Assembly (NCBI GenBank): GCA_041650835.1
Contig: JBAZKL010000002.1
Span: 338,472 to 402,471 of the forward strand
From: Candidatus Omnitrophota bacterium
GTDB taxonomy: Bacteria > Omnitrophota > Gorgyraeia > Gygaellales > Profunditerraquicolaceae
Length of the DNA stretch: 64,000 nt
Direction of reading: 5' to 3'
Positions 1 through 64,000 of this stretch are shown here, in pieces. The translations under genes were made by a program, and so were the position numbers. The notes under the pieces are model-generated. The model was not told where the DNA came from. It did not search any database and was given only the letters and a program-made list of their open reading frames with translations. Numbering within the stretch: position 1 is the first letter of the stretch; each line of letters opens with the position of its first letter.

Positions 1-2
1 AA

Positions 3-104
3 GATGCTGTCTCCGACGGCCCGCAATCACTTTTACCGTCAACTTTCAAACAGCTGATGCAGGAACTCAAGCCCGTAGCGAACGCGGTAGGGCGGGAAAT
101 ATAA
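3..104 (+). CDS. 3' end of an upstream CDS truncated by the window edge (product unknown)
   Basis: Open frame from the window edge ending at TAA 102-104 (…KQLMQELKPVANAVGREI*), co-directional and 3 nt upstream of tyrA. No motif recognised. Confidence 0.2.
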   Translation, partial: DAVSDGPQSLLPSTFKQLMQELKPVANAVGREI

Positions 105-107
105 CTT

Positions 108-938
108 ATGAAACCATTTAATACTATCGCCATTGTGGGAACAGGACTGATCGGCGGCTCCCTTGCGCTTGATATAAAGAAGCACACGCTCGCGCGAACG
201 GTACTTGGCTTCAGCCGTTCTGCCCATACCCTGGAAACCGCCGAGAGAAAAGGTATCATTGATAAAGGCTCTCAGGAGATCGGTTTATTGCAAACGGCCG
301 ACCTTGTCATTCTTGCTACTCCCGTTAAAACGATAGTCGAATTAGCTCCCCGGATCGCACGGATAATAAAACCAACGTGCATCGTTATTGACGTGGGCAG
401 CACCAAGGAAGAAATAACCTTACGGCTCTCCGGGATATTTCCCCGCTTTGTCGGCTGCCATCCTCTGGCAGGATCTGAAAAACGCGGAATCGATAACGCT
501 TCCTGCGGCCTTTTCATGAACTCGATCTGTATTATAACACCCTGCAGGCAAACTGATAAAAAAGCACTCTCCCGCGTGAAAGCATTTTGGAAAACGATCG
601 GGGCCAGGCTCTATTTCACCACGCCTCAAAGGCATGATGTCGCGTTATCATTCATCAGCCATTTTCCCCATATTATCGCTTTTGCTTTAATGAATACCGT
701 TCCCGCGCAATACCTGACGATCGCGCCTAACAGCCTGAGGGACACGACGCGGGTTGCGGCTTCTGACGCAGGGCTTTGGGCCGATATATTCTTAAGCAAC
801 CGGGTTAACCTCGGGAAGACGATTTCAATATTCCAAAAGAATCTTGAGCTTTTTAAGAAAACAATCCGGCATAATGACAGGAAGAAGCTGGCAGTTTTGC
901 TCGAAAAAGCAAGAATTAAGCGAGGCCTGCTGAAATGA
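108..938 (+). CDS. tyrA: prephenate/arogenate dehydrogenase (TyrA family)
   Basis: N-terminal Rossmann motif IAIVGTGLIGGSLALD; 276 aa, typical of the TyrA family; 4-nt overlap with cmk. Confidence 0.75.
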   Translation: MKPFNTIAIVGTGLIGGSLALDIKKHTLARTVLGFSRSAHTLETAERKGIIDKGSQEIGLLQTADLVILATPVKTIVELAPRIARIIKPTCIVIDVGSTKEEITLRLSGIFPRFVGCHPLAGSEKRGIDNASCGLFMNSICIITPCRQTDKKALSRVKAFWKTIGARLYFTTPQRHDVALSFISHFPHIIAFALMNTVPAQYLTIAPNSLRDTTRVAASDAGLWADIFLSNRVNLGKTISIFQKNLELFKKTIRHNDRKKLAVLLEKARIKRGLLK

Positions 939-1621
939 TCATTGCCATTGACGGTCCGGCCGGTTCCGGAAAAAGTACCGTAACAAAATTATTAGCGGAA
1001 AAACTGGGATTTTTGCATATCGATACCGGAGCTATGTACCGCGCCCTTACCCTTAAAACACTGGAAACAAAGACCGATATAACGAAAAGCCGTGCTGTTA
1101 CCGCTTTAGCGCGTAAATCAAAGATCGATTTGCGGGAAGATCCCCGCGGGCCGTTAAAAGTCTACCTCGATGAGCGCGACGTTTCACTGGAAATCCGAAA
1201 GCCGCGGATCACGCGGCATGTTTCTGATATCGCTAAGATCCCCGGAGTACGCAAGATCATGTTGCAGCTCCAAAGAAAAGTCGGCAGCAAACACGATTGT
1301 ATCCTTGAAGGCAGGGATATCGGCACCGCCGTATTCCCCGATGCGGACATTAAATTCTTCATCGACGCGCAATTCAATGAACGGGTGCAACGCCGGTATA
1401 AAGATATGAAGGACTTGAAAATAAGCGGGGTAACACTCACGGACGTCGCCAGGGACCTGAACAACCGCGACACCATCGATTCGACAAGAAAATGCGCTCC
1501 GCTTAAAAAAGCGAAGGATGCCGTCCATATAGATACAACGCATATGAGCATCGAGGAAGTAGTTAAGAGATTATTAAAAGAAATAAAAGCCCGCTCCAGC
1601 AACACAAAAAAGTCCCAATGA
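935..1621 (+). CDS. cmk: cytidylate kinase
   Basis: IIAIDGPAGSGKSTV P-loop at the N-terminus and overall Cmk-like sequence. Confidence 0.9.
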   Translation: MIIAIDGPAGSGKSTVTKLLAEKLGFLHIDTGAMYRALTLKTLETKTDITKSRAVTALARKSKIDLREDPRGPLKVYLDERDVSLEIRKPRITRHVSDIAKIPGVRKIMLQLQRKVGSKHDCILEGRDIGTAVFPDADIKFFIDAQFNERVQRRYKDMKDLKISGVTLTDVARDLNNRDTIDSTRKCAPLKKAKDAVHIDTTHMSIEEVVKRLLKEIKARSSNTKKSQ

Positions 1622-1720
1622 CACGTGACTTTTCTTATTACTGGTAGTTGGGTTATGGTTAAGCAGTTAGTTTAGGAGTTGGGAAAAGTAATTTGGTTTA
1701 AAACAATAAATAGTAAGATA

Positions 1721-1862
1721 AGTCTAAAGGATAAAGTTTAAATAACAAAGAAAGGTTTAAGCCGAAAGATTAAATTTAAAATTTATACTTTATTCTTTGA
1801 ATTTCCTTTGCTCTTTTGACTTTGAATGAACCATGCCTCAGGCGCTTATGGTTCATTCATCC
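1721..1862. repeat. AT-rich palindromic intergenic repeat, copy 1 (inverted orientation, central GC hairpin deleted)
   Basis: Aligns with the reverse complement of the copies at 41520-41690 and 49455-49620 (aagtctaaaggataaa…aaataacaaag…tttcctttg). A separate hairpin gaatgaaccatg…catggttcattc follows. Confidence 0.45.
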
Positions 1863-1974
1863 CGAGCTCTGTCGAGGGGTTAAACTTTATCATTAACGTT
1901 AAATAACCAAACTAATACTTTAACCTAAAACTACGGACTATTTTGTAACCTGAGGCTTGCGGCATTTATATCCC

Positions 1975-3765
1975 ATGGATAAATCACACATACGCAATTT
2001 CAGCATCATCGCGCACATTGATCACGGTAAATCGACCCTTGCCGACCGGATGCTGGAGATCACCGGCGTCATCGATAAACGTAATTCACACGACCAGATG
2101 CTTGACGATATGGACCTGGAACGGGAGCGGGGGATCACGATCAAAGCATCGACGGTCAGGCTTCCCTACACGGGGAAAGACGGAAAAGAGTATATCTTTA
2201 ACCTTATTGATACTCCCGGACATGTCGATTTTACCTATGAAGTTTCAAAATCACTGGCAGCATGTGAAGGCGCTATCCTGGTTGTTGACGCCGGGCAGGG
2301 AATAGAAGCGCAAACCGTCGCTAATTATTATTTAGCAATGGAGAATAACCTGGCAGTAATACCGCTCATAAATAAGATCGATCTTAATACCGTTGATATT
2401 CCGCGCACAAAGAACCAGATCATTTCTGTGCTCGGGTATAAAGACGAAGAAATACTGCTGGCTTCCGCAAAAGAAGGCATCGGCATCAAAGAGATATTTG
2501 AAGAAGTGATAAGGGTCATCCCTGCGCCGCCGGGGGTCATCGGTAATCCTTTAAAAGCCCTGATCTTTGACTGCCGTTTTGACCCTTATCGCGGGGTCGT
2601 TGTCTTTGTCAGGGTCGTTGATGGAAAGATCGACTCCGGCTCACAGATCATCATGATGCATTCAGGGAAGATCTATAAATTAGAGGAGATCGGGGTCTTT
2701 AACCTTAAATATTCCAAAGTCGATGTGTTGACCTGCGGGGAAGTCGGCTATTTTATCGCCAATATTCGCGACCCGAGGGAAATTATCATCGGGGACACGA
2801 TCACCGACATCAAAAATCCCTGCGCTGCGCCGTTACCCGGATACAGGACATTAAAACCGCTGGTTTTTTGCGGGATCTATCCGGTCAACCCGGGTGATTT
2901 CACCAATTTACGGGAAGCAATGGACAAGCTCAAACTCTCAGACGCGTCATTCCAATTTGAACCGGAGAACAGCCAGTCGTTCGGGTCAGGATTTCGCTGC
3001 GGTTTCCTGGGCCTTCTCCATATGGAGATCGTCCAAGAGCGCCTGGAGCGTGAATACGACTTAAACCTCATTCTTACCGTTCCGAATGTTGTTTACCGAG
3101 TGAAGAAAAAAGACGGAGAGGTCATTGATATCGATACACCCGCTAAATTTCCCGCCTCCGACATAGCGGAATCGTTTGAACCATATGTAAGCCTCTTAAC
3201 CATCATTCCGGTTGAATCAATTGAAGCGGTATGTGAATTCGTAAAATCGCGCAGGGGGACTTTTCATTCGACGGAATACCTGGGTATCGACAGGGTCAAG
3301 CTTGTTTTCAATATCCCGCTTTCCGAGATCATCGTTGATTTTTATGACAGGATAAAATCATTGACCAAAGGATACGGTTCTTTGGATTATGAATTCAAAG
3401 ACTACGTGCAGACGCAACTGGTCAAACTGGATATTATGTTAAACGGCGTGGTCTGCGACGCTTTTTCGACCCTGATCTGTAAAGAAAAGGTTTACCATAA
3501 AGCGCACGCGCTGGTCAAAAAACTAAAAGAACTCATACCCCGGCAGCTCTATGAGATATCTATCCAAGCAACTGTCGGCAGCCAGATCCTGGCATCTGAA
3601 AAAGTGCGCCCCATGGGAAAAAATGTAACCAGCAGGTGTTCAGGAGGAGACATCACCAGAAAACGTAAACTTTGGGAAAACCAGAAAAAAGGAAGAAAGC
3701 GCCTCAAACAAGTCGGTAAAATAGAGATCCCGCAGGAGGCATTCTTGGAGGTATTAAAATTATGA
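1975..3765 (+). CDS. lepA: elongation factor 4 (LepA), translational GTPase
   Basis: IRNFSIIAHIDHGKSTLADR G1 motif, DTPGHVDF, LINKIDL. The track ORF starts at TTG 1957; ATG 1975 gives the canonical LepA N-terminus. Confidence 0.95.
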   Translation: MDKSHIRNFSIIAHIDHGKSTLADRMLEITGVIDKRNSHDQMLDDMDLERERGITIKASTVRLPYTGKDGKEYIFNLIDTPGHVDFTYEVSKSLAACEGAILVVDAGQGIEAQTVANYYLAMENNLAVIPLINKIDLNTVDIPRTKNQIISVLGYKDEEILLASAKEGIGIKEIFEEVIRVIPAPPGVIGNPLKALIFDCRFDPYRGVVVFVRVVDGKIDSGSQIIMMHSGKIYKLEEIGVFNLKYSKVDVLTCGEVGYFIANIRDPREIIIGDTITDIKNPCAAPLPGYRTLKPLVFCGIYPVNPGDFTNLREAMDKLKLSDASFQFEPENSQSFGSGFRCGFLGLLHMEIVQERLEREYDLNLILTVPNVVYRVKKKDGEVIDIDTPAKFPASDIAESFEPYVSLLTIIPVESIEAVCEFVKSRRGTFHSTEYLGIDRVKLVFNIPLSEIIVDFYDRIKSLTKGYGSLDYEFKDYVQTQLVKLDIMLNGVVCDAFSTLICKEKVYHKAHALVKKLKELIPRQLYEISIQATVGSQILASEKVRPMGKNVTSRCSGGDITRKRKLWENQKKGRKRLKQVGKIEIPQEAFLEVLKL

Positions 3766-4385
3766 GCATCGCCAGACAAACCCCGCGCACCGCAAGCACT
3801 GCTGAAACAAGAAAGAATAAGTTCAAGCTCGTGGTAAAGGAATGGACTGAATCTATAGTAACTGCTTTTATCCTTGCGATGATCATCAGGATATTCGTCG
3901 TTCAGGCTTTTAAAATACCGACGGGTTCAATGAGGTTGACGCTGGTCGAAGGCGACATTATTTTAGTCAACAAATTCCTGTACGGCGCGAAACTCCCCCT
4001 GACCGACATCCGGCTGCCTGCGGTACGTAAACCACAACGGGGAGATGTAATAGTCTTTATTTATCCGGAAAACCCGAAAAAAGACTTTATCAAACGCCTC
4101 ATCGCCACAGAAGGGGAGAGCGTCGAAATAAAAGACGGGACGATCTACATAAACGATAGACCTCTTTTAGACCCGGTATTCAGCCAGAAGTATTATTATA
4201 ACCACGGCGATTACGCGCAGGAAGGTCAAAAGACCATTGTACCGAAGAATTCTTATTTTGTGCTCGGGGATAATTCGCAATCATCTCAAGACAGCAGGTT
4301 CTGGGGATTTGTACCCGAGAAGAACGTTATCGGAAAAGCTTTTATCATATACTGGCCGCTCAACCGGATAAGGTTAATCAAATAA
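3762..4385 (+). CDS. lepB: signal peptidase I (S26 family)
   Basis: N-terminal TM segment, catalytic Ser motif GSMRLTL and GDNSQSSQDSRFWG box; the classical lepA-lepB pair with a 4-nt overlap. Confidence 0.85.
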   Translation: MSIARQTPRTASTAETRKNKFKLVVKEWTESIVTAFILAMIIRIFVVQAFKIPTGSMRLTLVEGDIILVNKFLYGAKLPLTDIRLPAVRKPQRGDVIVFIYPENPKKDFIKRLIATEGESVEIKDGTIYINDRPLLDPVFSQKYYYNHGDYAQEGQKTIVPKNSYFVLGDNSQSSQDSRFWGFVPEKNVIGKAFIIYWPLNRIRLIK

Positions 4386-4937
4386 ATGAACTTCGCCAAT
4401 AAGATCTCAACCTTTCGGATTTTAACCGTTCCCTTTTTTATTTCAAGCCTTATTTATTATTCCTCCGAAAAAGATTTCCTGCGTTTTGTCGCCCTGGGGA
4501 TCTTTTTACTCGGAGTTTTATCCGACGCTATTGACGGCTATATTGCCAGAAAATCGAAACAGCTATCTAAAGCCGGGCGCATACTCGACCCTCTCGGCGA
4601 CAAACTGCTCTTAACCAGCGCTTTTATATGCCTTTATTTATTCCTAAAGCTGCCGCTCTGGGTCACCCTTATCGTTGTAAGCAGGGACGTTATTATACTC
4701 TTAGGGGCAATCGTTATTTTTATCGTCAAGAAAGACATCAATGTCTCTCCCACGCGCTGGGGAAAATTAACAACCAGCTTTCAAATGGCATCGGTTATCA
4801 GCGTACTGCTGCAATTTAAGATTTCTTATATTTTCTGGAATATCGCTGTTTTTTTCACTGTCATATCGGGGATCGACTATATCATGCGGGGGTTCAAAAT
4901 ATTATATGCTTTGGATAATAATCGGAATCATCTTTAG
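4386..4937 (+). CDS. pgsA: CDP-alcohol phosphatidyltransferase (phosphatidylglycerophosphate synthase-like)
   Basis: DAIDGYIARK…GRILDPLGDKLL motif (DG…AR…G…D…D) in a multi-TM protein. Confidence 0.75.
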   Translation: MNFANKISTFRILTVPFFISSLIYYSSEKDFLRFVALGIFLLGVLSDAIDGYIARKSKQLSKAGRILDPLGDKLLLTSAFICLYLFLKLPLWVTLIVVSRDVIILLGAIVIFIVKKDINVSPTRWGKLTTSFQMASVISVLLQFKISYIFWNIAVFFTVISGIDYIMRGFKILYALDNNRNHL

Positions 4938-5541
4938 TTATCTTATCGGTTCAATACCTACCGCGTATATTTTCGGTATATGTTTAAAAGGCATTGATAT
5001 ACGTAAATTCGGTTCAGGGAATGTCGGAGCAACAAACGCTTCACGGCTTCTCGGAAAGAAATTAGGAATTACCGTATTGGCCCTGGACATCCTTAAAGGC
5101 CTTATTACCGTAACTCTCCTGGGAAATCTGGCGCTTACAAGAACAAATTTTCCGATAGACCCGCCATTACTTCGGATCATCTTTGGCCTGGGATGTATTT
5201 CCGGTCATAATTGGACCATATTCCTGAACTTTAAAGGAGGTAAAGGAGTAGCCACTACCTTAGGCGTTTTACTAGGGGCGGCATGGGTGATCCCGGGGAT
5301 CGGCTTCATATTAGCACTCGTGATCCTTACCTGGCTTGTAACATTCCTGGTGAGCCGTATAGTTTCCGTTGCTTCGATCTTAGCGGCAATATCTTTTCCT
5401 ATATATATGTCCATCAAAAACCTCTCACCAACACTCATTTTATCAAGTTTTATCATATCCGCGTTTATAATTCTACGCCACATCCCCAACATTAAACGGA
5501 TCCTGCAAAAAAAAGAACCGCGCATGTCGTTCAAGAAATAG
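4906..5541 (+). CDS. plsY: glycerol-3-phosphate acyltransferase PlsY
   Basis: GSGNVGATNASR motif and HNWTIFLNFKGGKGVAT; a ~200-aa polytopic membrane protein. Confidence 0.85.
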   Translation: MLWIIIGIIFSYLIGSIPTAYIFGICLKGIDIRKFGSGNVGATNASRLLGKKLGITVLALDILKGLITVTLLGNLALTRTNFPIDPPLLRIIFGLGCISGHNWTIFLNFKGGKGVATTLGVLLGAAWVIPGIGFILALVILTWLVTFLVSRIVSVASILAAISFPIYMSIKNLSPTLILSSFIISAFIILRHIPNIKRILQKKEPRMSFKK

Positions 5542-5550
5542 CCAAATATT

Positions 5551-5590
5551 ATAGTCACAAGTCACAAGTAATCGATAGTCTATAGTTACA
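5551..5590. repeat. short repeat 'atagtcacaagtcacaagta…gatagtctatagtt', copy 1 (immediately 3' of the plsY stop)
   Basis: Near-identical to 47071-47114, which lies immediately 3' of the lexA stop. Contains the direct repeat gtcacaa x2 and tagtc(c/t)atagt units. Confidence 0.45.
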
Positions 5591-5599
5591 AGATATTGA

Positions 5600-5810
5600 G
5601 TGAACGGGCCCTGTCTTGGACTATTTTCTCGCGGGAACGTTTGCCCCGCCCCGGCGTGGCGGGGCTGCACTCAGGTCGGCTGCGTCGCTCTGCCCGACTT
5701 CGTTTATCAAGGGGCATCCATGCCCGCCCCGTTAAAAAACGTAGTTTTCTAACGGGGCCCGCTCCTTGCCTTTATGCCCCGCTCGAAAACAGTCCAAGCC
5801 ACCCGTTCAC
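5600..5810. mobile_element. MITE-like element (~210 bp) bounded by ~30-bp imperfect terminal inverted repeats and carrying GC-rich internal hairpins
   Basis: 5' gtgaacgggccctgtcttggactattttc pairs with 3' gaaaacagtccaagccacccgttcac. Internal hairpins gccccgcc…ggcggggc and gggcat…atgccc. No ORF. Confidence 0.35.
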
Positions 5811-6091
5811 TAAAAATACTAACCATACACAGACCCTCTCGACAAGCTCGGGGTAAACCCTTCGACTTGGTTAACAGGGAAAGCTATCAGGCGCTGGAGG
5901 GTAAACATGTAGTCGATGGTCTATAATCAAGGAAATCCGAGAAACTGAGAAATCAGGGACTATGTAAACCGGATATCGGGGGATCAGGGATACCGGTGAC
6001 AGGGGGCACTGGAGACTGGGGAAATTGAGATAATTAACAAACTTGAGTAGTCTCAGATTACAAATAAAAGATTGAGAAAATTAACATATAA

Positions 6092-6136
6092 GAATAACGA
6101 AAATAACGCAACTAACGATAATAACGATATTAACGA
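6092..6136. repeat. five tandem copies of a 9-nt unit (WWtaacga)
   Basis: aataacga/aaataacgc/aactaacga/taataacga/tattaacga read directly from the sequence. Confidence 0.55.
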
Positions 6137-6397
6137 ATATTGAAAACGCTTTCTATAAAACACTGAAACTCCTTGAAAACATGTAAATTATGATGTTATA
6201 CTCTAACTAAGAAATAGAAGAATGATATCAATTCATAAAAGGTTTTTTTTCACCTCTTATTAAACACTTTAACAAAGTATTAATATAGTATCCCCACCAG
6301 CTACGAAAATCAGGGGATAGCCGGGTTGAACAAAATTAGCTTAGATAAGGTGACAACCCGGCTCCATAAAAGACAATGGGTCAAAACCGAGGTTATT

Positions 6398-6730
6398 ATG
6401 AGAGACCTATTATACCGGAACTTAACTTCACCAAATAAAAACCGAAGGATAATTACCAGTTCCGAAATAGCAGACAAAGAAGGTATCAGGACCGTAATAC
6501 AAAGACATTTCATTTATATTGTTAAAAGAATAAACGGTAAAATACCGCCTAAGCCAAAGCCGTATCTTTACGTTCTAAAAGAAAAGAGCCAAAAGAAACA
6601 GATGGAAAAATTCTTTTGCAGGATCAAAGGCGGGTTTTATATTATTAACAACGGCACTCCGGCACTCGTTCTTTTTACGCATTCACTTAAAATAAACCTG
6701 AGCGCCATAAATAAAACAACTCTTTGTTAA
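6398..6730 (+). CDS. hypothetical small basic protein (uncertain)
   Basis: Internal ATG 6398 of track ORF 6326..6730, with a GAGG Shine-Dalgarno 6 nt upstream. K/R-rich, no recognised motif. The track TTG start at 6326 lies inside a 10-bp stem-loop. Confidence 0.25.
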   Translation: MRDLLYRNLTSPNKNRRIITSSEIADKEGIRTVIQRHFIYIVKRINGKIPPKPKPYLYVLKEKSQKKQMEKFFCRIKGGFYIINNGTPALVLFTHSLKINLSAINKTTLC

Positions 6731-6880
6731 TAGGATAATTGCCACAGCCTATTACAAAAAAAAGGAAGACGCAGCTTGACAAAACAATAAAGTAATTGTA
6801 AACTTTATTAAATGATTTAAAATCTTTTGGGTCCGGTGTTCTCGATTATGGAGGTAATCGGGAAATGCCACGAAAATTCA

Positions 6881-6922
6881 AGCCGGATTGACGAAAAGGG
6901 TCAATCCGGCTTTTTGTTTTTT
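6881..6922 (+). terminator. rho-independent terminator
   Basis: agccggattgac-gaaaag-ggtcaatccggct stem-loop followed by tttttgtttttt. Confidence 0.55.
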
Positions 6923-6958
6923 ATACCTAACCGAGTTCTACATAAGGAATTAAAGTTG

Positions 6959-6988
6959 TTGACAAATAAGGAGAAATGGTACTATAAT
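6959..6988 (+). promoter_or_regulatory. sigma-70-type promoter (TTGACA-N18-TATAAT) for the secreted-fibre operon
   Basis: Consensus hexamers at 6959-6964 and 6983-6988, ~18 nt upstream of ATG 7006. Confidence 0.45.
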
Positions 6989-7005
6989 AACACTTGGGTG
7001 GGACA

Positions 7006-8418
7006 ATGAATAATACATCGAAAAGAATATCCTTAAAATACCTGGTCATGCTGTGCGGCGCAATAGTCTTTTGTGCTTCTGCGGCTGCATTGGCCGCGGA
7101 TATCTTTGACCTCTCCTACAGCCTTACCGAAGGCGGTTTTCGTTTAGAATTCAACCAAGTCACCCCCTCAAGAGGCATTAAAGTCGATATTACCTCTAAT
7201 ATAGCCACCCGCTATGAAATTGAATTAGCAATTGTGCGGCCCTTAGAGAACCGGGATAAACCTAACACGCTCGTCAGAGATAACTTTTTCGTCAGAGGGA
7301 TCCGGGGAAGCAATCAATTCGGCGATTTTCGCCTGCCGCCAAGCGATTCAACCGTCAGGACATCTCAAACTATATATGTTTCCAACACAACGGGGAGCCC
7401 CGACAGCATTACCATGGTGCTTGGGGTAACCAATATTACAACCCTGCCCTCCGGGTATTACACGGGACAAATCAGTTTAACCCTCAGGCCTATCGGATCA
7501 GCCAGGTCGCACGTGGTCAAGTACATTGATATTTCCGCGACTATTCCTCAATCTCAAATAAAAGCTGAAGATAAAAGCGTCAAATTCTCTACGCTTTCAG
7601 GGAACAAGAGGATCACGCTGAATCCCAAGAAAAACGAAACCCAATCAGGCGATATTTTAGTTACCATAAACGGTACTTTCTCGCAGCAATTTAAACTGGT
7701 TCAAACTATACCGCAGCCCCTGGAATCCAAAGAAGGCAACAGGCTGAGCAATGACACAGTAAAATTCTCGGTAAAAGAAACAAGTATCGGATCAGCCGAA
7801 AGCTTAGAGAAAACCTTATCAACTGGAAGGCAAGTTCTATACACATCGCTTCCCGACGGAAAAGCTGACAAGACCTTTGTCATTACGTATTCCCTTAATG
7901 ATATTGCTAAACAGACCGCGGGGGATTATGCTACTAAGATCCAATTCTCCCTGGAAGAAATGGGCAATCTGACGAACCTTGACACTTTTACACTGGAGAT
8001 CAATAACGCACGGACATTCGACTTAACCATAGCGCCCCAGGACCAAATGGGTTCCCTGGATTTCCGTAACCTTAAACCCAATCAACCGCCAAAGCAAAGA
8101 GAAGTTACGGTAGAAATTAAATCAAACATAGGCAAGCGCTATCAAGTGAATCAAAAGCTCTTCGCGCCTCTTACGAACAGGGAAGGGCAAATAGTCCCTG
8201 GCGCGAATTTCACCCTAAAGACTGAAAGCATTTCAACAAAAGGGAGCTTACGCTACCCGCAATCTCAAGCGATAAAAGAAGGCGAGATGACCCTGCTTGT
8301 TTCAGACGCTGCAGGATCTCCCGACTCATTTAAAATAATCTACGAATTAAGTTTTCCTAAAGAGCTTAAAGCCGGCGACTATTCTACCAGGATCACTTAT
8401 TCCTTATCTGAGATCTAA
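7006..8418 (+). CDS. secreted protein with three tandem SCPU-like (spore-coat-U/archaic pilin-like) domains; candidate tip or adhesin subunit
   Basis: Signal peptide MNNTSKRISLKYLVMLCGAIVFCASAAALA. Three ~140-aa repeats each ending in the pilin-like strand SGYYTGQISLTL / AGDYATKIQFSL / AGDYSTRITYSL, with recurring GSPDS motifs. Confidence 0.5.
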   Translation: MNNTSKRISLKYLVMLCGAIVFCASAAALAADIFDLSYSLTEGGFRLEFNQVTPSRGIKVDITSNIATRYEIELAIVRPLENRDKPNTLVRDNFFVRGIRGSNQFGDFRLPPSDSTVRTSQTIYVSNTTGSPDSITMVLGVTNITTLPSGYYTGQISLTLRPIGSARSHVVKYIDISATIPQSQIKAEDKSVKFSTLSGNKRITLNPKKNETQSGDILVTINGTFSQQFKLVQTIPQPLESKEGNRLSNDTVKFSVKETSIGSAESLEKTLSTGRQVLYTSLPDGKADKTFVITYSLNDIAKQTAGDYATKIQFSLEEMGNLTNLDTFTLEINNARTFDLTIAPQDQMGSLDFRNLKPNQPPKQREVTVEIKSNIGKRYQVNQKLFAPLTNREGQIVPGANFTLKTESISTKGSLRYPQSQAIKEGEMTLLVSDAAGSPDSFKIIYELSFPKELKAGDYSTRITYSLSEI

Positions 8419-8489
8419 AAGGAGGTGATTGGATTCAAGAGATTTAAAAGGGAAGGGCAACTAACACAATTAAAAGGGGGGCAGTAAAA

Positions 8490-9188
8490 ATGAAAAAAAC
8501 AGTAGGGATCATGCTCGTAGTTCTCTGCGCGCTTGGAATTGCTACTTTGGCGTTTGCCGACATTGCCTTAAGTGTCAATGCCGTAGCTGATTCAGGCACT
8601 ACACTGGGAACGCACGCAATGCTCAGATGCACGGGTTATAATTACAATTCCGCCGGAGACCCGTGGACACAATGCACCAATCTTGGCGCTACAACAACGA
8701 TGAGTTTCGGGACCTTGACGCATTCGCTTAAGAATACCGCCGGTCAAACGACAGGAGACGCGGGTTGTTTCTATGGTGATTATTTCTTCATCATATACCT
8801 GTTCCCTGACTGCTGGGGCGGCAAAGGATACGACCTTAAGCAAACCACATCAAGCTTCTCAACCGAGATCAGGAACGCGGTTGTGAGGACTCCCGTATAT
8901 TCCAAAGACGACAAATATTCCGGAGCTGCTGCTCAAGGCGATTTGACCACTGCGGAAAAAGCCTTGAATCCTCAATTAGGAGTCGGCTATCTCGCACGGG
9001 ACTCTGCTGAAGGCAATAACCGGATATTAAAAGCCAAGAGGGCAAGGATCGTTCGCGCGGAATACGGCATTCCTCCGTTCCCGGGCACAGGTCAAACCAG
9101 GCCTACTGGCTGGGCTGCCATAGAAAAAACCACCTTGGCAGGCACCTATTCTGGCAGTGTTACAATTACATTGACAGAATGGCAATAA
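8490..9188 (+). CDS. SCPU-domain (spore coat protein U-like) secreted pilin-like subunit
   Basis: Signal peptide (…ATLAFA/DI), GGGGG-type RBS 9 nt upstream, C-terminal AGTYSGSVTITLTEWQ. The latter matches the G-x-Y-x-D/G-T-V-T-V-T C-terminal strand of archaic chaperone-usher pilins. Confidence 0.55.
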   Translation: MKKTVGIMLVVLCALGIATLAFADIALSVNAVADSGTTLGTHAMLRCTGYNYNSAGDPWTQCTNLGATTTMSFGTLTHSLKNTAGQTTGDAGCFYGDYFFIIYLFPDCWGGKGYDLKQTTSSFSTEIRNAVVRTPVYSKDDKYSGAAAQGDLTTAEKALNPQLGVGYLARDSAEGNNRILKAKRARIVRAEYGIPPFPGTGQTRPTGWAAIEKTTLAGTYSGSVTITLTEWQ

Positions 9189-9318
9189 TATTCTATAATA
9201 TTGCCTAATGGAACGACATGATCAAAAGGTAATAAAGTAATCTAACTTCAGGATACTAAAGGATTTATTCCTTTAGTATCCTGAGGTTTTTTAATTTCTG
9301 ACTAAAGGAGTGTCACGA

Positions 9319-10215
9319 GTGTTAAAGCGGATATTACTGCAATGTTTGGTGCCTGTCGTTACTTGTTGTTTCATAACAACAGCTTATGCTCAAGGGATAT
9401 CTTACAGCCTTGATAAATCTAAAGTCCGGGCGCTCCTGCCACCGGGAGGCTCACAATCAGGGGCCATTAAAGTATACAGCCAGACAAACGACACTTTAAA
9501 ATTTAAAGTTTATTTCGAGGACTGGATTTATGAAAAGATACAAGATGGCGCGAAAGAATTCATGCCGGCCAATACTTCAGCATTCACCTGCGCCACCTGG
9601 ATACAATTTAATCCGGCAGAATTCACCTTGACCCCTTACGGCATTCAAACAGTTAATTATGTTATTGCCGTTCCGGCTGACGCAAAAGGAAGCCACGTAG
9701 GAGTTATGTTCTTTGAAACCAATACGGCAGATAGCGCCGGCATTGAAATAGGCAAATCACAAGAAACCTTACAATCAGGCGTCGGCCTCGATATCCGGAT
9801 CGGCTCCTTATTCTATGTTGATGTTAAAGGAGCGATAAATCGAAGCGCTGAACTAAAGAAATTCTCCGTCACTAAAGATTCCAAAAACAAGAATTTTATC
9901 ATCTCCGCCGATCTGAAGAATACCGGAGATGCCGATATTACGACCGAAAGCACCTATCACATTACGGATAAGCAAGGCATGATTTACGCCCGGGGCAAGT
10001 TTAATCCTGTGTATACTCTGCCGGGAGACGAAGCGGAAATATCTTCTACCTGGAAAGATTCTATCCCCCAAGGGACATATAATATTGTTTTAACCGTCAA
10101 CCTGGGGAAAGCGATTGAGGAAGCAGGACTGGGCCGCGGCCCTATCATGCTCAAAGAAACAGAGATCGAAATCAACTCAAACGGAGAAGTTACAAAGATT
10201 GGAACACTCAGATAG
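9319..10215 (+). CDS. periplasmic PapD-like (Ig-fold) pilus chaperone-like protein
   Basis: GTG start with an AAGGAG RBS, then a signal peptide. The N-terminal stretch YSLDKSKVRALLP…IKVYSQTNDTLKFKVY parallels the PapD N-terminus (SLDRTRAVF…, conserved Arg). Two beta-sandwich-like halves. Confidence 0.45.
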   Translation: MLKRILLQCLVPVVTCCFITTAYAQGISYSLDKSKVRALLPPGGSQSGAIKVYSQTNDTLKFKVYFEDWIYEKIQDGAKEFMPANTSAFTCATWIQFNPAEFTLTPYGIQTVNYVIAVPADAKGSHVGVMFFETNTADSAGIEIGKSQETLQSGVGLDIRIGSLFYVDVKGAINRSAELKKFSVTKDSKNKNFIISADLKNTGDADITTESTYHITDKQGMIYARGKFNPVYTLPGDEAEISSTWKDSIPQGTYNIVLTVNLGKAIEEAGLGRGPIMLKETEIEINSNGEVTKIGTLR

Positions 10216-10234
10216 ACGGCTACCATACACATCA

Positions 10235-13039
10235 ATGCGTAGATTCTTTGTTTTTATCCTCATATCTGTTTTTTTACTCGCGAATTTCTTTCCCGCGTAC
10301 GCATATACCTATTTACCTGATTACCTCTGCCAACTGGGGCTGCAATTTTACCTTGAAGGAAGATACGATGACGCCCTCTATCAATTTAAGAACGCTCTCT
10401 TAGCGCAACCGGATAATCAACTCGCTTTAAAATACATCTCAATCATCCAGGAAGAACAAACCGGACAGCCGCAAGCTCAAGCGCAAATTCCCAGCTCCAC
10501 ATACCAGGGGCAATCAGAAGTTTTAAAGCTGCGCGAAACTCCCGGATTAATTACAAGAACTCCTTCTTCCGGCGTAAACGCCGAGTATAACGGTCTGCCT
10601 CAAGCACCCCAAAAGGGGTACACACCTGAATTTGACGCTTCAAAAGTAAGTACGGAAAAAACCTACGCACCCGGCCTTGTCGTTTTGGATGAGACATTCA
10701 AAGACATCCCTAAACCTATCGAGTTGGAACAAAACCGAAGCATCATTATCAGGGGCAGCAACATTCAAAGATTCTTAGCCACACAGCCCGATATAATCAC
10801 CGTTACCAGAAGCAATGCCGATGAAATAGTAGTAACCGGAAAAGAAGTCGGATATTCATATGTGCATGTTTGGGATAATACTGACCGTTGGACAGTTGAC
10901 TTATTAGGCATATTTCCCAAGCCTGAAGCGCCTACCTTTGAAGAATTACGCAGGCAAGAGGAAGAATTGAACCAAAGCTTTAAATGGTATTATTCCATTG
11001 ATTGGGCATCTTTTGAAACAGGCAGAAGGTTACGAAAAGATGCTTTAAACAGGACATCCTATGCCTGGACCCACAGCCTGGGAGTGACCGGCCAAACACC
11101 GTATGGCTTCTTCGACTCTTCAATGACCGCGCGGTCTAACTCTCTGAATACCGACCTCACCTACTATACCATCGGGTTAACCAACGGCCAATACGGGATC
11201 TTAAAGAATTTTTCTCTGCGCGCCTTTGATTATTCCCTGCCATTCGCGAACCTGGCTTTTTCCGGAGCTCAATTGCGCGGTGTCACCTTTAACACCCCTC
11301 TTTTTAATAAAAAACTCGATTATACCCTGTTCTGGGGAAGAGAAGGAGGCGGACGTTACGGCAATTTATCGCCGAGTTTAAGTAAAACCAAGAACTCTTT
11401 TCTAGAAGGCGCCAATGTCAGCTTTACCCCGACAAAGCATCAAAACTATGCATTTACGGTAGTGCGCGGGCACGGTAGAGACAGGGAAGAAGACTTAAAC
11501 CCCTACGGATATGACCTGTATAACACCTGGAGCTTTGATAAATGGGGGGCACGCTACGAAATCGCCCATGATTCGGAAACTTTTGCCCATGTTCTGGAAA
11601 CTCATCAGAAATGGTCGTTGGCAAACACAAGTATTTCATTCAGGGACGTGGATACTAACTTCAAGAGCATTACCGGAAACGGCTGGGCGCAAGGCCAGAT
11701 CGGTTCCCTCATGAGCATAAATTATCAACCCGATGAATTATGGAATACTTACGCGAGCCTGGATATTTACAGAGAAAGGCTCTACCCTGCAGAAGAAAAA
11801 CCAAAGCGCCTGAACGAAGATCTTAATTTTAACACTACGTACCAAATGAATCCCGATACCAGTTTTAATTTCTCGTATTCCTTTCAAAACGACCTGGGCA
11901 AGTTAGCGCAAAGCCGCTACATTTCGACGAATTTAGGGGTCACGCAAAAAATGTACTTCCTGAAAGATATGTACGGATTCGCTAATTATTACCATCAGAT
12001 CAGCCAGAATTTTTCTTCACCGGCTTCCGACTACGTAAATGACAGGTTCTTCGCGGGTATCCGTTTTAATTTAATCGACGAGCTTTACTTTTACGCAAAT
12101 AAAGAAATAAATTTATTGAAAGAAGATTTCTCGGGCGTACACTATCATCCTCACTCGACTGAAACCGGCGTTGATTACTCAAGTAAGATCGGCAGCTCTC
12201 CTTTTTACGGGAACATGCGATTTTATTACCGTGATGAAGAAGCGGCCGACGCTTCGTTAGGTTTTCTTTCAGGCGAGGATTCGATCGAAGGCCACCTTGA
12301 ACTTACCTACCGGGCCAATGATAACAATGAAATATACGCCGCAACGACAGTACGCAATGTGTGGGCGGATAAAGAAACAGTAGAGAAACGTATTGAAGCG
12401 AATTTTAACGTCGGTATGCGCTGCATGTGGGATACAAACTACCGCTGGGAAACAGTAGGCAATATTGAAGGATACGTATTCAAGGATGAAAACTCCGACG
12501 GCTTAAAACAGAAGAATGAAGCTCCCGTAAGTGAAGCAAAAATATGGCTCGGGAACCAAGACTATACGACGACCGACGTTTTCGGTTATTTCAACTTCAG
12601 GAAGATCAAGGCGCGTAAAGCGTACGTGAGCTTTGATACTTCAAGCTTGCCGCCGGGTTTTGTCTTGACCGTCCCGGTAAACCAGGAAGCAGTTCTTTCA
12701 CAACATCGGATAACTCGAATAGATTTCGGGATCATTTCACGCGCGGAAGTATCGGGGATGGTCTTTGAGGACACCGATAATGACGGGAAATACACGCTTT
12801 CTAAAGATAAAGGAATAACAGGCGCGGTCATTACCCTGGAGAACGGTAAACAATTAACCACCGATAACACAGGTAAATTCTACTTCCCCAATGTCAGCAC
12901 GGGAAAACACACTATCAGCCTCGACCTCAACAGCCTGCCTATCTACTACCTTCCGAAATCAGCGATCACCCATGACTTCGAACTTTTTGAAGGTTCCACC
13001 TATATCTATAATATCCCCATTAAAAGGATCCAGGAGTAG
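10235..13039 (+). CDS. outer-membrane protein: TPR + secretin-N/'pilus formation N-terminal'-like domain + large Tyr/Asn-rich beta-barrel + 2x Cna-B/SdrD-B-like Ig domains; candidate usher analogue
   Basis: Signal peptide MRRFFVFILISVFLLANFFPAYA. TPR (LQFYLEGRYDDALYQFKNALLAQPDN). SIIIRGSNIQRFLATQPDIITVTRSNADEIVVTGKEVGYSYVHVWD resembles the CpaC/RcpA N-domain. Two C-terminal repeats GxVFxDxxNDGKx…TDxxGxFxF. No secretin P.L..IP..G.LF signature. Confidence 0.5.
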   Translation: MRRFFVFILISVFLLANFFPAYAYTYLPDYLCQLGLQFYLEGRYDDALYQFKNALLAQPDNQLALKYISIIQEEQTGQPQAQAQIPSSTYQGQSEVLKLRETPGLITRTPSSGVNAEYNGLPQAPQKGYTPEFDASKVSTEKTYAPGLVVLDETFKDIPKPIELEQNRSIIIRGSNIQRFLATQPDIITVTRSNADEIVVTGKEVGYSYVHVWDNTDRWTVDLLGIFPKPEAPTFEELRRQEEELNQSFKWYYSIDWASFETGRRLRKDALNRTSYAWTHSLGVTGQTPYGFFDSSMTARSNSLNTDLTYYTIGLTNGQYGILKNFSLRAFDYSLPFANLAFSGAQLRGVTFNTPLFNKKLDYTLFWGREGGGRYGNLSPSLSKTKNSFLEGANVSFTPTKHQNYAFTVVRGHGRDREEDLNPYGYDLYNTWSFDKWGARYEIAHDSETFAHVLETHQKWSLANTSISFRDVDTNFKSITGNGWAQGQIGSLMSINYQPDELWNTYASLDIYRERLYPAEEKPKRLNEDLNFNTTYQMNPDTSFNFSYSFQNDLGKLAQSRYISTNLGVTQKMYFLKDMYGFANYYHQISQNFSSPASDYVNDRFFAGIRFNLIDELYFYANKEINLLKEDFSGVHYHPHSTETGVDYSSKIGSSPFYGNMRFYYRDEEAADASLGFLSGEDSIEGHLELTYRANDNNEIYAATTVRNVWADKETVEKRIEANFNVGMRCMWDTNYRWETVGNIEGYVFKDENSDGLKQKNEAPVSEAKIWLGNQDYTTTDVFGYFNFRKIKARKAYVSFDTSSLPPGFVLTVPVNQEAVLSQHRITRIDFGIISRAEVSGMVFEDTDNDGKYTLSKDKGITGAVITLENGKQLTTDNTGKFYFPNVSTGKHTISLDLNSLPIYYLPKSAITHDFELFEGSTYIYNIPIKRIQE

Positions 13040-13052
13040 TCCCCTGAACGCT

Positions 13053-13415
13053 TTATCGGCTGTAAAATGTCTTTACCACAACAATGACTCCGGATATCTC
13101 ATTTGACTGCGTGTCAGCTTTCTTTTCTTGTTGGATCAATTCTGAAGCCTGCTCCTGAACAGGCGCGCTTTCTTTTTGTATCGAAGGTACTTCGGTTGAC
13201 TGCTGTTGCACGCTTTGATTATTCGGCGAAACAACGCCAAAAGAGCCTTGTTGAGGACCTTCCTGGGCTTTTTGAGCATCACTGGCGATCAAAGGCGCGT
13301 TTACTCCGGGAATAGCCGGAATAGTACATGACATGGAAAAAGACGCGTTCTCTGCGTACACAGTCCCCATCAGCATTAAGGATATCAGCCCTGCGATCAT
13401 TAAATTTCTTTTCAT
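13053..13415 (-). CDS. small secreted Gln/Ser-rich protein
   Basis: Signal peptide MKRNLMIAGLISLMLMGTVYA, low-complexity Q-rich middle, C-terminal hydrophobic strand VIVVVKTFY. Confidence 0.4.
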   Translation of the reverse strand: MKRNLMIAGLISLMLMGTVYAENASFSMSCTIPAIPGVNAPLIASDAQKAQEGPQQGSFGVVSPNNQSVQQQSTEVPSIQKESAPVQEQASELIQQEKKADTQSNEISGVIVVVKTFYSR

Positions 13416-13477
13416 CTGGCGCCTCCTCTAGTAATGGACTCATCCGGTTGACCCATATGCCGAACGAATCCGCCCCC

Positions 13478-13738
13478 TCACCGTGGCTGGTGGGATCTAA
13501 TATGGCCCAAAACCTCCAGGATCCTGCTTTCGAAATCTTCTTCTGACCTTAAATTCTGTCCGTCTATATCCAGCTTTTTGGTAAAATCTATCAGCCATGC
13601 GATCAATTTTGCGCGGGATAGCTTTAATCCGGAAGAGAAAAGGGCGTCTTTACCCAGTTTGTCCAGGAAATCAACTTCACCCCGGTTTAGAAACGTAACG
13701 ACCCTTTGATTTTTTTCCTGATACAGGTTGTTTTTCAT
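13478..13738 (-). CDS. hypothetical small cytoplasmic protein (possible DNA-binding)
   Basis: ATG with a GGGGG RBS at the internal Met (MKNNLYQEK…) of track ORF 13478..13777. The upstream part of the track ORF overlaps a terminator. Confidence 0.35.
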   Translation of the reverse strand: MKNNLYQEKNQRVVTFLNRGEVDFLDKLGKDALFSSGLKLSRAKLIAWLIDFTKKLDIDGQNLRSEEDFESRILEVLGHIRSHQPR

Positions 13739-13791
13739 GCTGCCCCCAAATAAAAAACCCCGGCTTGTTTTAGGCAAACGAGGCCAGGGTA

Positions 13792-13824
13792 TAAAAAAAA
13801 ACCCCTAAAGGAATTCTTTAGGGG
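13792..13824 (-). terminator. rho-independent terminator for the 14053..17304 gene
   Basis: cccctaaag-gaattc-tttagggg hairpin followed by a 9-nt T-run on the minus strand. Confidence 0.6.
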
Positions 13825-14052
13825 TTCCTTCTGGCAACGCAGCCCCCCGATTAATTAATCGGGGCTGTCGCTTTGCGCCCCAGCATTACTGCTGGTTTGC
13901 CTTTTACAGTACTCGAAATTGTCAAACCGAACTCGGGCCGATCGCCCTTATCCCTATCTCCAATTAAAATATAACATATATTTACACATATTTCAAGTTT
14001 ACCGCGCTATTATTTTATCAATATCACAATGTGTCATTTTACCCTAAACACT

Positions 14053-17000
14053 TTATTCCAGGTATACATCAAGAGCGGTTATCTGACGGTTACGCACTCC
14101 TTGAGCGTACGCAGCAGGGAGCGTGTCGGAATTGAGAATGACCGGATGAGCCGATTCATCTTTAAAGCTGATCCTTTTAACCGACACACCGCTTTTCCCA
14201 AAAGTATCTTTCTTTTTCTGATTATGATAGGTTACCACGACAGAACTTAAGAAATGGAACATATAAAAACCTTTTTTATCAAATAGCCAGCCGGGCAGCA
14301 CCGGCTTTACTCTTAATTGCAGTTGTCCGTCCTCACCGAGAAAGAAGGGGGTATGCCCTATATTCATGATCAACCACATATTAATGAATTCAACGGTCGA
14401 ACCCGAAAGGCGTGCGACAAATCCATTGCCGTGCAATTTTTTTTCCGGAAAAGCGCTGCTGACAATAAAGGAAGAATTCTCTAAAATGCTTCTTCCGTAA
14501 CACTGAGGGTCTTGGAAAGGGATAAGCACATTCTTAAATTCCTCAAAATATTCTTTATACAAACCGCGCTTTAAAAGCTCAAGGATATATTTATACTCCA
14601 TATGCAGCCATATCGATTCATTTTCCAGCCACCCGGGAGTGAAAATACGGCACCTGCCGATCTCTTCAGGCATATCCATGAGCGACGCGGTAACTTTATA
14701 CATCTTAAGCTTTTTGTCATAGAGCGGGCTCTTTCTTGTCGCCTGATACAACGATTGAGCGCTCAGGCGATCTTCACTGAGCCGCAGCGCGTGCATATGC
14801 CCTTCAAGAAAAAGAGGAAGGGGCTTTTGTCGGAATTTGGTCGCTCGAACATAGGGTTTCTCTAAAGGCTCATACGCGGTGACCTCATTAATAAAATAGG
14901 ACAAATAGGTGCCGGACTTTTTGTCAAACGCTTTGGCAATCCCCAGATCAAGCTTCGTTTGAGCCTTTTTAAGAATAGTGAGTGCTTCCTGAGAGCTCAT
15001 TTCCAGCTCTTTACCGCTCAAACCGGATTTTGTTTTCTCCCGGTACGCCTCTTTCAGCGAATTACTGGCATCCCAATAAGTAAAGTCGCCTTCACTGCCG
15101 CCGGCTATCGACTGATCGATCAATCCTCCAAGTTTAACAAAAAAATCAAGGATATCCTCATCGACCCTGACCGATTGCACACCGGCAGCGGTCATGGCCT
15201 TCATCATAAAAAGCAGCAATCGTTTTAATTCAAATGTCTCGCACAGCGAAGAGCCGAAAAGAGCAGGCAGGCCGTTTAACGCGTCAAACCAGTTAGGTTT
15301 ATTTGCCTCCATAGCAACGCCCACGCCGAAAGGATCCAGGCTCGACATCTTATTAACCATAAGGCAGAACAGCTTATTGATCAATGTCGTTTTATAGACA
15401 TCACCCGTCCCGTATGCAGCGCGGACCACATGCGCCTCAGTTGCCCTCCGCATGATCATATCCTTCTTCTCAAGGTCAAGTGAGACCGAATGAAATTGAC
15501 GCACGCTATCTTTATGCAAAACATATTTCTTATTGCGCGGGTTAACAACTTCGGCATTATCAAAAAAGCTGAATTGCCTGCTTTCAAATACGATCTCCTT
15601 CAACTTCTCGGGGTACACTCCGAGATAACTTTCCAGCAGGTCCAGATTATAGGTCCAATGATCGGTCCAGAAGCCTTCTACGTGTTCAGCTTCCTGGTTT
15701 TTACTGGAGTGGGCCAAAAGGATATTCAAGAACTGGTCATTTGAAACGTTTAACTTGACGCCTTGAGCTTCCAGAAAAAAGACCAATTCTCCCGGGCTAA
15801 AAGGTTGGGTTAAAAAAGAAAGCAAAAGTTCCGTGTCCCGGGCTGACATCAGGCTCAGTAACACATCTTTCAAGACGAGAGGGTCTTTCATCACAAATCT
15901 ATCACCCTTAACCACTAAAGGATTATAACCGTCTGTCTGCAATAAATTAAAGAAAGTAACGATATTTTCTTCCCTAATATTAGGATTAAACCAGACATCG
16001 CAACGCCTGTTCTGGTTCACATCGCGGTAATTACCGTTACCTTGCGAAAAATAGGTCGGCTGGATCGAGAAACGGTTGTAATCCCGCTCTAAGTCTCCAT
16101 GCTTACGGGAATAAAGATAGAAAACCGCGGCGCGATATTCCGGCTTCATAGGCTTACGGGCGAACTGAGGAGAAACAAAAATAGTAGGGTAGCCGCCCCG
16201 CATAATATTATCAAGGTAGGTCTGGCGCACATAAAGATCAAATTCCTTCCGGGCGCTTTTAGTGTTGATATTCACCTCTAATTCTTCTATCGTGCTCTTA
16301 TTCTCTATTTTTTTCTTTTCGAGATATCCTGACGCCGTAATCCTGCCGACAGAAGCATTCAATATACCCAGGTTACGCATATTCCCGGCTACGCAGTGAA
16401 AAGTCTTACCAGCCCCCGCAGGCAATCTGAAAGATAAGGGAATAAAAGCCGAAGGTGTTTTACTGCGCAAGCTCATGACGGCCGCCGGACGGAATTTCCT
16501 ATTATCAACAAAAGCCCGCGGATAAGAAAAATCATTCTCAGTGCCGAAAACAGATTCCGGGTCGACTAAAGGAGTAATGACCTGAGGGGAACCTTTTTCA
16601 TAGTGAAAACCTAAATAAAAATTGCCTTGCTCGATATGGACCACTTCTGGCCTATCGGCAGGATCAACGCTTAATTTATAAAAAGGTACGCCTCGTTTTA
16701 AGTTTTCGACAACCATCCAGGCTTCGATTGTCCGGCTCATTTTCTTTAAAAAGAAATTATTGACGCCGAAAGGGACGACTTGAGGCAGGCCGTCGACAAG
16801 TTCGATCTCTTTGGCTGACCTTGAAAGGTTCGCAACAGTCACATTCCTCACAAGCCCCGCGTAAGAATCTTGAGGGACCGTAAAATAATCCACCGAGATA
16901 CTTAATCCCAAAGTCCTATTGATCTCCTCCAATCTCAAGCCATATGAGGTAATGAACATCTTATTGGACACAAGGTATCGTTCATTAACGAATCCTGGCC

Positions 17001-17304
17001 GGAATGGTTCGTACATCCTGAAGCTATTTTTAGTCATAACTTTCAGAAATGTCCGGAACCCGTGAGTGAATACTGTTTCCCACGCTTTATTTGCAGGCTG
17101 GAATTCAAGTATTGAGTTATCTTTATCTTTAATACCGAAGCTGCAGATCGCCTGGCCGCGATTGACATAAAAGGCCCACATCGGAATGCCATACTTACCC
17201 GCGATGCCGGGGAAGAAATTAGCAAACGGCTTGGCAAGATTATAGTTTTCTATGACAAATTCATGGTCAGCGTTGAGATAATATTTTGGTTTGGCTGCAC
17301 TCAT
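14053..17304 (-). CDS. large (1083 aa) glycoside hydrolase/glycan phosphorylase-like protein, (alpha/alpha)6-barrel type, family unresolved
   Basis: Uninterrupted 3.25-kb ORF with a GGAG RBS. The N-terminal beta-sandwich-like region (YYLNADHEFVIENY…NRGQAICSFG) resembles GH94/GH65-type phosphorylase N-termini. The C-terminal W/H/Y-rich helices (WLENESIWLHMEYKYILELL) resemble the same families. Family call is tentative. Confidence 0.5.
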   Translation of the reverse strand: MSAAKPKYYLNADHEFVIENYNLAKPFANFFPGIAGKYGIPMWAFYVNRGQAICSFGIKDKDNSILEFQPANKAWETVFTHGFRTFLKVMTKNSFRMYEPFRPGFVNERYLVSNKMFITSYGLRLEEINRTLGLSISVDYFTVPQDSYAGLVRNVTVANLSRSAKEIELVDGLPQVVPFGVNNFFLKKMSRTIEAWMVVENLKRGVPFYKLSVDPADRPEVVHIEQGNFYLGFHYEKGSPQVITPLVDPESVFGTENDFSYPRAFVDNRKFRPAAVMSLRSKTPSAFIPLSFRLPAGAGKTFHCVAGNMRNLGILNASVGRITASGYLEKKKIENKSTIEELEVNINTKSARKEFDLYVRQTYLDNIMRGGYPTIFVSPQFARKPMKPEYRAAVFYLYSRKHGDLERDYNRFSIQPTYFSQGNGNYRDVNQNRRCDVWFNPNIREENIVTFFNLLQTDGYNPLVVKGDRFVMKDPLVLKDVLLSLMSARDTELLLSFLTQPFSPGELVFFLEAQGVKLNVSNDQFLNILLAHSSKNQEAEHVEGFWTDHWTYNLDLLESYLGVYPEKLKEIVFESRQFSFFDNAEVVNPRNKKYVLHKDSVRQFHSVSLDLEKKDMIMRRATEAHVVRAAYGTGDVYKTTLINKLFCLMVNKMSSLDPFGVGVAMEANKPNWFDALNGLPALFGSSLCETFELKRLLLFMMKAMTAAGVQSVRVDEDILDFFVKLGGLIDQSIAGGSEGDFTYWDASNSLKEAYREKTKSGLSGKELEMSSQEALTILKKAQTKLDLGIAKAFDKKSGTYLSYFINEVTAYEPLEKPYVRATKFRQKPLPLFLEGHMHALRLSEDRLSAQSLYQATRKSPLYDKKLKMYKVTASLMDMPEEIGRCRIFTPGWLENESIWLHMEYKYILELLKRGLYKEYFEEFKNVLIPFQDPQCYGRSILENSSFIVSSAFPEKKLHGNGFVARLSGSTVEFINMWLIMNIGHTPFFLGEDGQLQLRVKPVLPGWLFDKKGFYMFHFLSSVVVTYHNQKKKDTFGKSGVSVKRISFKDESAHPVILNSDTLPAAYAQGVRNRQITALDVYLE

Positions 17305-17668
17305 TACGGTAAGCTCCTTTTATTAATAGTATTCAATAATGAAATATTTTACCTGTAATAGCGCATTTGTCAACCAATATGACGTGCTTCCGGGAGACAG
17401 TCGGCACTCATGCCTGCTTAAGCATAAACTGGCTTTATTTAAGGCCAGGCATTACCGCAGAAAGAGGCACACCCGCGCAATTCGGCCTCCTGAAAGCGCG
17501 GCATACCCCGCCATTCCAATTAGGCGGGGTGCGCTTAGCGAGGGGATGTTTTCAGTGATCGGTTATCAGGATAGGTTCCCGGTTATCGGGTACTCAGAAG
17601 AAAAGTGTAGGTATACTATCACCGAGAACCGAGAACCGAACACCATATATTCACCATATATTTACCAA

Positions 17669-17697
17669 TTGACACACCATAGAAATAGTGTTATATT
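17669..17697 (+). promoter_or_regulatory. sigma-70-type promoter (TTGACA-N17-TATATT) upstream of rpsU
   Basis: Hexamers at 17669-17674 and 17692-17697; ~55-nt leader to rpsU. Confidence 0.45.
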
Positions 17698-17754
17698 AAT
17701 AAGCTGCAAATTTTCATTTGTCTATAAAATCCAAAAAGAAAGGGGATGATTATA

Positions 17755-17916
17755 GTGCCAGAAATTGAAATTAGAAAAGGAGAGTCGTTTGAATCAGCAA
17801 TGCGCCGTTTTAAGCGTAAAATCGAGCAAGAAGGGATTTTACGTGAAGTGAGAAACCGTAAGCATTACGAAAAACCCAGCGAGAAAAAAAGAAGGAAAGC
17901 AAAACAAAGAATATAA
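17755..17916 (+). CDS. rpsU: 30S ribosomal protein S21
   Basis: [48 protein letters not shown] matches the S21 consensus (…V.V..NE.FE.ALRRFKR…E.R.R..YEKP…). Absent from the ORF track because it is under 60 aa. GTG 17755 (or ATG 17746), AAGGGG RBS. Confidence 0.85.
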
Positions 17917-17918
17917 CG

Positions 17919-18842
17919 ATGGAATTAGTCATTTCAACCTCGTGGAATGCGTTTCGTAAAGACTGCGGAGGAGAGATAGTTGCTGAAGTAAAAAAACTTA
18001 AGTTTAATGAGATTGAATTAAGTTTTAATCTCACTCACGATATAGTAGAAGATATAGCTCAATTGGTTAAAGCAGGGGAAATAACCGTGAGCAGCCTCCA
18101 TAATTTCTGCCCGATCCCCGAAGGCTTACGGCGGGAAACAGCATTGCCCGATTGCTATAACATGGCTTCTCTTGACGAAGAGAAGCGTAAAATGGCAATT
18201 TTCTTTACTAAACGCACGATAGAGACTGCTCAACGCCTGAACGCACAGGCTGTCATTTTACATTGCGGCAGAGTTGAAATTACCGATAGAACCCCGGAAT
18301 TAATCGATCTTTACGTCAGGGACCTTAAAGATACGCCTGCATTTATTGCATTACGGCAGGAGATCATAGAAGAACGGCACAATACCGCTCTGCCATTCTT
18401 TGAGAATACGCTTAAAAGTTTAGAGGAATTAAACCGTCACGCTGCCTCCTGTAACGTGAAATTGGGCATTGAAACAAGGTATTACTACAGAGAAATACCT
18501 ACCTTTGAAGAAATCGGCATTATTTTAAATAAGTTTAACAATACAAATGTTTTCTATTGGCATGATGTCGGCCACGCGCAAGTACTGGAAAACTTTGGTT
18601 TTGTCAGCCATAAGGCATTCTTAGACTTATACGGCAAAAAGTTATTGGGGATCCATCTGCATGATATCAGCGGCTATCATGATCACAAGGCTCCGGGAAA
18701 AGGTAAGTTTGATTTTCAAACCCTTCTGCCGTATATCTCCAAAGAAACCATCAAAGTTATCGAAGCTCATTACCCGGCAGCTCCTGGTGATTTGAAAAAC
18801 AGCAAAAAATTACTGGAAAAACTCTTCGATGGGAAAATCTAA
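17919..18842 (+). CDS. sugar phosphate isomerase/epimerase (xylose-isomerase-like TIM barrel)
   Basis: TIM-barrel AP-endonuclease-2/XylA-like signature …KLGIETRYY…HDVGHAQV…GIHLHD. Confidence 0.7.
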
Positions 18843-19650
18843 CGTACGCAAAGCTGTTGTCGCCGGTCAATTTTATCCTTCCAACCGGCAGGAACTAAAC
18901 CTCCAAATCGGCAGTTTTATCAATAAGAAAGCTGATAAGATCGATGCTCGAGCCTGTATACTGCCTCACGCCGGATATATATATTCCGGAGAAGTCGCTG
19001 GAACCACTGTATCACACCTCATAATAAAAGATACGCTTATCCTTATCGGCCCGAACCATACCGGCTATGGAGCCGCATTCAGTATCATGACTGAAGGCAG
19101 CTGGCAGACTCCCCTGGGAGAAGTTAAGATCAACAGCGAACTTGCAAAAAAATTGCTGCACAGATCACGCTATCTTAAAGATGACGCGCTGGCTCATACC
19201 TATGAGCATTCTTTAGAAGTTGAAATACCGTTCTTTCAGTTTTGTAAAGAAAGCTTTGAAATTATCCCGATCGCTATCCTCTCTGACAGCTTAAACGACC
19301 TTCAAAATCTGGGAAAGGAGATCGGATCGCTCATTAAAGAATCGGGCCTCACGGACTCAACGCTCATCGTCGCCAGTTCCGACATGACTCATTATGAACC
19401 GGAAGAACAGGCCAGGAAGAAAGACTTTGAAGCCCTGGCAGCGATAGAAAAAATGGATGAAAACGACTTATTCGAGAAAATCAACCATTTTAACATTTCA
19501 ATGTGCGGCAGAGCTCCCGTTATAACCACCATAGCCGCGGCTAAAATATTGGGAGCCAGGCACGCCCGCCTCAGCGCTTACCAAACCAGCGCGAAAACAA
19601 GCAAAGATACAAGCAGCGTCGTCGGTTACGCGGGAGTACTTATGTATTAG
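18829..19650 (+). CDS. MEMO1-like protein (AmmeMemoRadiSam system protein B family)
   Basis: N-terminal hallmark AVVAGQFYP and [12 protein letters not shown]; a ~270-aa Memo-like fold. Confidence 0.8.
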
Positions 19651-19702
19651 TTTTACCGGGGCGGCTTTATGCTGCCGCAACTCACCCAAGACAAGGAGAA
19701 GC

Positions 19703-20053
19703 ATGGAAGAACCCAAAAAAAATATTGACGAAACATGGAAAGAAAAAGCAAAACAAGAAAAAGAAAGCGTTAAGGATCAAGAAGATCTAACCTCTCCTGA
19801 ACCTGATTTTAATTTTTTTATTTCCACGCTTTCCCTGCAAGCATCCATTTTCCTAGGGCTCATCCCTAATCCGGGAACTAACAAAAAAGAAGAGAATTTC
19901 CCGCAGTCAAAATTTATTATCGATACCATAGCAATGCTCAAAGAAAAAACTAAAGGGAACTTGAACACGCAAGAAGAAGATTTGCTGGAAAATGTGCTCT
20001 ATGAGCTTCGTATGCAATACATAAAGGTCACTGAAAGCAAAAGCAAGCCATAA
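19703..20053 (+). CDS. DUF1844-like small acidic protein
   Basis: N-terminal E/K-rich region followed by FISTLSLQASIFLGLIPNP, typical of DUF1844. Confidence 0.45.
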   Translation: MEEPKKNIDETWKEKAKQEKESVKDQEDLTSPEPDFNFFISTLSLQASIFLGLIPNPGTNKKEENFPQSKFIIDTIAMLKEKTKGNLNTQEEDLLENVLYELRMQYIKVTESKSKP

Positions 20054-20087
20054 AAAGACTTTAAAAAAGATTTTTCGAGGAGGTGGT

Positions 20088-20243
20088 ATGATAGATAAAG
20101 AACTGCTCAATATCCTGGCGTGCCCGGCCTGTAAAGCGGACGTTGAACTCAAAGACGAAAAAATAGTCTGCAAGAAGTGCTCGAAGAAATACCCTGTTCG
20201 AGACGGCATCCCGATCATGCTGATTGACGAAGCCGAAAATTAA
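20088..20243 (+). CDS. Trm112/YcaR-like zinc-ribbon protein (UPF0434)
   Basis: MIDKELLNILACPACKADVELKDEKIVCKKCSKKYPVRDGIPIMLIDEAEN. Under 60 aa so absent from the track; GGAGG RBS. Confidence 0.6.
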   Translation: MIDKELLNILACPACKADVELKDEKIVCKKCSKKYPVRDGIPIMLIDEAEN

Positions 20244-20270
20244 TAACAATTCGCATAACCCATTTTAACG

Positions 20271-20708
20271 ATGAAGAACATACTGGTTATCCACGGCCCG
20301 AATTTGAATTTATTAGGCACACGCGAACCCGGAATTTACGGAAGAACGACACTAAAACAAATAAACGGCGCTTTGAAGAAGATCGCTCAAGCCAGGAAGG
20401 CACGCCTGACCATTATACAGTCAAACCACGAAGGCGAGATCGTTGACTTGATCGGAAAGAACAAATCAGTATATCAAGGCATCCTGATCAACCCGGCAGC
20501 CTACACCCATACCAGTGTCGCGATAAGAGATGCTTTAGCTGCCGCAGGGATCGTAGCGGTAGAAGTGCATCTTTCCAATATTTATTCGCGGGAAGAATTC
20601 AGGCATAAATCTTTAATTACCCCCGTTGTCAAAGGGACCATTTTAGGGTTCGGCCCCCAAAGCTACACCTTAGGATTAGAAGCCTTATTAGACTTGATCG
20701 AGAAATAA
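20271..20708 (+). CDS. aroQ: type II 3-dehydroquinate dehydratase
   Basis: ILVIHGPNLNLLGTREPGIYG…HLSNI motifs. Confidence 0.9.
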   Translation: MKNILVIHGPNLNLLGTREPGIYGRTTLKQINGALKKIAQARKARLTIIQSNHEGEIVDLIGKNKSVYQGILINPAAYTHTSVAIRDALAAAGIVAVEVHLSNIYSREEFRHKSLITPVVKGTILGFGPQSYTLGLEALLDLIEK

Positions 20709-20732
20709 ATCAAAGTTAAAAGAACATAACTC

Positions 20733-21791
20733 ATGACCCCCCGAATAAAAAAAACCTATATTCAATTAGAAAAGACGAATTTAGACGCTTTGATCGTTTG
20801 CTCAAGCGCAAATATCTCGTATTTGACGGATTTCTCAAGCCGGGATGCGCTCGCAATCATATCAAAACAAGGCAATGTATACTTCACCGATGCCCGTTAC
20901 ACGGAAGAAGTAAAACAATTCCTCAGGAATTTCAAATTACAAGAGATCAAAGGGCCTGTTTTTAAGGCGATCTCGGATGCTTGCGCTGAACTTAAGCTCA
21001 AGCGGATCGGCTTTGAAGCCGCAAGGCTTACCTTTGCGCAGTACCAAAAGCTTCAAGAGTCATTTCAGAAAAAAACCACGCTCATCCCCACTCATAACCT
21101 TATTGAAGAATTACGCCGGATAAAAAGCCCTGATGAGATTGAAAAGATCAGGAAATCCACCGCGATAACCATAGCCGCGCTTAACTTTATAAGGAAAACC
21201 ATTAAAACCGGCATGAAAGAGATAGAAGTTGCCGCGGAACTGGAGCGCTTTATACGCTACCACGGAGCGTACGCGAGCGCTTTCGATATTATCGTTGCCT
21301 CAGGACCAAACGCAGGATTTCCTCATCACCTGACTTCAACGCGTAAGATCCGCAGGAATGAAGTTGTTTTGATCGATATAGGAGCAGACTACTCAGGCTA
21401 CAAATCTGACTTGACAAGAGTTTTCTTTTCAGGTAAAATTAATACCTTCGAACAAAATATATATTCCATCGTTCGAGAAGCTCAAAAACAAGCAATACAG
21501 AAAATTAAGCCGGGAATTATGACCCGGGATATTGATGACGCTGCCCGCCAACATATCGCACAGGCAGGATTTGGCGGGTTTTTTGGCCATAGCACAGGCC
21601 ACGGGGTAGGTTTAGAGATCCACGAAGCCCCTTCAATATCAACCAAAGATACAAACAAACTTGCCTGCGGGATGTTGTTTACCGTTGAACCGGGAATTTA
21701 TATCCCGAACAAATGTGGGATTAGAATCGAAGATATGGTTTTAGTTACCGAGAAAGGGGCAGAGGTAATCAGTGGCGCTCTCAATCAATGA
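20733..21791 (+). CDS. M24 family Xaa-Pro aminopeptidase
   Basis: Creatinase/prolidase N-domain plus the M24 metal-ligand region (DIGADYSGYKSD…HSTGHGVGLEIHE…IEDMV). Confidence 0.85.
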   Translation: MTPRIKKTYIQLEKTNLDALIVCSSANISYLTDFSSRDALAIISKQGNVYFTDARYTEEVKQFLRNFKLQEIKGPVFKAISDACAELKLKRIGFEAARLTFAQYQKLQESFQKKTTLIPTHNLIEELRRIKSPDEIEKIRKSTAITIAALNFIRKTIKTGMKEIEVAAELERFIRYHGAYASAFDIIVASGPNAGFPHHLTSTRKIRRNEVVLIDIGADYSGYKSDLTRVFFSGKINTFEQNIYSIVREAQKQAIQKIKPGIMTRDIDDAARQHIAQAGFGGFFGHSTGHGVGLEIHEAPSISTKDTNKLACGMLFTVEPGIYIPNKCGIRIEDMVLVTEKGAEVISGALNQ

Positions 21792-22335
21792 AGTAAAATC
21801 AGGTTTAACGATATTAGTTGACGGCGAGATCTATGTGATCCTTGAGTTTAATCACGTCAAACCGGGTAAAGGGGCGGCATTTGTCCGCGTAAAGCTGAGG
21901 AATTTAAGGACCGTCAATGTCTTGGAAAAGACCTTTAGAGGCGATGAAAAGATCGAAGAAGCCTACATAGAAGAGCGAAAATTACAATATCTCTATAATT
22001 CGGGAGATATGTATCATTTTATGGCACAGGACAATTATGAAGAAGTAGCTATCCCGAAGAAAGTCTTAGGAGATAAGATAAAATTCTTAAAAGATAACCT
22101 GGAAGTAACTTCCTATTCTTATAAAGAAGAGATCTTAAACGTTAATTTACCCAATTTCATTGAGGTAAACATTGTCCATACCGAGCCTGGGATAAAAGGT
22201 GATACCGCCAAAAGCGGGACCAAACCTGCCGAGATCGAAACAGGGGCTATTATACAGGTCCCCTTATTCGTTAATATCGAGGACAGGATCAAAGTAGATA
22301 CCAGGAGTTCATCATACGTTGAAAGGGTCAACTAA
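21772..22335 (+). CDS. efp: elongation factor P
   Basis: GTG start; KPGKGAAFVRVKLRNL KOW region, 187 aa. Confidence 0.9.
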   Translation: MALSINEVKSGLTILVDGEIYVILEFNHVKPGKGAAFVRVKLRNLRTVNVLEKTFRGDEKIEEAYIEERKLQYLYNSGDMYHFMAQDNYEEVAIPKKVLGDKIKFLKDNLEVTSYSYKEEILNVNLPNFIEVNIVHTEPGIKGDTAKSGTKPAEIETGAIIQVPLFVNIEDRIKVDTRSSSYVERVN

Positions 22336-22428
22336 GCGTCTAAAATTATCCTGTTAGGTACAAAAGAAGGCACAAGACCAGGATTCGTAAGCCAAACGCA
22401 CTGCTAACAGGTAAAAGGAGGCTCACGC

Positions 22429-22884
22429 GTGAATATTAAAGAAATCAAAGAAATGATAAACCTGATGAACGAAAACAGCCTCGTTGAATTAGAGGTTGAA
22501 AAAGACGGCATGCGCATCAGGCTCAAGAAAACAATAGCAGGGGAAGCAGGCGTGTACAGCGGGCCGATGGTCATTGAACGGGAAAAGATAGCCTCATCCC
22601 GCCCCCAGGAAACACCACAGCCGGTAGAAAAGCCTTCGGTAAAAACGGTGGAAATTAAAGCTCCGATGGTAGGGACTTTTTACCGCGCGCCTTCGCCGGA
22701 AGCGCCTCCTTATGTCGAAGTAGGACAGACAATCGAACCAGGTCAAGTGTTCTGCATCATTGAAGCAATGAAGCTGATGAATGAGATCAAATCGGAAGTC
22801 AGGGGCAAGATCGTAGAGATCCTTGTTGATAACGCTGAGCCCGTTGAATTTGGCCAGTCGATGTTAATCATTGAACCGCTTTAA
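22429..22884 (+). CDS. accB: acetyl-CoA carboxylase biotin carboxyl carrier protein
   Basis: Biotinyl-lysine motif CIIEAMKLMNEI at the C-terminus. Confidence 0.9.
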   Translation: MNIKEIKEMINLMNENSLVELEVEKDGMRIRLKKTIAGEAGVYSGPMVIEREKIASSRPQETPQPVEKPSVKTVEIKAPMVGTFYRAPSPEAPPYVEVGQTIEPGQVFCIIEAMKLMNEIKSEVRGKIVEILVDNAEPVEFGQSMLIIEPL

Positions 22885-22944
22885 GTTAGGATATAAGCGA
22901 GGAGCTTTCACCAAAAAGCGCCAGTTTGTAAACTAAAAAATATA

Positions 22945-24312
22945 TTGTTTTCCAAAATCCTGATCGCCAATAGAGGAGAAATAGCTCTAAGGATCATCCG
23001 CGCGTGCCGAGAATTAGGGATACGCACGGTCGCTGTCTATTCTGAACCGGACAGGAGCTGCCTGCATGTCAGATTCGCCGATGAAGCGATCTGTATAGGG
23101 CAGGCCGCCAGCAGTAAAAGCTACCTCAATATACCCGCTATTATAAGCGCAGCTGAGATCACCGATGTCGAAGCGATCCATCCTGGTTACGGATTTCTTG
23201 CGGAAAATGCCCATTTTGCCGAAATTTGCGAATCCTGCCACATAAAATTCATAGGGCCCACACCGGAAAATATAAAACTTATGGGTGACAAAATGGCGGC
23301 CCGGGCAAACATGCAGAAAATCGGAGTACCTATCATTCCCGGCAGCATGACCGCGATCAAAAACAAAGAAGATGCCATAAAAACAGCTAAGAAGATCGGA
23401 TATCCGGTTATCATTAAAGCAGCGGCAGGCGGCGGCGGAAAAGGCATGAGAATATGCCATAATGAAATAAGGCTGGTTTCAAGTATCATGACCGCCCAAT
23501 CGGAAGCAGAAGCAAATTTCGGGAATTCTAACGTCTATATTGAAAAATATATTGAAAAGCCGCGGCATATAGAGATCCAGATACTTGCGGATAAATACGG
23601 CCATATTATCCATTTAGGTGAAAGGGACTGCAGTATCCAAAGGAGACACCAGAAGCTGCTGGAAGAGTCCCCATCATGCATCGTCGATAATAAATTACGC
23701 AAACGCTTAGGTGAAGCCGCAATAAAAGCCGCAAAAGCGGTCAATTACGTCAGCACCGGGACCATTGAATTCTTAGTAGACGCCCACAAGAACTTTTATT
23801 TCATGGAGATGAATACCCGTATCCAGGTTGAGCATCCGGTAACGGAAATGGTGACCGGTATCGACCTGATAAAAGAACAGATCGCGGTTGCCGCCGGAGA
23901 AAAACTGCGTTTTAAGCAGGAAGACATTAAAATGAAAGGCGCGGCAATCGAATGCCGCATTAACGCCGAAGATTACGAGAACAATTTTATGCCGTCACCG
24001 GGAAAAATTGAAGTTTTAAATCTTCCCGGGGGGCCGGGAGTACGAATCGATACCCATATATACCCCGGATATGTGATACCGCCGTTCTATGATTCTCTCG
24101 TGGCAAAGATCATTGTCCATGGCAATACCAGGGAAGAAGCGATCAAAATAATGCAGCGGGCGCTGCATGAATTCGAGATCTCGCCTATAAAAACAACGAT
24201 ACCCTTTCACATACAATTGCTCGGCAATCCGTTATTTATCAAAGGCAATATATCGACGCATTTCGTGCCGGAGATGTTGAATACAGAAGAAAAGGAACCT
24301 CCGCAGGCTTAA
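22945..24312 (+). CDS. accC: acetyl-CoA carboxylase biotin carboxylase subunit
   Basis: ATP-grasp motifs ([32 protein letters not shown]). Confidence 0.95.
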
Positions 24313-24326
24313 CAGGACATAAAAAC

Positions 24327-24680
24327 ATGATGCACAGAGAAGAATCACAGTCTAATTACGGGACGATCAGCATACATAATAATGTTATCGCTTCTATCGC
24401 GTCGGTCGCCGCCAATGAAATCGAAGGGGTCAAGAACATCGGTACTGACTTAAAAAGTAAACTGTGCTATCTTCTCGGGAAGAAAACTTCCGCGATAAAA
24501 GTCGATATTGATACCGGAGGATATGTATCGGTAGAGATCCCCTTGGTGATCAAATATGGCTGTAATATCCCGGAAATTTCCAATAAAGTCCAGGAAAATG
24601 TGCGTCTTGCGCTGGAAAAAATGACTAATTTATCCGTCAAGAATATAAATATAACCGTTCAAGGGATCGAAAAGGATTAA
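24327..24680 (+). CDS. Asp23/Gls24-family (alkaline shock) protein
   Basis: YGTISIHNNVIASIASVAANEIEGV N-terminal signature. Confidence 0.8.
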   Translation: MMHREESQSNYGTISIHNNVIASIASVAANEIEGVKNIGTDLKSKLCYLLGKKTSAIKVDIDTGGYVSVEIPLVIKYGCNIPEISNKVQENVRLALEKMTNLSVKNINITVQGIEKD

Positions 24681-24717
24681 CCGCTGTTTTAAGCTACCCA
24701 GAGGGGAGGCAATACCA

Positions 24718-25323
24718 ATGAGAATATTTACGGTCTTGGGGATTATTTTTTACGCAAGTATCCTCATTTTGATAGGAGCAACCCTGCTTATTTTTTCATT
24801 TAATATATTGCTGCCTCAAGACATCAATCAGCTCTTTGTCTATCTCCAAAACAGTTTAAACTCCCGGATCATTGTAGGCCTTTCCGGGCTCCTGCTTATC
24901 TTAGTCAGCATTTCTTTTGCCCGGTTAATACTGGGAGGCTACCAGAGGGAGAAAACTATTGCGTTTACCACTTCTTCCGGTGAAGTCACGATAGCCCTCA
25001 ATGTCGTAGAAGACTTGATCAAGCAGCTCTCAAACGTGATCCCTGAAATAAAAGAGTTACGGCCGGATGTTATCGCCGACAAAAAAGGTATCAAAGTAGA
25101 ATTAAATGTCGTTTTAAAGTCGGAAGCTAATCTCCCGGAATTAACCGCCCGTCTCCAGGATATAACCAAATCAAAGATACAAGAAGTACTGGGGCTCGAA
25201 GAGGAAATAATCATTAAAATACATATTACCAAGATAATCGCGAAAGAAGATAAAGATAAGAAAAGGAAAGAACCGGAAAAAAATGAATCTGCGATACCGT
25301 TTGGCGGCTACGGCAGAGTATAA
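24718..25323 (+). CDS. Asp23-associated membrane anchor (AmaP-like)
   Basis: Two N-terminal TM helices and genomic pairing with the Asp23 gene. Confidence 0.45.
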   Translation: MRIFTVLGIIFYASILILIGATLLIFSFNILLPQDINQLFVYLQNSLNSRIIVGLSGLLLILVSISFARLILGGYQREKTIAFTTSSGEVTIALNVVEDLIKQLSNVIPEIKELRPDVIADKKGIKVELNVVLKSEANLPELTARLQDITKSKIQEVLGLEEEIIIKIHITKIIAKEDKDKKRKEPEKNESAIPFGGYGRV

Positions 25324-25351
25324 CCAACACACGTAAGGAGGAAATACGACC

Positions 25352-26383
25352 ATGGCAAAGATTGGAATTCTTACCGGCGGAGGAGATTGCCCCGGTTTAA
25401 ACCCCGTTATTAGAGCAGTGGTGAGAAAAGCATTCAATGAAGGCTATCAAGTCATCGGTATCAAGAACGGATGGAAAGGCCTCATGGAAAATGACACTAC
25501 CGAATTGAATCTCGATTCCATTTCAGGCATCTTACCCAAAGGCGGAACGATCTTAGGCACAAGCCGCACGAATCCTTATAAGAAAGAAAACGGGGTCGAA
25601 AAAGTCAAAGAGACCTATAAAAAGCTCGGGTTAGACGCTTTGATCGCTGTGGGAGGAGAAGACACCCTGGGAGTAGCGTCAAAATTACCGAAAGACGGGC
25701 TCAAGAATGTCGTCGGCGTCCCCAAGACGATCGATAACGACTTATCTTCAACTGATTATACTTTTGGGTTTGACACAGCTTTAAATATTGCCACTGAATG
25801 TATTGACCGCCTGCACACTACAGCCGAAAGCCACCATCGGATCATGGTTGCCGAAGTCATGGGCCGCCACGCCGGCTGGATCGCCATTGAAGCGGGGATC
25901 GCCGGAGGCGCGGACGTAGTCCTGATACCTGAGCTGCCGATCGATATTGAAGAAGTTTGCGCACTCATCAAAAAAAGGCATTCCCGCGGTAAAACATTCA
26001 GTATTGTTGTCGTAGCTGAAGGAGCTCAATTTAAAGAGAAATCAATGATCACCCAGGAAGAAAAATTAGACGAATTCGGCCATGTGCGCCTTGGGGGGAT
26101 CGGTGACCAGCTCGCAAAAGAAATAGAAAAACGCACCGGGTATGAAACCAGAGTGACCGTTCTTGGACATATTCAAAGAGGCGGGTCCCCCACCGCATTT
26201 GACAGGGTACTGGGGACCAGATTCGGGGTAAAAGCCGTGGAATTAGTAAAAAACAAAGACTTCGGCAAAATGGTAGCTTTAAGAGGCGATAAAATCATCG
26301 CGGTACCTTTAGAAGACGCAGTCAAAGCCTTAAAAACGGTCGACATGGAGCTCTACGAGATCGCGAAAGTGTTTTTCGGTTAG
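25352..26383 (+). CDS. pfk: 6-phosphofructokinase (ATP- or PPi-dependent)
   Basis: GILTGGGDCPGLNPVIRAVV, GGEDTLGVA, MGRHAGWIA motifs. Confidence 0.9.
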   Translation: MAKIGILTGGGDCPGLNPVIRAVVRKAFNEGYQVIGIKNGWKGLMENDTTELNLDSISGILPKGGTILGTSRTNPYKKENGVEKVKETYKKLGLDALIAVGGEDTLGVASKLPKDGLKNVVGVPKTIDNDLSSTDYTFGFDTALNIATECIDRLHTTAESHHRIMVAEVMGRHAGWIAIEAGIAGGADVVLIPELPIDIEEVCALIKKRHSRGKTFSIVVVAEGAQFKEKSMITQEEKLDEFGHVRLGGIGDQLAKEIEKRTGYETRVTVLGHIQRGGSPTAFDRVLGTRFGVKAVELVKNKDFGKMVALRGDKIIAVPLEDAVKALKTVDMELYEIAKVFFG

Positions 26384-26443
26384 AAAAATCACCTGTCTTT
26401 GACAGTAAATAGCCCTAAAATACCTACGGAGGATTAATTTATT

Positions 26444-27010
26444 ATGCGAGATAAAATCAAAGACTTGTTTTTAGAAAGCATACAAGTGAAAGAAGACCTG
26501 CTCCATTCAAATATCGGACAGATCATCGATATCGCTACCCTTATGATCGAATCGATCAAAAAAGGGGGTAAAGTAATCCTCTTCGGAAACGGCGGCTCAG
26601 CCAGCGACAGCCAGCACATTGCCGCAGAATTAGTCGGCAGATTCAGAAAAGAAAGAAGCGCTTTAGCGGCGATCGCGCTGACCACGAATACCTCAATATT
26701 GACTTCTCTGGCAAACGACTACAGCTATGAAATAGTTTTTTCCAGGCAGATCGAAGCGCTTGGGCAGAAAAACGATATTGCCATAGGGATCTCTACCAGC
26801 GGAAAAGCAAAAAATGTCGCCGCGGGCATAAAACAAGCTAAAAAGATGGGCATCAAGACCATCGCGTTGACCGGAGGCGACGGAGGAGAACTGGCGAAAT
26901 TAGCCGATATATCGCTGATCGTGCCTTCACTGGTTACCGCGCGGATACAGGAAGCCCATATTACCTTAGGACACATCATATGCGAACTAGTGGAACAGGA
27001 ATTCGCTTAG
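26444..27010 (+). CDS. gmhA: D-sedoheptulose-7-phosphate isomerase (SIS domain)
   Basis: GNGGSASDSQHIAAELVGRF…GISTSGKAKNV. Confidence 0.85.
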   Translation: MRDKIKDLFLESIQVKEDLLHSNIGQIIDIATLMIESIKKGGKVILFGNGGSASDSQHIAAELVGRFRKERSALAAIALTTNTSILTSLANDYSYEIVFSRQIEALGQKNDIAIGISTSGKAKNVAAGIKQAKKMGIKTIALTGGDGGELAKLADISLIVPSLVTARIQEAHITLGHIICELVEQEFA

Positions 27011-27483
27011 AAGAAAAGATAAAGAGCCTGCGCCAGCTGCAGAAGGTCATTCGCTCATTGAAATCTCAACGTAAAAGGATCGTATTTACCAACGGTTGTT
27101 TTGATCTATTGCATTACGGGCATGTAAAATATTTACAAGATGCCAGGAATAAAGGAGACGCCCTGATCGTCGCCGTCAACAGCGACGCCTCAGTAAGAAA
27201 ACTCAAAGGAAAGAGCAGGCCGATCGTTCCCGAAAAAGACAGGGCGCGCGTCATTGCCGGCCTGTCCAGCGTCGATTTTGTGGTCATTTTTAACCAAGAC
27301 ACGCCCTTAACCGTGATACAAGCGTTAAAACCGGATATATTGGTTAAAGGCGCCGACTGGAACCCCGACGCTATTGTCGGAAAAGATTTTGTGGAATCAT
27401 ACGCGGGGAAAGTTACTACGATACAATTCGTCAAAGGCCTTTCGACCACGAATTTAATTAAGAAAATAGCGTCTCGTGCATAA
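26980..27483 (+). CDS. D-glycero-beta-D-manno-heptose-1-phosphate adenylyltransferase (RfaE domain II-like cytidylyltransferase)
   Basis: IVFTNGCFDLLHYGHVKYLQDAR nucleotidyltransferase motif; adjacent to gmhA. Confidence 0.8.
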   Translation: MRTSGTGIRLEEKIKSLRQLQKVIRSLKSQRKRIVFTNGCFDLLHYGHVKYLQDARNKGDALIVAVNSDASVRKLKGKSRPIVPEKDRARVIAGLSSVDFVVIFNQDTPLTVIQALKPDILVKGADWNPDAIVGKDFVESYAGKVTTIQFVKGLSTTNLIKKIASRA

Positions 27484-27910
27484 ATCCAAGGGTATAGACA
27501 GAATTATCGATGCTAATGTTAACCGGCTCAAAGAAGGCCTGAGAGTCTGTGAAGAAATAAGCCGCTTCATCATGAATAACAGGCTTTTGACCGTGCAATT
27601 CAAGTCGATCAGACATTCGATCGACAGGCTGGCGGAAGCACTCGCGCCGGTTGCAGAGCGAGTCAGTGTCAGAAACAGCCGTAGAGACAAAGGCAAGAAC
27701 GTCCACCTTGACACGGAACTTAAAAGGACCGGGTTAGCCGATATTTTTTACGCGAATATCCAACGCGCGAAAGAATCAATCCGGGTTTTAGAGGAATTCG
27801 CGAAACTTAAAGGCAAAGCAGAAGCGCTGGGATTTAAGAAAGCCCGTTACGAAATCTATGAACTCGAGAAAAAAGTTATTACTCACCGCCCGGGCTTACG
27901 CCGTTATTGA
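27476..27910 (+). CDS. conserved hypothetical protein, co-oriented with and overlapping thiE (possible ThiE-associated domain)
   Basis: 144-aa ORF; 53-nt overlap with the thiE ORF as listed; no motif assigned with certainty. Confidence 0.35.
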   Translation: MHKSKGIDRIIDANVNRLKEGLRVCEEISRFIMNNRLLTVQFKSIRHSIDRLAEALAPVAERVSVRNSRRDKGKNVHLDTELKRTGLADIFYANIQRAKESIRVLEEFAKLKGKAEALGFKKARYEIYELEKKVITHRPGLRRY

Positions 27911-28487
27911 TAAAGAAGTCTTAGGCAATGCTTCTTTAATAAAACGCCTTGGGTGTATCAAAAGCTCAAAGGTTGATATTGTTCAGTTACGGGACAAGGT
28001 ATCCTCCAAGAAAGAAGTATACCGGGATGCGTTGATTTGCCATAAGTTTTTCTCAAAAAGTAAAAAGCTCTTTATCATAAATGATTACGTCGATATCGCA
28101 GCGCTTATCGATTGCGACGGCATACACCTTGGACAGGATGATTTACCGCTTAAGGCTGTCAGAAAATTACTGGGCAGGTCAAAGATCATCGGTATTTCCT
28201 GTCACAGCCTCAAACAGGCTTTAGAAGCTCAAAGAGAAGGGGCTGATTATATCAGCATCGGCCCTGTTTACGCGACTCCGACGAAACCGGAATATAAACC
28301 CGTCGGCTTATCATTACTTGCGGAATGCGCCGAAAGGATCAAACTACCCTTTTTTGCTATAGGGGGGGTAACCCCTAAGACTATCGACGATTGTATCGCG
28401 CACGGAGCAGCCAGAGTAGCCGTTTGCAGAGCGGCATTTAACAAAAACGATACTTTAAAAATAGTTACTTCATTAAACAAAACTTAA
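27858..28487 (+). CDS. thiE: thiamine-phosphate synthase
   Basis: …AYAVIDKEV…IHLGQDDLP…ISIGPVYATPTKP…FAIGGV motifs. Confidence 0.85.
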   Translation: MNSRKKLLLTARAYAVIDKEVLGNASLIKRLGCIKSSKVDIVQLRDKVSSKKEVYRDALICHKFFSKSKKLFIINDYVDIAALIDCDGIHLGQDDLPLKAVRKLLGRSKIIGISCHSLKQALEAQREGADYISIGPVYATPTKPEYKPVGLSLLAECAERIKLPFFAIGGVTPKTIDDCIAHGAARVAVCRAAFNKNDTLKIVTSLNKT

Positions 28488-28523
28488 AAGCTTTTTTTCT
28501 CAAGCTTTTCATTGATATTAGCT

Positions 28524-29807
28524 ATGACTCAACTCGAAGCAGCAAAGAAGAAGATCACTACGCCGCTGGTTAAGCGAATTGCGGCTATTGAAGGCGTACC
28601 TGCGAAAGAAATCACACAACTCATTGCTGAGGGAAAAGTCGTTATCCCCTGCAATAGAACCCACACGCTCAAGAAACCCTGCGGTATAGGCTATAAACTC
28701 ACCACTAAAATAAACGCTAATATCGGGACATCTCCCGATAAGACAGACCTCAAACTGGAATTAAAGAAATTAGCGGTTTCTCTGAAGTACGGCGCCGATG
28801 CGGTGATGGACCTGAGTGTCGGAGGAAACATTTCCAAGATCAGGAACAGAATTCGAAAAGCCACGCCGGTTCCCCTGGGTACCGTGCCTATCTATGAAAT
28901 CGCCGTAAATGCCCGCGGGAAGACCGGCGATTTCCTGGGATTTACGGCAAGCGACATGCTTGAGACTTTAGAAAGACAGGCAAAAGAAGGCGTGGATTTC
29001 TTTACCATCCACAGCGGAGTCACGAAAGAAAGCTTGTCCAAACTTAAAACAAAAAAAAGGATCATGGGGATCGTCTCGCGGGGCGGGGCGATCATTGCCA
29101 GCTGGATGGCCCGGCACAAAAAAGAAAACCCTTTTTACGAGTATTTCGACGATATCCTGGATATCGCGTATAGATACGATGTCACCTTAAGCCTCGGGGA
29201 CGGCTTGCGCCCCGGATCAATTTTAGACGCGACTGACCGGGCGCAGATCTGTGAACTGGCTATCTTGGGAAAACTCGCGCAGCGCGCGAAGAAAAAGTTT
29301 ATCCAGGTAATAATCGAGGGTCCCGGACACGTACCGCTTCACCAGATCAAAGAAAACATAGCTTTAGAAAAAAGGCTTTGCCATCAAGCGCCCTTTTATG
29401 TCCTCGGGCCTTTGGTTACCGATATTGCCGCCGGTTATGACCATATCACGGGCGCTATCGGAGGAGCCATCGCAGCCAGCCACGGAGCGGACTTTTTATG
29501 CTACGTGACCCCCGCTGAACACTTACGATTGCCTTCGCTTGATGATGTGCGTAACGGCGTTATCGCCTCAAAGATCGCAGCGCACGCCGCGGACATCGCT
29601 AAAGGCATACCGCAGGCGATACAAAAAGACATCTTAATGTCCCAAGCGCGGAGAAACCGCGACTGGAAAAAACAGATATCATTATCAATAGACCCTGATA
29701 AAGCGCACGAATACCGTGTTTCATCAAAACCGCAAGTTTCTGATGTCTGCACGATGTGCGGAAATTACTGCTCCATAAAAGTAATGGAGCAGAGTAAACG
29801 TTCATAA
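28524..29807 (+). CDS. thiC: phosphomethylpyrimidine synthase
   Basis: MTQLEAAKK N-terminus, C-terminal CTMCGNYCS Fe-S cluster motif. Track ORF begins at TTG 28512; ATG 28524 preferred. Confidence 0.95.
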   Translation: MTQLEAAKKKITTPLVKRIAAIEGVPAKEITQLIAEGKVVIPCNRTHTLKKPCGIGYKLTTKINANIGTSPDKTDLKLELKKLAVSLKYGADAVMDLSVGGNISKIRNRIRKATPVPLGTVPIYEIAVNARGKTGDFLGFTASDMLETLERQAKEGVDFFTIHSGVTKESLSKLKTKKRIMGIVSRGGAIIASWMARHKKENPFYEYFDDILDIAYRYDVTLSLGDGLRPGSILDATDRAQICELAILGKLAQRAKKKFIQVIIEGPGHVPLHQIKENIALEKRLCHQAPFYVLGPLVTDIAAGYDHITGAIGGAIAASHGADFLCYVTPAEHLRLPSLDDVRNGVIASKIAAHAADIAKGIPQAIQKDILMSQARRNRDWKKQISLSIDPDKAHEYRVSSKPQVSDVCTMCGNYCSIKVMEQSKRS

Positions 29808-29812
29808 AAAAC

Positions 29813-29883
29813 GCGGGTGTAATTCAATGGCAGAATGACAGCTTCCCAAGCTGTATATGGCGGTTCGATTCCGCTCACCCGCT
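29813..29883 (+). tRNA. tRNA-Gly (anticodon CCC)
   Basis: Cloverleaf: acceptor GCGGGTG/CACCCGC, anticodon stem ACAGC/GCTGT with loop TTCCCAA, T-arm GGCGG-TTCGATT-CCGCT. No encoded CCA. Confidence 0.85.
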
Positions 29884-29919
29884 TTATAGTTTAAATCTCA
29901 AAGGTAAACGGCAGAAAAA

Positions 29920-30615
29920 ATGAATAAAAATTTTAAAATCAGGTGTGTGTTCACTTTTTTGCCTTTTTCCATTTTACTGCTTACTTTCTTCGGTTGCTCA
30001 ACTATTCCCTCTGTTACTGCGCCTACAGTCTCAATACCGCCCAATACACCCGGGAAATACCATCGCATGGAAAAGAGCGAAACACTCTGGAAGCTTTCAA
30101 AAACTTACAACATCGACCTCGATGAAATAATAAAGATCAATAAGATCACCGATGTAACTAACATCGAAATAGGACAGCTTATTTTCATACCGGCACGTCC
30201 GGTTCAAGAACGCTCCACGCAGCCAAACACATTCGCCAGTGACGACTTTATCTGGCCTTTACAAGGAAAAACAGTCGCCTTGTTCGGTGATAGTTTTGAT
30301 AACATGATAAATAAAGGCATTAATATCGCTCCATTAAGAAATCAGGATGTGGTCGCTTCCAGAGGCGGAAAAGTGGTATTTTGCAGCGATAATTTCCTCT
30401 GTTTTGGTAAAACCATCATCATTGACCATACCGACGGGTTTTCAACGGTTTACGCTCGAAATGCAGAACTGCTGGTAAAAACCGGCGAGTATGTAAAAAG
30501 AGGGGCCTTGATCGCAAAAGCGGGGCAAGCAGGCAGGGACAAGAACATCTTCCTGCATTTTGAGATTCGAAAGGGCCATATTCCCAGGAATCCTTATTTT
30601 TATCTGCCTCGATAA
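29920..30615 (+). CDS. LysM-domain M23 (LytM/NlpD-like) peptidoglycan endopeptidase lipoprotein
   Basis: Lipobox (FFGCS), LysM (WKLSKTYNIDLDEIIKINKI) and M23 (HTDGFSTVYA…HFEIR). Confidence 0.85.
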   Translation: MNKNFKIRCVFTFLPFSILLLTFFGCSTIPSVTAPTVSIPPNTPGKYHRMEKSETLWKLSKTYNIDLDEIIKINKITDVTNIEIGQLIFIPARPVQERSTQPNTFASDDFIWPLQGKTVALFGDSFDNMINKGINIAPLRNQDVVASRGGKVVFCSDNFLCFGKTIIIDHTDGFSTVYARNAELLVKTGEYVKRGALIAKAGQAGRDKNIFLHFEIRKGHIPRNPYFYLPR

Positions 30616-30655
30616 ACGAAGCGGTCGGCGTCGTATATAAAAACGGCACAGTGCC

Positions 30656-32284
30656 ATGCGTGAAAATATGTTTTTTTCCCGGACTCAACAACTCTCAATT
30701 CTGGAAAAACGGATCCGCGACCTCAAGGACGGATACCGGCAGAATATCGCTATTATCGGTGAAGAGCACGTCGGAAAAACTTCGATCGTTTTTAAATTCT
30801 TACAGCAATTTTGCGATAACCGCATCATACCGGTTTATCTTGAAATCAGGAACGAAACGCTCACCTGCCTGTGTAAACGTTTTATCGCGGTCTTACTCTA
30901 TAATTTTCTTTTAAACAGCGAAATGCCGCTCAAAGAGGACTTAGAGTTCCTGATCTCAAAATCATCCTTTTACATCCCCAAAACAATAGAGAAGGTCAAA
31001 ACGCTTTTACTTACCCTGTCCAAGAAAAAGAAAGACATGGTATTTACCGAGCTCCTGGCGCTTGCTGAGACGATACACGAAGAAACAGGCAAGCATTGCG
31101 TGATCATTTTCGACGAATTCCACAATCTTGAAACAACGGGAGTAAAAAAGATATTCGCTGAGTGGGCGAAAGTCTTGATCTTACAGAAATCGACGCTTTA
31201 CATCATCATCAGCTCCTTAAAGCATAAAGCGCGAGGGATCCTCTCGAAAGATTTAAGCCTCCTTTTCGGGAATTTCGAGATTATCACCATAGAACCGTTC
31301 GACATCAAAACATCTCACGATTATTTAACTTCGTCCCTGCATTCAATAGCGATACAAGACTCTCTTAAGAATTTTATCGTCAATTTCACGGGAGGCTGCC
31401 CGCTCTACCTGAAGGTCATATCTGAAATGCTCATTAAATCCCCCCAGGCGAGTTTAGTGAATATCCTTGAAGAATTGCTCTTCGACTCCTCAGGCCTTTT
31501 ATTCCAGAATTTCTCGAACTATTTCAACCGTTTTCAAGGCAGCGCGTCGAAAAACGAACAGCAGGCTATTCTTTTTATGATCGCCGACGGGCATAATAAA
31601 ATAAAAGATATAGCGCATCTTTTGCGAAAGACAAAAAAAGAACTCTCCAACTCCATCAATGCGCTTCTGGAATTAGATACCATATCCCAAAGCGGTGATT
31701 TCCTGAAGATCAATGACCGCGTATTGGGCTTCTGGCTTAAGTTCGTCTATCAGGAACGGCTCAATTCGCTTACCTTCGATGCGAAAAACCAGAAAAACCT
31801 ATTCCGGCACAAAATCGATTCGTTGATCCGGGAATTCATCGCGACGACCAAGAAGCCGGTGAGCGAACGCATGATGGAGCTGCTCCATCTATTCCAAGAC
31901 GACCAGATCCAGATCGAACGCAAGAAATTACGGTTAAACCATTTTAGAGAGGTCAAATTCGTTGAATTCAAGAACTGCAACCTTACTGAAGGCCTTTTAT
32001 GCCGCTCTGAAGAAAGTATCTGGGTCATTGCCTTTAAATATGACGCGCTTACCGAAGAAGACATAGGGGAATTCGCGAAAGAATGCAAGAAATTCAGGCA
32101 TAAACTTCAGCAAAAAATAATCATAACCTTTCAAGATGTCGACGCAAACAGCCGTTTAAAAGCGCTCCAAGAGAAGATCTGGACGTGGGACATCAATAAT
32201 GTCAACCATGTCCTTGATCTATTCTCGAAACAAAGGATCACGGTGGCACAAACAACTTTGTCTACCGAACCGCTACGCATATGA
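30656..32284 (+). CDS. AAA+ ATPase (Arch_ATPase/Orc1-like P-loop with DUF234-type C-terminal region)
   Basis: Walker A IAIIGEEHVGKTS, Walker B VIIFDEFHNL; 542 aa. Confidence 0.6.
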   Translation: MRENMFFSRTQQLSILEKRIRDLKDGYRQNIAIIGEEHVGKTSIVFKFLQQFCDNRIIPVYLEIRNETLTCLCKRFIAVLLYNFLLNSEMPLKEDLEFLISKSSFYIPKTIEKVKTLLLTLSKKKKDMVFTELLALAETIHEETGKHCVIIFDEFHNLETTGVKKIFAEWAKVLILQKSTLYIIISSLKHKARGILSKDLSLLFGNFEIITIEPFDIKTSHDYLTSSLHSIAIQDSLKNFIVNFTGGCPLYLKVISEMLIKSPQASLVNILEELLFDSSGLLFQNFSNYFNRFQGSASKNEQQAILFMIADGHNKIKDIAHLLRKTKKELSNSINALLELDTISQSGDFLKINDRVLGFWLKFVYQERLNSLTFDAKNQKNLFRHKIDSLIREFIATTKKPVSERMMELLHLFQDDQIQIERKKLRLNHFREVKFVEFKNCNLTEGLLCRSEESIWVIAFKYDALTEEDIGEFAKECKKFRHKLQQKIIITFQDVDANSRLKALQEKIWTWDINNVNHVLDLFSKQRITVAQTTLSTEPLRI

Positions 32285-32772
32285 TGAAGATCGGAGTTTT
32301 AGCAGATACCCATATACCGGACAGGGCTGAATCAATACCCAAAGAAGTACTCGACGGCTTTAAAGGCGTTGACATGATCATCCATGCCGGAGACCTGGTA
32401 TCCCTTTCAGTATTGGACCAACTGCGCGCGGTTTGCAAAAATGTTTTAGCAGTCTCCGGGAACATGGACCATGATGAAGTAAAAAGGAAATTACCCGAGA
32501 AAGAAATCATCAAAATCGGCAATTTTAAGATCGGGATCACCCACGGCAGCGGCCATCCCAACAAACTCCTGGACGTTTTAACGAATGCATTCAAGAACGA
32601 TGATGTTGCCATGGTCATTTTCGGCCATTCCCACGAAGGCTTTAATGAGAAGAAAGGGAACATCCTTTACTTTAATCCGGGGAGTGCGACCGATAAGATA
32701 TTCTCTTTATACAATTCATACGGCATTATAGAGATCGACAATAAGATCAAAGCGAAGATCATAAAGATTTAG
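32281..32772 (+). CDS. YfcE/MJ0936-family metallophosphoesterase
   Basis: GVLADTHIPD…HAGD…GNMD…GHSHEG calcineurin-like motifs. Confidence 0.8.
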   Translation: MMKIGVLADTHIPDRAESIPKEVLDGFKGVDMIIHAGDLVSLSVLDQLRAVCKNVLAVSGNMDHDEVKRKLPEKEIIKIGNFKIGITHGSGHPNKLLDVLTNAFKNDDVAMVIFGHSHEGFNEKKGNILYFNPGSATDKIFSLYNSYGIIEIDNKIKAKIIKI

Positions 32773-32779
32773 GGATCAC

Positions 32780-33259
32780 ATGGATAAACTGTGGGCACCG
32801 TGGAGGATCAACTACCTGAGGTCTAAAAAAAGCTCCGCGTGCATTTTTTGCGCAGCCTTAAAGGGTAAAGAGAAGAATACCGTGATCTTCAAAAAGAAAC
32901 ACGTACTCTGCCTCTTGAACATTTACCCGTATAATAACGGGCACCTCATGGTATCTCCGGTAAGGCATGTCGGGAAACTTACCGACTTGACCGACACAGA
33001 AACACTTGAAGTATTTAAAGCAGTGACAGGCGCCACCCGGCTGCTCGATTCAACCCTCCAGCCGGACGGCTACAATATAGGAATCAACATCTCGGAATTT
33101 GCCGGAGCAGGCATCCCGGGGCATTTGCATATTCATATTGTCCCTCGCTGGAAAGGCGATACGAACTTTATGCCGGTGACCGCCGATACCAAGATAATTT
33201 CTCAATCATTACAAGAATTATACATACTCCTCAAGAATGCTTACGCAAAAACAAATTAA
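32780..33259 (+). CDS. HIT-family nucleotide hydrolase/transferase
   Basis: LWAPWRINY N-terminus and histidine triad HLHIHIVPR. Confidence 0.8.
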   Translation: MDKLWAPWRINYLRSKKSSACIFCAALKGKEKNTVIFKKKHVLCLLNIYPYNNGHLMVSPVRHVGKLTDLTDTETLEVFKAVTGATRLLDSTLQPDGYNIGINISEFAGAGIPGHLHIHIVPRWKGDTNFMPVTADTKIISQSLQELYILLKNAYAKTN

Positions 33260-34391
33260 AGATTTTGAAGACAAGTTCCTGGCGCCCTACGCGATGAGAA
33301 GCTGCCTTTCCCGGGGGCGCGTACACAGCGAGAAGTCCCATCCGTACCGTTCCGTTTATCAAAGGGACCGCGACCGTATAATCCATTCGGCCGCTTTTCG
33401 CAGGCTGGAATATAAAACCCAGGTTTTTGTAAATCATGAAGGCGATTATTACCGGACGCGCTTGACCCACACCTTAGAGGTATCTCAGATCGGCAGGACC
33501 ATTGCCAGCGCGCTGCGCTTAAACGTTGATCTAACCGAAGCGATCTCCCTCGCCCATGATTTAGGGCATACTCCCTTTGGCCATTCCGGAGAAGACGCCC
33601 TCAACGAACTCATGGCGGAGGCCGGCGGCTTCAACCATAACCTGCAGGGATTGCGTGTCGTCGATCTCCTTGAAGAGCGCTATCCGAATTTCCCCGGGCT
33701 CAATTTAACATGGGAAGTCAGGGAAGGGATAGTCAAACACTCGTCACAATTTGATATAGCAGTCGAAATAAACGGGCTGTCACCCGATGAACTGCCTACC
33801 CTGGAAACCCAGATCACCGATATCGCCGATGAAATAGCGTACGACAACCACGATGTTGACGATGGGCTGACCTCAGGATTATTAAAGGAGTCGGATTTAG
33901 AGAAATTACCGATTTGGGATAATATATGTAAAGAAATATCGCAAAAATATGATACAATAGATGCTGAAATACGTAAATACCTGATCATCCGCTCGTTGAT
34001 CGATATTCAGGTCACCGACCTGATCAGAGAAACGCAAAAGCAGATCAACCAACGGAAATTAAAGACGCACCTTGATGTTAAAAGGGCGGACGCAAAAATC
34101 GTCTGTTTCAGCAAACGGATGCAAGAACTTCGCAAGCCGTTGCGCGAGCTCCTCATTGAAAAATTATATCATCACTATCGCGTGATGAGAATGAGCAACA
34201 AAGCGAAGCGTTTCATACAAGAACTCTTTAACTTTTATATCGATAAACCGAACGCATTGCCGCCCCAGATCCAAAAAAGGATTACTGCTTACGGAGTAAA
34301 AAGCGTAGTCTGCGATTATATCGCGGGAATGACCGACCGGTACGCATTAGATGAATACAAAAAGCTTTTTGACCCCTACGAAAAAGTATAA
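33237..34391 (+). CDS. dGTP triphosphohydrolase-like HD-domain protein
   Basis: YRTRLTHTLEVSQIGR…HDLGHTPFGHSGE HD motif, 384 aa. Confidence 0.85.
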   Translation: MLTQKQIKDFEDKFLAPYAMRSCLSRGRVHSEKSHPYRSVYQRDRDRIIHSAAFRRLEYKTQVFVNHEGDYYRTRLTHTLEVSQIGRTIASALRLNVDLTEAISLAHDLGHTPFGHSGEDALNELMAEAGGFNHNLQGLRVVDLLEERYPNFPGLNLTWEVREGIVKHSSQFDIAVEINGLSPDELPTLETQITDIADEIAYDNHDVDDGLTSGLLKESDLEKLPIWDNICKEISQKYDTIDAEIRKYLIIRSLIDIQVTDLIRETQKQINQRKLKTHLDVKRADAKIVCFSKRMQELRKPLRELLIEKLYHHYRVMRMSNKAKRFIQELFNFYIDKPNALPPQIQKRITAYGVKSVVCDYIAGMTDRYALDEYKKLFDPYEKV

Positions 34392-35412
34392 AACACTTAT
34401 TTCAGCCATCCACAGCATCTACCGGCTGGTCAATTCCACGTTTGAGCTTAAAGAACTGGTATGCCGCCTCGCCCGTCTTATCTGCCAGATATTCAACGCG
34501 CGTTCATGCTATATCGTCATCCTTGACCCGTCAAAGAAGTATTCAACGATAAAATGCATGGTAGCTGACAAGAAAAAGCATGTCATTGACCGTAAGATCA
34601 AGATCATGACACGCCTTGAACGAAAGATCATCAAATCGTTCGCCACGATCCGCCGGGACAATATGCTGGCTTTACCGCTGGTATCTGAAGATATCATGGG
34701 ACTTATGATCGTCAAACGCGGAAAAAACGAGATCCCCTTTGACCGCTGTGAACAAGAGATCTTGACCACCGTACTTGAACAAGCAATGACGGGAATAAAG
34801 AACCTCCAATTATATGAAGAACAACAAAAGATAATCTTCGGATCTATCAAATCGCTCGTGACTATCCTTGACGCCCGGATCCCGCGGGAAGAAACACATT
34901 CGCCTTATTTTATCCGTTTAGTTAAAAGCATATCGCATCAAATGCAACTCGACGACAAGCAAATAGAAAGCATTCAATATGCCAGCCTGCTGCATGACGC
35001 CGGAAAAGCGGATATCCCGGTAGAAATCCTCTCTAAAACAACAAAACTGACTCCTCAGGAATTTAAGATCATTAAAGGAATACCGCTTAAAAGCGCGCAG
35101 ATCTTACGCCCGATACAATCATTACGGCCGGTCATATCGATCATCATGCACCACCATGAAAAATATAACGGAACAGGCTATCCCTCACGGCTGAAAAAAG
35201 GTCAGATCCCCATTGGCGCGCGTATCATGGCAGTTGCCGACGCTTTTGAAGCAATGGTATACGGGAGGCCTTATAAAGAGAGAATAGGGATAGACTCGGC
35301 AATAAAAGAAATACGAAAAAAAAGCGGCACTCAATTCGACCCAAAAGTCGTCGAAGCATTCTTGAGGATCATCAAGAAAATGTCTAAAAAATACTTGCAA
35401 CTCAGTAAATAA
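34351..35412 (+). CDS. GAF + HD-GYP domain phosphodiesterase
   Basis: HD (LLHDAGK) and HHHEKYNGTGYP HD-GYP signature. Confidence 0.8.
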   Translation: MNTKSFLTPTKKYKTLISAIHSIYRLVNSTFELKELVCRLARLICQIFNARSCYIVILDPSKKYSTIKCMVADKKKHVIDRKIKIMTRLERKIIKSFATIRRDNMLALPLVSEDIMGLMIVKRGKNEIPFDRCEQEILTTVLEQAMTGIKNLQLYEEQQKIIFGSIKSLVTILDARIPREETHSPYFIRLVKSISHQMQLDDKQIESIQYASLLHDAGKADIPVEILSKTTKLTPQEFKIIKGIPLKSAQILRPIQSLRPVISIIMHHHEKYNGTGYPSRLKKGQIPIGARIMAVADAFEAMVYGRPYKERIGIDSAIKEIRKKSGTQFDPKVVEAFLRIIKKMSKKYLQLSK

Positions 35413-35458
35413 TCGGGTTATAATATACTGTTATAGTATTGCTATTGTTAAGGGAAAA

Positions 35459-36052
35459 ATGGTTGAAGAAGGAACGACCCAATTAGAATTATTCTCAAAA
35501 GACAATAACACACCGGCGGTCAAGGCCGCTGCTTCCGGATCATTATTCACCACTCTGTGGAATTACGAAAAGTTGATCTTTCTTATTATCGGATTTATTG
35601 TAACCGGGGTCATTAGTTATTGCCTGGGAGTAGAACGGGGCAAGAACATCGCCCTCTTAAACATCGCGGCTCCCAAAGAGCTCTCCAGCCCCGCCGGCGG
35701 CCAACCTGCAATACAGCTTGACCCGTTACCACTTACGGTTGAAGCCCCGGCAGAATCAGCTATCATGGTAAAAAAGGCCTCACCGGCCCCGGCAGAGAAA
35801 GCAAAATACAGTACCGCGACTTTAAAGAAAACCGGCACCAAATTCACGATCCAAATCGCTTCATACAAACAAAAGTCATCTGCTCAGAAAGAAGCGACCC
35901 AATTAAAGAAAAAGGGCCTGCCGACAACAGTCATTCCTCTCAATGGCTACAGCGTCATTTGCATAGGCAGCTTTTCCGACAAAGAAAAAGCGAAATCATT
36001 ATTAACTGAAATAAAAAAACAATATCGAGATTGTTTCATAAGGAGGTTATAA
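35459..36052 (+). CDS. SPOR-domain membrane protein
   Basis: N-terminal TM segment, Pro/Ala-rich linker, C-terminal SPOR fold (FTIQIASYKQKSSAQKEATQLKKKGLPTTVIPLNGYSVICIGSFSDKEKAKSL). Confidence 0.7.
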   Translation: MVEEGTTQLELFSKDNNTPAVKAAASGSLFTTLWNYEKLIFLIIGFIVTGVISYCLGVERGKNIALLNIAAPKELSSPAGGQPAIQLDPLPLTVEAPAESAIMVKKASPAPAEKAKYSTATLKKTGTKFTIQIASYKQKSSAQKEATQLKKKGLPTTVIPLNGYSVICIGSFSDKEKAKSLLTEIKKQYRDCFIRRL

Positions 36053-36056
36053 AGGC

Positions 36057-36335
36057 ATGTCAATACACCCATCTTTAAATCTATCGGACAAGAACAAAAA
36101 ACAGCGTTCAGTATTAAAGCGGATCGAACGCCTCAAGATCATGGCGGAAAAAAATGATTGGAAAGAAGGAGAAGAAGTATTCGGTCTTCCGAAAATAAAG
36201 ACTATCCGTATTAAGATCAAGAAAGAAAAAGTGGAAAAAGCTGAGACAGCCGCAGGCACACCTGCTGCCGGTGATGCGAAAACCGCCGCTCCCGCTGCTA
36301 AAGGGGCTGCCGCGAAAGCACCTGAAAAGAAATAG
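36057..36335 (+). CDS. small basic protein with Ala/Lys/Pro-rich histone-H1-like tail
   Basis: 92 aa; C-terminal TAAGTPAAGDAKTAAPAAKGAAAKAPEKK. Confidence 0.4.
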   Translation: MSIHPSLNLSDKNKKQRSVLKRIERLKIMAEKNDWKEGEEVFGLPKIKTIRIKIKKEKVEKAETAAGTPAAGDAKTAAPAAKGAAAKAPEKK

Positions 36336-36361
36336 GCTTGAAAACCAGCAAAACTCATAGT

Positions 36362-36410
36362 GCGGGAATGGCTTCAAGAAAACGCCTCAAGCCATTCCCG
36401 CTATTATTCT
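36362..36410 (+). terminator. rho-independent terminator
   Basis: 13-bp stem gcgggaatggctt…aagccattcccgc followed by a T-rich tail. Confidence 0.5.
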
Positions 36411-36420
36411 ATCCATAGCT

Positions 36421-37215
36421 ATGCCCGGAAAAATCATTAGATTTATTTTAACCTTATCTGCCTGCCTGATCCTGCCATCAAGTTATTGCAAAGGCGACGA
36501 CTTCAAAGCCTTTTTAGGCGAGGTCAATTCAGCTCAGATCAATATCCGCGCCGATTCAACGGTAAGCTCACCCGTGATCTATACACTCAATAAAGGCGAT
36601 TATGTAAGCGTAACCCGTGAATTATACGATTGGTACAGGATCAAACTGCCTAAGTTCGCGCCTTCCTACATAAAAAAGGACCTTGTCGGGCTTATTAACA
36701 ACCGCGCGGCAAAAGTCATCAAAAACAGCGTCAATATCCGGCTTTCTCCGAATGAAACTTCCCCTATAGTCGGCAAAGCCTATCTCGATGAAGTAGTCAC
36801 CATCCTTGGATCAGAAGACGGTTCCTGGTATAAGATCGAACCGATTGACAACAGTTTCGGATGGGTCAATAAAAGATTTATCCAAAAAGCGACCTATATC
36901 CCGCCGCCGCCTGCCACAACATCTATTATTACCAGCGCGGGGACCCGGGTAACGGTTAACAAGCCTGAAGCCGCAGCTGTTGCTGAAAAGATCATTACCC
37001 TTGAGGGTATTATCAAACCATACGGGAAGGTATTTCGCAGGACCGCTACGCACAAACTGATAGATAAGAACGATACTGTTTATTTCTTAAAAGGCAATAA
37101 GAAAACTTTAAACGCGCTTAATTACAGAAGGACCAGAGTAGTCGGCAAGATCATTCCTTCCAAAAAAGAAGCAACTCCGCTGGTCCAGATCGACAAAATA
37201 GAGGCGCTCGATTGA
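36421..37215 (+). CDS. secreted protein with two bacterial SH3 (SH3b) domains
   Basis: Signal peptide; SH3_3-like motifs (GDYVSVTRELYDWYRIKLP; GWVNKRFI). Confidence 0.65.
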   Translation: MPGKIIRFILTLSACLILPSSYCKGDDFKAFLGEVNSAQINIRADSTVSSPVIYTLNKGDYVSVTRELYDWYRIKLPKFAPSYIKKDLVGLINNRAAKVIKNSVNIRLSPNETSPIVGKAYLDEVVTILGSEDGSWYKIEPIDNSFGWVNKRFIQKATYIPPPPATTSIITSAGTRVTVNKPEAAAVAEKIITLEGIIKPYGKVFRRTATHKLIDKNDTVYFLKGNKKTLNALNYRRTRVVGKIIPSKKEATPLVQIDKIEALD

Positions 37216-37844
37216 ACTTACCCGCATTATTACGCGATTTCGGGATTTCGTTTATTTTCTTAGCCTTCGCGATGAGCGTCCATGAATTTGCTCACGGATG
37301 GCTTGCACATATCCTGGGAGACCAAACAGCCAAGAACTCGGGGAGATTAACGCTCAACCCCTTAGCGCACATCGACCCCCTGGGAACATTCATCCTGCCC
37401 TTAACATTATTTCTCGCTACGAACGGGAACTTTATATTCGGCTCCGCGAAACCGGTTCCCATCAATTTCAACGCTTTGCGTAACCCTAAAAAAGATATTA
37501 TCTGGATAGGTGTGAGCGGCCCCCTGGCAAACTTGTTTTTGGCTTTTTTCTTAACGATCCTTTGGAAGGCAATACCGTATCACAGCCCTCAAATCAACGT
37601 TATTTTCCTTAATTTCATTATTATCAATATTCTCTTAGGAGTATTTAACCTTATCCCGATCCCGCCCTTGGACGGATCGAGGGTCATTTCAGGGTTCCTG
37701 CCGGCAAACCTGGCGCGCAAATACGCGATGATCGAACCGTTCGGATTTATCATCATACTGTTTCTTTTTTGGTTTAAGATCTTTCATATTATTGTTTGGC
37801 CGGTCATAGCCGGCTTAATAAAACTTTTAGGTATCACTGCTTAA
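37212..37844 (+). CDS. site-2 protease (M50) family membrane metalloprotease
   Basis: HEFAHGWLAH zinc-binding motif in TM1 plus the LNLIPIPPLDGS motif. Confidence 0.75.
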   Translation: MNLPALLRDFGISFIFLAFAMSVHEFAHGWLAHILGDQTAKNSGRLTLNPLAHIDPLGTFILPLTLFLATNGNFIFGSAKPVPINFNALRNPKKDIIWIGVSGPLANLFLAFFLTILWKAIPYHSPQINVIFLNFIIINILLGVFNLIPIPPLDGSRVISGFLPANLARKYAMIEPFGFIIILFLFWFKIFHIIVWPVIAGLIKLLGITA

Positions 37845-37853
37845 AGAACCGAC

Positions 37854-38954
37854 ATGAAGACTGCCACCGTCAATTTACCTCAACGACCCTATTCCATTAT
37901 AAGCGGGGGACATATCATCCCTCATTTGGGGGCTCACTTAAAGAGGCTCAAGATCGGCAACGACGCCTACATTATTACCAACTCACTCATCGAACATAAA
38001 TACGGCAAGCTGATAGAAGAAGCATTGCGCAAAGAAGGTTTCACCGTAAAATTCAAATGCGTCAGAGACACGGAAAAAAGCAAATCACTCAAAACAGCCG
38101 CGCATGTTTTAAATAACCTGGCTTTTTATGATAAGAAAAGATCGATATTTATCGTCGCGTTAGGGGGAGGGGTCATCGGCGACTTATCCGGGTTTATCGC
38201 CTCTATTTATAAAAGAGGGGTCCCGTATATCAATATCCCTACCACGCTTTTAGCGCAGATCGATTCAAGTATCGGAGGCAAAACGGCAGTTGACCTGGAA
38301 GCCGGGAAGAATTTAGTCGGTTCTTTTTATCAGCCCCGGCTGGTCTTCAGCGATATCAGCTTTCTTTCCTCGCTCGATCAACGACAGATCCGCGCCGGCC
38401 TGGCTGAAGTGATAAAATACGGGATTATCGGGGATGAAGCATTATTCCGCTACCTGGAAAAGAACTGCGGGCGCTTGCTCGCGCGGGATGTCTCGGCCCT
38501 GGAATTTATCGTCAAACGCTGCAGCGCCATTAAAGCGGGCATCATAGAGCAGGATGAATATGAGACCAAAGGCATCCGTACGGTCCTCAATTTCGGACAT
38601 ACCATAGGGCATGCGCTTGAAGCAGCCGCTCATTTTAATAAATATAACCACGGAGAAGCAATAGCGCTCGGAATGCTCGTTGCTTCAGAAATAAGCAGTT
38701 TGCTCGGATTGATCACTGCTGCTTCCGTAAACAGGATCGAAAAGCTCTTAAGTGAGGCCGGCCTGCCGGTAAGGATCACAGGTATCGCGATGAATGATAT
38801 CCTGCGCGTCCATTACCGCGATAAGAAATTCAGCGGCACCCGGAATAAATTCGTTCTCATAGAAGGAATAGGAAAAGTTATTATAAAGCAGGATATACCT
38901 TTGGAAGTAATAAAGCAGGCACTGCAGAAAAGATCGGCGCGTTATTTCGCGTAG
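37854..38954 (+). CDS. aroB: 3-dehydroquinate synthase
   Basis: GGGVIGDLSGFIA…GGKTAVD…NFGHTIGHALE motifs. Confidence 0.9.
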   Translation: MKTATVNLPQRPYSIISGGHIIPHLGAHLKRLKIGNDAYIITNSLIEHKYGKLIEEALRKEGFTVKFKCVRDTEKSKSLKTAAHVLNNLAFYDKKRSIFIVALGGGVIGDLSGFIASIYKRGVPYINIPTTLLAQIDSSIGGKTAVDLEAGKNLVGSFYQPRLVFSDISFLSSLDQRQIRAGLAEVIKYGIIGDEALFRYLEKNCGRLLARDVSALEFIVKRCSAIKAGIIEQDEYETKGIRTVLNFGHTIGHALEAAAHFNKYNHGEAIALGMLVASEISSLLGLITAASVNRIEKLLSEAGLPVRITGIAMNDILRVHYRDKKFSGTRNKFVLIEGIGKVIIKQDIPLEVIKQALQKRSARYFA

Positions 38955-39466
38955 GTGTATATTTTAACCGTTGAACCGTTAATACTCAGGTCAACCTCAT
39001 CCAGTGTAATTCTCTGAATTACCGCCCCTTCGATAGAATCGCCTTCTTTCACGATATGATTATTAATAAGCGCAAACCCTTCATTACCCGAGAAAAAAAC
39101 ACCATTTAAAGCAAAACCTGACGCGTCAGGCGTTTCGGAAGACGGCCGCGCGGGCACTTTCATTGTTTCTTTCGCCGCAGGGACAGCAATGGCGGCAGGC
39201 GGCGTTTTCGCTTGTTTTACCGCAGAATTCCGGAATGCCGGTAAAGAAATATTTTTCTCTACCGCCTTTTCTTGGCGCGGCTGCTTAGAAAAATGAGCAT
39301 TTATAAACGAGTACGCTGTTTTTGCCGTCAAAAACCCCAGGCAGCCGACAATAACATAAACAAGGGGGAGGGTCAGGTCGCGTTTTGGCTTCACTCCGGA
39401 AGGCGCATCTGTTTTTTGTTCCCGCGATTGTTCGACTTTTTTAAGAGCGTCATTGATAATACTCAT
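38942..39466 (-). CDS. GspB/ExeB-like general secretion pathway protein
   Basis: MSIINDALKK N-terminus, single TM, C-terminal GVFFSGNEGFALINNHIVKEGDSI; partner of the adjacent ExeA-like ATPase. Confidence 0.6.
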   Translation of the reverse strand: MSIINDALKKVEQSREQKTDAPSGVKPKRDLTLPLVYVIVGCLGFLTAKTAYSFINAHFSKQPRQEKAVEKNISLPAFRNSAVKQAKTPPAAIAVPAAKETMKVPARPSSETPDASGFALNGVFFSGNEGFALINNHIVKEGDSIEGAVIQRITLDEVDLSINGSTVKIYTYAK

Positions 39467-40338
39467 GGGTTTATGTCCTCAACGGCCAGCGAAGGCGCGA
39501 TCGCGTTCGTGTCCCGGGCATTCCCGCAGACACAATACGTATCCATTTCCTGCCGGCACTTGTTTATAATACCTGCGTTAATCTCATTGGTTTCTGCGAC
39601 GAAACCGGCCAACAAAGCACGGTCACAAAGAATATTAATGAGCCGCGGCGTGCCCGCGGAGAATTCCGTAATAGATCTAACCGCGTCGTCGGTAAATACT
39701 ATCCCGCCGTCATGCCCGGATATATTCAAACGATGCATAATATAATTCCTCGTTTCTAAAGCATCCAACGGAATAATATGGTAGCGCACCATGATCCGCT
39801 GGCGCAGCTGGCGTAACTCATAAAGGTTCAATTTCTGATTAAGCTCCGGCTGCCCGACTAAAATAATCTGGATCAACTTATCTTTTTCAGTCTCTAAGTT
39901 CGATAAAAGCCTGATCTGCTCTAACTGTGAAGGTTTGAGGTTCTGCGCTTCATCGATTATTAAAACGACATTATTATCCAGCTTCACCTGGCTCAAGAGG
40001 AACTTATTCAATTCGGAAATAAAGCCCAGTTTGGTTTTATTCCGGGCCTTAAGGCCGAAATCATTAATGATAGCTTCCAATAACTGTAATTCCGAAAGGC
40101 TGGGGTTTAGAATAAAGGCGGTTTTTACCCGGTCTCCTAATTTATCAAGAAAAAACCGGCATAAAGTAGTCTTACCAGTCCCGATCTCACCGGTAATTAC
40201 TGAAATCCCTTTACGCTGGCTGACACCGTAGAGGAGATGAGAAAAGGCTTCTTTGTGCTCTTTGCTTAAGAAAAAAAAGGAAGGATCAGAAGTAACATTG
40301 AACGGGCGTTCTCGTAAACCGTAGAATTTACAATACAT
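39463..40338 (-). CDS. ExeA/GspA-like AAA_22 ATPase
   Basis: MYCKFYGLRERPF N-terminus (compare ExeA MY…FGL…PF), Walker A GEIGTGKTT, Walker B VLIIDEAQN. ORF trimmed to ATG 40338. Confidence 0.7.
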   Translation of the reverse strand: MYCKFYGLRERPFNVTSDPSFFFLSKEHKEAFSHLLYGVSQRKGISVITGEIGTGKTTLCRFFLDKLGDRVKTAFILNPSLSELQLLEAIINDFGLKARNKTKLGFISELNKFLLSQVKLDNNVVLIIDEAQNLKPSQLEQIRLLSNLETEKDKLIQIILVGQPELNQKLNLYELRQLRQRIMVRYHIIPLDALETRNYIMHRLNISGHDGGIVFTDDAVRSITEFSAGTPRLINILCDRALLAGFVAETNEINAGIINKCRQEMDTYCVCGNARDTNAIAPSLAVEDINP

Positions 40339-40513
40339 AGTTGTATTATAACAAAGATATCTATTTTGTAAAGATAGAAGTAGGTTAGCGCAGAAGGCGC
40401 TACACCCCGCGCAAATTTTCTCCGGTATCACTATTGACAAATAGAATTTATGTGTTATAATTATCAAATAAGAGCAAGAAGCCACGGCTTACTCAAGCGA
40501 AAAAAAGGTAAGT

Positions 40514-40855
40514 ATGGCATTATTTTCACGCGAAAAAAGACAATCCGCACGGATAAAATTTTCTAGCCCTTTGCGTTACCAAATCAGAGGAAATTCCGTC
40601 GTTAATAATGCGGTGGGAGATAATATCAGTCTGGGTGGAATGGCTTTTATAAATGAAACCGGCCTTCCTCGCTCATCGACGGTAATGCTGGAATTTAATA
40701 TATTATCGCAGATAATCAAACCGGTAGGCCAGGTCATAAGGGCAACGCCATTACCGCATTCTGACCGATACCGGTTAGGAATAGAATTTATTGAGATGGA
40801 TCCGAACCAAAAAAACTATCTTGAAAAATATTTAAAAATGATAGCGCAAGCTTAA
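40514..40855 (+). CDS. PilZ-domain protein
   Basis: RxxxR…D/NxSxGG pattern: RQSARIKF…GDNISLGGMAF. Confidence 0.7.
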   Translation: MALFSREKRQSARIKFSSPLRYQIRGNSVVNNAVGDNISLGGMAFINETGLPRSSTVMLEFNILSQIIKPVGQVIRATPLPHSDRYRLGIEFIEMDPNQKNYLEKYLKMIAQA

Positions 40856-40875
40856 AGGGAGGTTAATTAATTAAA

Positions 40876-41070
40876 ATGTCTGCTCAAGAAACCAAAAAGG
40901 AAGGCGCGGCAAGCGCGGAAGCTAAACCGGTAGAAGAAAAACAAACAAATTGCCTGTCGTGTAACAAACAGCTCAAGAAAATCAAACGTTATTATCGTAA
41001 CAACAAATTTTATTGCAGCAAGAAATGCTGGTTAAAAGTAACCAAAAAAGCCACAGAAGAGGCAAAATGA
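40876..41070 (+). CDS. YacG-like zinc-ribbon small protein
   Basis: CLSCNKQ…(19 aa)…YCSKKCW resembles the YacG CxxC…FCSKRC motif. Confidence 0.4.
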   Translation: MSAQETKKEGAASAEAKPVEEKQTNCLSCNKQLKKIKRYYRNNKFYCSKKCWLKVTKKATEEAK

Positions 41071-41438
41071 GTAAATCCTCCAAAAGCGAACGCAGGCTTT
41101 ATCCCAGGCTTCAACAAGAGCTCCCGCTTAAAGTGATCGCCAACGGCTATGATTTCGCGACTCAAACTCAAAACATCAGTTGTGTCGGGGCATATTGCCA
41201 TATTAATAAATATGTTCCGCCTTTTACGAAAGTTATGATCACCGTAAGCCTTCCGGCATCAAAGAACAACAAGAATAAAACTAATACTGTCGAATGTAAA
41301 GGTGTGATCGTACGCACGGAAGATGAAGCAAAAGGCGGTTATAATATTGCCATATTCTTTAACGGTATTCAGGAAACCCCGCGCAAGAAAATCACGGAAT
41401 ATATTAACCAGATCTTACCTGAGAGTACTCTCGCGTAA
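41067..41438 (+). CDS. PilZ-domain protein
   Basis: RRLYPRL…QNISCVGAY PilZ motifs. Track ORF trimmed to ATG 41067 (4-nt overlap with the upstream gene). Confidence 0.65.
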   Translation: MSKSSKSERRLYPRLQQELPLKVIANGYDFATQTQNISCVGAYCHINKYVPPFTKVMITVSLPASKNNKNKTNTVECKGVIVRTEDEAKGGYNIAIFFNGIQETPRKKITEYINQILPESTLA

Positions 41439-41519
41439 AACGCTTTACAATCAATCGTTCTTCCCGCCTGGTAAATTATTACTCCTTGAGCACGAGCTAA
41501 ATTCTCAAATACAGGTATA

Positions 41520-41690
41520 GATTTCCATAAAAACAGGTATGGTACTTAAGTATAAATTCTAAAGATTAAAGAATAAAATAAATTCAAAGGTTAAATAACA
41601 AATTTTAAGATTACCTGCCTGCCGACAGGCAGGAACCTTGGAACTTTAAGCTTGCTTTGTTATTTATTCTTGTACCTTTATACTTAAAAA
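41520..41690. repeat. AT-rich palindromic intergenic repeat, copy 2 (with central GC hairpin cctgcctg-ccga-caggcagg)
   Basis: Shares taaagattaaaga…aaaggttaaataacaaattttaagattacctgcc…gcaggaacctt…tttgttatttat with the copy at 49455-49620. A long imperfect palindrome overall. Confidence 0.5.
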
Positions 41691-41691
41691 T

Positions 41692-42234
41692 ATGGGGCTC
41701 ATTCGAAAACCGCATTCGGTAAAACTTATTATCGGTTTTATTTTTCAAGACGAAGATATCTTGAACCTCGCTCAAAGAAGCCTCACAAGGCATTTTGGCC
41801 GGATCGACCATGAGAGCCAGATCCTGCCCTTTACCCAAACAGATTATTATCAAAAAGAGATCGGGAAAGACTTAAAACGAAAATTTATCAGTTTCAAGAA
41901 ACTCATCTTACCTTCCGGGATCGCAAAGATCAAGTTCATGACCAACCGCCTTGAAGAGCGGTTTTTACATGACGGAAAGCGCCGCATTAATATCGATCCG
42001 GGATACCTGGACATGGCAAAACTTGTCCTTGCTTCGACCAAAGATTATATGCACCGTATCTACCTGGACCGGGGCATATACGCAGAGATCACGCTTTATT
42101 ACCGAAAAAACTCGTTTAAAAGCTGGGAATGGACCTACCGGGACTATGCTACGGCAGAATACATATCCATTTTCAATACCATAAGAGAACTCTATGCCGG
42201 ACAAGTAAATCAAACATGTATCCATCATATTTAA
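41692..42234 (+). CDS. conserved hypothetical protein (possible DUF4416 family)
   Basis: 180-aa ORF immediately upstream of and overlapping a radical-SAM gene; assignment from memory of the family, low confidence. Confidence 0.35.
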   Translation: MGLIRKPHSVKLIIGFIFQDEDILNLAQRSLTRHFGRIDHESQILPFTQTDYYQKEIGKDLKRKFISFKKLILPSGIAKIKFMTNRLEERFLHDGKRRINIDPGYLDMAKLVLASTKDYMHRIYLDRGIYAEITLYYRKNSFKSWEWTYRDYATAEYISIFNTIRELYAGQVNQTCIHHI

Positions 42235-43193
42235 ACGCCTATCATAACGGATCTTTGCAGAAAATAACAGAATCGGCATTCGCGATGCTTGAAGCTTGCA
42301 GCCTTTGTCCGCGTAAATGCGGCGTCGATCGTTTAAAGGGAAGAACGGGATACTGTAAAACGGGGCTCTTGCCGCAAATATACAATTTTCTGGCGCATCA
42401 CGGAGAAGAACCGCCTCTTTCAGGTGAACACGGCTCAGGAACGATCTTCTTTTCGCGATGTACGATGAGCTGCGCTTACTGCCAGAATTTTGAATTCAGC
42501 CAGGAAGGAAAGGGCAAATCGTTTAGTTACGATGAGCTCGCTCAAATAATGCTCGATCTTCAGGACAGGGGGACTCACAACATCAATCTCGTAACGCCTA
42601 CTCATGTATTGCCGCAGATCTTAAAAGCGCTGCTCATAGCGGTTCCCCAAGGGCTCAAATTACCGCTGGTTTATAATACCAGCGGCTATGAACGGCCGGA
42701 GATCATAAAAATGCTGGCGGGGATCGTGGATATTTATCTGCCTGATATGCGTTACGCCGAAGCCAAGAATTCAAAGAAATATTCAAACGCTCCCGATTAT
42801 CCTAAATACAATCAGGCCGCGGTCAAGGAAATGCATGATCAAACAGGAACGGCCCGTTTTGATGAACACGGCATTATTAAACACGGGCTCATCATCCGGC
42901 ATCTGGTCTTGCCGGAAAATATCTCGGGAACCGAAAAAACCATGAAATTCATCGCTCAGGAAATATCGCCGGATACTTATATAAGCCTGATGAGCCAATA
43001 CCGCCCGTATTATAAAGCGGCCGCATTTAAAGACATTTCACGCCGGCTGACCTGTGAAGAATATGAATCAGCCCAAAAGATCATCCAGCGCCATGAATTA
43101 GAGAATGGCTGGATACAGGAGTCTTTTGGGTTAGAACGCTTTGCCGGTGTCAACATTAAGCCGGCAATGAAAGAAGGCAACCCGCAAATATAA
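42216..43193 (+). CDS. radical SAM enzyme (PFL-activase-like; AmmeMemoRadiSam-type)
   Basis: CPRKCGVD…RCTMSCAYCQN CxxxCxxC cluster motif. Trimmed to ATG 42216. Confidence 0.75.
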   Translation: MYPSYLNAYHNGSLQKITESAFAMLEACSLCPRKCGVDRLKGRTGYCKTGLLPQIYNFLAHHGEEPPLSGEHGSGTIFFSRCTMSCAYCQNFEFSQEGKGKSFSYDELAQIMLDLQDRGTHNINLVTPTHVLPQILKALLIAVPQGLKLPLVYNTSGYERPEIIKMLAGIVDIYLPDMRYAEAKNSKKYSNAPDYPKYNQAAVKEMHDQTGTARFDEHGIIKHGLIIRHLVLPENISGTEKTMKFIAQEISPDTYISLMSQYRPYYKAAAFKDISRRLTCEEYESAQKIIQRHELENGWIQESFGLERFAGVNIKPAMKEGNPQI

Positions 43194-43202
43194 GGACAAG
43201 AA

Positions 43203-43691
43203 ATGCCCGCAAAAAACGGCAACAATAAACTCTCGCGATTCCTGAAATTAGTTTATTTAAAGATTTTCAGGATCAATGACACACCACAAAAAATAGCTCT
43301 GGGGTTCGGATTAGGCGTTTTTACGGGGATCATGCCCGGCATCGGCCCATTTGCGGCTTTAACCTTTGCGATCATTCTTCGCGTAAACCGCGCGAGCGCT
43401 CTTTTAGGAAGTTTTTTGACCAACACCTGGTTAAGCCTGGTAACATTCCTCTTGTCGGTCAAAATAGGCTCATGTTTGATCGGCGTACCCTGGCAAGAAG
43501 TCCAACAGCAATGGATGGAAATATTTAAAGACTTTCATTGGCAAGAGTTGTTACGGTTAACGGCCCTTGAGATCATTCTCCCGGTACTCCTCGGCTATTT
43601 GTTCATTGCGTTCATACTGGCACTTATGGTTTACGCCGCGGTATTACTTATTTTGAACCGAAGAAAAATCAGATCAAGAGCACAAAAATAA
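43203..43691 (+). CDS. DUF2062-family membrane protein
   Basis: IALGFGLGVFTGIMPG motif and multiple TM segments. Confidence 0.55.
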   Translation: MPAKNGNNKLSRFLKLVYLKIFRINDTPQKIALGFGLGVFTGIMPGIGPFAALTFAIILRVNRASALLGSFLTNTWLSLVTFLLSVKIGSCLIGVPWQEVQQQWMEIFKDFHWQELLRLTALEIILPVLLGYLFIAFILALMVYAAVLLILNRRKIRSRAQK

Positions 43692-43701
43692 AGGATAAAA
43701 T

Positions 43702-44424
43702 ATGAGACTCTACGGAAAAAGATCAGTCACGGAAAGAATGCACACACACCCCAAAACAATAAAACGGATCTACCTGCAAGAAAAGATATTGCGCCCTGAA
43801 GTAGTTGCCATGGCACGCAAACACCATATTTTCGTCGAGACACTCACCGAGAAAAGATTTCTCCAGCTTGCCCAGAAAGTCAACGCTCAAGGGGTCATGG
43901 CGGAGATCGATGATTTTCCATACGCTGACCTCGAAGATGTTATCGCTCAGGAATCAAAACCGACATTAATTTGCCTTGACCGGATCAATGACCCGCAGAA
44001 TTTAGGAGTTATCTTGCGTAATTGCGCCTGTTTTGGCAACTTTTGTATTGTGTTACCCAAGAGAGAGACCGTTGAAATCACGGAAGCGGTCTTAAAAGTC
44101 GCCTGCGGAGCAGAAAATTACGTTCCGGTCTGCCAGGTCAACACCTTGAGCATGGTTATCCAAAAAGCGAAAGAAGCAGGCTACTGGATAGGCGCAACCG
44201 TTGTTAATGGCGGGGAGGATCCCAGAAAAGTCAACCTCAACTTTCCCCTTTGCCTTGTATTCGGCTCAGAAGGAGAGGGGATACGAACCGGATTGATCAA
44301 ACATATTGATTATTCCTTAACCCTGCCTATGCATGGGGCGGGGCTTTCATTTAATGTCGCTATGGCAGTCGGCATATTCTGCTATGAAATAACATGCCAA
44401 AGGAGCGATAATGCCCGGAAATAA
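43702..44424 (+). CDS. rlmB: TrmH/SpoU-family 23S rRNA 2'-O-methyltransferase (RlmB-like)
   Basis: SpoU_sub_bind N-region and SPOUT motifs (LVFGSEGEGI…LNVAMAV). Confidence 0.75.
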   Translation: MRLYGKRSVTERMHTHPKTIKRIYLQEKILRPEVVAMARKHHIFVETLTEKRFLQLAQKVNAQGVMAEIDDFPYADLEDVIAQESKPTLICLDRINDPQNLGVILRNCACFGNFCIVLPKRETVEITEAVLKVACGAENYVPVCQVNTLSMVIQKAKEAGYWIGATVVNGGEDPRKVNLNFPLCLVFGSEGEGIRTGLIKHIDYSLTLPMHGAGLSFNVAMAVGIFCYEITCQRSDNARK

Positions 44425-44995
44425 ACCTTCCCAAAATGTTATTTCTTTTCTCGCGGAAGCCGGACAGCTTAAGCGCGTAAAAAGGAGCGGATGGTGGGTC
44501 GTTGGCATCAAAGACCCTGAAAGCGTAGCTGAACATTCTTTCCGCTGCGCGGTCATCGGCTATTTGCTCGCGAAGATGGAAAAGATTGATCCTCAACCGG
44601 TATTACTCACGACACTTTTTCATGACATGCATGAAGCGCGTATCAATGATTCTCATAAAGTAAGCAGCCGTTATATTGACTTTAAAAAAATAGAACCCAA
44701 GGTCTCCCGGGAACAATTAAAGCTGCTCACCGTTGCAATAGCCCGTGAATTAACCGAGATACTGGAAAAATATCACACCCAGAGCTCAAAAGAAGCGATC
44801 ATTGCCAGGGACGCCGATATCCTTGAATGCGCGCTTCAGGCAAAAGAATACCTGGAATTCGGCTTTAAACAGGCAAGAAACTTTCTTAAAATAGGGAAAT
44901 TCCTCAAAACAAGATCCGCGCGACAGCTATTTAAACAGATCCTCGCTATGGAGTCAAAAGACTGGTGGCTGCATTTAACGAACTTCCAAAGGTAA
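44411..44995 (+). CDS. HD-domain hydrolase (YfbR-like 5'-deoxynucleotidase family)
   Basis: VAEHSFR…LFHDMHEARINDSHK HD motif. Confidence 0.75.
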   Translation: MPGNKPSQNVISFLAEAGQLKRVKRSGWWVVGIKDPESVAEHSFRCAVIGYLLAKMEKIDPQPVLLTTLFHDMHEARINDSHKVSSRYIDFKKIEPKVSREQLKLLTVAIARELTEILEKYHTQSSKEAIIARDADILECALQAKEYLEFGFKQARNFLKIGKFLKTRSARQLFKQILAMESKDWWLHLTNFQR

Positions 44996-45173
44996 TATAC
45001 ACGCTCCTGAAAACACAGAAGACAAACAGCGTAAAAAAAGTTCACGTATGACAAGTTCAACATGAAAACGCGCGGGTTATCATTGGTACTTGACAAAAGC
45101 CAGACCCATAATATAATAAACGCGTTGTTTTATACTGTTGGAAGAAGTAAACAAGCCACCCAAAGGAGGAGAA

Positions 45174-46349
45174 ATGAAACAAAAAGTAGCGGTCAGGATA
45201 CTTTTGTGCTGTCTTTTACTCGTCTTATGTTGTAGTCCAGTGTTTGCGCAAATCAAGATCGGCGCGATCATGGATGAAAGCGGCAAGACTGCCGATGTCG
45301 GCTTACCGATGGCATGGGGGATCCAGGATTACATCACCTATCTCAATGATCACGGTGGTATCAACTCCCAAAAAATAGAACTGCTTTTAGAAGATGAAAA
45401 GTATGATGCCACCATAGCAAGAAACGCTTACATAAAGATTAGAAACGCTGGGGCAATCGCGATCTTAGGCTGGAGCACGGGAGCATCAAAAAGTTTACTT
45501 CCTGAAATCAATGCCAATAAAATCTGCTGGTTTTCAGCATCCATGGATGAAGGGCTTATTAACCCGGTCAGAGCCTATAATTTTATTCCCGGAGCTACCT
45601 ATACGCAACAATTCAACGCATTACTGCAATATGCGGCTGAACATCCCAAACAAATGAACGCGAAAGTCAAAGTAGCCATTATATACAACACTTCACCTTT
45701 TGGAATATCGGCATTAGAGTCTGGCACGGCAAAAGCCGCCGCATTAGGCCTTGACTTGGTCGCAAAAGAAATCGTAGAACTCAGCGCCACTGATGTAACA
45801 GAACAGATTGAAAGAATAAAGGCTCTTAACCCCGATTACGTTATCATCCAGGAAACAGGGGCCCCTACAATCAAGATCATCAATGGTTGCTTTAAAGCAG
45901 GGTTTAAGACGACTATTATGGGTACATTCTATTCCGGTGATGAAAGTGTGATAAAAAACTCCACAGAAGCGTTAAGTAATGGCGTGGAACTTATCGTCAC
46001 AAGCGTCTATAGCCGTTGGTATGAAACCAATGTGCCGGGAATGAAAGAAATCAAAGAATTTACCGCGAAGAACAGGGCTGATCTTAAAGAAATACCGGTC
46101 ACCTATATTCAAGGCTGGATCATGGCAAAGATATACGCTGAGGCATTAAAGAAAGCCGGAGATAATCCAACACGAGAGTCATTTCAGAATGCCCTGGAAT
46201 CATTGGATAATTTTGATACGGGTGGTTTAATGTATACCGTGGATTTCAGCGCTACCGACCATATTGCCGCAAACGGAGTAAAGATATTAAAAGCTGATGC
46301 CCAAACAGGGCGTTTTGCCCCTCTTACCGATTGGATTAAGATCAAATAA
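45174..46349 (+). CDS. ABC transporter substrate-binding protein (Leu/Ile/Val-binding, LivK-like family)
   Basis: AGGAGG RBS, signal peptide MKQKVAVRILLCCLLLVLCCSPVFA, Peripla_BP_6-like body. No cognate permease or ATPase adjacent. Confidence 0.75.
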   Translation: MKQKVAVRILLCCLLLVLCCSPVFAQIKIGAIMDESGKTADVGLPMAWGIQDYITYLNDHGGINSQKIELLLEDEKYDATIARNAYIKIRNAGAIAILGWSTGASKSLLPEINANKICWFSASMDEGLINPVRAYNFIPGATYTQQFNALLQYAAEHPKQMNAKVKVAIIYNTSPFGISALESGTAKAAALGLDLVAKEIVELSATDVTEQIERIKALNPDYVIIQETGAPTIKIINGCFKAGFKTTIMGTFYSGDESVIKNSTEALSNGVELIVTSVYSRWYETNVPGMKEIKEFTAKNRADLKEIPVTYIQGWIMAKIYAEALKKAGDNPTRESFQNALESLDNFDTGGLMYTVDFSATDHIAANGVKILKADAQTGRFAPLTDWIKIK

Positions 46350-46376
46350 ATCGGCAGGGGAGAGGAATTAAAGAAA

Positions 46377-46407
46377 AGGACACCCTTAAAAAGGTGTCCT
46401 TTTCTTT
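46377..46407 (+). terminator. rho-independent terminator
   Basis: aggacacc-cttaaaaa-ggtgtcct followed by tttcttt. Confidence 0.6.
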
Positions 46408-46411
46408 CTAC

Positions 46412-46440
46412 TTGACTACCACACATTTGTGTGGTAGTAT
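46412..46440 (+). promoter_or_regulatory. lexA promoter (TTGACT…TAGTAT) with an overlapping 22-bp perfect palindrome CTACCACACA-TT-TGTGTGGTAG (candidate LexA operator)
   Basis: The palindrome spans the -35/-10 spacer directly upstream of lexA (GTG 46478, AGGAG RBS). Confidence 0.5.
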
Positions 46441-46477
46441 ATGATCCATAGTCAATATTAATGATCAGGAGCCATAC

Positions 46478-47071
46478 GTGTCAAAAGAGCTTACTTTGAA
46501 ACAAAAGAAAGTATTGGATTTTATCAGTACCAGGATACGCGAGAATATACCGCCTACGATCCGGGAAATCGCCCAAAAATTAGGATTTTCATCAACCGGT
46601 ACCGTACGAGATTACCTCAACACACTTGAGAAAAAAGGCTATGTAAAGCGTACCAATAACAAATCCCGCGCTATTGAATTGTTACATATTTCACCAGGCA
46701 TTCCTATTGTAGGCAGCATTCCCGCAGGCAAGCCAGCTCTTGCATATGAAAATATTGAAGGCTATATCACCGATGACTTATTCCTGGGACGATTAAGCTT
46801 TGATGATGTTTTTGCGTTAAAAGTCAAAGGCGACAGCATGATCGATGCTGGCATTATGGATGGAGATATCGCCATCATTAAAAAGCAAACAACAGCGGAT
46901 AATTCTGATGTTGTGGCAGCATTATTTGAGGATAGTGAAGTAACCCTGAAAAGGCTCAAGATAAAAGAAAATAAAACCTTTCTAGAAGCCGCGAACAAAA
47001 ACTACGAACCTATTTACAAGCATTTCACGGTCATTGGGAAATTGATAACTATAGTAAGAAAATATATATAA
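46478..47071 (+). CDS. lexA: LexA repressor
   Basis: N-terminal winged HTH (IREIAQKLGFSSTGTVRDYLNTLEKKGY), Ala-Gly cleavage site (PAGKPALA), S24 Ser/Lys (VKGDSMIDAGI…AIIKK). Confidence 0.9.
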   Translation: MSKELTLKQKKVLDFISTRIRENIPPTIREIAQKLGFSSTGTVRDYLNTLEKKGYVKRTNNKSRAIELLHISPGIPIVGSIPAGKPALAYENIEGYITDDLFLGRLSFDDVFALKVKGDSMIDAGIMDGDIAIIKKQTTADNSDVVAALFEDSEVTLKRLKIKENKTFLEAANKNYEPIYKHFTVIGKLITIVRKYI

Positions 47072-47114
47072 TAGTCACAGGTCACAAGTAGTCCATAGTC
47101 GATAGTCCATAGTT
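47071..47114. repeat. short repeat 'tagtcacaggtcacaagtagtccatagtcgatagtccatagtt', copy 2, followed by a gtcattgcgaaa…gaagcaatc hairpin (47125-47162)
   Basis: Matches 5551-5590. The downstream hairpin is ccctgcgaagcaggg nested in cattgc…gcaat. Confidence 0.45.
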
Positions 47115-47233
47115 GCTTTCCCTGTCATTGCGAAACCCTGCGAAGCAGGGTTGAAGCAATCTTTTTAAATCCTGATATTCGGTGAACAGGGAATCGGAAG
47201 ATCTGGTACCAGAAAATTCGGAAAACAAGAGAC

Positions 47234-47548
47234 ATGAAACAGACGTTTAATCCAAAAGCGCGCTGGGACAGAAATGTCCCGCGGCAAGAAAACAACCCGG
47301 AAGAAGACAACGGATCACTCGATGAAAAGATTGACGTTCTTGCCTGGTTTAAGAGCGGGAAGATCTTCCCGCGGCTCTTCACCTGGAAGCAGAAAAAGTA
47401 TAAGATCAAGAACATTTCCTATACCTGGCAGGAGCGCCGCGGCCAGGAACTCATCACTTACTTTTCGGTCAATACAGGAATAGACCTTTACCAGATATCA
47501 TTTACTAACACAAGTTTCAGCTGGCAACTTAACAAAATAATCGAATAA
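47234..47548 (+). CDS. hypothetical small protein between lexA and dinB (possibly a YolD-like Pol-Y accessory protein)
   Basis: 104-aa ORF co-directional with and 10 nt upstream of dinB; no motif recognised; positional analogy only. Confidence 0.35.
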   Translation: MKQTFNPKARWDRNVPRQENNPEEDNGSLDEKIDVLAWFKSGKIFPRLFTWKQKKYKIKNISYTWQERRGQELITYFSVNTGIDLYQISFTNTSFSWQLNKIIE

Positions 47549-47557
47549 CTTCTTCCC

Positions 47558-48706
47558 ATGATACTCCATATCGACATGGACGCGTTTTTCGCCTCCATAG
47601 AACAAGCAATCAATCCCCGGCTTAAAGGCAAGCCATTAATTGTCGGCTCAAGAAACAATAAAATGCACACCGTTGTCTGCGCCGCAAGCTATGAAGCCAA
47701 AGCATATGGCATCAGCTCCGGTATGGCTTCAAAAGACGCGTATCAATTATGCCCGAACCTGGAATTTGTCCCCGCGGAGCAAAGCAAATATATCTGGACC
47801 TCAGAACAGATCCTTGAACTCATCAAAGCTTACGGCTTTGAGGTATCCTACGCATCGATTGATGAATTCCGCGTGGATATAGAAAAAGAACCCCGGCCGC
47901 TTATTCTAGCCCAAGGCATGCAAAAACAAATAGAAGACAGGTTCCATATTACCGCATCTATCGGTATAGCCAAAAATTGCATCTTAGCCAAATTAGCCTC
48001 AAAACTTAAGAAACCAAACGGCATAACCATACTGAGCGATGCAAACCTGATACCGGTCCTCACTCAAACCCCGGTACAGCGGCTATGCGGTATCGGCAAG
48101 AAATCACAGGTATTCTTTAATAGTTTAGGCATTCAAACCTGCCTTGACCTATACGAAAAAACACCCGATTTTCTGCAACGCTTTTCAGGAAGAAACGGGC
48201 TTAATCTCTATGCCGCATTACACGCGAATGAACATTTCAGCCAGGAAAGCAAAGATGAAACACCGCAATCAATAGGCCATTCATACACCTTACCAAGAGC
48301 GTCAAAAACCCCCCGGTTTATACGCTCCTGGCTGCGCCTTTTATCTGAAATGGTAGCAGAAAGATTACGGCAAAACAACCTCATAAGCCAAACCACACAT
48401 CTATGGCTCAATGGTCCGGAAATCGGCAATTTAACTGCGCAAAAGACCTTCGAACAAGCGAGTAATGATGGATATGAAATATACACCAGAGCCCTGAAAA
48501 TAATGGTCAAAATTGCCCCAAAACCGGCCCTTGTACGGGCATTGGGGATAACCAGCAGCTCATTGCATGAACCGCATTACCCCCCTCTATTTACCGAACA
48601 AAAAAGAAGGGAGGCCTTAATACAAGCGATAGATAAGATAAACAACAAACTTGGCGAAGGCAGCATTATTCCGGCCATAATAACCCTCTCCCGAAAACTC
48701 GAATAA
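47558..48706 (+). CDS. dinB: DNA polymerase IV (Y-family)
   Basis: ILHIDMDAFFASIEQ N-terminus, SIDE acidic motif, little-finger region; 382 aa. Confidence 0.9.
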   Translation: MILHIDMDAFFASIEQAINPRLKGKPLIVGSRNNKMHTVVCAASYEAKAYGISSGMASKDAYQLCPNLEFVPAEQSKYIWTSEQILELIKAYGFEVSYASIDEFRVDIEKEPRPLILAQGMQKQIEDRFHITASIGIAKNCILAKLASKLKKPNGITILSDANLIPVLTQTPVQRLCGIGKKSQVFFNSLGIQTCLDLYEKTPDFLQRFSGRNGLNLYAALHANEHFSQESKDETPQSIGHSYTLPRASKTPRFIRSWLRLLSEMVAERLRQNNLISQTTHLWLNGPEIGNLTAQKTFEQASNDGYEIYTRALKIMVKIAPKPALVRALGITSSSLHEPHYPPLFTEQKRREALIQAIDKINNKLGEGSIIPAIITLSRKLE

Positions 48707-49026
48707 CAACCAGAGTGAAACACAGTAATAGAGCATACTGCATAATTCTCCTATCAATGTCAATCATAAACAAACCATATAAATCCAAGTAAACAGAAGT
48801 AAGTCCGACACGGCTTATCCACAAGGAAATAACAATCACCACAACCTATTATTCAACAACATGTTGAGCACTATTCAGCTAAATGCACAAGTTAACATAA
48901 GATATATTATAGGAAGTTGAGATTAGAGGCAAATTAGGAGATAAACGATTGTATATAATCAATCCTGAGTTAACTTACGGCTTCTTTTGGGCTGGACTTT
49001 TAGACTATTATCTATATTTGCGGGAT

Positions 49027-49332
49027 TTATATTACGTTACGCTTGCGCTCAAGCGCTTTCTCAATATTAATTCTTTTGCCGGTCACCAGCATATCCGCCA
49101 AGGTCTTTCTGGCTTTTCTTAAGATCCGGCTTAGTGTTTGTTGGGATATTTGCATTGATCCCGCGGCCGCTTTTTGGCCTAATCCTTCAAAATCAACCAG
49201 CCGCACAGCCTCAAATTCATCAAGCTGTAAACACGCCTCATCAGGCCGGCCAGGACGCCCGCGCGGGCTGAAATGATCGACTTTAGGGGCATTCTTAACT
49301 AAACGCTTCTTTTTAGGCCTGCCGCGGATCAT
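49027..49332 (-). CDS. DUF134/UPF0251-family predicted DNA-binding protein
   Basis: MIRGRPKKKR…FSPRGRPGRP…EFEAVRLVDFEGL…QQTLSRIL, a sigma-70 region-4-like HTH. Confidence 0.65.
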   Translation of the reverse strand: MIRGRPKKKRLVKNAPKVDHFSPRGRPGRPDEACLQLDEFEAVRLVDFEGLGQKAAAGSMQISQQTLSRILRKARKTLADMLVTGKRINIEKALERKRNVI

Positions 49333-49454
49333 AAAACAACACCTTAGAAATAGCTAATATTTTAATAAAAACAACTGACCCGGCTTGCTTAATATTCTCA
49401 GTCTTAACACCCGGGTTATAATGAGTAAGTACTCATTATGACTATAGGGTTAAA

Positions 49455-49620
49455 TTAAGACTTGTTGTCTCAGTAAAGTATAAAGATTAAAGACTAAATA
49501 ACAAAGGAAATTAAAAGGTTAAATAATAAATTTTAAAATTACCTGCCGGCAAGCAGGAACCTTTAATCTTTTAACTTTAATCTTCCTTTGTTATTTATCC
49601 TTTAGACTTTAGACTTAACT
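49455..49620. repeat. AT-rich palindromic intergenic repeat, copy 3
   Basis: See copy 2. Central hairpin cctgc-cggca-agcagg. Lies between the stop of the ligase gene and the start of the DUF134 gene. Confidence 0.5.
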
Positions 49621-52318
49621 TAATCAACCTCTGCCGCAAAGCCTCCGCGACAGCATCATAATCATCGCTTTTGAGCGCTCCCTGGCTTACTAATTCAGTA
49701 TAACTCAGCGGCTTTCCAATCGTAGCTCTTATCGCATGAAAACGGGGTATTTTTGTGTGCCGCGACCAGGCCTGGAATGTGCCTTCAATATAAACTGGTA
49801 CCAGAGGAATATTGAGCTCCTTAGCCAGGATCCCGATACCTTTTTTAAACTTGATCACCTCCCCTGCGGGATTGCGCTGCCCTTCAGGAAAGATACAAAC
49901 TATTTTCTTTTGAGCCAATAAATAAGAACAGATACGCATTGCCTCAACCATGTCCAGAGTGACATCGATCGGGATCAACCTGGCCATCTTAATTGAATCC
50001 CTGATAAAAGGCTGCAAAAAGATCCGCTTTAACCCTACAAAATATGTCTTAAGCAATATATGAAACGGCAATACCGCGGACATAACAAACCCATCCAAAT
50101 AACTGGAATGGTTCGCAAAGATTATATACGGCCCGCTTGCCGGCAGGTTCTTTTTGCCTTTAATGGATAAAAGGAACAATGCCCTCAAAACGCAGCGAAT
50201 TATGGTTATAACGAGTAAACCCGCGATCTTATCAATAAAATACGGCTTAAGCCTTACCATACTCAAAGTTTTAGGATGCGGCCGCTCAATCAGCATTTCC
50301 GACCATAACAATTCATCCCGATGAATATATTTTACATCTTGAGGGATAAAAGGCTCTAGTTTTAGCAATAGATCTCTAATAGTATGGGCAAAAAAGAATT
50401 CCGACTGTATGGACTCGGAAGCCTGAATATTCAAGAACCTGAAGAGTTCCAGAAGTAATTCGATCCTGCCTAAAGAATCAAGCCCCAGGTCCAACTCCAA
50501 ATGATCATCCAAATTGACCTTACGATTAAGCCGCTTTGATATCAACGCGAGTATTTTTCCGGAGATCTCCGAAGTAAAGGCGCCGGCGTCTTCACTGACG
50601 CCCCCCCTCTTCTCATTCTGAAAAACACTGCTTCCCTCTTGAACATACTTTGCCTCTATCTTATGGCGCATGATCTTGCCTAATGCGGTCCGCGGAAGCT
50701 TTTCTTTACTAATAATGAAGCCGGTAACACGCTTATAATTGCTTATTTGATGTGATAAATTATCCAATTCCCAGCGTATTTTCTCTTCAATATTGGCCAC
50801 TGCCCGGGAATTAAAATAATCCTCGTTAGGGACGATCACTGCCATAAGCTGCTTTGCCTCGCCGATAAAGCCCACCCGTGAAGCGACAAAAATACATATT
50901 TCTTTGATATAGGGGCTTAAAAGGTAGTGCCGTTCGATCTCTTCAGGGTTTATCTTCTTGCCGGAGCTTAAAACAATGATCTCATCTTTCCTGCCTTTGA
51001 TATAAAGATATCCGGATTTGTCAAAGTACCCCAGGTCTTCTGTCAGAAACCATCCATCTTTAAGCACCCGGGCGTTTTCCTGAGGCAACTGGTAATACCC
51101 CAACATCACATTCTCTCCCCGGATCGCGACTTTACCGATCCCCTGTTCATCCGGATCCAATATCTTTACCTGGACTCCGGGGATCGGTTTTCCAACAGTT
51201 CCGATCTTAGGCTTGAGCGGAGGATTGAACGTGACGACAGGAGACGTTTCGGTCAAGCCATAACCTTCCAAGATGGTGAATCCCCACTTAAAGAAATCGC
51301 GCATTATCGTTGTTTCGATCTTGGCACCCCCGGTAGTCATAAAACGCAATTTACTCCCAAAGACGGCATGCATTCTATGCAACAGGTATTTACTTAAATT
51401 CAACCCCGTTATTCTTCTCAGGGCCCACAATACCCAAATTAAAACCTGTATGCCTGAACGAAGCAGCACAGGGATCTTCTTAAACCTTTGCTTTATCGCT
51501 TTATGAAAGATCGAGAAAAATTGCGGCACCCCGACTAAAATACTCACCTTCGTCTGTACCATACAATCCAGTAAATCATCGGAATTCAAACTCGCCGGAT
51601 AACTGATCTGCGCGCCTAAAAGAAGCGGCACTAAACAAGTAACCATACATGAATAGGTATGATGAAGCGGCAGGAATGAGATCAAACAATCATTTTTGGT
51701 CACGAGCTTCAGTCTGCGGATCGAATCTATATTCGCTAAGAGATTAACCTGGGAAAGCATGACCGCCTTAGGCTGAGCCGTTGTCCCCGAAGTATAAAAC
51801 ATAGCCGCAACGGCTTCAAGAGGCCTAATGAGGGGTGCTTCCTGCAAACTTTTTGAGGCATGAGTAAGCTGTTCCTGAAAGGCGAGCGAATCAATAAGCA
51901 GTATTTCGACGCTTTTTAAGCCGTCCAGAAACGCGGTGTTTTGAGCGTAGGCCTTCTCCGCGCAAAGAATTATTTTTGACGAAGAATGTATTACTAACTG
52001 AGTAATATCAGGAGCCGGCAGGCGGACATCGATAGGCACGGCAACCGCGCCCGCGAATTGCACTGCCAGAAATGATACCGGCCATTCCACCTGGTTACCG
52101 ACAAGAATAGAGATCCTGTCGGATTTCGCTACCCCCCGCCGGACCAGTAAATTACCCATCGTGAGCGCTTTCTGATAGAGCTCAAGATAAGATATTTCAG
52201 AATATTCTTTATTATTTTTATGGAAAACGGCTGTTTTGGAAGGAGACGCTTTGGCTACTTGAGTGAATTCCTCGAATATACTGAGGCGATTTTGAGCCAT
52301 ATTTTTATATTGAAGCAA
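49595..52318 (-). CDS. tri-domain acyl-AMP ligase (AMP-binding) - acyl carrier (PP-binding) - PlsC-type acyltransferase
   Basis: AMP-binding motifs (FYTSGTTAQPKAV; YGLTETS; TEDLGYFD…GRKDEIIV). ACP-like LDDHLELDLGLDSLGRIELL (DSL). C-terminal FANHSSYLDGF (HX4D) and FPEG acyltransferase motifs. 907 aa. Confidence 0.8.
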   Translation of the reverse strand: MLQYKNMAQNRLSIFEEFTQVAKASPSKTAVFHKNNKEYSEISYLELYQKALTMGNLLVRRGVAKSDRISILVGNQVEWPVSFLAVQFAGAVAVPIDVRLPAPDITQLVIHSSSKIILCAEKAYAQNTAFLDGLKSVEILLIDSLAFQEQLTHASKSLQEAPLIRPLEAVAAMFYTSGTTAQPKAVMLSQVNLLANIDSIRRLKLVTKNDCLISFLPLHHTYSCMVTCLVPLLLGAQISYPASLNSDDLLDCMVQTKVSILVGVPQFFSIFHKAIKQRFKKIPVLLRSGIQVLIWVLWALRRITGLNLSKYLLHRMHAVFGSKLRFMTTGGAKIETTIMRDFFKWGFTILEGYGLTETSPVVTFNPPLKPKIGTVGKPIPGVQVKILDPDEQGIGKVAIRGENVMLGYYQLPQENARVLKDGWFLTEDLGYFDKSGYLYIKGRKDEIIVLSSGKKINPEEIERHYLLSPYIKEICIFVASRVGFIGEAKQLMAVIVPNEDYFNSRAVANIEEKIRWELDNLSHQISNYKRVTGFIISKEKLPRTALGKIMRHKIEAKYVQEGSSVFQNEKRGGVSEDAGAFTSEISGKILALISKRLNRKVNLDDHLELDLGLDSLGRIELLLELFRFLNIQASESIQSEFFFAHTIRDLLLKLEPFIPQDVKYIHRDELLWSEMLIERPHPKTLSMVRLKPYFIDKIAGLLVITIIRCVLRALFLLSIKGKKNLPASGPYIIFANHSSYLDGFVMSAVLPFHILLKTYFVGLKRIFLQPFIRDSIKMARLIPIDVTLDMVEAMRICSYLLAQKKIVCIFPEGQRNPAGEVIKFKKGIGILAKELNIPLVPVYIEGTFQAWSRHTKIPRFHAIRATIGKPLSYTELVSQGALKSDDYDAVAEALRQRLIKLSLKSKG

Positions 52319-53039
52319 GAAATTTTGGATAAAAACCGGTTTCTAACCCATCGAGAAAAAACTTAGTGAAGAATTGCGGATATTTCTTATAGAACTCATG
52401 CTCGATCTCTTCAATACAACCGACATACGGGGTCACCATGCCGTAATAATCAATTTCATGGCCGATAGGCTTAAAAACAAACCCATTCAAATCCAACAAC
52501 TTCCATAATGATTTCTCCATAAGCGCGTACCAATGGGTCAAGCCCCGGCGCTTACTCTCATGATATAGCTCTCGATACATGCCAAACGTCATGGTCCTGA
52601 TCCGGCGAAAAGGGTTATTAGAATTCCCCAAGAGGGCTTTTTCATCAAATTCAGGAGTATAATACAAACCGTCATCCTTGCGGCGCCGGTAATCTTTACT
52701 GATAACAAGACGCGAGATCTCAGCGATCTTATTACGGGGCACGCTTGTTTTATCAAATTGCAACCCGCTGCCGCAGCGCTCTTCGATCGGAAAACCTTCA
52801 GAAGAATCAAGGATAAGCCGCATAGTCCCGATCACTTCAAAATTATCCTCCACGACAAAATGAAGCGCGTACTGGTCATATTTGTCCTGTTCACGGTCAT
52901 CAGGGTATTCTTCTTCTTTAATAAAATGGCACTCTTCACAATACACCTGAAAACGCAAACGGTAAACCTGGTCCATTAAAACCGGTTCTTCAACGAACTT
53001 AAAGGTAAATGAGCTATGGCCTATAATTTCTTTATGCAC
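52305..53039 (-). CDS. FeeM-like N-acyl amino acid synthase (GNAT-related, PEP-CTERM/exosortase-associated type)
   Basis: …YRLRFQVYCEECHFI…GTMRLIL… pattern of the N-acyl amino acid synthase family; overlaps the ligase gene by 14 nt. Confidence 0.65.
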   Translation of the reverse strand: MHKEIIGHSSFTFKFVEEPVLMDQVYRLRFQVYCEECHFIKEEEYPDDREQDKYDQYALHFVVEDNFEVIGTMRLILDSSEGFPIEERCGSGLQFDKTSVPRNKIAEISRLVISKDYRRRKDDGLYYTPEFDEKALLGNSNNPFRRIRTMTFGMYRELYHESKRRGLTHWYALMEKSLWKLLDLNGFVFKPIGHEIDYYGMVTPYVGCIEEIEHEFYKKYPQFFTKFFLDGLETGFYPKFLASI

Positions 53040-53089
53040 AATTTCTCCTCGTTAGAAATTCATATTAACATGGATTACTATGCGTGTCA

Positions 53090-53340
53090 ATAAGGCCTAA
53101 GCACGCCGAACGTGTCATCCCCGCATCTCCCTATCTGTCATCCCCGCATGCTTTAAGCGGGGATCCGCCGCAGCAGGCGGCGCACCCCGCGCAACTTCCT
53201 ATTAGCGCGGGGTGTATGCTCCCCGTCTCACTGTGTAGAATCTTTTAGATGCCCGCTTAGAGCCAAGTAAGCGACCGGGCATGACAATCTGAGCGTCATT
53301 GCGGCCTTGTTTACTTACTGTTTATGCGGGAATCAAAAAT
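53090..53340. repeat. array of GC-rich hairpins (REP-like) in the divergent intergenic region
   Basis: tgtcatccccgcat x2; hairpins atccccgcatgc…gcggggat, cgccgc-agcag-gcggcg, caccccgcgc…gcgcggggtg, atgcccg…cgggcat. Similar caccccgcgc hairpins occur at ~40380-40420, 5640-5780 and 17490-17530. Confidence 0.45.
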
Positions 53341-53388
53341 ACTCCCCCAAAAGCGGCAATTTGGCATATTTTATGCTATACTTATTAA

Positions 53389-54732
53389 ATGGAATTAAGA
53401 CAGAAATTTGAATTTAGGCGGGTTTTAGCCCCTGAAATGCGGCAATCGTTAAATATTTTAACGCTGCATTTACTTGACTTAAACCAAGTCGTAGAAGAAG
53501 AACTTCTTACAAACCCTGTTTTAGAGGAATTCTCGCCAAAAGAGGAGCTTCCCTCCCCCTTTTCCGCGGAAGATCTCGCGAAATTAAACTCTCATTCTAC
53601 TTTACCCGGTAATAACAGTCAGGCTCAAGATAATGAGCCCCACACCTCCCTCCTGATCAATAAAGTATCGCTGCAGGATATTTTATTGCGGCAGCTGGGC
53701 ATGTTTACCGATTCAGACGAAGATCTAAAGATTGGACAAGAAATTATCGGCAATATAGACGAAAACGGCTATTTACAAGCCTCACTTGAACAAATGGCTG
53801 TTCAATTGCAAGTTTCAGAGGCGGACCTCGACAAAGTGCTTTCGTTAATACATCAATTTGAGCCGGCCGGAGTAGGAGCTCGAAACATTTCTGAATGCCT
53901 GCTCATACAATTAAAATTAGCCAATGAGCTGGACCCGCTCACTAAATCAATATGCCTGCAGCATCTTGACGATGTCGCCAAGAAGAATTTTAACCATATC
54001 TCAAAGAAATTAAAGGAACCCCAGGAAAAAATAGAGCTATCAATTAAAAAGATCTTAAAATTAAACCCGAAACCCGGCCGGAATTATTCCCTGGATGAGG
54101 CCCACAGGATCGTGCCCGATATCATTATCGAAGAAAAAGGCGATGGATTCGGAATAATTATCAATCATGAATATGTCCCGCGGCTTACCGTCAGTAAACT
54201 ATACAAAGACCTGCTTAAAAAAGAAAATCTCGACCTTAAAACAAAGGAATTTATCACCAACAAACTAAGGAAAGCCCTTGAATTGATCAAAGCTATTGAA
54301 AAAAGGCAAAGCACATTACGCAGGGTAGTTACTACTATAACCGAGATCCAAGGTGAAGCGATACGGGAAGACCTCTCTCAGATCAAACCGCTAACCTTTA
54401 AGGAAATTGCGGAAAAGCTTGAATTGCATGAATCAACCGTTTGCCGGGTAGTAATGAATAAATACGCGAAAACTCCCTGCGGGGTTATCGCGCTCAAGAA
54501 TTTCTTTTCAAGCCACATCCATCATAAAAACGGCGAATCTATCTCTTCAACCGTAGTTAAAAGCCGCATTAAAGAATTAATCGACAAAGAAAACAAAAAA
54601 CAACCGTTAAGCGACCAAGATATAGTAAAGATCCTCTCTAGTGAAGATAACTTAAACCTCGCCAGGCGTACCGTGGCAAAATACCGCGAAGAGCTGAAGA
54701 TCCTTTCCTCTCCATTCAGAAAAGAACGCTAA
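53389..54732 (+). CDS. rpoN: RNA polymerase sigma-54 factor
   Basis: Region I (LAPEMRQSLNILTL), core-binding region, C-terminal RpoN box (ARRTVAKYRE) and HTH. Confidence 0.9.
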   Translation: MELRQKFEFRRVLAPEMRQSLNILTLHLLDLNQVVEEELLTNPVLEEFSPKEELPSPFSAEDLAKLNSHSTLPGNNSQAQDNEPHTSLLINKVSLQDILLRQLGMFTDSDEDLKIGQEIIGNIDENGYLQASLEQMAVQLQVSEADLDKVLSLIHQFEPAGVGARNISECLLIQLKLANELDPLTKSICLQHLDDVAKKNFNHISKKLKEPQEKIELSIKKILKLNPKPGRNYSLDEAHRIVPDIIIEEKGDGFGIIINHEYVPRLTVSKLYKDLLKKENLDLKTKEFITNKLRKALELIKAIEKRQSTLRRVVTTITEIQGEAIREDLSQIKPLTFKEIAEKLELHESTVCRVVMNKYAKTPCGVIALKNFFSSHIHHKNGESISSTVVKSRIKELIDKENKKQPLSDQDIVKILSSEDNLNLARRTVAKYREELKILSSPFRKER

Positions 54733-54826
54733 ATAAAGATGCCCGCTTTCGCGGGCATCTAAAACACAAAAACCAACATCGGAATTTCTTCCAACGTTGG
54801 TTTTAAATATTATTTACCCGATAAAT

Positions 54827-55813
54827 CTACGAATGCAACGCCACGCTTGCCAGATCAACGATCCTATTGATCAAATTCATGCTGTTGAGATTGAATTTGA
54901 CCGATGAACTCGCCAAAGTCCCCAGGTTAATAACTCCCTGCATCTCACTTTTGATCTTGATCGGAATGATCATCGATGAACTGATATAGGGACGGTGGAG
55001 GTAGCGCTTTACTCTATTATCTTTCAGATTATCATCGATCAAAAGAGAGGCTTTCTCTTTTAACGCGATGCCGGAAACCCCCTCTTCTAACCCGATATTA
55101 GTAGTTCTCACAACCTCATCAGAAAGCCCTTTTGAAGCGCGGATAGTAAGTTTATTCTTACCTTCATCGAGAAACATTACCGACCCGATATCCGCGCCGC
55201 TGATCTGAAAGGCGGCATCAAGTAAAACCTCTAATATCCGGTTAAGCTTCAATACATCGACTGAAATCGCTTCTTTAGTCTTAAACGTCGACTGATACGC
55301 CAGTTTAAGGATATATTCATAAATATCCCTGATGAATTCTATCAAGGACTGCGCCCAATTAAAAGAAACAACCTTTATTTCCAATAAAGCATTCCATAAA
55401 TCATCCAGGTCTAAACCGAGATCGTCAGCGGCAGAGGCGTATTGCTCTTTTGTTTTACGCCTTACTAAAATAACCGGCCCCATGACCAAATACGCGAACA
55501 CCTTATTATCCACCTTAAGCGGTGCAATGCAATTATGCATGCCAGCGCAGGTGACAAAATTAAGATTTCTGTCCACAACGCCTTTGCCTCCGAGAAATGT
55601 CGGTAAGCACCTGCCGCAAACCCGGTTTTTCATAGACTGGTCATTCAAGAGCTCCCTGCAGAGACGGGGTTCGCCGCTGGGAGCGGTCAGTGAGCTTCCT
55701 TTGGGATCGACAATACGCAGCCCCAACTCAGTAATTGCGGAAAAACTATCCTGGATATTCTGCCATTTCTTAAGGTCGATGATATTTCTTATCTCTAATT
55801 CATTCGTATTCAT
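54827..55813 (-). CDS. PocR-like sensory domain + GAF domain protein (no output domain)
   Basis: N-terminal Cys-rich PocR-like region (…CRELL…CGRCL…CAGMHNCIAP), C-terminal GAF (…GSVMFLDEGKNKLTIRASKGL…EEGVSGIAL…). Confidence 0.5.
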   Translation of the reverse strand: MNTNELEIRNIIDLKKWQNIQDSFSAITELGLRIVDPKGSSLTAPSGEPRLCRELLNDQSMKNRVCGRCLPTFLGGKGVVDRNLNFVTCAGMHNCIAPLKVDNKVFAYLVMGPVILVRRKTKEQYASAADDLGLDLDDLWNALLEIKVVSFNWAQSLIEFIRDIYEYILKLAYQSTFKTKEAISVDVLKLNRILEVLLDAAFQISGADIGSVMFLDEGKNKLTIRASKGLSDEVVRTTNIGLEEGVSGIALKEKASLLIDDNLKDNRVKRYLHRPYISSSMIIPIKIKSEMQGVINLGTLASSSVKFNLNSMNLINRIVDLASVALHS

Positions 55814-55819
55814 ATGCAG

Positions 55820-57220
55820 TTATTTCTTTAAGAGGCCGTATTTACGCATCTTTTTATATAAAGTCGTCCTATTGATCCCGAGCGCCGAAGCCGCATCATT
55901 ACGGCTCCAATTCACCGTTTCAAGGGCTTTTAATATTAAGTCCTTTTCAGGTGATTTCAAAGCTTCCCTTAATTTTAAATAGTTTTCTTCAGAAGTCAAC
56001 TGATTTGTATTCCCGAGCTTATGCAAATATTCAGGTAAATCCACAGGCGTGATCACCGGCCCCTGGGATAAAATGATCGCCCGCTCTATGACATTTTCTA
56101 ACTCCCTGACATTCCCGGGCCATTGATAACTTTTCAATATTGCCAACGCCTCATCAGATAATCCCTCGATCTTTTTATTGATATGTTCAGAATGTTTCTC
56201 GATAAAGTCTTCAGCCAAAAGCGGAATATCATTTTTGCGCTCCCGCAAAGGAGGAAGGTCAATTGCAATAATATTTAAACGATAATAGAGGTCCATGCGA
56301 AACGTACCTTTAGCGATCAAATCCTGGAGGTTCTGATTTGTCGCGGCAATAACGCGGACATCGACCTTGAGGGTCTTAGTATCGCCGACACGCTCAAACT
56401 CACCCTCTTGCAGGACGCGTAATAGTTTTACCTGTAACGCCGGTGAAAAAGCGTCAATTTCGTCTAAGAATATCGTCCCTCCATCGGCTAATTCAAAACG
56501 GCCGACCCTGTCCCGGATAGCCCCGGTAAACGCTCCTTTGACATGGCCGAAAAGCTCGCCTTCCAGCAACGTTTCGGTTAAAGCCCCGCAGCTTACTTCA
56601 ACGAATGGCTTCTCCCTCTCCACCGCGTTGTATTTATGTATCGCGTGCGCGATTATACGCTTTCCGGTCCCGCTTTCACCCTGTAGCAAGACAGTCGCCC
56701 TGGTCTTGGCAATAGCTTCGACCAACGAGTAAATTTTCTGCATTTTCTCGTCTTTACCGACCACATTATGAAAACGGCTCCTTTGAGTAGCGGATAATTG
56801 CTCCTTGAGTTTGATGTTTTCTTCCTCAAGCTGGCGCTCTTTCAACAGCCGCTCGATAACAAGCTTAATTTCGCTGTCGACGATAGGTTTCGTAATATAA
56901 TCATACGCCCCTTCTTTTACCGCTTCGACCGCGTTTTCAATGCTTCCATAACCGGTGATCATAATGACAGGCGTATCCTGATGGTCTTTCTTTATCTGTT
57001 TTAATAACTGAGTCCCGTCCATCTCGGGCATTTTAATATCGCTTATCACAAGATCAACCGTATAACTCTTGAGGAAATCGATGGCTTCTTTGCCGTTATT
57101 CGCGGAACTAACGGTATAGCCCGAAAGCGTCAAAAGCTCAGTAAGAGACCCCCGAACTAAAGGCTCATCGTCAACAACAAGGATATGCCCGTTTTTATTG
57201 GAATCTGTATTATGAAGCAT
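55820..57220 (-). CDS. sigma-54-dependent response regulator (NtrC family: REC + AAA+ + Fis-HTH)
   Basis: REC (ILVVDDE…DIKMP), sigma-54 activator (GESGTGK…GAFTGA…ESELFGH-type GAFTG motif), C-terminal HTH (AASALGINRTTLYKKM). Confidence 0.9.
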   Translation of the reverse strand: MLHNTDSNKNGHILVVDDEPLVRGSLTELLTLSGYTVSSANNGKEAIDFLKSYTVDLVISDIKMPEMDGTQLLKQIKKDHQDTPVIMITGYGSIENAVEAVKEGAYDYITKPIVDSEIKLVIERLLKERQLEEENIKLKEQLSATQRSRFHNVVGKDEKMQKIYSLVEAIAKTRATVLLQGESGTGKRIIAHAIHKYNAVEREKPFVEVSCGALTETLLEGELFGHVKGAFTGAIRDRVGRFELADGGTIFLDEIDAFSPALQVKLLRVLQEGEFERVGDTKTLKVDVRVIAATNQNLQDLIAKGTFRMDLYYRLNIIAIDLPPLRERKNDIPLLAEDFIEKHSEHINKKIEGLSDEALAILKSYQWPGNVRELENVIERAIILSQGPVITPVDLPEYLHKLGNTNQLTSEENYLKLREALKSPEKDLILKALETVNWSRNDAASALGINRTTLYKKMRKYGLLKK

Positions 57221-58418
57221 TTTTTAAGAATGATTTCGGGATTAAAATAGTAAAAGAACTCCCCTTTTTAACAACGCTCTGCACCTTAATTGATCCGCCG
57301 TATTTATTAACGATCTCCTGACTGATCGCCAAGCCTAATCCCGTGCCTTTATCCATGCTTTTTGTAGTAAAAAACGGCTCAAAGATCCGCTTTAAGACCT
57401 CTTCCGGTATGCCGAAACCTGTGTCCGCGATGGTAATAGCGACAAACGATTCCTTAAGCGCGGTCTCTATCTCTAAAACACCCCCCTTAGGCATAGCATC
57501 CAAGGCATTCTCAATAATATTAATCACCACATGGGACAAGCCAAAATCCATGATTTTCGGAAGCTCAACATTATAATTCTTCGTTATCTTAATATTACCT
57601 TCCAGGGCCTCCCCAAAGACGTCTAAGGATTCATCAATCAAAGAATGAATATCAATGTAGTGTTTATGGTGCGCAGTACTTAAATTTATCTGGCGCGAGA
57701 ACTCCAAGAGCGAACGAGTGATCTTAGCAATACGGTTTAATCCTTTAGTGATCTCCAAAAGATACTCCCTCATTGCCGAATTATCCTCCATCTGGTCGAG
57801 CAGGATATTAGCGTATCGAATAACCCCGTCGAGGGGATTATTGATCTGATGAACGACACCCGCGGCAAGCTTTCCTACCGAAGCGTATTTTTCTAATAAC
57901 ACCTTCTGCTTGTCTAAAGCCTCATTTTCCTGCTTTAACCCGGTATAACTATTCAAACTTTCCAGAGCCAGGCAGGCGTATTTAGAGATCGTGACCGCGA
58001 GATTAAGGTCCTCTTCCGAGAAATGCTCACCCGTTGATTTATCCGCTAAATTGATCAATCCCAAAAGCCGCTCAGAGGTGAAAATAGGTATAGACATGAA
58101 CGAATTAGTCTGGTAATGCGTATATCCATTCTGCTTAAAACGGGAATCAGAATTAATGTCTTTGACAAGAACAGGGGTTTTTATATCAGCGACTTTGCCG
58201 GAGATCCCTTCCCCCAGCCTTTGGCGCAATTCTTTCAAATGAGTGTTTTCAGGGACATAAAATGAATTAAGGACAAGCTCTTTTTGCTCGCAATCAAACA
58301 AAAACAAAGACCCACGATCCGCGTGCACCACCGCCATTATCTCTTTGAGCGTCCTGCTTAAAAAATGCTTCAGGATCCCGCCGGAATCCTTATTTTCTAA
58401 TATCCTGAGTTCTGTCAT
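57210..58418 (-). CDS. soluble GAF-sensor histidine kinase
   Basis: GAF, then HisKA ([12 protein letters not shown]), then HATPase (ENALDAM…DTGFGIPEE…GTGLGLAI). No TM segments. Confidence 0.85.
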
Positions 58419-59263
58419 GGCTTATTCAACTCCTTAAGTAAAAGCGCAGATACTTTACTATACCTGCTTTTGGGATACTCCTTGTTCAATCGAGTGAGTA
58501 TCTCTTGTGCCTTTCCTTTATCTTTTAACTGCTTGGCATATATAATGGCCATTTCAAACATCGCTCCGTCCATTTTCGCTTTACCATTAAACTTTTCAAT
58601 AACTGTTTCGAAAGTTTTAGCGGCCATCTGCCAATCTTTTATGGCTATATAGCATTGCGATACTAATAAATAAGCGTTAAAGGCTAACAAAGAATTCGGA
58701 TACGCCTCAATAAGCGTTTTATATTGCCCTATGGCATCCTGATAGGCGGCGAGCATCTTTTCAGGTTGATATTTGACCTTATAATACTGGGCAATAAATA
58801 TCGGGATATCAAGGGCCTTGACCGTAGTCGGATATTCCCGGGTGATCTTTTTATACTGCTCTAAAGCAGCGCTCCATTTATCCTGCAACTGATAGGTATT
58901 ACCGATGAGGAAAAGAGCTTCGGAACAAATAACCGGCGATTTTTTATTTGCCTGCAGTATCTTCTGCAGCTGTTTACGGGCTGAATCGTATTCTTCTTTT
59001 ACAATATATAAACGGGCAGTATTAAATGAGGCTTCAATTGCCAGCGGATTCTTGGAATTCTCAACAATAAACGCATCTGTTCTCTTCACTACCTGCTCTA
59101 ATTCATGGGGAGGCGAAGCAGCAGGATTTTTGAAAATCTTTTCCCCCAGTTTCTTGATCTTCCAGTATTTTTTCTCGATCGAATACTGATCATTTGAAGC
59201 ACACCCTAAAAATGCTAAAACCATTAAAAGAGAAACGATTTTTAAAATGGAGGCTTTTGTCAT
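58415..59263 (-). CDS. TPR-repeat lipoprotein
   Basis: Lipobox LAFLGC-AS, multiple TPR-like helices; co-operonic (4-nt overlaps) with the HK and the membrane protein. Confidence 0.65.
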   Translation of the reverse strand: MTKASILKIVSLLMVLAFLGCASNDQYSIEKKYWKIKKLGEKIFKNPAASPPHELEQVVKRTDAFIVENSKNPLAIEASFNTARLYIVKEEYDSARKQLQKILQANKKSPVICSEALFLIGNTYQLQDKWSAALEQYKKITREYPTTVKALDIPIFIAQYYKVKYQPEKMLAAYQDAIGQYKTLIEAYPNSLLAFNAYLLVSQCYIAIKDWQMAAKTFETVIEKFNGKAKMDGAMFEMAIIYAKQLKDKGKAQEILTRLNKEYPKSRYSKVSALLLKELNKP

Positions 59264-60183
59264 TTTTGTATTTCTTCAGCAATACCCAAGGTTTTATTAT
59301 CTTGTAATAGGCTATCTTTTTTCATAAGGTAATACAATGCGGTAGAAACAGTAATCGACACATCGACAAACAAAGAAGTGATCAGTACATTTAGGAAAGC
59401 AATAAACAACACTAATTCCGGGTAAAACTTATTTATGATTAAAAGCGTATTATACTGCAAAATAATAATTGGCACATACGCCAACATAGGAATACCGACT
59501 AACACAATAGTTGGAAAGAAAGACTTAAAGAATAAACCGCATGATTTCAGAAGCGCCTTAAAAGGATTAACTTTTTCAATCACCAAAACTGGAATAACGT
59601 AAGCAAAACAAGCCTGAATTAAAACTGAGATCAAAAAACTAATACTAGATAAGAGAGGGCCAAACCACATAGCCGGTTTTAAGAATAAAAGTGTTTTGTG
59701 GCCGGTAAGAAAATATTTCCTTAAACCCACTGAGGGTAACTGCAAAGCTCCCTGGAATATTATAGTAATGATCAGTACTACAAGAAAAAAAGCGGCATAT
59801 TTCCTAAAGGACGCTTTAAAAACATTGATCATCCTTACCGCTCTCTTCTCATAAAGATTAGAAATTACTTGAACCGCCACAGCGCTTAAATATGATCCCG
59901 CTAAAATCGATAAAACAGTACGAGTAATACCTGCTAACTTCGGAATTAAAACAAAATTCATTGGATAATGCAAGAACCTTTCTCCAAAGAAAGCTTTGAT
60001 AGGCGGACCTAAAACAATAACAAACGGCATACGGGGAGAAATGTAGATAAAAATCAACGCGAGTAATTCAAGAATCGTAAAGATAGCAAAGGGGATAAAT
60101 AGTAACTTATTGTGTTTCAGGAGACTAAAAGTATTATTGTATACTTTTTTTAATGATGGGTATTTAGTGGTCTGAGGATTCAT
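59260..60183 (-). CDS. polytopic membrane protein of unknown function (≥7 TM)
   Basis: Hydrophobicity pattern only. No exosortase-type CSG/Arg signature recognised. Confidence 0.45.
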   Translation of the reverse strand: MNPQTTKYPSLKKVYNNTFSLLKHNKLLFIPFAIFTILELLALIFIYISPRMPFVIVLGPPIKAFFGERFLHYPMNFVLIPKLAGITRTVLSILAGSYLSAVAVQVISNLYEKRAVRMINVFKASFRKYAAFFLVVLIITIIFQGALQLPSVGLRKYFLTGHKTLLFLKPAMWFGPLLSSISFLISVLIQACFAYVIPVLVIEKVNPFKALLKSCGLFFKSFFPTIVLVGIPMLAYVPIIILQYNTLLIINKFYPELVLFIAFLNVLITSLFVDVSITVSTALYYLMKKDSLLQDNKTLGIAEEIQK

Positions 60184-60404
60184 TAAACCTCTTATTAATC
60201 ATAATGTTTATAATTTGAAACAACTTGTTTAAGTATACCATTACCATGTTTATTTGTCAAGCTTGCAACCTTTTAATTCACAGCATATTACGTATCTCGA
60301 AAAAAAAAGGGGCAAACCATATTGATTTGCCCCCTCTTATTTGCACCTTCGAAAATGCACCTATGAGGGTGGCATTTCGGAATCATTATTGTGACAAAGA
60401 AAGC

Positions 60405-60995
60405 CTAGGACTTTCTTTTTAAACCAAATAATCCCAAAATACCCATCCCTAATAACATCATACTTGTGGGTTCCGGAATAGCAGTTGTCACCACAAATTT
60501 TGCTCCAGTATTTGAATAATGGCAGTCAGGGTCAATTCCAAACCCATAATTACCATTGGATGAATATTGAGTCAACAAATCAAGCTGTTCGGGCGTGAAA
60601 GTGTATACCCAATTTTCCGTAGCAACATCGGTATCAGTATACGATGTTAACAATGTTCCCTGGCCACTAAAATAATCTTCCATCGTTTCAGGATGGAAAT
60701 AAGCGGCATCATCCCAAATCTGAACAGTTCCCGCAGACATATCATTCAATAAATGTATATACATAGCGTTATCTGCAAAAGGCTCGTTATTAATATTATC
60801 AATACTCAAATACGCGCCTGTGATCGTATCTCCTTCCATAAGAGACCAATCGATACCCCATGTATATGCATAATAATGATCGAGATTCCACAGATTCTCA
60901 GGAGACGGCTGAAACATATATGTAGACGCAAACGCTGAAGTAGAGCCCACGACACCTAAGACGATCACAAAAAGGATAAAAAGGTACTTCTTCAT
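60405..60995 (-). CDS. PEP-CTERM sorting-signal secreted protein
   Basis: Signal peptide; C-terminal IPEPTSMMLLGMGILGLFGLKRKS (PEP + TM + basic tail). Confidence 0.8.
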   Translation of the reverse strand: MKKYLFILFVIVLGVVGSTSAFASTYMFQPSPENLWNLDHYYAYTWGIDWSLMEGDTITGAYLSIDNINNEPFADNAMYIHLLNDMSAGTVQIWDDAAYFHPETMEDYFSGQGTLLTSYTDTDVATENWVYTFTPEQLDLLTQYSSNGNYGFGIDPDCHYSNTGAKFVVTTAIPEPTSMMLLGMGILGLFGLKRKS

Positions 60996-61087
60996 TTTTT
61001 TTCACCTCCCTTCGTTTTCTCTATTTTTAGTGGTTAGATTTTTAATCGCTCCTAACCAACAAAATTTCAAAACTAAAAGTAAATCTG

Positions 61088-62152
61088 CTATAGAACTTTC
61101 TTCTTTCTCAGTTTCTTAGCTGCCGCTAATGTTAATCCACCGACACCAAATAGTAACATTGAGACGGGTTCCGGAACAACCGTTGTAGGATTCAGCAGAA
61201 AAGCGGTAGCTACACCATTATAAGTTCCAGTTCCAATCATCTGCCCCTTTTCATTGATCGCATTAGCAAGCTGCAATGACCATCCGCTTGCAGGATCTAT
61301 TAACCCAGACAAATCCCTCACCCCATTAATGCTATCCCATAAGAATGCTTGACCATTAGCACCACCTACTACCCAACCGGAATTATTAATACTAGTAGCG
61401 CTGCTAGAACTACCCGCTAATGCGTCTAAGAAAAGAGTTGAACCGGCATCAATGTCCCAAATCGTAGGCACATAGCTACCCGAAACCATTGTTTGCCCAA
61501 CCACAACTTTACTATCATTAATATCCGAAGCGGAGCTTTGAGCTGTTGAAATACTCTGCATTGCACCATCCCAAAAAAACGCATGGTTGTAACCGTCGGT
61601 TCCAGCGGAAGAACCAACAACTTGTCCTGCGCTATTTATGTTGCTTGCACCACTTGATGTCCCCCCCAGTGATCCCAAAATTTGCGTACTACCGCTATTA
61701 TCAACGATAAAACCTCTAACATAACCTATCGGATAACGCATATAAGCGTCTCCAACAATTTCGCCACTGTCGTTTATACTATAAGCATTACTCCAAAATG
61801 ATGATCCAACTCCTTTGTCTTGCATACCATCACTATTGCTCCAACAAAAGGCGTTAGATAACCCACTGGATCCAGCGATTTGCGATGTACCAACTATTTG
61901 ACCTAAGTTATTAATAGCTAACGCTCTCGCCCAAGAACCGCCTAAAGTGCCGATATCTTGCACCTGCCCAGTAATATCCCATATAACAGCACGTTCAGAA
62001 CCGCCTATGTTACGGCTTCCAACAATCTGATCCATCTCATTAATACCATACGCATTCCCGGACCCAAGATTAACAACATCATAATCATAAGCAAGCGCGG
62101 ATTGAATTAAACAAGAAAAAAACAGCACGATTAAAACAAATACTCTCTTCAT
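61088..62152 (-). CDS. HAF-repeat PEP-CTERM protein
   Basis: Repeats of the HAF extracellular-repeat type (AYSINDSGEIVG, SNINSAGQVVGSS, SATSINNSGWVVG, ANAINEKGQMIG); C-terminal VPEPVSMLLFGVGGLTLAAAKKLRKKK. Confidence 0.8.
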   Translation of the reverse strand: MKRVFVLIVLFFSCLIQSALAYDYDVVNLGSGNAYGINEMDQIVGSRNIGGSERAVIWDITGQVQDIGTLGGSWARALAINNLGQIVGTSQIAGSSGLSNAFCWSNSDGMQDKGVGSSFWSNAYSINDSGEIVGDAYMRYPIGYVRGFIVDNSGSTQILGSLGGTSSGASNINSAGQVVGSSAGTDGYNHAFFWDGAMQSISTAQSSASDINDSKVVVGQTMVSGSYVPTIWDIDAGSTLFLDALAGSSSSATSINNSGWVVGGANGQAFLWDSINGVRDLSGLIDPASGWSLQLANAINEKGQMIGTGTYNGVATAFLLNPTTVVPEPVSMLLFGVGGLTLAAAKKLRKKKVL

Positions 62153-62303
62153 CTTTTTTGCCCCCTAAATTTTTTGATACCTGTCAACACCCCAGCCCCG
62201 AGCAAAAAAAGAATCGAGCTCACAGGCTCTGGAGCAACGGTTCCGGTCACACTCAGGTAAGGCCTATAGCTAGAACTAGCTTCATCCGAAGAAAAAATCC
62301 GAC

Positions 62304-63032
62304 TTATTTCTTCTTCATACCCCCTAACAATCCCAAAAGGCCAATACCTAACAGTGATAAAGATGCTGGTTCAGGAACCGGGCTCGCTTGGCCCTTTAAA
62401 TAATCGTTGGCGCAAGTCGCTCCGCCATAGAAGACATTAAAAGAACCATCGTAATTATTAAGGAAAGAAGTATCCACAACAGCTTCTACCATATAACGCG
62501 GTCCATTACCGAGAAGTTGGTTCCAAACAACATTGCTTTGCAAATCCAAGAAGCCACCGTTAGCAATAGTCACGATTTGATTATCATGATAAACATACCC
62601 TGCTCCGGGATATGGCCAGGAGTGGCCAACCGTAGGATCATAAACATTAGACAAATTCCAGGTGGACACACTATAGAGCCCGCCAGAAGTAAGGCCATTA
62701 TGCCCCGTAAAAGCTACTCCATACTCATAGATCCCATCCTTATTCAGATCCAAAGCCAGATCAGCCGGTAAAGTATTCCAACCGCCGGTTTGTTCTCCGG
62801 TAGAAGGATAATTGGTAAAAAGATCAAAAATCAAATTTGAGCCAACTTGACTGATATTCATACCGTAAAGTTCATACATATTATCGCCTATTCGGTCAAA
62901 TGACTGAGCATCGCGCCCGCTGTTCCAATAAAAAGCATCGCCAACCGGATCATTAATGGTATAGGCGAAAGCGGTCCCTCCGAGCAACAATATACTTACA
63001 AAACTCAATACTACTAATGTTAATTTTCTCAC
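62304..63032 (-). CDS. PEP-CTERM sorting-signal secreted protein
   Basis: Signal peptide; C-terminal PVPEPASLSLLGIGLLGLLGGMKKK. Confidence 0.8.
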   Translation of the reverse strand: MRKLTLVVLSFVSILLLGGTAFAYTINDPVGDAFYWNSGRDAQSFDRIGDNMYELYGMNISQVGSNLIFDLFTNYPSTGEQTGGWNTLPADLALDLNKDGIYEYGVAFTGHNGLTSGGLYSVSTWNLSNVYDPTVGHSWPYPGAGYVYHDNQIVTIANGGFLDLQSNVVWNQLLGNGPRYMVEAVVDTSFLNNYDGSFNVFYGGATCANDYLKGQASPVPEPASLSLLGIGLLGLLGGMKKK

Positions 63033-63046
63033 TATGATTTCCCTTT

Positions 63047-63919
63047 CTAATTAGCGCCTTTTCCTGTAAAAACAACAAAAACAGTCTGGGCTAATATCCT
63101 CATTTCAACCCACAAACACATCTTTTTAATGTATAAAAGATCATATTTTACTTTTTTCCTGACATCAGCTATTGTTTCATCGTACCTATTATATATCTGA
63201 GAAAGGCCGGTTATACCAGGCTTGACAATAAGCCTTTTTTCATAGTCGCAAATAAGTTTCTTAAAATCCCTGACCATTTCAGGCCTTTCCGGCCGAGGGC
63301 CGACAATGCTCATTTCACCCTTTAAAACATTAAATAACTGAGGGATTTCATCAATTCTGGTCTTTCTTAGGAATTTTCCAATAACGGTAATACGAGGATC
63401 ATTCCTTTTTGCCCAAACTGCACCCGTCCCTTTTTCCGCATCAACCCTCATAGTTCTCAACTTATATATTTTAAATGTCTTGCCACCTCTGCCTACCCGA
63501 TTTTGCTGATAAACTATTGATCCTCGAGAATCAATTTTGATAAAAATTGAAGCAAGAATGAGCAATGGCGCGCCAATAATCAAACCAATTATAGCTAATA
63601 CTATATCTAAAACTCTTTTGATCTTCCGGAAGCTTCTGCGCACAAAACTAACAATAAGACCACCGATCCCACCCAAAACAAACAAAAACGAGCTAGGTTC
63701 AGGAGCTTGAGTCTTTTTTACTGGAACTTGATTGAACTCAATCCCCATCTGATTATTTTGTTCATAGGATATCGAATTACCCAAGAAAGTAATCGCAAAG
63801 ATATCCTTTCCCCTTAAAACAGGCTCCAAAACAAAAAGCGTCATTATTAATAATATTCCGATACTAATCCTTTTCATAGTTTGTTTAAATTTAAGTTTTA
63901 TTATATTTTTTTTTCCCAT
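63047..63919 (-). CDS. polyprenyl-phosphate glycosyl-phosphotransferase ('bacterial sugar transferase', priming) with an N-terminal PEP-CTERM-like extension
   Basis: Catalytic region KRVLDIVLAIIGLIIGAPLLILASIFIKIDSRGSIVYQQNRVGRGGKTFKIYKLRTM…GITGLSQ is typical of WbaP-C/PglC-type transferases. The preceding 95 aa read like a signal peptide followed by QAPEPSSFLFVLGGIGGLIVSFVRR. Confidence 0.75.
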   Translation of the reverse strand: MGKKNIIKLKFKQTMKRISIGILLIMTLFVLEPVLRGKDIFAITFLGNSISYEQNNQMGIEFNQVPVKKTQAPEPSSFLFVLGGIGGLIVSFVRRSFRKIKRVLDIVLAIIGLIIGAPLLILASIFIKIDSRGSIVYQQNRVGRGGKTFKIYKLRTMRVDAEKGTGAVWAKRNDPRITVIGKFLRKTRIDEIPQLFNVLKGEMSIVGPRPERPEMVRDFKKLICDYEKRLIVKPGITGLSQIYNRYDETIADVRKKVKYDLLYIKKMCLWVEMRILAQTVFVVFTGKGAN

Positions 63920-64000
63920 TTCTTCTCTTTAACTCACTTTCTATACATTAATTTATTTTCTTTAATATCTTTCATATTATTATAAGCATTAACCATGCCA

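Follow-up and report, generated by a model that had tools for sequence, protein, structure and literature searches.

The four-gene cluster analysed here probably encodes a phylum-specific, highly divergent system of the chaperone-usher type that assembles a surface fibre or adhesin; two RNA elements that control expression accompany it, and one of these is undescribed. It lies in a 64-kb stretch of an Omnitrophota genome, hereafter called the window. In the list of open reading frames four of them follow one another on the + strand: ORF1 (7006-8418, 470 aa from ATG), ORF2 (8490-9188, 232 aa), ORF3 (9310-10215, 301 aa) and ORF4 (10235-13039, 934 aa). Read directly from the sequence, each begins with a signal peptide whose basic n-region is followed by a hydrophobic core and a cleavage site of the A-x-A type, so that the four consecutive secreted genes reported by the first-pass annotation were all retrieved. 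The ordering of a large three-domain protein, a small variable protein, a protein of ~300 aa and the 934-aa outer-membrane protein was found in ~60-75 of 80 related genomes, the relatives showing the gene order 1-2-3-4 with the small gene d1 convergent. ORF3 and ORF4 are adjacent in 74 of the 80 loci, a gene 1 family member is found in 60, and the gene 2 and gene 3 pair was duplicated jointly in ~10.

Housekeeping genes flank the cluster in relatives and the order pgsA-plsY-ORF0-cluster is kept phylum-wide. Because synteny is conserved across the phylum, the horizontal acquisition suggested earlier is refuted; the cluster is vertically inherited. That suggestion had been attached to a 1.4-kb AT-rich non-coding island, of which only positions 6001-7000 are AT-rich (33-35% GC), positions 5501-6000 having 50% GC. 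Neither is it non-coding, since it holds a conserved structured leader RNA and the conserved gene ORF0 (6398-6730, + strand). ORF0, located between plsY and the cluster, is a small basic protein of ~110 aa without a signal peptide, with homologues at the same position in 27 related loci (identity 35-95%) and no match in Pfam or the PDB.

The chaperone-usher logic of the locus is supported by the match of the ORF3 family profile to the fimbrial chaperone EcpB in the PDB (5dfk, E 8.9e-5). The same search matched EfmWxLIP1 over its full length (9i25/9i1y, E 0.007). Using hhalign, both domains of ORF3 were aligned with EcpB/EcpE (probability 95.6%, E 1e-8) and with 11 E. coli PapD-like chaperones (probability 84.5%, E 7e-6), the control comparisons being negative. 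The PapD_N/C models PF00345/PF02753 were unreported among the 58 ORF3-family members scanned, 14 of which touched WxLIP_PGBD (PF06030); P0201, a clear homologue (E 2.6e-17), carries a PF06030 domain. At the cleft, the arginine of the ORF3 K-I-R-L motif aligns with FimC R8, and R163, which comes after an alternating hydrophobic strand, aligns with the arginine of the EcpB S-A-R-I-G strand. Within the family, position R40 is basic in 57/58 members and R163 in 58/58. By profile comparison, ORF3 is thus remotely homologous to PapD-like chaperones, with EcpB and the Gram-positive WxLIP proteins as its nearest relatives, in agreement with the PapD-type assignment made initially, and we propose it as the periplasmic two-domain chaperone.

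We propose ORF4 as an usher-like assembly pore at the outer membrane. From its N-terminus, it comprises a signal peptide, TPR helices (residues ~26-76), a disordered linker (77-143), a pil_N beta domain (147-226), a helix (235-245), a barrel of ~26 strands (250-733) and two Ig-like domains (741-931). The TPR, pil_N and SdrD_B domains initially read from the sequence were confirmed by Pfam (TPR; T2SS-T3SS_pil_N with 27.6 bits for a cutoff of 23; two SdrD_B/CarboxypepD_reg). The same combination without an usher match was obtained for 36/36 ORF4-family members scanned, PF13629 being present in all 36 relatives. The usher model PF00577 was absent among the 25 most frequent of the 30 families reported for these 36 members, and hhalign gave a probability of 1% against 8 E. 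coli ushers, a set outside which the archaic sigma-clade ushers lie; by sequence, ORF4 therefore carries no usher signal. By structure, the ten best PDB matches of the ORF4 model in Foldseek were all full-length FimD/PapC, aligned over 760-814 columns with E 1.5e-20 to 5e-16, against E 5.5e-8 for the best non-usher barrel and ~1e-7 for other barrels; TM-scores were low and the barrel alone scored near-generic. The earlier view that ORF4 replaces the usual usher layout has to be revised. Its predicted structure follows the domain order of FimD/PapC, its best structural matches: a periplasmic beta domain at the N-terminus, then a large barrel, then a pair of beta-sandwich domains at the C-terminus. 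It differs from classical ushers in its ~26 strands instead of 24, in having no plug domain (no plug-sized insert was seen in the barrel model), in the extra TPR and disordered linker of ~65 residues, and in its N- and C-terminal domains of pil_N and SdrD_B type.

The candidate subunits are two secreted beta-rich proteins. ORF1 consists of three tandem homologous domains of ~140 aa each, all ending with G-x-Y-x-x-x-I-x-[FY]-x-L and similar to each other with hhalign probabilities of 99.2-99.8%; no Pfam or PDB match was found for it. ORF2, a beta-sandwich protein, is the cluster's variable member, with 1-3 copies per locus. We propose ORF2 as the major subunit and ORF1 as the tip or adhesin subunit. 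The extreme C-termini, AGTYSGSVTITLTE in ORF2 and AGDYSTRITYSL in ORF1, had been singled out from the start and are indeed real, terminal and kept across both families. The subunits also have a conserved N-terminal strand; in the ORF2 model, the mean pLDDT is 72-75 over residues 21-40, which include this strand (24-33), versus ~95 over the bulk of the protein body. There is a resemblance to SCPU pilins in the C-terminal G-x-Y-x-G-x-V-T-I-T strand and in the F-G-T-L motif, and both proteins had been likened to spore-coat-U/Csu-type pilins. At E<=0.1, PF05229 matched 0/59 ORF2-family and 0/45 ORF1-family members, and the likeness to known pilins is limited to the C-terminal strand motif. DUF4402 was touched by 2/59 ORF2-family members (E 2e-3) and no close fold was found in the PDB. 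Class 5 pilins, CfaE/CfaB among them, also have the G-x-Y-x-G-x-[IV]-x-[IL] strand (E 0.26, not significant); it is an F-strand motif of generic pilin type and no signature of SCPU.

Taken together, these elements suggest the following assembly pathway. ORF1, ORF2, ORF3 and ORF4, all bearing signal peptides, would be exported by Sec. In the periplasm, ORF3, given its remote homology to chaperones, would capture ORF2 and ORF1, its alternating hydrophobic strand, which runs up to the invariant basic residue R163, filling the groove of the subunit while R40 and R163 would anchor its C-terminal carboxylate, which would account for the conserved last strand standing at the very C-terminus of ORF1 and ORF2. 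ORF4, with its usher-like domain order and structural matches, would serve as the outer-membrane platform: the pil_N domain may take in chaperone-subunit complexes, the barrel of ~26 strands may conduct the folded chain and the two Ig-like domains may hold the growing end. The next ORF2 would then replace the chaperone strand with its own conserved N-terminal strand, joining the subunits, and ORF1, with its three complete tandem domains, would lead and end at the tip. The fast variation of ORF2 and its co-duplication with ORF3 would fit a major subunit that is exposed and a chaperone matched to it.

The gene logic, in which subunits are encoded together with a two-domain periplasmic chaperone and a large outer-membrane protein, is shared with the enterobacterial FimC/FimD, PapD/PapC and EcpB/EcpC pili, whose chaperones are remotely homologous to ORF3 and have both basic cleft residues in common with it. 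The locus departs from classical and alternate pili by its lack of any usher, PapD or fimbrial Pfam match and by its subunits, ~200-aa beta-sandwiches without a close pilin neighbour, one of them made of three tandem complete domains. Against the chaperone-usher reading stand the models PF00577, PF05229 and PapD_N/C, unreported in 36, 104 and 58 members, respectively (for ORF4, among the 25 most frequent of 30 families), the lack of profile similarity of ORF4 to the eight E. coli ushers, and a barrel of ~26 strands without a plug-sized insert.

Archaic (sigma) systems with SCPU pilins include Csu of Acinetobacter, CupE of Pseudomonas and Mcu of Myxococcus. The locus shares with them a wide, non-enterobacterial distribution and the G-x-Y-x-G/D-x-V-T-V/I-T C-terminal strand and F-G motif of the subunits, a motif-level likeness to PF05229. 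It could be an ordinary member of this Csu/CupE type, drifted past HMM detection in a deep-branching phylum; the DUF4402 contacts, the usher-like order and matches of ORF4 and the PapD-like ORF3 would also fit. We nevertheless regard this possibility as unlikely: the PF05229, PF00577 and PF00345/PF02753 models were unreported in the members scanned, ORF4 has ~26 strands, no plug and flanking domains of other families (pil_N and SdrD_B), and in the comparisons with the PDB and with E. coli chaperones ORF3 is nearest to EcpB and WxLIP. Equally improbable seems a diderm version of the WxL/WxLIP surface complexes of Gram-positive bacteria, forming no polymer, where ORF3 would be a scaffold holding ORF2 and ORF1 via strand insertion and ORF4 would merely export or anchor the complex. 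The WxL/WxLIP (DUF916-DUF3324) clusters of Firmicutes do combine two secreted proteins, a small one and a large one, with one two-Ig-domain WxLIP protein, related to ORF3; a hairpin of the WxLIP is predicted to enter WxL by insertion (PMC10599100). The EfmWxLIP1 and PF06030 matches of the ORF3 family point the same way. A C-terminal membrane helix is missing in all ORF3-family members (0/58), however, and ORF3 therefore cannot be a membrane-anchored scaffold; moreover, the WxL domain model matched neither the ORF1 nor the ORF2 family, the hhalign link of ORF3 to true fimbrial chaperones is stronger, and the organism is a diderm with an outer-membrane barrel of usher-like architecture.

Alternatively, ORF4 could be a novel outer-membrane translocon convergent with ushers that secretes or displays ORF1 and ORF2, either as monomers or as a surface coat, with no donor-strand exchange; the resemblance would then reflect only a common recipe of big barrel plus Ig-like domains. 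Its lack of sequence homology to ushers, low TM-scores, near-generic barrel and TPR plus secretin-type N-terminal domain argue for this. The PF13629 "pilus formation" region is indeed shared with the CpaC/RcpA-type secretins of Tad pili, from which ORF4 differs by the absence of a secretin domain and by a monomer-type barrel of ~26 strands instead of a multimeric channel. A strictly adjacent PapD-like ORF3 with conserved cleft residues is hard to explain without strand complementation, and the conserved terminal strands of ORF1/ORF2 and the co-duplication of genes 2 and 3 make such a translocon quite improbable.

Within the chaperone-usher-type reading, expression would be controlled by tandem promoters with a terminated structured leader between them, a hairpin after the subunit gene and a c-di-GMP riboswitch on d2-d1. 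The sigma-70-type promoter TTGACA-N18-TATAAT, reported initially as the driver of all four genes, is present and perfect at 6959-6988 (+ strand), proximal to ORF1 and 3' of the leader terminator. A single-promoter model is too simple, since a second perfect promoter lies at 9171-9199 (+) between subunit and chaperone genes, another, conserved site is associated with the leader upstream of 6959, and between ORF2 and ORF3 there is a terminator-like hairpin of 20 bp followed by a T run (9244-9288, +). Four perfect promoter matches occur in the 64-kb window, versus 0.06 expected by chance, two of them in this locus. Hairpins with a stem of at least 12 bp were found at the subunit/chaperone junction in ~16/58 loci; they are comparable with those of the pap and fim operons, and may help set the subunit-to-machinery stoichiometry. 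In sum, the genes, promoter, C-terminal motifs and ORF4 domains of the first-pass annotation stood, the AT-rich island and single promoter did not; its chaperone-usher logic was upheld, its SCPU/Csu-type pilins and horizontal acquisition were not.

The leader (6827-6921, +), a structured leader RNA or small RNA, contains a 5' UCCGG (6832-6836), a hairpin P2 (6839-6864) with loop UGGAGG, a conserved GCCACG (6867-6872) and an intrinsic terminator (stem 6880-6912 and T run); RNAalifold recovers both hairpin and terminator. The upstream promoter-like site TTGACA-N17-TAAACT (6776-6804, +) would drive it. The covariance model R1 retrieved 57 same-strand copies, and the leader is present in 48/56 loci having gene 1 and upstream DNA. 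TTGACA-N16-18-TAnAnT ends 11-38 nt (mostly ~20-26 nt) 5' of the motif in 38/57 instances, its columns being conserved in the alignment; a second near-consensus promoter between terminator and gene was found in 27/57, and ORF0 directly 5' in 30/57. In the leader alignment 93.8% of cells are paired, with double changes in 21/23 pairs, a result matched by 0/500 shuffles. In an independent metagenome sample, 43 copies had 300 nt or more of DNA downstream, and 31 of these were followed by a homologue of gene 1 or gene 2. No Rfam family matched at E<=1. This covarying RNA stands ahead of the first subunit gene in most relatives and is a so far undescribed control element; terminated between tandem promoters, it would act as an attenuator or else be a small RNA in its own right.

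Convergent with ORF4, d1 (13053-13415, - strand) encodes a small secreted protein of 120 aa found in 69/80 loci. Its mature N-terminus (S-x-[ST]-I-x-V-S-C-T-I-P-A-I-P-G-V-N-A-P) and its C-terminal T-[IV]-Y-S-R are conserved, and its E/Q-rich linker is variable. It resembles ORF2 mostly in the signal peptide; once this is trimmed off, only a short strand motif is left (hhalign probability 2.4%). The cytoplasmic d2 protein (13478-13738, -, 86 aa) is highly conserved, with 22 invariant columns and no PDB or Pfam match; we would guess at a ribbon-helix-helix-type regulator. Upstream of d2-d1 lies a c-di-GMP-I riboswitch of the GGC variant (13785-13910, -), formed of an aptamer (13910-13829; Rfam 64.5 bits for a gathering cutoff of 59), then a 17-bp terminator hairpin and U run, and found in the same place in 13/15 related loci scanned. 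By its above-cutoff aptamer, terminator and conserved arrangement it resembles c-di-GMP-I riboswitches beside pilus/adhesion genes; here, it controls the convergent operon of two uncharacterised small proteins, d2-d1, and not the subunit genes.

To our knowledge, such fibres have so far been seen by nobody. The main genomic survey of Omnitrophota reported type IVa and Tad pili only (PMC10066038). The riboswitch on d2-d1 would tie the locus to a surface-attachment signal, and the cluster would represent a variant of the chaperone-usher principle, forming a fibre by donor-strand exchange with subunits and an outer-membrane pore that are recognised by no family model.

The locus is best read as a divergent chaperone-usher-type assembly line encoded by four consecutive genes of the forward strand. 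ORF1 (7006-8418; 470 aa counted from the ATG, with a TTG listed in frame at 6994), ORF2 (8490-9188; 232 aa), ORF3 (9310-10215; 301 aa) and ORF4 (10235-13039; 934 aa) each start, on direct reading of the sequence, with a typical Sec signal peptide. The run of four secreted genes reported by the first-pass annotation is thus confirmed, and the promoter placed ahead of them (TTGACA-N18-TATAAT) is present at 6959-6988. Used as single queries, ORF1, ORF2 and ORF3 gave no match in Pfam, NCBIfam or the PDB sequences. Perfect consensus promoters are in strong excess in this genome segment, 4 being observed in the 64-kb window against 0.06 expected, two of them within the cluster locus. The second one (9171-9199, forward strand) overlaps the end of ORF2, and a transcript starting there would run straight into a 20-bp hairpin with a T run, located downstream within 9171-9288 on the same strand and directly before ORF3. 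About 16 of 58 relatives also have a long hairpin between these two genes. Elsewhere in the window, two further perfect promoters (TTGACA-N16-TATAAT, forward strand) were detected at 40434-40461 and 45090-45117.

Most of the 120 matches listed for ORF4 were full-length relatives. Among them, those with a named source came nearly all from Candidatus Omnitrophota genome bins, one being labelled solely by a TPR description, and a protein identical to ORF4 was found on a 676-kb JGI contig. Relatives were sampled from one genome per species; 104 were found and 80 loci were fetched. The four-gene arrangement recurs among these loci, with the conserved order pgsA, plsY, ORF0 (a small gene, about 110 aa), gene 1 (about 470 aa), gene 2 (about 200-250 aa, one to three copies per locus), gene 3 (about 290 aa) and gene 4 (about 940 aa), followed by two small convergent genes, d1 (about 100 aa) and d2 (about 90 aa), and often by a gene of about 1080 aa beyond. 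Gene 3 adjoins gene 4 in 74 of the 80 loci, d1 was found in 69 and gene 1 in 60, contig ends accounting for most absences of the latter. Pairs of gene 2 and gene 3 are co-duplicated in about 10 loci (L008, L012, L015, L038, L060-L062, L064, L071 and L073).

Within the window, the upstream neighbours are lepA, lepB, pgsA and plsY. Because gene order and neighbours are conserved, the locus is core Omnitrophota DNA, inherited vertically. The first-pass annotation had instead proposed that it lies behind an AT-rich, non-coding and horizontally acquired island. AT-richness is confined to positions 6001-7000, which hold the ORF0 gene and a conserved RNA, and horizontal acquisition is ruled out by these two elements together with the synteny across relatives. 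ORF0 (6398-6730, forward strand) encodes a conserved basic protein of no known family, with nothing in the PDB or Pfam. After plsY, about 500 nt (5542-6070, forward strand) are non-coding, richer in G+C and contain many short inverted repeats, for example gccccgccccggcgtggcggggc. Not even L001 and L002, the closest relatives, conserve this stretch, and two short pieces of it match another related locus (L036, 17296-17448) far from the cluster; it is perhaps a small element of mobile or repeat type.

PapD-like chaperones comprise two Ig-like domains and two conserved basic residues in the cleft (R8 and K112 in PapD/FimC). Both traits could be recognised in ORF3 by profile alignment, and its first-pass description as a two-lobed PapD-type chaperone is borne out as a remote homology. 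A profile of 58 ORF3 family members searched against the PDB detected the fimbrial chaperone EcpB (5dfk, E 8.9e-5) and, over the full length, Enterococcus WxLIP1 (9i25/9i1y, E 0.007). Taking the fimbrial operons of E. coli K-12 as references for hhalign, the family aligned over both domains with 11 PapD-like chaperones (probability 84.5%, E 7e-6, 170 columns) and with EcpB and EcpE (95.6%, E 1e-8, 166 columns). The cross-controls (ORF4 against chaperones, ORF3 against ushers, ORF2 against chaperones) never exceeded 3%. The arginine of the ORF3 motif K-I-R-L aligned to FimC R8, and R163, which ends the alternating hydrophobic strand V-x-[LV]-x-[VI]-R-[IV]-G-x-L-F-Y, aligned to the arginine of the EcpB strand S-A-R-I-G-T-I-L. 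Of these cleft positions, R40 is basic in 57 of the 58 members and R163 in all 58. The Pfam PapD models were not matched by the family; WxLIP_PGBD (DUF916) was touched by 14 members and an Fn3-like domain by 28.

The likeness to WxLIP proteins raises the question of whether ORF3 belongs to a WxL system. WxLIP proteins consist of DUF916, DUF3324 and a C-terminal transmembrane helix. ORF3 has related domains but falls outside this class, a C-terminal membrane helix or hydrophobic C-terminal stretch being present in none of the 58 members. WxL clusters carry the WxL domain in partner proteins, into which the WxLIP hairpin is predicted to insert (PMC10599100), whereas the ORF1 and ORF2 families gave no WxL-domain match. 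Judged from these profile comparisons, ORF3 is soluble and belongs remotely to the PapD-like superfamily, where the EcpB type comes closest to it; it is also akin to the WxLIP proteins of Gram-positive bacteria. Its most distant relatives are proteins of 350-370 aa (L090, 571-1680; L091, 1992-3044). One distant relative, P0201, combines LysM with WxLIP_PGBD and occurs in another gene context, beside glycosyltransferases, which hints at a wider use of the chaperone-like fold in the cell envelope; the gene contexts of P0201 and of a second distant relative, P0203, were not informative.

Ushers are built from a periplasmic N-terminal domain, a 24-strand barrel with an inserted plug and two C-terminal beta-sandwich domains and, to our knowledge, all those described so far form one sequence family. 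The domain list first given for ORF4 agrees with Pfam, which detects one TPR, T2SS-T3SS_pil_N and two SdrD_B/CarboxypepD_reg domains and no usher, a set that holds for all 36 relatives scanned. ORF4 matched no usher family at E ≤ 1, and none appeared among the 25 families listed, out of 30, for the 36 relatives (E ≤ 0.1). Consistently, hhalign of the ORF4 family against eight E. coli ushers, a comparison that lies outside the sigma clade, gave a probability of 1%. ORF4 is therefore not recognisable by sequence as an usher (PF00577, PapC_N, PapC_C).

The AlphaFold2 model, calculated from the 36-sequence alignment (pLDDT 79.5, barrel mostly 85-96), predicts helices at residues 2-76 (the signal-peptide region, then TPR-like), a disordered linker (77-143), a small beta domain corresponding to the pil_N match (147-226), a helix (235-245), 26 strands with short turns on one side and without a plug-sized insert (250-733), and two Ig-like domains (741-931). 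The ten best Foldseek matches of this model were full-length FimD/PapC (E 1.5e-20 to 5e-16, 760-814 columns), with TM-scores of only 0.3-0.4. Isolated usher barrels reached about 2e-9 at best and the top non-usher barrel 5.5e-8. The full-length match is therefore driven by the collinear succession of N-terminal domain, barrel and two C-terminal beta-sandwiches. The first-pass view of ORF4 as non-canonical thus stands for its sequence and needs revising for the predicted order of its structural elements. We conclude that ORF4 resembles ushers in its predicted architecture but cannot be demonstrated to belong to their family; the likeness may stem either from convergence or from very ancient shared descent. 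The most conserved stretch of the family, a glycine-rich loop (F-W-G-R-E-G-G-G-R-Y-G-N-L-S-P, residues 366-380) predicted between strands 7 and 8, we infer only to be a candidate gate.

Other outer-membrane systems account less well for ORF4. Secretins (CpaC/RcpA, GspD) have in common with it the N-terminal PF13629 domain only; they form a multimeric channel through a C-terminal secretin domain, whereas ORF4 lacks this domain and its remainder is a predicted single-chain barrel. An exopolysaccharide export porin (PgaA, BcsC, PelB) would combine TPR and barrel in a similar way, and a TonB-dependent or SusC-type receptor would explain CarboxypepD_reg next to a barrel. Both were rejected, their structural scores being below those of ushers, and no plug or TonB-receptor family was reported for ORF4. 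A transitive link to ushers was also sought by a profile search in 1.8 billion proteins. Among the best 150 matches examined, a range in which barrel-only distant relatives of ORF4 could not show, the entries from outside the family were proteins with multiple repeats, and their match was confined to the SdrD_B/Ig-like region at the C-terminus.

ORF1 is made of three tandem homologous domains (hhalign 99.2-99.8%), each ending in G-x-Y-x-x-x-I-x-[FY]-x-L, the last copy of which forms the C-terminus. ORF2 is fast-evolving (16-75% identity to the window protein among aligned relatives), and all the homologues found are unnamed Omnitrophota proteins. Its family keeps a mature N-terminal strand, [ST]-x-T-[IVL]-x-V-x-A-x-[VI]-P, the invariant F of F-G-T-L and a terminal strand, G-x-Y-x-G-x-V-T-I-T, and its C-terminal half bears a weak resemblance to the domains of ORF1 (40-91% probability). 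The initial assignment of both proteins to SCPU/Csu-type pilins did not hold. PF05229 matched none of the 104 subunit-family members (59 of ORF2, 45 of ORF1) at E ≤ 0.1, DUF4402 was touched by 2 of the 59 ORF2-family members (E 2e-3), and no fold likeness of the subunit candidates to solved Csu or CupE pilins was found. The sole near-match of the ORF1 profile was to the class 5 pilins CfaE/CfaB (E 0.26), which align at the same strand motif; the motif, as far as sequence tells, is therefore a generic pilin-like last strand that gives no evidence of SCPU membership. Subunits of the chaperone-usher pathway have an incomplete Ig fold, carry an N-terminal donor strand and polymerise by exchanging donor strands. 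In the ORF2 model, the N-terminal strand (residues 24-33) lies in blocks averaging a pLDDT of 72-75, most of the body being at about 95. This agrees with a swappable strand and proves nothing.

Two RNA elements flank the cluster. The DNA at about 6775-6925 recurs with 70-87% identity in more than 20 distant loci, where the neighbouring proteins are only about 31-44% identical. It contains a conserved promoter on the forward strand (TTGACA-N17-TAAACT, 6776-6804), an A/T-rich spacer and a leader RNA of about 95 nt (6827-6921, forward strand) made of a near-invariant UCCGG, a hairpin whose stem varies and whose loop UGGAGG is retained, a conserved GCCACG and an intrinsic terminator (AGCCGGATTGAC...GTCAATCCGGCT and a U run, 6880-6921, forward strand). 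Scanning 5450-7050 with the 4227 models of Rfam 15 under permissive filters yielded, at E ≤ 1, no family for the leader other than a chance-level match to ceN82 (E 0.58, 23 bits against a cutoff of 80). A covariance model of the leader retrieved 57 same-strand copies in the window and the 80 loci. The leader is present in 48 of the 56 loci having gene 1 with upstream DNA, and the first structural gene follows immediately after nearly all copies, at a distance of roughly -30 to 130 nt to ORF calls that are over-extended. Each duplicated sub-cluster is preceded by a second copy. An independent metagenome scan, using the terminator sequence alone as query, recovered 64 stretches, about 45 of them with the full motif; a homologue of gene 1 or gene 2 follows within about 10-106 nt in 31 of the 43 copies with at least 300 nt downstream.

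Pairing was assessed on 59 distinct leader sequences, in an alignment fitted to the covariance model, which favours structure, and with which the MAFFT seed alignment agrees. Paired cells amount to 93.8%, and double changes affect 21 of 23 pairs, with 15-26 in each of the 7 hairpin pairs. None of 500 shuffles reached this level, and slid controls fell to 25-49% paired. The leader is thus a well-supported candidate for a new cis-regulatory RNA (attenuator or riboswitch) or a small RNA, with strong covariation and no Rfam family. Pairing of the 5' UCCGG with the terminator's 5' arm would also fit the data (82.7-93.6% paired), and all three copies change together in one locus (L058); we hypothesise an antiterminator, for which covariation is thin. 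A promoter precedes the motif in 38 of the 57 copies, and a second near-consensus promoter lies between terminator and gene in 27, corresponding to 6959-6988 in the window. With promoters both before and after its terminator, the leader could therefore either attenuate read-through from the distal promoter or be a separate small RNA of about 110 nt. Its ligand or partner may be a small molecule or a protein, candidates for the latter being ORF0, d2 and a CsrA-type protein that would bind the GGA loop. ORF0 sits just upstream of the leader in 30 of the 57 copies and, speculatively, could regulate it.

On the other side of the cluster, a c-di-GMP-I aptamer of the GGC variant was detected on the reverse strand (13910-13829) as a full-length Rfam match of 64.5 bits (cutoff 59), above the gathering threshold for the c-di-GMP-I riboswitch (RF01051/RF03167). 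Downstream come a 17-bp terminator and a U run, the whole element spanning 13785-13910, and then d2 (13478-13738, reverse strand, ATG at 13738) and d1 (13053-13415, reverse strand). The arrangement is conserved in 13 of the 15 related loci scanned, and the riboswitch is predicted to control the convergent d2-d1 operon; the fold of the region gave no sign of its on/off direction. d2 is an extremely conserved cytoplasmic protein of 86 aa without a family, with nothing in the PDB or Pfam. d1, a small secreted protein, conserves a strand motif at its N-terminus (I-x-V-S-C-T-I-P-A-I-P-G-V-N-A-P) and T-[IV]-Y-S-R at its C-terminus, with a variable acidic linker between them. A link from d1 to ORF2, as a relative reduced to the donor strand, was obtained with jackhmmer and hhalign and disappeared after trimming of the signal peptides (probability 2.4%); the likeness to the ORF2 N-terminal strand is limited to a short motif and is kept as a hint. 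The next gene (14053-17304, reverse strand, 1083 aa), syntenic in 34 of the 80 loci, has no Pfam match and matches PDB 9h8v (E 6.5e-232) and 9qqk (E 1.5e-231). By homology it is clearly a GH161-type beta-1,3-glucan/cellobiose-type phosphorylase and, despite the synteny, is probably unrelated to the pilus genes.

The reading as a divergent chaperone-usher-type assembly line builds on established features: the secretion signals, the conserved linkage and co-duplication, the remote chaperone homology with its cleft residues, the predicted usher-like architecture of ORF4, the conserved terminal strands of ORF1 and ORF2, and the two RNA elements. In such a line, strands would be complemented and exchanged between chaperone and subunits, the subunits would form a fibre, possibly with ORF1 at its tip, the domains of ORF4 would fill the assembly roles, and the RNA elements would provide the regulatory logic. 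The cluster is more than another member of a known system because three of its four defining families fall outside the known families against which they were compared. It is less than categorically new because chaperone homology and architecture tie it to the chaperone-usher principle. A bolder proposal, which we hold to be rather improbable, sees in the Omnitrophota cluster a fibre machine based on strand complementation, of a lineage both ancient and distinct. Its chaperone would have a common ancestry with PapD-like and WxLIP proteins, its plugless 26-strand secretin-N pore would be independent of ushers and its subunits would have a new fold. It would serve as a near-universal attachment organelle of ultra-small host-dependent bacteria, with subunit genes gated by a new UGGAGG-loop riboswitch or attenuator class beside a c-di-GMP riboswitch.

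As textbook machines, chaperone-usher pili are known chiefly from Proteobacteria, with a few other phyla besides. Omnitrophota, which are nanobacteria, are believed to be attached to hosts. In the main genomic survey of this phylum, type IVa and Tad pili are the only ones mentioned, and no usher is (PMC10066038). We found no account in the literature of this cluster or of a link between WxLIP proteins and ushers. The locus described here is a cluster with chaperone-usher logic carried throughout a candidate phylum, whose pore and subunits lie outside all family models and whose ORF3 is placed between fimbrial chaperones and Gram-positive WxLIP proteins. Through the leader and the c-di-GMP riboswitch, its regulation is open to in vitro tests without culturing. 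If confirmed, it would widen the known range of donor-strand assembly and offer a test case for the evolution of ushers and chaperones, and the cluster would be a third candidate attachment organelle of Omnitrophota, beside type IV and Tad pili.

Follow-up and report, generated by a model that had tools for sequence, protein, structure and literature searches.

Known Donor-Strand Pili and the Omnitrophota

Chaperone-usher pili are seen as machines mainly of proteobacteria, recognisable by their Pfam domains, with an usher of family PF00577 that combines a 24-strand barrel and its plug with an N-terminal domain and two C-terminal domains. In CFA/I, a fimbria of class 5 (alternate chaperone-usher type) from ETEC, the chaperone is CfaA, the major pilin CfaB, the usher CfaC and the tip adhesin the two-domain CfaE; the tip subunit is devoid of an N-terminal extension, and its C-terminal pilin domain depends on strand donation (PMC7531860). 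A second system to be considered is that of the Pam pili of uncultured CPR bacteria, sequence-orphan donor-strand pili with chaperones similar to those of chaperone-usher systems, whose pilin joins a sandwich of nine strands through a linker to a truncated Ig domain (bioRxiv 10.64898/2026.03.03.709456). Besides the chaperone-like proteins, which are membrane-anchored, their operon encodes a tip acceptor of one domain and a protein that inserts an N-terminal strand as terminator or anchor; there is no outer-membrane component, and the system is reportedly exclusive to CPR (bioRxiv 10.64898/2026.03.03.709456). For the Omnitrophota, the main genomic survey presents as attachment devices only type IV pili, Tad pili and giant ORFs, the term 'usher' being absent from it (PMC10066038), and we found no description of chaperone-usher-like systems of this phylum in the literature searched.

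Here we analyse a gene cluster in a window of 64,000 nucleotides from contig JBAZKL010000002.1 of an uncultured Omnitrophota bacterium. The host does not belong to the proteobacteria, and the order of the genes is different from that of CFA/I. On balance, we lean towards the view that its first gene, tri470, encodes a conserved structural subunit, the tip or acceptor, of a donor-strand system, divergent and chaperone-usher-like, that builds a pilus or fibril and is apparently specific to Omnitrophota, and that in this subunit three Ig domains of pilin type are naturally fused head to tail.

The Triplication of tri470

The gene is the following:

7006..8418, plus strand: tri470, a 470-aa secreted protein with three pilin-like domains (ORF and translation)

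A Sec-type signal peptide (aa 1-30, ending ...AAALA before ADIF) precedes three repeats, R1 (aa 31-166), R2 (aa 167-320) and R3 (aa 321-470). BLASTP of the protein against itself returned the diagonal only, so that shuffle-calibrated Smith-Waterman and HHalign comparisons were needed to evaluate the repeats. Local Smith-Waterman alignments against 500 shuffles gave z = 6.7 for R1/R2, 19.8 for R1/R3 and 13.0 for R2/R3, the observed scores being reached by 0 of 500 shuffles; profile-profile comparison of sub-alignments from 68 homologues with HHalign gave probabilities of 99.2, 99.8 and 98.6 % (E 1e-19, 1e-27 and 8e-16). tri470 is a true triplication, and both methods bear out the three tandem repeats that an earlier note had read in this protein. 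The sequence details of that note are equally found: the motif closing each repeat occurs thrice, as SGYYTGQISLTL (aa 149-160), AGDYATKIQFSL (aa 305-316) and AGDYSTRITYSL (aa 456-467), and GSPDS twice (aa 130-134 and 437-441). The reading of the motif as donor-strand-like has to be abandoned, for it is instead the last core strand of each domain, namely the acceptor-side F strand. Donor-like segments follow the F strand in R1 (aa 170-180) and in R2 (aa 321-334), and there is no such segment in R3; by sequence, the repeat unit is a link strand plus core in R2 and R3, and the core alone in R1.

Full-length homologues of tri470 number 79, and every one that bears a source name derives from Omnitrophota or Omnitrophica; at E <= 0.001, the relatives form 478 clusters at 50 % identity. 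An exhaustive representative search offered no single-domain bridge to a known family among the best 150 matches, because these relatives are all full-length proteins of ~460 aa. Neither tri470 nor 68 homologues matched any family of Pfam or NCBIfam, and sequence and profile searches of the PDB with tri470 were empty. Matches of cluster proteins to 'Pertactin' and 'FilC' in Pfam/NCBIfam were weak and sub-threshold, and have been dismissed.

Two Nine-Strand Domains and a Probably Open Third Domain

The AlphaFold2 model of tri470 (pLDDT 91.7) contains three beta-sandwiches, with 9, 9 and 8 strands according to the secondary structure of the model and the alignment:

7096..7545, plus strand: domain 1 (aa 31-180), eight core strands and a ninth at aa 170-180 (AlphaFold2 secondary structure, repeat alignment)
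7561..8007, plus strand: domain 2 (aa 186-334), eight core strands and a ninth at aa 321-334 (AlphaFold2 model, alignment)
8008..8415, plus strand: domain 3 (aa 335-470), eight strands, with a proposed open acceptor groove (AlphaFold2 model, alignment)

In domain 1, the loop PIGSARS connects the F strand (aa 150-162) to the ninth strand, and a dip of pLDDT at aa 181-190 lies at the boundary of the domain; in domain 2, the F strand (aa 306-318) passes to the ninth through a two-residue turn, a connection that requires both strands to form an antiparallel hairpin. Covariation was evaluated by mean-field DCA of 210 sequences (Neff 200), which is noisy: it pairs I174 with I58 and A178 with L80 in domain 1, while each of the eight positions that covary most strongly with aa 322-335 belongs to domain 2, V192 and Q313 among them, the signal being clear for the second link strand and mixed for the first. 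Connectivity, the pLDDT dip and this noisy covariation lead us to infer that the link strands probably pair with the preceding domain. The linker to the next domain would then supply in cis, to domains 1 and 2, the strand that is normally donated by the N-terminal extension of a neighbouring subunit.

Domain 3 is different. The C-terminus of tri470 is flush and conserved, ...AGDYSTRITYSLSEI-COOH coming directly after the F strand in all homologues, so that this domain, stopping at its F strand in every one of them, has one strand fewer than domains 1 and 2. From secondary structure and alignment, it is predicted to be a pilin-fold Ig domain without the last (G) strand, and would keep an open groove. 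The earlier note proposed to see whether each repeat forms an incomplete Ig fold lacking the G strand; the model answers this positively for domain 3 and negatively for domains 1 and 2, in which the ninth strand is present. Domain 3 is also the most conserved (38 % mean pairwise identity, with the lowest entropy at aa 371-390 and 431-470), as expected of an interaction hub, and domain 2 is the least conserved (26.5 %). At the opposite end, the mature protein begins directly with the first core strand of domain 1, without any N-terminal extension, a situation that would not allow self-polymerisation and recalls the tip of CFA/I, which similarly ends in a pilin domain with a missing strand.

Fold Relationships with Pilins

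Among solved structures, the best Foldseek match of the tri470 model is 3f85, the engineered CfaB-CfaB-CfaB of CFA/I fimbriae (E 9.7e-16, 505 columns), followed by 3f84 (CfaB-CfaB), 3f83 (CfaE-CfaB), 5y9h and 5cyl, matches that include SafDAA-dsc and CupB6. As in the engineered fusions 3f85, 3f84 and 3f83, the tri470 chain runs from core to turn, putative donated strand and next core; unlike them, it was fused in nature, and the fusion is kept across hundreds of clusters. The difference from CfaE is that tri470 has three pilin-like domains in place of an adhesin domain with one pilin domain. Our results thus support at the level of fold the earlier idea of a 'pre-polymerised' piece or tip of a pilus, in which a single secreted chain contains three Ig domains of pilin type. 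The likeness of the cluster to class 5 or alternate chaperone-usher fimbriae (CFA/I, CS1) is structural only: sequence similarity to CFA/I is undetectable, hhalign probabilities of the cluster profiles against CfaA, CfaB, CfaC and CfaE being 0.1-5.7 %, all below 6 %.

The other part of the earlier interpretation, membership of the SCPU family, does not hold. In that reading, tri470 would be an unusual three-domain SCPU subunit of an archaic (sigma) chaperone-usher pathway, and the motif xGxYxGxhxhxL, which we take to resemble the C-terminal strand of SCPU and other chaperone-usher pilins, speaks for it. Yet PF05229 matched neither tri470 (E <= 1) nor 68 homologues (E <= 0.1) nor 10 p232-like proteins, Csu-type pilins are absent among the listed fold matches of tri470, and the cluster contains no PapD chaperone or usher gene detectable by Pfam (PF00345, PF00577), in contrast with the archaic Csu pili; we consider this membership highly improbable. 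Type V pili of Bacteroidota (FimA/Mfa1), which derive from a lipoprotein precursor and assemble without chaperones by protease-triggered donation of a C-terminal strand, were also considered and rejected, since the signal peptide of tri470 ends in ALA before ADI, the mature chain has no Cys, and a chaperone-like gene is present; none of the listed fold matches is a FimA or Mfa structure.

A different question is whether tri470 polymerises at all. It could be a surface or periplasmic three-Ig protein (adhesin, spacer or surface-layer component), exported or held by the product of the gene om974 at fixed stoichiometry, the edge of its domain 3 docking p232 or om974 without forming any filament. 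In keeping with this, the tri470 model is matched as well by multi-Ig adhesins (antigen I/II, PrgB, integrin legs and RTX adhesin repeats, E 1e-7 to 1e-11), the N-terminal extension is missing, and domain 1 is well conserved, not hypervariable. However, the structure matched best is precisely a pilin trimer linked by donor strands, which lies ~5 orders of magnitude above the best non-pilin multi-Ig protein in Foldseek, and a C-terminus as flush and nearly invariant as this one is characteristic of subunits bound in the cleft of a chaperone, following the principle summarised in PMC7531860. The neighbouring genes add to both sides of the question.

The Neighbouring Genes p232, p301 and om974

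Downstream of tri470, the cluster continues with three genes:

8490..9188, plus strand: p232, a variable secreted protein of ~195-250 aa with a signal peptide, proposed pilin donating its N-terminal strand
9310..10215, plus strand: p301, a periplasmic protein of two-domain PapD-like fold, proposed chaperone
10235..13039, plus strand: om974, a protein of ~934 aa, proposed outer-membrane assembly pore (Pfam, alignment)

A gene of the p232 family is present in 13 related loci and adjoins tri470 in 12 of them; its two subtypes are homologous (hhalign 98.8 %), and p232 matched nothing in Pfam, NCBIfam or the PDB sequences. The mature protein starts with a beta-like segment, ADIALSVNAVA here and ILAIKAYIP, VQITASIP or VTVRAVIP in other loci, and ends with the pilin-like motif AGTYSGSVTITLTEWQ. 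Its form aGtYsGtVTlTL in p232-like proteins is common to verified CfaB (AGNYSGVVSLVMTLGS) and CfaE, as is the C-terminal strand motif AGxYxGxVxLxxT. The C-terminal strand is also the sole part that hhalign aligns between p232-like proteins and the tri470 repeats, at low probability. When a PSSM of the first link strand was run on p232-like proteins, the mature N-terminus was the top-scoring position in 7 of 14 proteins and the second in another 4, with absolute scores that were weak. These data bear on another possibility, in which tri470 is itself the repeating unit of a stalk, the first strand or N-terminal edge of domain 1 filling the domain 3 groove of the next molecule, with p232 as a minor or adaptor subunit. 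The position of tri470 as first gene under the strongest promoter fits such a role, as does the conservation of the N-terminal 20 residues of domain 1, among the highest of the protein; but what the alignment places opposite the mature N-terminus is the initial core strand of the other two domains and not the link strands; donation of this N-terminus would unfold domain 1, while a segment similar to the link strands sits instead at the N-terminus of p232-type proteins. A stalk made of tri470 is therefore improbable, and in the reading that we prefer it is p232 that would donate its N-terminal strand to the tri470 tip.

By structure comparison, p301 aligns over 85-92 % of chaperone-usher chaperones in a two-domain register, and thus is predicted to have the two-domain PapD fold of these periplasmic proteins; at similar Z, it also matches PapD-like proteins that are not chaperones, of the ASH/MSP and WxLIP kinds. 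In sequence, p301 gave no relevant match to Pfam or NCBIfam families, PapD_N and PapD_C (PF00345/PF02753) were not matched in 17 homologues even at E <= 10, and hhalign probabilities were 1.9 % with FimC of E. coli and 5.7 % with CfaA. Chaperones of the PapD family carry a pair of basic residues in the cleft; in p301, two positions, 40 in the first strand and 163, are R or K in every aligned sequence, R163 belonging to LDIRIGSLFYV, the strand that follows a 22-residue loop of low confidence.

The third protein, om974, is composed of a signal peptide, TPR, a variable linker, a T2SS-T3SS_pil_N domain (PF13629, E 1e-6, exceeding the gathering score), an orphan region of ~518 aa and two C-terminal beta-sandwiches of SdrD_B/CarboxypepD_reg type. 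At least 120 orthologues (the best 120 of 181) share the identical architecture, and several are annotated as 'pilus assembly protein N-terminal domain-containing protein'. The orphan region is rich in amphipathic beta segments (~23 by a crude scan) and has no match in the PDB or Pfam; in PDB searches with om974, matches were confined to the TPR and SdrD domains, apart from the weak one named below. The usher family PF00577 is absent from om974 and its best 120 orthologues, and hhalign gave < 1 % against FimD and CfaC. Hence, unlike CFA/I, this cluster has no recognisable usher, and the comparison of om974 with ushers, which considers the order of domains and the crude count of strands, is only one of analogy. 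The N-terminal domain PF13629 is shared with the Tad/Flp secretins CpaC/RcpA, along with a weak profile match to PDB 8jvb; om974 differs from these secretins in having no secretin domain, and the cluster has no genes for the Tad ATPase, platform or Flp pilin.

That om974 is not an usher by sequence again suits a three-Ig protein which does not polymerise. Against this stands the conservation, alongside tri470, of a dedicated two-domain PapD-like protein and of a second secreted protein with pilin-type termini, and we judge the non-polymerising alternative rather unlikely, though with an appreciable chance. The donor-strand reading of tri470 remains the one we favour.

Conservation and Regulation of the Cluster

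The order tri470, p232-like gene, p301, om974 and, in some cases, m120 recurs in Omnitrophota loci at 35-50 % protein identity; in one locus, L004, the genes for the proposed chaperone and the outer-membrane candidate lie apart. Around these genes lie the following elements:

6398..6730, plus strand: up134, a basic protein of ~110 aa (MRDLL[FY][KR]N.TS...), directly upstream of the cluster
6959..6988, plus strand: sigma-70-type promoter, TTGACA-18-TATAAT (12/12 consensus), 18 nt 5' of the tri470 start codon
9244..9288, plus strand: hairpin of terminator type (20-bp stem, T-run) in the p232-p301 interval
13053..13415, minus strand: m120, a small secreted protein converging on om974, possible terminator or anchor (speculative)
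13478..13777, minus strand: m99, a conserved small protein of the cytoplasm (RVVTFLNRxEVDFLDKxGKDALFS...), encoded between m120 and the riboswitch, which may be a regulator
13829..13910, minus strand: aptamer of a c-di-GMP-I riboswitch (GGC variant), 5' of m99 and m120 (RF03167)

Adhesion and pili are commonly under the control of c-di-GMP. The aptamer matches RF03167 with 64.5 bits (gathering score 59, E 8.5e-14), and of 8 other loci examined, 7 have a c-di-GMP riboswitch above threshold in the corresponding position; in the L004 locus, a PilZ gene precedes the cluster. Of the two small genes that follow the aptamer, m99 belongs to no Pfam family, and m120, kept in 13 of 19 distinct loci, carries S-V/M-S-C-T/I-I-P-A-I/V-P-G-V/L-N as a conserved N-terminal motif, is of low complexity in the middle and ends in a conserved ...T-V/I-Y-S/N-R. 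The PSSM of the link strand did not single out the N-terminus of m120, so that its role as a terminator remains speculative.

On the upstream side, the promoter of tri470 has equivalents with 11/12 matches in two other loci (L003 and L012), and up134 is kept in 17 of 19 distinct loci without belonging to any family of Pfam or NCBIfam. A conserved RNA-like element upstream of tri470 corresponds to no Rfam family (E-value mode). The hairpin between p232 and p301 sets the subunit genes apart from the assembly genes, and it was not found at this place in L003 and L012.

A Possible Assembly Pathway and Its Implications

How could such a system be assembled? After Sec export, p301 would cap the domain 3 groove of tri470: LDIRIGSLFYV would be the capping strand, and the conserved basic R40 and R163 would act with it on the invariant tri470 C-terminus. 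The p301-tri470 complex would then dock at om974 in the outer membrane, where the strand of the chaperone may be displaced by the N-terminal strand of a variable p232-type pilin, an exchange that would put tri470 at the tip, as a rigid piece of three domains followed by p232-type subunits. Finally, m120, controlled by the riboswitch, could modulate or end the assembly.

This pathway would share with Pam pili an uncultured, ultra-small host lineage, pilins that are invisible to sequence searches and, presumably, donor-strand exchange. It would differ from them in belonging to a diderm phylum, in its candidates for a soluble-type chaperone and a large outer-membrane protein, and in having a triple pilin fusion as a conserved subunit.

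A broader proposal can be advanced only tentatively, and we give it less credit than the role of tri470 itself: Omnitrophota may possess a phylum-wide fibre pathway invisible to sequence search, which would combine donor-strand exchange, a non-usher pore (TPR, Tad-type N domain, novel barrel and two Ig domains), a pre-polymerised three-pilin tip and a c-di-GMP switch acting via a small secreted cap or anchor protein. Host-dependent or predatory lifestyles have been proposed for Omnitrophota nanobacteria, and on this ground the fibre could be an attachment organelle. The c-di-GMP riboswitch beside the cluster provides a concrete regulatory handle, and the hypotheses are testable without culturing the host, by multimer structure prediction and heterologous expression. 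If true, they would present a puzzle in evolutionary terms: Did an usher-like function evolve independently on a different barrel? They would also make tri470 a naturally occurring case of pilin chains complemented in cis, which structural biologists have otherwise had to engineer, and would add a new phylum to the range of donor-strand assembly.

Triplication and Distribution of tri470

The secreted protein tri470 corresponds to the following gene:

7006-8418, + strand, tri470, 470 aa with a Sec-type signal peptide cleaved approximately between ALA and ADI

The earlier note had described three tandem repeats in this protein, and both shuffle-calibrated local alignment and HHalign agree with that description. 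With limits at aa 31-166 (R1), 167-320 (R2) and 321-470 (R3), the repeats aligned locally to each other with z values of 6.7, 19.8 and 13.0 (observed score reached by none of 500 shuffles), and their sub-alignments from 68 homologues gave HHalign probabilities of 99.2, 99.8 and 98.6% (E 1e-19, 1e-27 and 8e-16). The quoted motifs are present as well, xGxYxxxIxxxL three times and GSPDS twice. The protein is a genuine, ancient triplication.

No Pfam or NCBIfam family matches tri470, neither SCPU (spore coat protein U, PF05229) nor any fimbrial family matches any of the 68 homologues, and PDB sequences gave no match, profile search included. A word-indexed search returned 79 near-full-length relatives, all Omnitrophota/Omnitrophica wherever the source is named, and an exhaustive search (E <= 0.001) found 478 clusters at 50% identity, the best 150 of which are all of about 460 aa or fragments; judged by its sequences, the family is large and uniform. 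Three records (L006, L010 and L019, binchicken MAGs) are labelled 'uncultured Planctomycetales bacterium' yet carry the Omnitrophota-type cluster, which is more likely a matter of taxonomic labelling than a sign of wider occurrence.

Predicted Architecture and Fold

After its signal peptide, the AlphaFold2 model of tri470 (68-sequence alignment, pLDDT 91.7) is all-beta, with three domains:

aa 31-180, D1, 9 strands
aa 186-334, D2, 9 strands
aa 335-470, D3, 8 strands

The motif strand (xGxYxxxIxxxL; aa 150-162 in D1, 306-318 in D2) is followed by one extra strand (170-180 and 321-334, respectively), the D1 boundary being placed after it by a confidence dip at aa 181-190. In D2 the two strands are joined by a two-residue turn and must therefore pair as an antiparallel hairpin. 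D3 has no strand after its motif strand, and in every homologue the chain ends with ...AGDYSTRITYSLSEI. At the sequence level a link strand opens R2 and R3 (YIDISATI aligns with TFTLEINN), and R1 starts with its first core strand directly after the signal peptide. Strand counts and repeat alignment thus give an architecture of core / strand+core / strand+core, which is the expected product of fusing three donor-strand-linked pilins with the first N-terminal extension deleted. Of the three repeats, for each of which the earlier note had asked whether it forms an incomplete Ig fold, the model shows this for D3, one strand short, and not for D1 and D2. The number of strands, together with the homology of D3 to the other two domains, suggests an open groove in D3.

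Covariation analysis (mean-field, 210 sequences, Neff 200), though noisy, points the same way, with link strands belonging to the preceding domain: link 2 has all its eight strongest partners in D2, and the top pairs of link 1, I174-I58 and A178-L80, involve D1 and are homologous to the D2 pair positions; link 1 also has partners in D2. Mean pairwise identity is higher in D3 (38%) and D1 (35%) than in D2 (26.5%), which fits functional interfaces at both ends of tri470.

The top Foldseek match in the PDB is 3f85 (E 9.7e-16 over 505 columns), a 'fusion complex of homo trimeric major pilin subunits CfaB' from CFA/I fimbriae; 3f84 (CfaB-CfaB), 3f83 (CfaE-CfaB), 5y9h (SafDAA-dsc) and 5cyl (CupB6 tip adhesin) are also listed, and Csu (SCPU) pilins appear among the matches of neither list. 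This pattern favours chaperone-usher (CU)-type pilin domains joined as in a pilus, nearest to class 5, as the likely composition of tri470. The SCPU label of the earlier note gains no support from it, and by the test defining the archaic/SCPU family tri470 stands outside it. The next non-pilin match is an integrin leg (E 5e-11). A donor-strand system is the reading towards which we lean, somewhat above even chances; that tri470 belongs instead to a non-filamentous surface complex of Ig repeats is the main alternative, and seems to us less likely.

Partner Proteins of the Cluster

The variable secreted protein p232 is the proposed pilin. Its family has two homologous length classes (hhalign 98.8%), and all members end with aGtYsGtVTlTL(tp). 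In all of them the mature protein starts with an alternating strand, e.g. ADIALSVNAVA, ILAIKAYIP, VQITASIP and VTVRAVIP. In CfaB, whose sequence as used here is 100% identical to that in a plasmid record, the start is VEKNITVTASVDP and the end AGNYSGVVSLVMTLGS, CfaE ending with AGQYMGNIKITFTP; the likeness appears at motif level only, hhalign being not significant. A PSSM of link strand 1 scored highest at the mature N-terminus in 7 of 14 p232-type proteins and ranked that site second in four more, with low absolute scores; the link 2 PSSM gave no such N-terminal pattern. The high variability of these proteins fits an exposed shaft.

The proposed chaperone, the PapD-like p301, is modelled by AF2 (pLDDT 84) as a pair of beta-sandwich domains; a loop of 22 residues, modelled with low confidence, comes before the strand LDIRIGSLFYV. 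Residues R/K40 (first strand) and R/K163 (post-loop strand), kept in all aligned homologues, are reminiscent of the basic pair with which CU chaperones hold the subunit C-terminus (PMC7531860). All sequence-family tests of p301 were negative.

The proposed assembly pore, om974 (~934 aa if translation begins, as is likely, at 10235), comprises a signal peptide, TPR, a variable linker, PF13629 ('pilus formation protein N-terminal region'), a 518-aa orphan core and two SdrD_B/CarboxypepD_reg sandwiches. This architecture is common to the best 120 of 181 matches, among which no usher domain is found. For the core, neither Pfam nor the PDB offers a relative, and it resembles neither FimD nor CfaC; a crude periodicity scan indicates ~23 amphipathic beta segments. 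Periplasmic N-terminal domains, a putative large barrel and two C-terminal sandwiches would parallel the layout of an usher.

Gene Neighbourhood and Regulation

The neighbourhood recurs in 19 distinct related loci (one duplicate removed), with tri470 35-86% identical to the query. The order is up134, tri470, a variable secreted protein of 195-250 aa, p301 and om974, with convergent m120 (with or without m99). Other features of the window are:

6398-6730, + strand, up134, ~110-aa basic, Cys-containing protein (MRDLL[FY][KR]N.TS...RHF...FFC[RK][IM]KG...HSLKI)
~6805-6925, + strand, conserved RNA-like element of ~100 nt between up134 and tri470
9171-9199, + strand, second sigma-70 consensus promoter (12/12), overlapping the p232 end
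9244-9288, + strand, terminator-like hairpin (20-bp stem) directly after this promoter and before p301
13053-13415, - strand, m120, secreted protein family of ~90-120 aa
13829-13910, - strand, c-di-GMP-I riboswitch, GGC variant, RF03167 (64.5 bits), upstream of m99 and m120

The up134 protein, encoded directly before the cluster in 17 of the 19 loci, matches no family and may be a regulator. The RNA-like element has equivalents in L003 (7796-7930) and L012 (7737-7875), and also in L015, L019, L008, L014, L016 and L013. It comes with a sigma-70-like promoter of its own, carries GGAGG in the loop of a 5' hairpin and ends in a near-invariant terminator hairpin, AAGCCGGATTGAC...GTCAATCCGGCTT, with a T-run; the word GCCGGATTGAC is present in 13 loci. 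Four predicted pairs keep pairing despite changes on both sides, two of them in the GGAGG hairpin (counting only pairs unbroken in every sequence). The element matches no Rfam family; it may be an sRNA or an attenuator leader.

A sigma-70 promoter of perfect consensus sits 18 nt ahead of the tri470 start codon, with near-perfect ones at the equivalent site in L003 and L012. The promoter and hairpin at the p232-p301 junction, not found at the same place in these two loci, could set subunit-to-machinery stoichiometry or serve as a leader.

The riboswitch precedes m99 and m120, which converge on om974. It is kept at the same place in seven of eight other loci, and is immediately before m120 in three; two loci have RF01051:

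L019, 14706-14782, - strand
L003, 14753-14834, - strand
L010, 14231-14308, - strand
L017, 14191-14274, - strand
L015, 14504-14588, - strand
L012, 14607-14688, - strand
L009, 12093-12210, - strand

The m120 family, matching no known one, has a highly conserved N-terminal motif, S-V-S-C-T-I-P-A-I-P-G-V-N-A-P; its middle is of low complexity and rich in Q/E/K, and its C-terminal ...T-V-Y-S-R is again conserved. The N-terminal strand of m120 is loosely similar to the h-x-h-x-A-x-I-P pattern of link 1 and p232 N-termini, a likeness to the tri470 link strand for which the PSSM test was negative. A weak match to FilC (E 0.044) was dismissed.

In L004, tri470 is closely preceded by a gene for a PilZ-domain protein. 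In this most divergent locus (7130-17190), the place of p301 and om974 after the tri470 and p232-like genes is taken by a secreted tandem-repeat protein of ~750 aa and a Peptidase_C39 / RHS-YD-repeat protein of 1613 aa. A 1083-aa protein without signal peptide (14053-17304, - strand) adjoins the cluster here and in at least five other distinct loci (L001, L003, L012, L013 and L019); precomputed annotations of its homologues hold no Pfam family.

Proposed Assembly and Relation to Known Pili

How could such a fibre be built? Folds, topology, conservation and the riboswitch are what the analysis shows; all the interactions we infer. After export of tri470, p301 would cap the groove of D3 and the complex would be handed to om974, after which a p232-type subunit would displace the chaperone strand with its own N-terminal strand. 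Since tri470 has no N-terminal extension, it could only accept a strand and would take the distal position, a rigid three-domain tip on a fibre of p232-type subunits. Under c-di-GMP control, m120 may limit or anchor growth.

The closest known system, by structure only, is CFA/I (class 5 CU). The donor-strand principle is already known, and the recently described Pam pili of CPR bacteria are an example of sequence-orphan donor-strand pili from uncultured lineages; they are without an outer-membrane component and reported exclusive to CPR (bioRxiv 10.64898/2026.03.03.709456). In the literature searched, we found no link between Omnitrophota and CU-like systems. What would be new is a natural fusion of three pilins, a partner that is not an usher, the phylum and the linkage to a c-di-GMP riboswitch.

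Follow-up and report, generated by a model that had tools for sequence, protein, structure and literature searches.

The three long AT-rich palindromes in the window, the 64-kb (64,000-nucleotide) stretch of Candidatus Omnitrophota DNA analyzed here, belong to a family of dispersed repeats of which we recovered 40 distinct copies. On balance, we favor the view that this is a non-coding, selfish mobile palindrome family of an uncultured Omnitrophota clade, likely a gene-less miniature of an element that resembles the intervening sequences (IVSs) of rRNA and carries a PF05635 gene. Small palindromic repeats shape bacterial operons, and none had previously been described for Omnitrophota, a large uncultured phylum; literature searches on intergenic repeats of Planctomycetes or Omnitrophota returned no description of such a family. 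The repeats provide clean natural examples of a translationally coupled gene pair that has been split and of a protein end that has been rewritten, and, for annotation, they explain why some spacers in these MAGs are long and seemingly "empty" and why some ORFs are spuriously extended. The role of PF05635, and the origin and mobility of the rRNA IVSs that carry it, have been open questions since the early 1990s (PMC4990558). If the link to PF05635 holds, the filled and empty sites, the gene-bearing and gene-less forms and a candidate 7-nt recognition motif would make these questions experimentally approachable.

Architecture and distribution of the family

The window is a housekeeping stretch, with a GC content of 43.6%, within a metagenomic contig of 868 kb, and its proteins have their closest relatives in Candidatus Omnitrophota. 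The family element, which we call module A, was placed by nhmmer at three sites:

1714-1825, - strand: copy 1, 76 bits on this strand versus 40 on the + strand; GC hairpin absent
41546-41687, + strand: copy 2, 104 bits; between a PilZ gene and a DUF4416 gene
49472-49620, + strand: copy 3, 112 bits; its inverted repeat reaches 49464-49628

The neighbors of copy 3, both on the - strand, are an aas-like gene (AMP-binding and acyltransferase domains) and a DUF134 gene. Three AT-rich palindromes of about 150 bp had originally been predicted, and all are present; their limits differ slightly from those proposed, and positions 1826-1862, which had been counted with copy 1, form a separate GC-rich hairpin module. 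The copies resemble one another far more than chance would allow (nhmmer E values to copy 3: copy 2, 1.8e-16; copy 1, 4.7e-08). Copies 2 and 3 share an orientation and copy 1 has the opposite one; copy 1 is also more degenerate, with a truncated outer left arm. An arm motif, AAGTNTAAAG-N9-TAAATAACAAAG, is exact in four of the six window arms, where 0.02 would be expected by chance. Folding of each copy as a single strand succeeded for copies 2 and 3 (z = -4.8 to -6.3 on either strand) and failed for copy 1 (z about -1).

A family element spans approximately 115-150 nt and consists of mirrored arrays, each arm containing eight or nine 7-nt units that read TAAAGNN on one arm and NNCTTTA on the other and join at AATTTT followed by AAAATT. 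The family consensus is (cg)TTAATGATAAAGgtTAAAGtcTAAATAACAAAGGAAATTCAAAGAATAAAGGTTAAATTTTAAAATT, with or without CCTGCCTGCCGGCAGGCAGG, and then AACCTTTAACCTTTAATCTTCCTTTGTTATTTAgaCTTTAgaCTTTATCATTAAC(g). Its ends are the terminal inverted repeats (C)GTTAATGATAAAG and CTTTATCATTAAC(G). Inverted repetition runs through the entire body, and the element has a polarity, the better strand scoring about twice as high as the other. The heptad periodicity was overlooked in the original prediction, which also did not recognize that the GC hairpin is a unit of its own, that copy 1 lies within a bigger composite, or that there is a link to four-helix-bundle (IVS-protein) genes. Bases 7 nt apart are identical at a frequency of 0.54 (shuffles, 0.30; z = 34), and those 14 nt apart at 0.46. 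Across 34 aligned copies, the AAAG and CTTT cores are invariant or nearly so; two or three spacer bases vary almost freely, near saturation. Spacer dinucleotides differ greatly among copies of one genome, which is unexpected under a simple model of a recent burst from a master copy. A divergent member (L040 and L053, JGI20214J51088, ~210-400; L-numbers denote fetched loci of related DNA compared with the window) carries four tandem CTTTTAA units, with AGTAAAA units on its other arm, and shows that heptad number can change by slippage.

The symmetry is a property of the family consensus and is not upheld by compensatory change within copies. Complementarity between the arms reaches 69% in the best register and is still ~51-57% after shifts of 7 or 14 nt. 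RNAalifold assigned no consensus pairs to the 34 copies. With the palindromic register imposed, 76.2% of cells pair versus 78.4% when partners are shuffled among copies, and the covariation score is 0.065 versus 0.080; the observed values were reached by 500 of 500 shuffles. Variable positions are paired in 0-35% of copies. Since the arms do not covary, a selected RNA or DNA hairpin or cruciform is unsupported, and the combination of free spacers, invariant cores and no compensatory change argues for a constraint on the 7-nt motif itself. What is conserved of the proposed palindrome is therefore its mirrored arrays of 7-nt motifs, and not its compensated base pairs. By eye, the conserved block TAAATAACAAAGGAA contains no IHF-type site.

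These results bear directly on the suggestion that the repeats are a structured RNA. Genes for structured non-coding RNAs, or cis-regulatory RNA leaders, would agree with the long predicted hairpins and the intergenic location, but we consider them highly improbable. In addition to the lack of consensus pairs and a covariation score below that of shuffles, the copies show no orientation bias relative to flanking genes (15:15), and orthologous copies evolve quickly. Rfam gave no match at the gathering threshold in the window, and permissive searches of 41400-41750 and 5500-6400 gave no relevant hit; for the family, only noise appeared at E values up to 5.

The original prediction depended on the existence of further copies, and many were found. 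When one genome per species was scanned for the arm motif, a single MAG accounted for nine matches, and the two others look like chance. A metagenome scan with the right-arm motif CTTTGTTATTTANNCTTTANNCTTTA returned 41 loci, and an HMM search of all fetched DNA yielded 60 hits, which reduce to the 40 distinct copies of at least 50 bits. These lie in ~450 kb from at least four related Omnitrophota populations, and copy density is roughly 25-50 per Mb. They were recovered from the genome of the window, from CAZPNW01 (a MAG equal to JGI Ga0105098), from Ga0265297 as a third genome and from further samples; in Ga0265297, two contigs of 435 and 366 kb contain at least 11 copies apiece. Hits to several very AT-rich metagenome contigs (L010, L011, L032, L034, L043 and L052) and to Phytoplasma and Chitinophagales were set aside as chance matches of the AT-rich pattern, and neither family pattern matched viral contigs. 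CAZPNW01 (L003-L013) is titled uncultured Planctomycetales; the named close homologues of window genes are all Omnitrophota or Omnitrophica, so this title is probably inexact.

Every one of the 40 copies occupies intergenic DNA, outside any ORF. Both flanks are visible for 33 copies: the neighboring genes are co-directional in 30 cases and convergent in three, and never divergent; relative to the genes, 15 are co-oriented and 15 anti-oriented. Many copies in the third genome fill the whole spacer, 6-50 nt from both ORFs. In four cases, copy 3 among them, the stop codon of the upstream ORF lies ~14-22 nt inside the element:

49595-49615, - strand: end of the aas-like ORF (last six codons, SLKSKG, and stop), encoded by the right arm of copy 3

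A position next to operon boundaries, which had been claimed for all three window copies, holds only partly, as copy 1 lies inside a gene pair (cmk-lepA) that is translationally coupled in relatives.

Filled and empty sites

By blastn and tblastn, none of the fetched loci proved orthologous to the window, and orthologues were therefore reached through protein look-ups. The relatedness of the genomes compared below rests on single proteins (80-91% identity), so the order of independent gain or loss at a site is uncertain. The clearest size difference is found around copy 1:

1622-1974: cmk-lepA spacer, 353 nt (cmk stop at 1619-1621, true lepA ATG at 1975)

The corresponding spacer is -8 nt (an overlap) in L057/L058, 6 nt in L059 and 91 nt in a fourth relative, with Cmk proteins 91%, 83% and 89% identical to that of the window, respectively. 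In the window, most of the spacer (~1624-1950) is a composite palindromic element with a module A core, made up of a GTGACTT unit, a GGTTAGG-type module, module A, two small hairpin modules, a TTAACGTTAA junction and a CCTAACC-type module. Positions 1635-1934 are 84% identical to a composite from a non-orthologous locus of another genome (L006 2685-2998), and a similar composite in L005 forms a ~300-nt hairpin fold (z = -6.2). The C-terminal tail of cmk is too variable for placing the insertion junction.

The spacer orthologous to that of copy 3 in the MAG L056 contains a different repeat mosaic and no module A. Divergence at this site starts within the 3' end of the aas-like gene, so that the two proteins differ at their C termini (RQRLIKL-SLKSKG and stop in the window; RQRLIKL-KKDE and stop in the L056 relative). 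At the copy 2 site, the element is present in all three genomes examined (window, L055 and L056). The L055 element has lost ~50 nt and the interior of the L056 element is largely unalignable (family HMM E value, 8e-07), while the flanking non-coding DNA is ~90% identical among the three. The converse situation occurs after plsY, where the 91% relative has a complete copy (L057 8372-8511, 118 bits) and other modules are present in the window.

Insertion polymorphism between related genomes was thus observed at the cmk-lepA, plsY and copy 3 sites. Non-orthologous copies from different genomes are 87-91% identical, and orthologous copies decay; this combination points to a selfish element kept by its own propagation. 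The original view of a mobile repeat of the MITE or REP kind is well founded as far as mobility is concerned, with dozens of dispersed copies in several genomes and orthologous sites that are filled in one and empty in another. TTAA is frequent, though not universal, at both ends of the copies. No consistent target-site duplication was seen at the ends of ~20 stand-alone copies or at the cmk-lepA junction, nor was there a precise excision footprint or an exact empty-site junction for module A. A Pfam scan of the ORFs in the 64-kb window identified no transposase, integrase or RAYT.

A second, much smaller unit is associated with this family. Two of the window copies contain it:

41614-41633: 20-nt GC palindrome CCTGCCTGCCGACAGGCAGG, i.e., CCTGCCTG-CCGA-CAGGCAGG, nested in copy 2
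49542-49557: short GC palindrome variant CCTGCCGGCAAGCAGG, i.e., CCTGC-CGGCAA-GCAGG, nested in copy 3

Both have the sequences originally described. The palindrome sits 6-7 nt off the symmetry center of module A, and 15 of the 40 copies (~40%) are free of it. We counted ~30 distinct instances of CCTGCCTGCCGGCAGGCAGG variants, several of them outside module A, and the stem is kept in variants such as CCTACC/GGTAGG, CCTGAC/GTCAGG and CTTG/CAAG. Two exact filled/empty pairs were found. At L009 6148, the palindrome lies between ggggcccgctc and cttgcc, and the window is empty between 5764 and 5765; at L009 6561, it lies between ccttaacc and taacaacc, and the paralogous module in L012 is uninterrupted. 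The GC palindrome is therefore a separate, independently insertable 20-nt unit. The prediction that copy 1 is inverted and has no hairpin is correct, but its assertion that the hairpin was precisely lost is unlikely given hairpin-free members elsewhere in the family and a palindrome insertable on its own; copy 1 most likely never received it. Other inserts at the center of module A are a 63-nt segment in L028 and a 390-nt gene-bearing segment in L030. On the - strand, the hairpin of copy 3 is followed by TAATTTTAAA and scores as terminator-like. Since such a terminator would be one-sided, and hairpin-bearing copies comprise nine co-oriented and 10 anti-oriented members, we rejected termination as the selected function of the hairpin.

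Gene-bearing units and the origin of the family

One of the 40 family copies contains a gene, and homologues of this gene led to three similar units:

L030 1133-1624: gene-bearing unit with family arms at 1133-1192 and 1565-1624, 78% complementary
L061 463-926: unit with 52-nt arrays of the TAAAG/CTTTA type (family HMM E value, 5e-06)
L062 1500-1969: unit with 57-nt arrays containing CAAAGGAAATTCAAA, as module A does; right after thiC
L064 1416-1919: unit with 37-nt arrays and termini GTTAATGACAAAT...ATTTGTCATTAAC, the GTTAATGA end being common with module A; after plsY

The right arm of the L030 unit is, by eye, almost identical to the family consensus. Its ORF encodes 117 aa, is preceded by AAAGGAG (Shine-Dalgarno) and matches PF05635, the 23S rRNA intervening sequence protein, a four-helix bundle (E value, 1.3e-18). 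The three homologues, which are 67-70% identical and come from other genomes, are all flanked by inverted heptad arrays of 37-57 nt placed 356-430 nt apart. Gene-bearing units of ~480-500 nt are thus inserted between ordinary genes in four different genomes. The three window copies have no ORF. We also noted a distant PF05635-like ORF at L044 2305-2704, between two apparent tRNA genes; its flanks have only 17-nt inverted repeats, with a tandem TATATTCTTGA(C/T)TC unit.

The most economical reading, and the most likely one, is that module A is a gene-less miniature of the PF05635-bearing unit. The presence of the gene in one copy out of 40 allows the alternative that it is not part of a parent element and could be one more cargo in an insertion-prone palindrome center. 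We know of no demonstration of a mobility function for PF05635 proteins. If the miniature reading is right, the parent would be the 480-500-nt element in which heptad arms surround a PF05635 (Avd-like) gene. Copies enter spacers and the extreme 3' ends of genes, where the arms provide a stop codon within ~25 nt, and single copies then decay after insertion; the consensus would be kept because only copies with intact heptad cores and termini propagate. The center of module A is a preferred landing place for small elements, above all the 20-nt palindrome CCTGCCTGCCGGCAGGCAGG. Under such a scheme, the invariant 7-nt cores and the GTTAATGA termini are the best candidates for sites recognized by a mobilizing factor. 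We further speculate, as a possible but rather doubtful extension, that PF05635 genes within inverted heptad arrays represent an autonomous mobile class, the free-living form of rRNA IVSs, whose protein reads the 7-nt cores and promotes movement, possibly through a nucleic-acid hairpin as intermediate. This class would have spread through the intergenic DNA of Omnitrophota, and perhaps of other phyla, and the window palindromes would be miniatures mobilized in trans.

Several features of the family would be expected of an ordinary MITE, that is, a deletion derivative of a conventional IS mobilized in trans by a DDE (or HUH) transposase, with the TTAA termini as target duplication. The copies are short, non-coding and numerous, they have terminal inverted repeats ((C)GTTAAT...ATTAAC(G)) and TTAA at many ends, and their sites are found filled and empty. 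Nonetheless, this origin appears unlikely, as the 64-kb window has no transposase gene, the one longer element that shares these arms has a PF05635 gene and not a transposase gene, and TTAA is not at both ends of all copies (it is missing at the left end of copy 3), with no duplication demonstrated. A distinctly unlikely explanation is a palindrome of the REP, BIME or ERIC type that serves the host, transcribed in operons as an mRNA stabilizer, RNase III site or terminator, with arms that may bear outward promoters. Two sites in the window are relevant to the last point:

41657-41684, + strand: promoter-like TTGTTA-N16-TATACT, facing outward on the right arm of copy 2 and 8 nt upstream of the DUF4416 start codon (ATG); a consensus match only
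49477-49504, - strand: promoter-like TTGTTA-N16-TATACT in the left arm of copy 3, toward the DUF134 gene; a consensus match only

These sites point toward downstream genes. On one strand, the GC hairpin and the TAATTTTA tail behind it score like a terminator, the folds of copies 2 and 3 lie well below those of shuffles, and many copies fill co-directional spacers at 6-50 nt from both ORFs. Promoter-like and terminator-like hits, however, are consensus matches within AT-rich DNA. The arms lack compensatory change, the orientation of hairpin copies is balanced (9:10), and orthologous copies decay or are replaced while adjacent non-coding DNA is conserved. Judged from sequence, effects on the host are possible all the same, including an AU-rich hairpin in polycistronic or read-through RNA, a weak one-sided terminator and outward promoters.

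The strict 7-nt periodicity, invariant cores, free spacers and mirrored arrays might instead reflect a platform for a protein that reads direct and inverted 7-bp arrays, either resembling the omega repressor or nucleoid-associated. The heptad operators and centromeres of pSM19035, to which omega repressor binds, are a model for such sites, and other heptad modules (GTCACAA, GGTTAGN) occur in the same spacers. We regard this as very unlikely. No candidate protein was identified, and gain, loss and decay at orthologous sites are not expected of required chromosomal sites; moreover, the periodicity fits equally well with sites for the element's own mobilizing factor or with heptad slippage, as in the four CTTTTAA units of L040.

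Among known systems, the closest structural relatives are the ORF-bearing rRNA intervening sequences, although the location differs and is not rRNA. IVSs are 428-444 nt long, contain an S23p ORF and have stem-forming terminal repeats; they are regarded as selfish and possibly once mobile, and a part in mobility has been suggested for the ORF (PMC4990558). PF05635 is similar to Avd, a nucleic-acid-handling accessory protein of diversity-generating retroelements (PMC10053308). Like the IVSs of Leptospira and Coxiella (PMC4990558), the long form (L030, L061, L062 and L064), which at 480-500 nt is of about their size, has a PF05635 (S23p) gene and complementary termini capable of forming a stem. 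In contrast to IVSs, the copies lie between protein-coding genes and not in 23S rRNA helices (9, 25 or 45), and their arms are heptad arrays of 37-65 nt where IVSs have a 28-bp stem. The gene-less window copies also have a counterpart, as ORF-less IVS hairpins exist.

Related repeats and neighboring modules

In behavior the family is MITE-like and in its mosaics BIME-like; it is not a REP. Rfam has no counterpart to it, and the literature searches revealed no relative by sequence. ERIC, Correia/NEMIS, RUP and Nezha are bacterial MITEs with long palindromic bodies (PMC3733652). As in these elements, which are often co-transcribed with their neighbors and sometimes contain promoters or terminators, the copies are short (100-300 nt in the comparison group), non-coding, dispersed, high-copy imperfect palindromes of intergenic DNA with terminal inverted repeats and insertion polymorphism. 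They differ in having no sequence similarity to these MITEs, 7-nt-unit arms and a four-helix-bundle gene; no target-site duplication was found, and no element bearing a cognate transposase was seen in the 64-kb window or in the one longer same-arm element.

RAYT transposases mobilize REP and BIME elements and REPINs (PMC3733652). The nested 20-nt GC palindrome resembles REPs in size, occurs alone or inside other repeats, shows paired stem changes and inserts without duplication; it falls within the definition of a REP as a dispersed, extragenic imperfect palindrome of 20-40 bp. It has no consistent unpaired GTAG or CGTC tag, GTAG occurring only inside the GGTAGG-variant stem. The 135-nt AT-rich element, in contrast, is far larger than a REP, and the window contains no RAYT gene. 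The spacers also recall BIMEs in being mosaics that combine several kinds of repeat module. The heptamer repeats of cyanobacteria (STRR), together with very small dispersed repeats that nest in others, were reportedly described by Mazel in 1990 and Elhai in 2008. Like STRR, the present arrays are intergenic and composed of 7-nt units, and tiny palindromic units are precisely inserted into other repeats; unlike STRR, they belong to another phylum, have other sequences and form defined, homologous, dispersed palindromes, not simple tandem arrays. Eukaryotic Foldback transposons have long inverted arms of short tandem subrepeats and a central loop that is empty or gene-bearing. The likeness to Foldback, with arms of variable subrepeat number and a loop with or without a gene, is one of architecture only, as Foldback elements are eukaryotic and much larger.

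Additional modules accompany module A in the window spacers. Two small ones lie beside copy 1:

1826-1862: 11-bp-stem hairpin, TGAATGAACCAT-N13-ATGGTTCATTCA
1863-1882: CCCGAGCTCTGTCGAGGGG

Both recur beside module A in L006, L009 and L042, and CCCGAGCTCTGTCGAGGGG is also found at window positions 5840-5858 and in L057. A second family with 7-nt units (TAGTCACAAGTCACAAGTA..CGATAGTC.ATAGT) is represented at 5546-5586 and 47066-47106, which are 88% identical; longer versions flank module A composites as direct repeats in L005 and L057. Positions 5596-5812 form a repeated GC-rich module (~215 nt), closed by the stem gtgaacggg...cccgttcac, that occupies the spot of the module A copy in L057, the 91% relative. 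Partial copies are present in L007 and L009 (6130-6225, split by the 20-nt GC palindrome), and Rfam gave no match to this module at E values up to 1. Positions 5905-6030 consist of purine-rich 7-nt units (GGGATCA GGGATAC CGGTGAC ... ACTGGAG ACTGGGG) reminiscent of cyanobacterial STRR, and the complement of these units (CCCCGGATTA.. type) recurs in spacers of L003, L008 and L009.

Immediately to the left of copy 2, 41511-41540 contains a direct repeat, ACAGGTAT-N14-ACAGGTAT, that is conserved in the orthologous L055 and L056 spacers even as the neighboring element diverges; the repeat may serve the DUF4416-radical SAM operon as an operator or part of a promoter. Two genes encoding PilZ domains lie at 40514-41438, and a c-di-GMP-I-GGC riboswitch aptamer was identified at 13829-13910 on the - strand (64.5 bits, exceeding the gathering score), where it precedes a small ORF.

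Follow-up and report, generated by a model that had tools for sequence, protein, structure and literature searches.

The question raised by this locus is whether the perfect palindrome in the promoter of its lexA gene is the operator, or SOS box, of the LexA protein encoded there, and what kind of LexA specificity such an operator would represent. LexA is unusual among transcription factors in that its binding motif has changed repeatedly in the course of evolution, a turnover which is well known. A preliminary description of the window (the whole 64,000-nucleotide stretch analyzed here) had presented the site as a perfect 22-bp palindrome and as a non-canonical candidate SOS box with a lineage-specific recognition motif. 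As judged from the comparisons set out below, the palindrome is very probably the autoregulatory operator of LexA in this organism, an Omnitrophota bacterium.

The sequence at 46412–46440, read directly from the window, is TTGACTACCACACATTTGTGTGGTAGTAT, and the 22-bp palindrome is present within it as described, CTACCACACA-TT-TGTGTGGTAG at 46416–46437, with the symmetry extending one pair further into the arms ACTACCACACA (46415–46425) and TGTGTGGTAGT (46428–46438). The elements of the promoter and of the genes that follow it are:

46370–46409, plus strand: terminator-like hairpin with 18-nt arms, 94% complementary, and a T-rich tail
46412–46417, plus strand: -35 hexamer TTGACT of the lexA promoter
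46415–46438, no strand: full perfect palindrome ACTACCACACA-TT-TGTGTGGTAGT (11+2+11), from an inverted-repeat search
46419–46434, no strand: conserved 16-bp putative operator core CCACACATTTGTGTGG, the proposed LexA box CCACACA-NN-TGTGTGG, near-invariant in 76 unique lexA-operon promoters
46432–46440, plus strand: extended -10, TG-G-TAGTAT, sharing bases with the right arm of the box
46467–46471, plus strand: AGGAG as ribosome-binding site, spaced 6 nt from the GTG start of lexA
46478–47071, plus strand: lexA, 197 aa, GTG start, with LexA_DNA_bind and Peptidase_S24 domains
47234–47548, plus strand: small protein of the DUF6504 family, 104 aa, encoded second in the operon and found after lexA in 66 of 80 loci
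47558–48706, plus strand: Y-family (Pol IV-like) translesion polymerase, 382 aa, third gene of the operon, with Pfam IMS and IMS_C domains

The TAGTAT hexamer itself occupies 46435–46440, with a TG one base 5' of it, and is separated from TTGACT by a 17-bp spacer; a consensus promoter scan independently calls TTGACT-17-TAGTAT. The spacer is filled by the palindrome, just as had been proposed, with an overlap of 3 nt with the -35 and of 4 nt with the -10, and the palindrome lies 40 nt 5' of lexA. The hairpin at 46370–46409 ends the upstream gene for a periplasmic binding protein (ORF 45138–46349, Peripla_BP_6 in Pfam) and is the upstream edge of the lexA promoter. The lexA leader contains one copy of a short sequence, TCCATAGT (46444–46453), of which two more copies are in the spacer between lexA and the DUF6504 gene (47091–47114). 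At the leader site, a 12-nt insertion sets the 98%-identical relative L001 apart.

Taken by itself, the palindrome is just mildly unusual, since palindromes with 10-bp arms are present in about 23% of shuffled 64-kb windows (mean 0.32), and it is on this figure that the reading of the site as a chance palindrome without function can draw. In the window, the palindrome at 46415–46438 is the sole one with arms of at least 11 bp and a gap of at most 4, and a scan of the whole 64 kb allowing up to three mismatches detected no second box, neither before the 47234 ORF nor before the polymerase, which agrees with the earlier remark that no copy was apparent in front of dinB. The window has three other perfect palindromes of note. 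One of 10+2+10, TAATGAGTAAGTACTCATTA, lies between genes at 49418–49439, upstream of a DUF134 gene (49027–49332, minus strand), and may be an operator for the putative DNA-binding DUF134 protein; the two others, CCCCGATTAATTAATCGGGG at 13845–13864 and AGATGCCCGC-TTTC-GCGGGCATCT at 54737–54760, are GC-rich and are probably transcription terminators.

What decides against chance is the recurrence of the site in other genomes. A profile search with one genome per species yielded 80 lexA loci, of which almost all carry the label Omnitrophota; their LexA identities range from 98% to 51%, and in 76 of these loci the core CCACACA-NN-TGTGTGG is present, exactly or with one mismatch, upstream of lexA or its operon, at the corresponding promoter position and between variable flanks. 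More than 70 exact 16-mers were observed in these ~620 kb of Omnitrophota lexA loci, at orthologous promoters, against ~0.0015 expected by the authors' own base-composition estimate, which is not a tool output. Other phyla moreover have the box too, and it also precedes further damage-response genes. Chance is ruled out because the box is conserved elsewhere, and the probability left to a functionless palindrome is negligible.

Among the four loci without a full box, two are on contigs ending about 170–180 nt upstream of lexA and one has an N-masked region. The fourth, L074, retains the recognition helix STGTVRDYL and has a promoter with the right half-site alone (GCGCTAATTTGTGTGG, at about 3950–3975), which may reflect either decay of the operator or a fault in the assembly. 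The distance between box and lexA reaches 0.3–2.4 kb in about a dozen loci because other genes intervene. Two loci (L022, at about 3891–4010, and L045, at about 2777–2900) contain an in-frame insert of ~66 nt near the 5' end of lexA, bounded by a short TTGAC repeat, so that their LexA is called 22 aa longer; the insert may be a miniature insertion element. In two others, L007 and L018, another palindrome, CGTGACAATTTGTCACG, lies between dinD and lexA, and the CCACAC box is ~1 kb further upstream.

The position table of the 76 unique promoters assigns 1.8–2.0 bits to each of the 14 arm positions, while the surrounding sequence varies. The 22-mer of the preliminary description is in this respect too wide: the putative operator that is conserved is its 16-bp core, the outer arms, CTA/TAG, being peculiar to the present genome. 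The TA right after the core is likewise invariant among related promoters, but it belongs to the -10 and not to the operator. At the center of the dyad, 36 promoters have AA and 29 have TT, from which it follows that the box occurs in both orientations relative to the promoter, and the -35 occupies either of two offsets, TTGAC being found 1 or 2 nt upstream of the core in 74 of the 76.

These data also bear on a second alternative, in which the palindrome would act through promoter architecture or nucleic-acid structure: as a spacer element or extended -10, by forming a cruciform, or, in the RNA, as a hairpin giving the upstream gene a second terminator. The TG of the extended -10 is indeed supplied by the right arm of the palindrome, and the palindrome, if transcribed, would form a stable hairpin immediately downstream of the terminator of the preceding gene. 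The left arm, however, has no promoter role and is as invariant as the right one, and this invariance, together with the two orientations and the two -35 offsets, argues for a dyad-symmetric protein site and not for a promoter feature. A structural hairpin would tolerate compensatory changes, of which there are none in the 76 diverse promoters or in genomes of 59–72% GC; there is no T-run after the palindrome, no Rfam family reaches its gathering score in the palindrome region, and the box is found also between divergent genes and before polymerase genes with different -35 contexts. A purely structural role is therefore quite improbable, and the site is treated below as a candidate protein-binding site, for which LexA is the foremost candidate.

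The LexA encoded at the locus is a canonical one. Its winged helix matches PF01726 (E 1.7e-20) and its S24 peptidase domain PF00717 (E 3.6e-25), and it aligns over its full length with E. coli LexA structures (E 1e-32), the cleavage site A83-G84 and the catalytic residues S120 and K158 corresponding in the alignment to A84-G85, S119 and K156 of E. coli; all of these are invariant among 24 orthologues. The nearest homologues are annotated as Candidatus Omnitrophota/Omnitrophica, and two LexA paralogues (P0013 and P0018), 68–69% identical to the query, are annotated from a single Omnitrophica MAG (WOR_2 SM23_72). The recognition helix reads S39-TGTVRDYL here and S39-PNAAEEHL in E. coli, with the changes N41G, A42T, E44R and E45D in helix 3. 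These positions are the ones that contact bases in the E. coli LexA-DNA complex 3JSO, and since all of them differ a different DNA specificity is to be expected.

A covariation of the box with this helix is seen well beyond the Omnitrophota. Every box-linked LexA among the metagenome matches listed has the helix STG[TS][VA]RD[HY]L, on contigs of 33%–69% GC, and the GC-rich ones fall by best hits into two groups, one of Verrucomicrobiia and one of Planctomycetota or Candidatus Brocadiia. Eight further lexA loci were then picked by helix sequence only, and their promoters inspected. Those with STG[TS][VA]RD[HY]L had the exact box in four of four promoters, at 59–72% GC, in each case flanked by a -35 of TTGACA or TTGCCA type and a -10 beginning with TA:

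L255: box and STG[TS][VA]RD[HY]L helix, Verrucomicrobiia
L256: box and STG[TS][VA]RD[HY]L helix, Planctomycetota
L257: box and STG[TS][VA]RD[HY]L helix, Brocadiia
L258: box and STG[TS][VA]RD[HY]L helix, taxon unassigned

The box was present in none of the four promoters that belong to other helices (STNGVRDHL, STNGVEKHL, STKGVNDHL and TARAAFDHL). The STNGVRDHL locus, L259, has instead an E. coli-type CTGT-N8-ACAG box, CTGTGCAAACGCACAG, at 2943–2958. Its helix and the box-linked STGTVRDHL differ at two adjacent positions, and this pair could pinpoint the residues that switch LexA specificity. A Verrucomicrobiia-labelled LexA with the helix STGTARDHL has the CCACAC box, and Planctomycetota loci repeat the order of lexA, a DUF6504-like gene and a polymerase.

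The proposal of a candidate SOS box is thus borne out by a promoter position shared among 76 of the 80 Omnitrophota lexA loci and by covariation with the LexA helix, whereas that of a lineage-specific motif holds in one sense only: the motif is distinct and goes with a distinctive LexA helix, but the predicted specificity is common to Omnitrophota and to parts of Planctomycetota and Verrucomicrobiota. That the motif CCACACA-NN-TGTGTGG, undescribed as far as could be found, is read by a distinct STG[TS][VA]RD[HY]L clade of LexA in these three groups, with the lexA/DUF6504/Y-family polymerase cassette as its ancestral core regulon, is a broader proposition, and one that the comparisons favor with moderate confidence.

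The genes behind the box were compared by crude gene calling and clustering over the 80 loci, and follow a conserved order of box, lexA, a protein of ~102 aa, a Y-family polymerase of about 370–385 aa and a convergent DUF134 gene. The small proteins are the DUF6504 family, 23 of 24 members matching PF20114 (best E 2.4e-6); domain and profile searches found no recognizable DNA-binding domain in them, a profile search of PDB sequences gave no match to a known fold, and no paper mentioning the family was found. The polymerase at 47558–48706 fails to reach the cut-offs of the NCBIfam models for Pol IV. Only a few bases separate lexA from the small gene in many loci; in this window the gap is 162 bp and contains a hairpin without a T-run. 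The three genes are presumably co-transcribed, and this is most likely why the polymerase has no box of its own here.

A DUF6504-family gene lies directly before a Y-family polymerase gene in the window (47234–47548), in L256 (4081–4338), in L257 (3691–3948) and in L260 (914–1159); the pair is found in Omnitrophota, in Planctomycetota and on a Nitrospirota contig with a different LexA helix (hmmsearch E 1e-15 to 1e-18). From this distribution, DUF6504 looks like a widespread, uncharacterized accessory gene of translesion polymerases. Some box-led lexA operons of Omnitrophota have extra genes, which encode a DinD equivalog that scores 355 bits where the cut-off is 242, as well as RecQ and Fic/DOC-like proteins:

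L007, 3109–3957 and 4882–5901: extra operon genes
L016, 2133–3980: extra operon genes
L017, 1300–2118: extra operon genes
L021, 1739–2650: extra operon genes

By eye, a BRO-N-like (antirepressor-type) gene was also seen between box and lexA, and KilA-N- and ORF6N-like proteins in lexA operons, the latter two with no NCBIfam match.

Beyond lexA itself, the ~620 kb of genome loci gave one convincing extra site. It is in L077 (3880 and 4602), where a second copy of the lexA promoter, of its box (with the same one-base variant, CCACTCAAATGTGTGG, in both copies) and of some of the leader stands immediately before DUF6504/polymerase. A metagenome scan for CCACACANNTGTGTGGTA returned at least 120 stretches, whose sites were classed by the first genes downstream. 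Among the matches listed, 57 sites lie before lexA, 26 before DUF6504 and/or a Y-family polymerase, 2 before dinD or a Fic-like gene, and 36 are other or unclassifiable, many of them on incomplete contigs with the full TTGACA-box-TAT architecture. Box-led polymerase cassettes with no lexA on a contig of 4–13 kb were seen in eight cases (L163, L186, L195, L197, L250, L147, L185 and L242); in L150, 6 kb lie between the boxed cassette and lexA, and L235 has the box between divergent lexA and polymerase genes. A group of GC-rich contigs has a perfect 22-mer, ATACCACACAAATGTGTGGTAT, between a divergent YdjM-family gene (PF04307) and a polymerase of ~466 aa, and in L146 the box is followed by lexA and, 80 bp further, by recA. 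Box-led operons contain dinD, recQ and a gene with an NYN domain. In E. coli, dinB/umuC, dinD, ydjM and recA are classic LexA targets.

The preliminary description had held that the absence of any other occurrence before DNA-damage genes would speak against an SOS box, an objection which is removed by the copies before lexA-unlinked polymerase/DUF6504 cassettes, dinD, recQ and ydjM. Among the matches listed, no box was seen in Omnitrophota before recA, uvrA or other classic repair genes, and by tblastn the fetched loci are without an Omnitrophota recA or uvrA. Genes that may be targets in their own right encode a C5 cytosine methylase (L155) and a fragment of a DEAD-box helicase (L198); the NYN-domain gene (L139) and a DUF6625 gene (L142) were rejected as such, both being inserted between box and lexA.

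A scan of viral contigs for the 16-mer gave 54 matches, most of them unrelated hairpins or coding sequence at roughly chance level. Copies near recA/uvsX-like genes on low-GC phage contigs look unrelated, being downstream of these genes, at about 1.1–1.7 kb where measured. One contig classed as viral (L096, 435–450, GC about 0.53) shares with the metagenome contigs L202, L209 and L238 the sequence GCATTGACYA-CCACACAYATGTGTGG-TATAATAAAGACAA, which precedes small ORFs and an XRE-type HTH gene and, by eye, is adjoined by a CI-like repressor and a Bro-N-like (antirepressor-type) gene; it could be a phage promoter under the host LexA or the phage's own operator.

The gene neighborhoods allow a further alternative to be weighed, namely that the box is the operator for another regulator of the lexA-polymerase operon, be it the DUF6504 protein, the DUF134 protein or one encoded elsewhere. 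In the majority of Omnitrophota loci the box has DUF6504 and DUF134 genes near it, DUF134 has weak matches to sigma-70 region 4 and HTH-like domains, and binding to the box is a prediction for any protein, LexA included. Yet there are box-bearing lexA promoters without DUF6504, polymerase or DUF134 neighbors (L033, L046, L062, L255 and L258) and box-led polymerase genes without DUF6504, and the DUF6504 proteins have the lack of a recognizable DNA-binding domain against them. It is only LexA that tracks the box across phyla, the box covarying with the LexA recognition helix over three of them and from 33 to 72% GC, and another regulator is accordingly an unlikely owner of the site.

The reading of the site as the operator of LexA itself has in its favor the set of features by which SOS boxes are known, i.e., a promoter-overlapping dyad of ~14–20 bp, a footprint at the lexA promoter, copies before other damage genes and covariation with the helix. 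In the proposed mechanism, a LexA dimer would bind the dyad CCACACA-NN-TGTGTGG with one winged-helix domain per half-site, and would block RNA polymerase since the site takes the whole spacer between -35 and -10 and part of both hexamers, so that the operon of lexA, DUF6504 and Y-family polymerase would be repressed. Upon DNA damage, RecA would stimulate the self-cleavage of LexA at Ala83-Gly84 by the Ser120/Lys158 dyad, which would remove the repressor and induce the operon. Physical binding, repression and RecA-dependent cleavage are all predictions here. In silico, the data support a LexA class that recognizes CCACACA-NN-TGTGTGG, undescribed as far as found, with a small putative regulon centered on the polymerase cassette.

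For specialists in SOS evolution such a result would be solid and useful but unsurprising, because the turnover of LexA motifs is well known. Each newly defined motif nonetheless helps to explain how repressor and regulon change together, and this one would add a motif for phyla in which no SOS response has been described. Most Omnitrophota are uncultured, and many are ultra-small. If correct, the model would give a first view of the SOS response in Omnitrophota and Planctomycetota, and DUF6504 would count as a new accessory factor in translesion synthesis; the uncharacterized family is also marked as a likely partner of Y-family polymerases. The pairing of STNGVRD with CTGT-N8-ACAG and of STGTVRD with CCACAC-N4-GTGTGG offers a natural specificity contrast, and with so exact a motif, damage-inducible genes could be predicted in metagenome-assembled genomes.

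As to known systems, the difference from the E. coli and Gram-positive boxes which had been noted at the outset extends to all 12 LexA consensus patterns compared, none of which matches in the regions upstream of lexA and the polymerase (46350–46480, 47072–47240 and 47480–47560); the classes covered were E. coli, Gram-positive, Alphaproteobacteria, Cyanobacteria, Bdellovibrio, Geobacter, Xanthomonadales, Leptospira, Fibrobacter, Verrucomicrobia and Bacteroidetes. The Bacteroidetes motifs differ from CCACACA-NN-TGTGTGG, as does, by inspection, the direct repeat TTACACATATTTTWTACATA of Balneolaeota. The box resembles the SOS box of E. coli and other Gammaproteobacteria in being a 16-bp dyad that overlaps the core promoter of lexA itself, and the protein resembles E. 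coli LexA in its two-domain architecture, cleavage site and catalytic dyad. The predicted regulon likewise shares with that of E. coli a Y-family polymerase and homologues of dinD and ydjM, the families being confirmed here and the E. coli targets being established knowledge. In contrast, half-site and internal spacing differ, the E. coli box being CTGT-N8-ACAG and the present one CCACAC-N4-GTGTGG.

The box of Gram-positive bacteria and Actinobacteria, (C)GAAC-N4-GTTC(G), is similarly a palindrome with a 4-nt AT-rich center, and often serves small regulons that comprise lexA and translesion polymerases; its half-site is different, with no match here, and the corresponding helix is SSTVHGHL-like as opposed to STGTVRDYL. 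The operon as a whole calls to mind the umuDC, imuA-imuB-dnaE2 and yolD-like/Y-family polymerase cassettes, which likewise place a small accessory gene ahead of a Y-family polymerase under LexA-box control, frequently in linkage with lexA. It differs from them in that the accessory gene is DUF6504 and not UmuD, ImuA or YolD, and no dnaE2 was found in the lexA operon of the 80 loci.

By the count of a 2021 paper, 17 LexA motifs have been reported (PMC8565304). The present one was not found described in the openly accessible literature on LexA in Omnitrophica/Omnitrophota/Planctomycetes or in papers since 2020 that use the phrase "LexA-binding motif". The closest precedent is the Verrucomicrobia motif TGTTC-N4-GAACA of Erill et al. 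(2016; PMC4951493), whose authors regarded the SOS response as undocumented in the PVC superphylum. It too comes from the PVC group, is a palindromic spaced dyad of lexA promoters that controls a mutagenesis cassette, and was discovered by the same comparative logic, but its sequence is different and has no match here, and it was found in only 27 lexA promoters from 59 assemblies (PMC4951493). Set against the Verrucomicrobiia LexA with a CCACAC box, it implies that at least two LexA specificities seem to exist in the phylum, the motif proposed here being the second one for Verrucomicrobiota.
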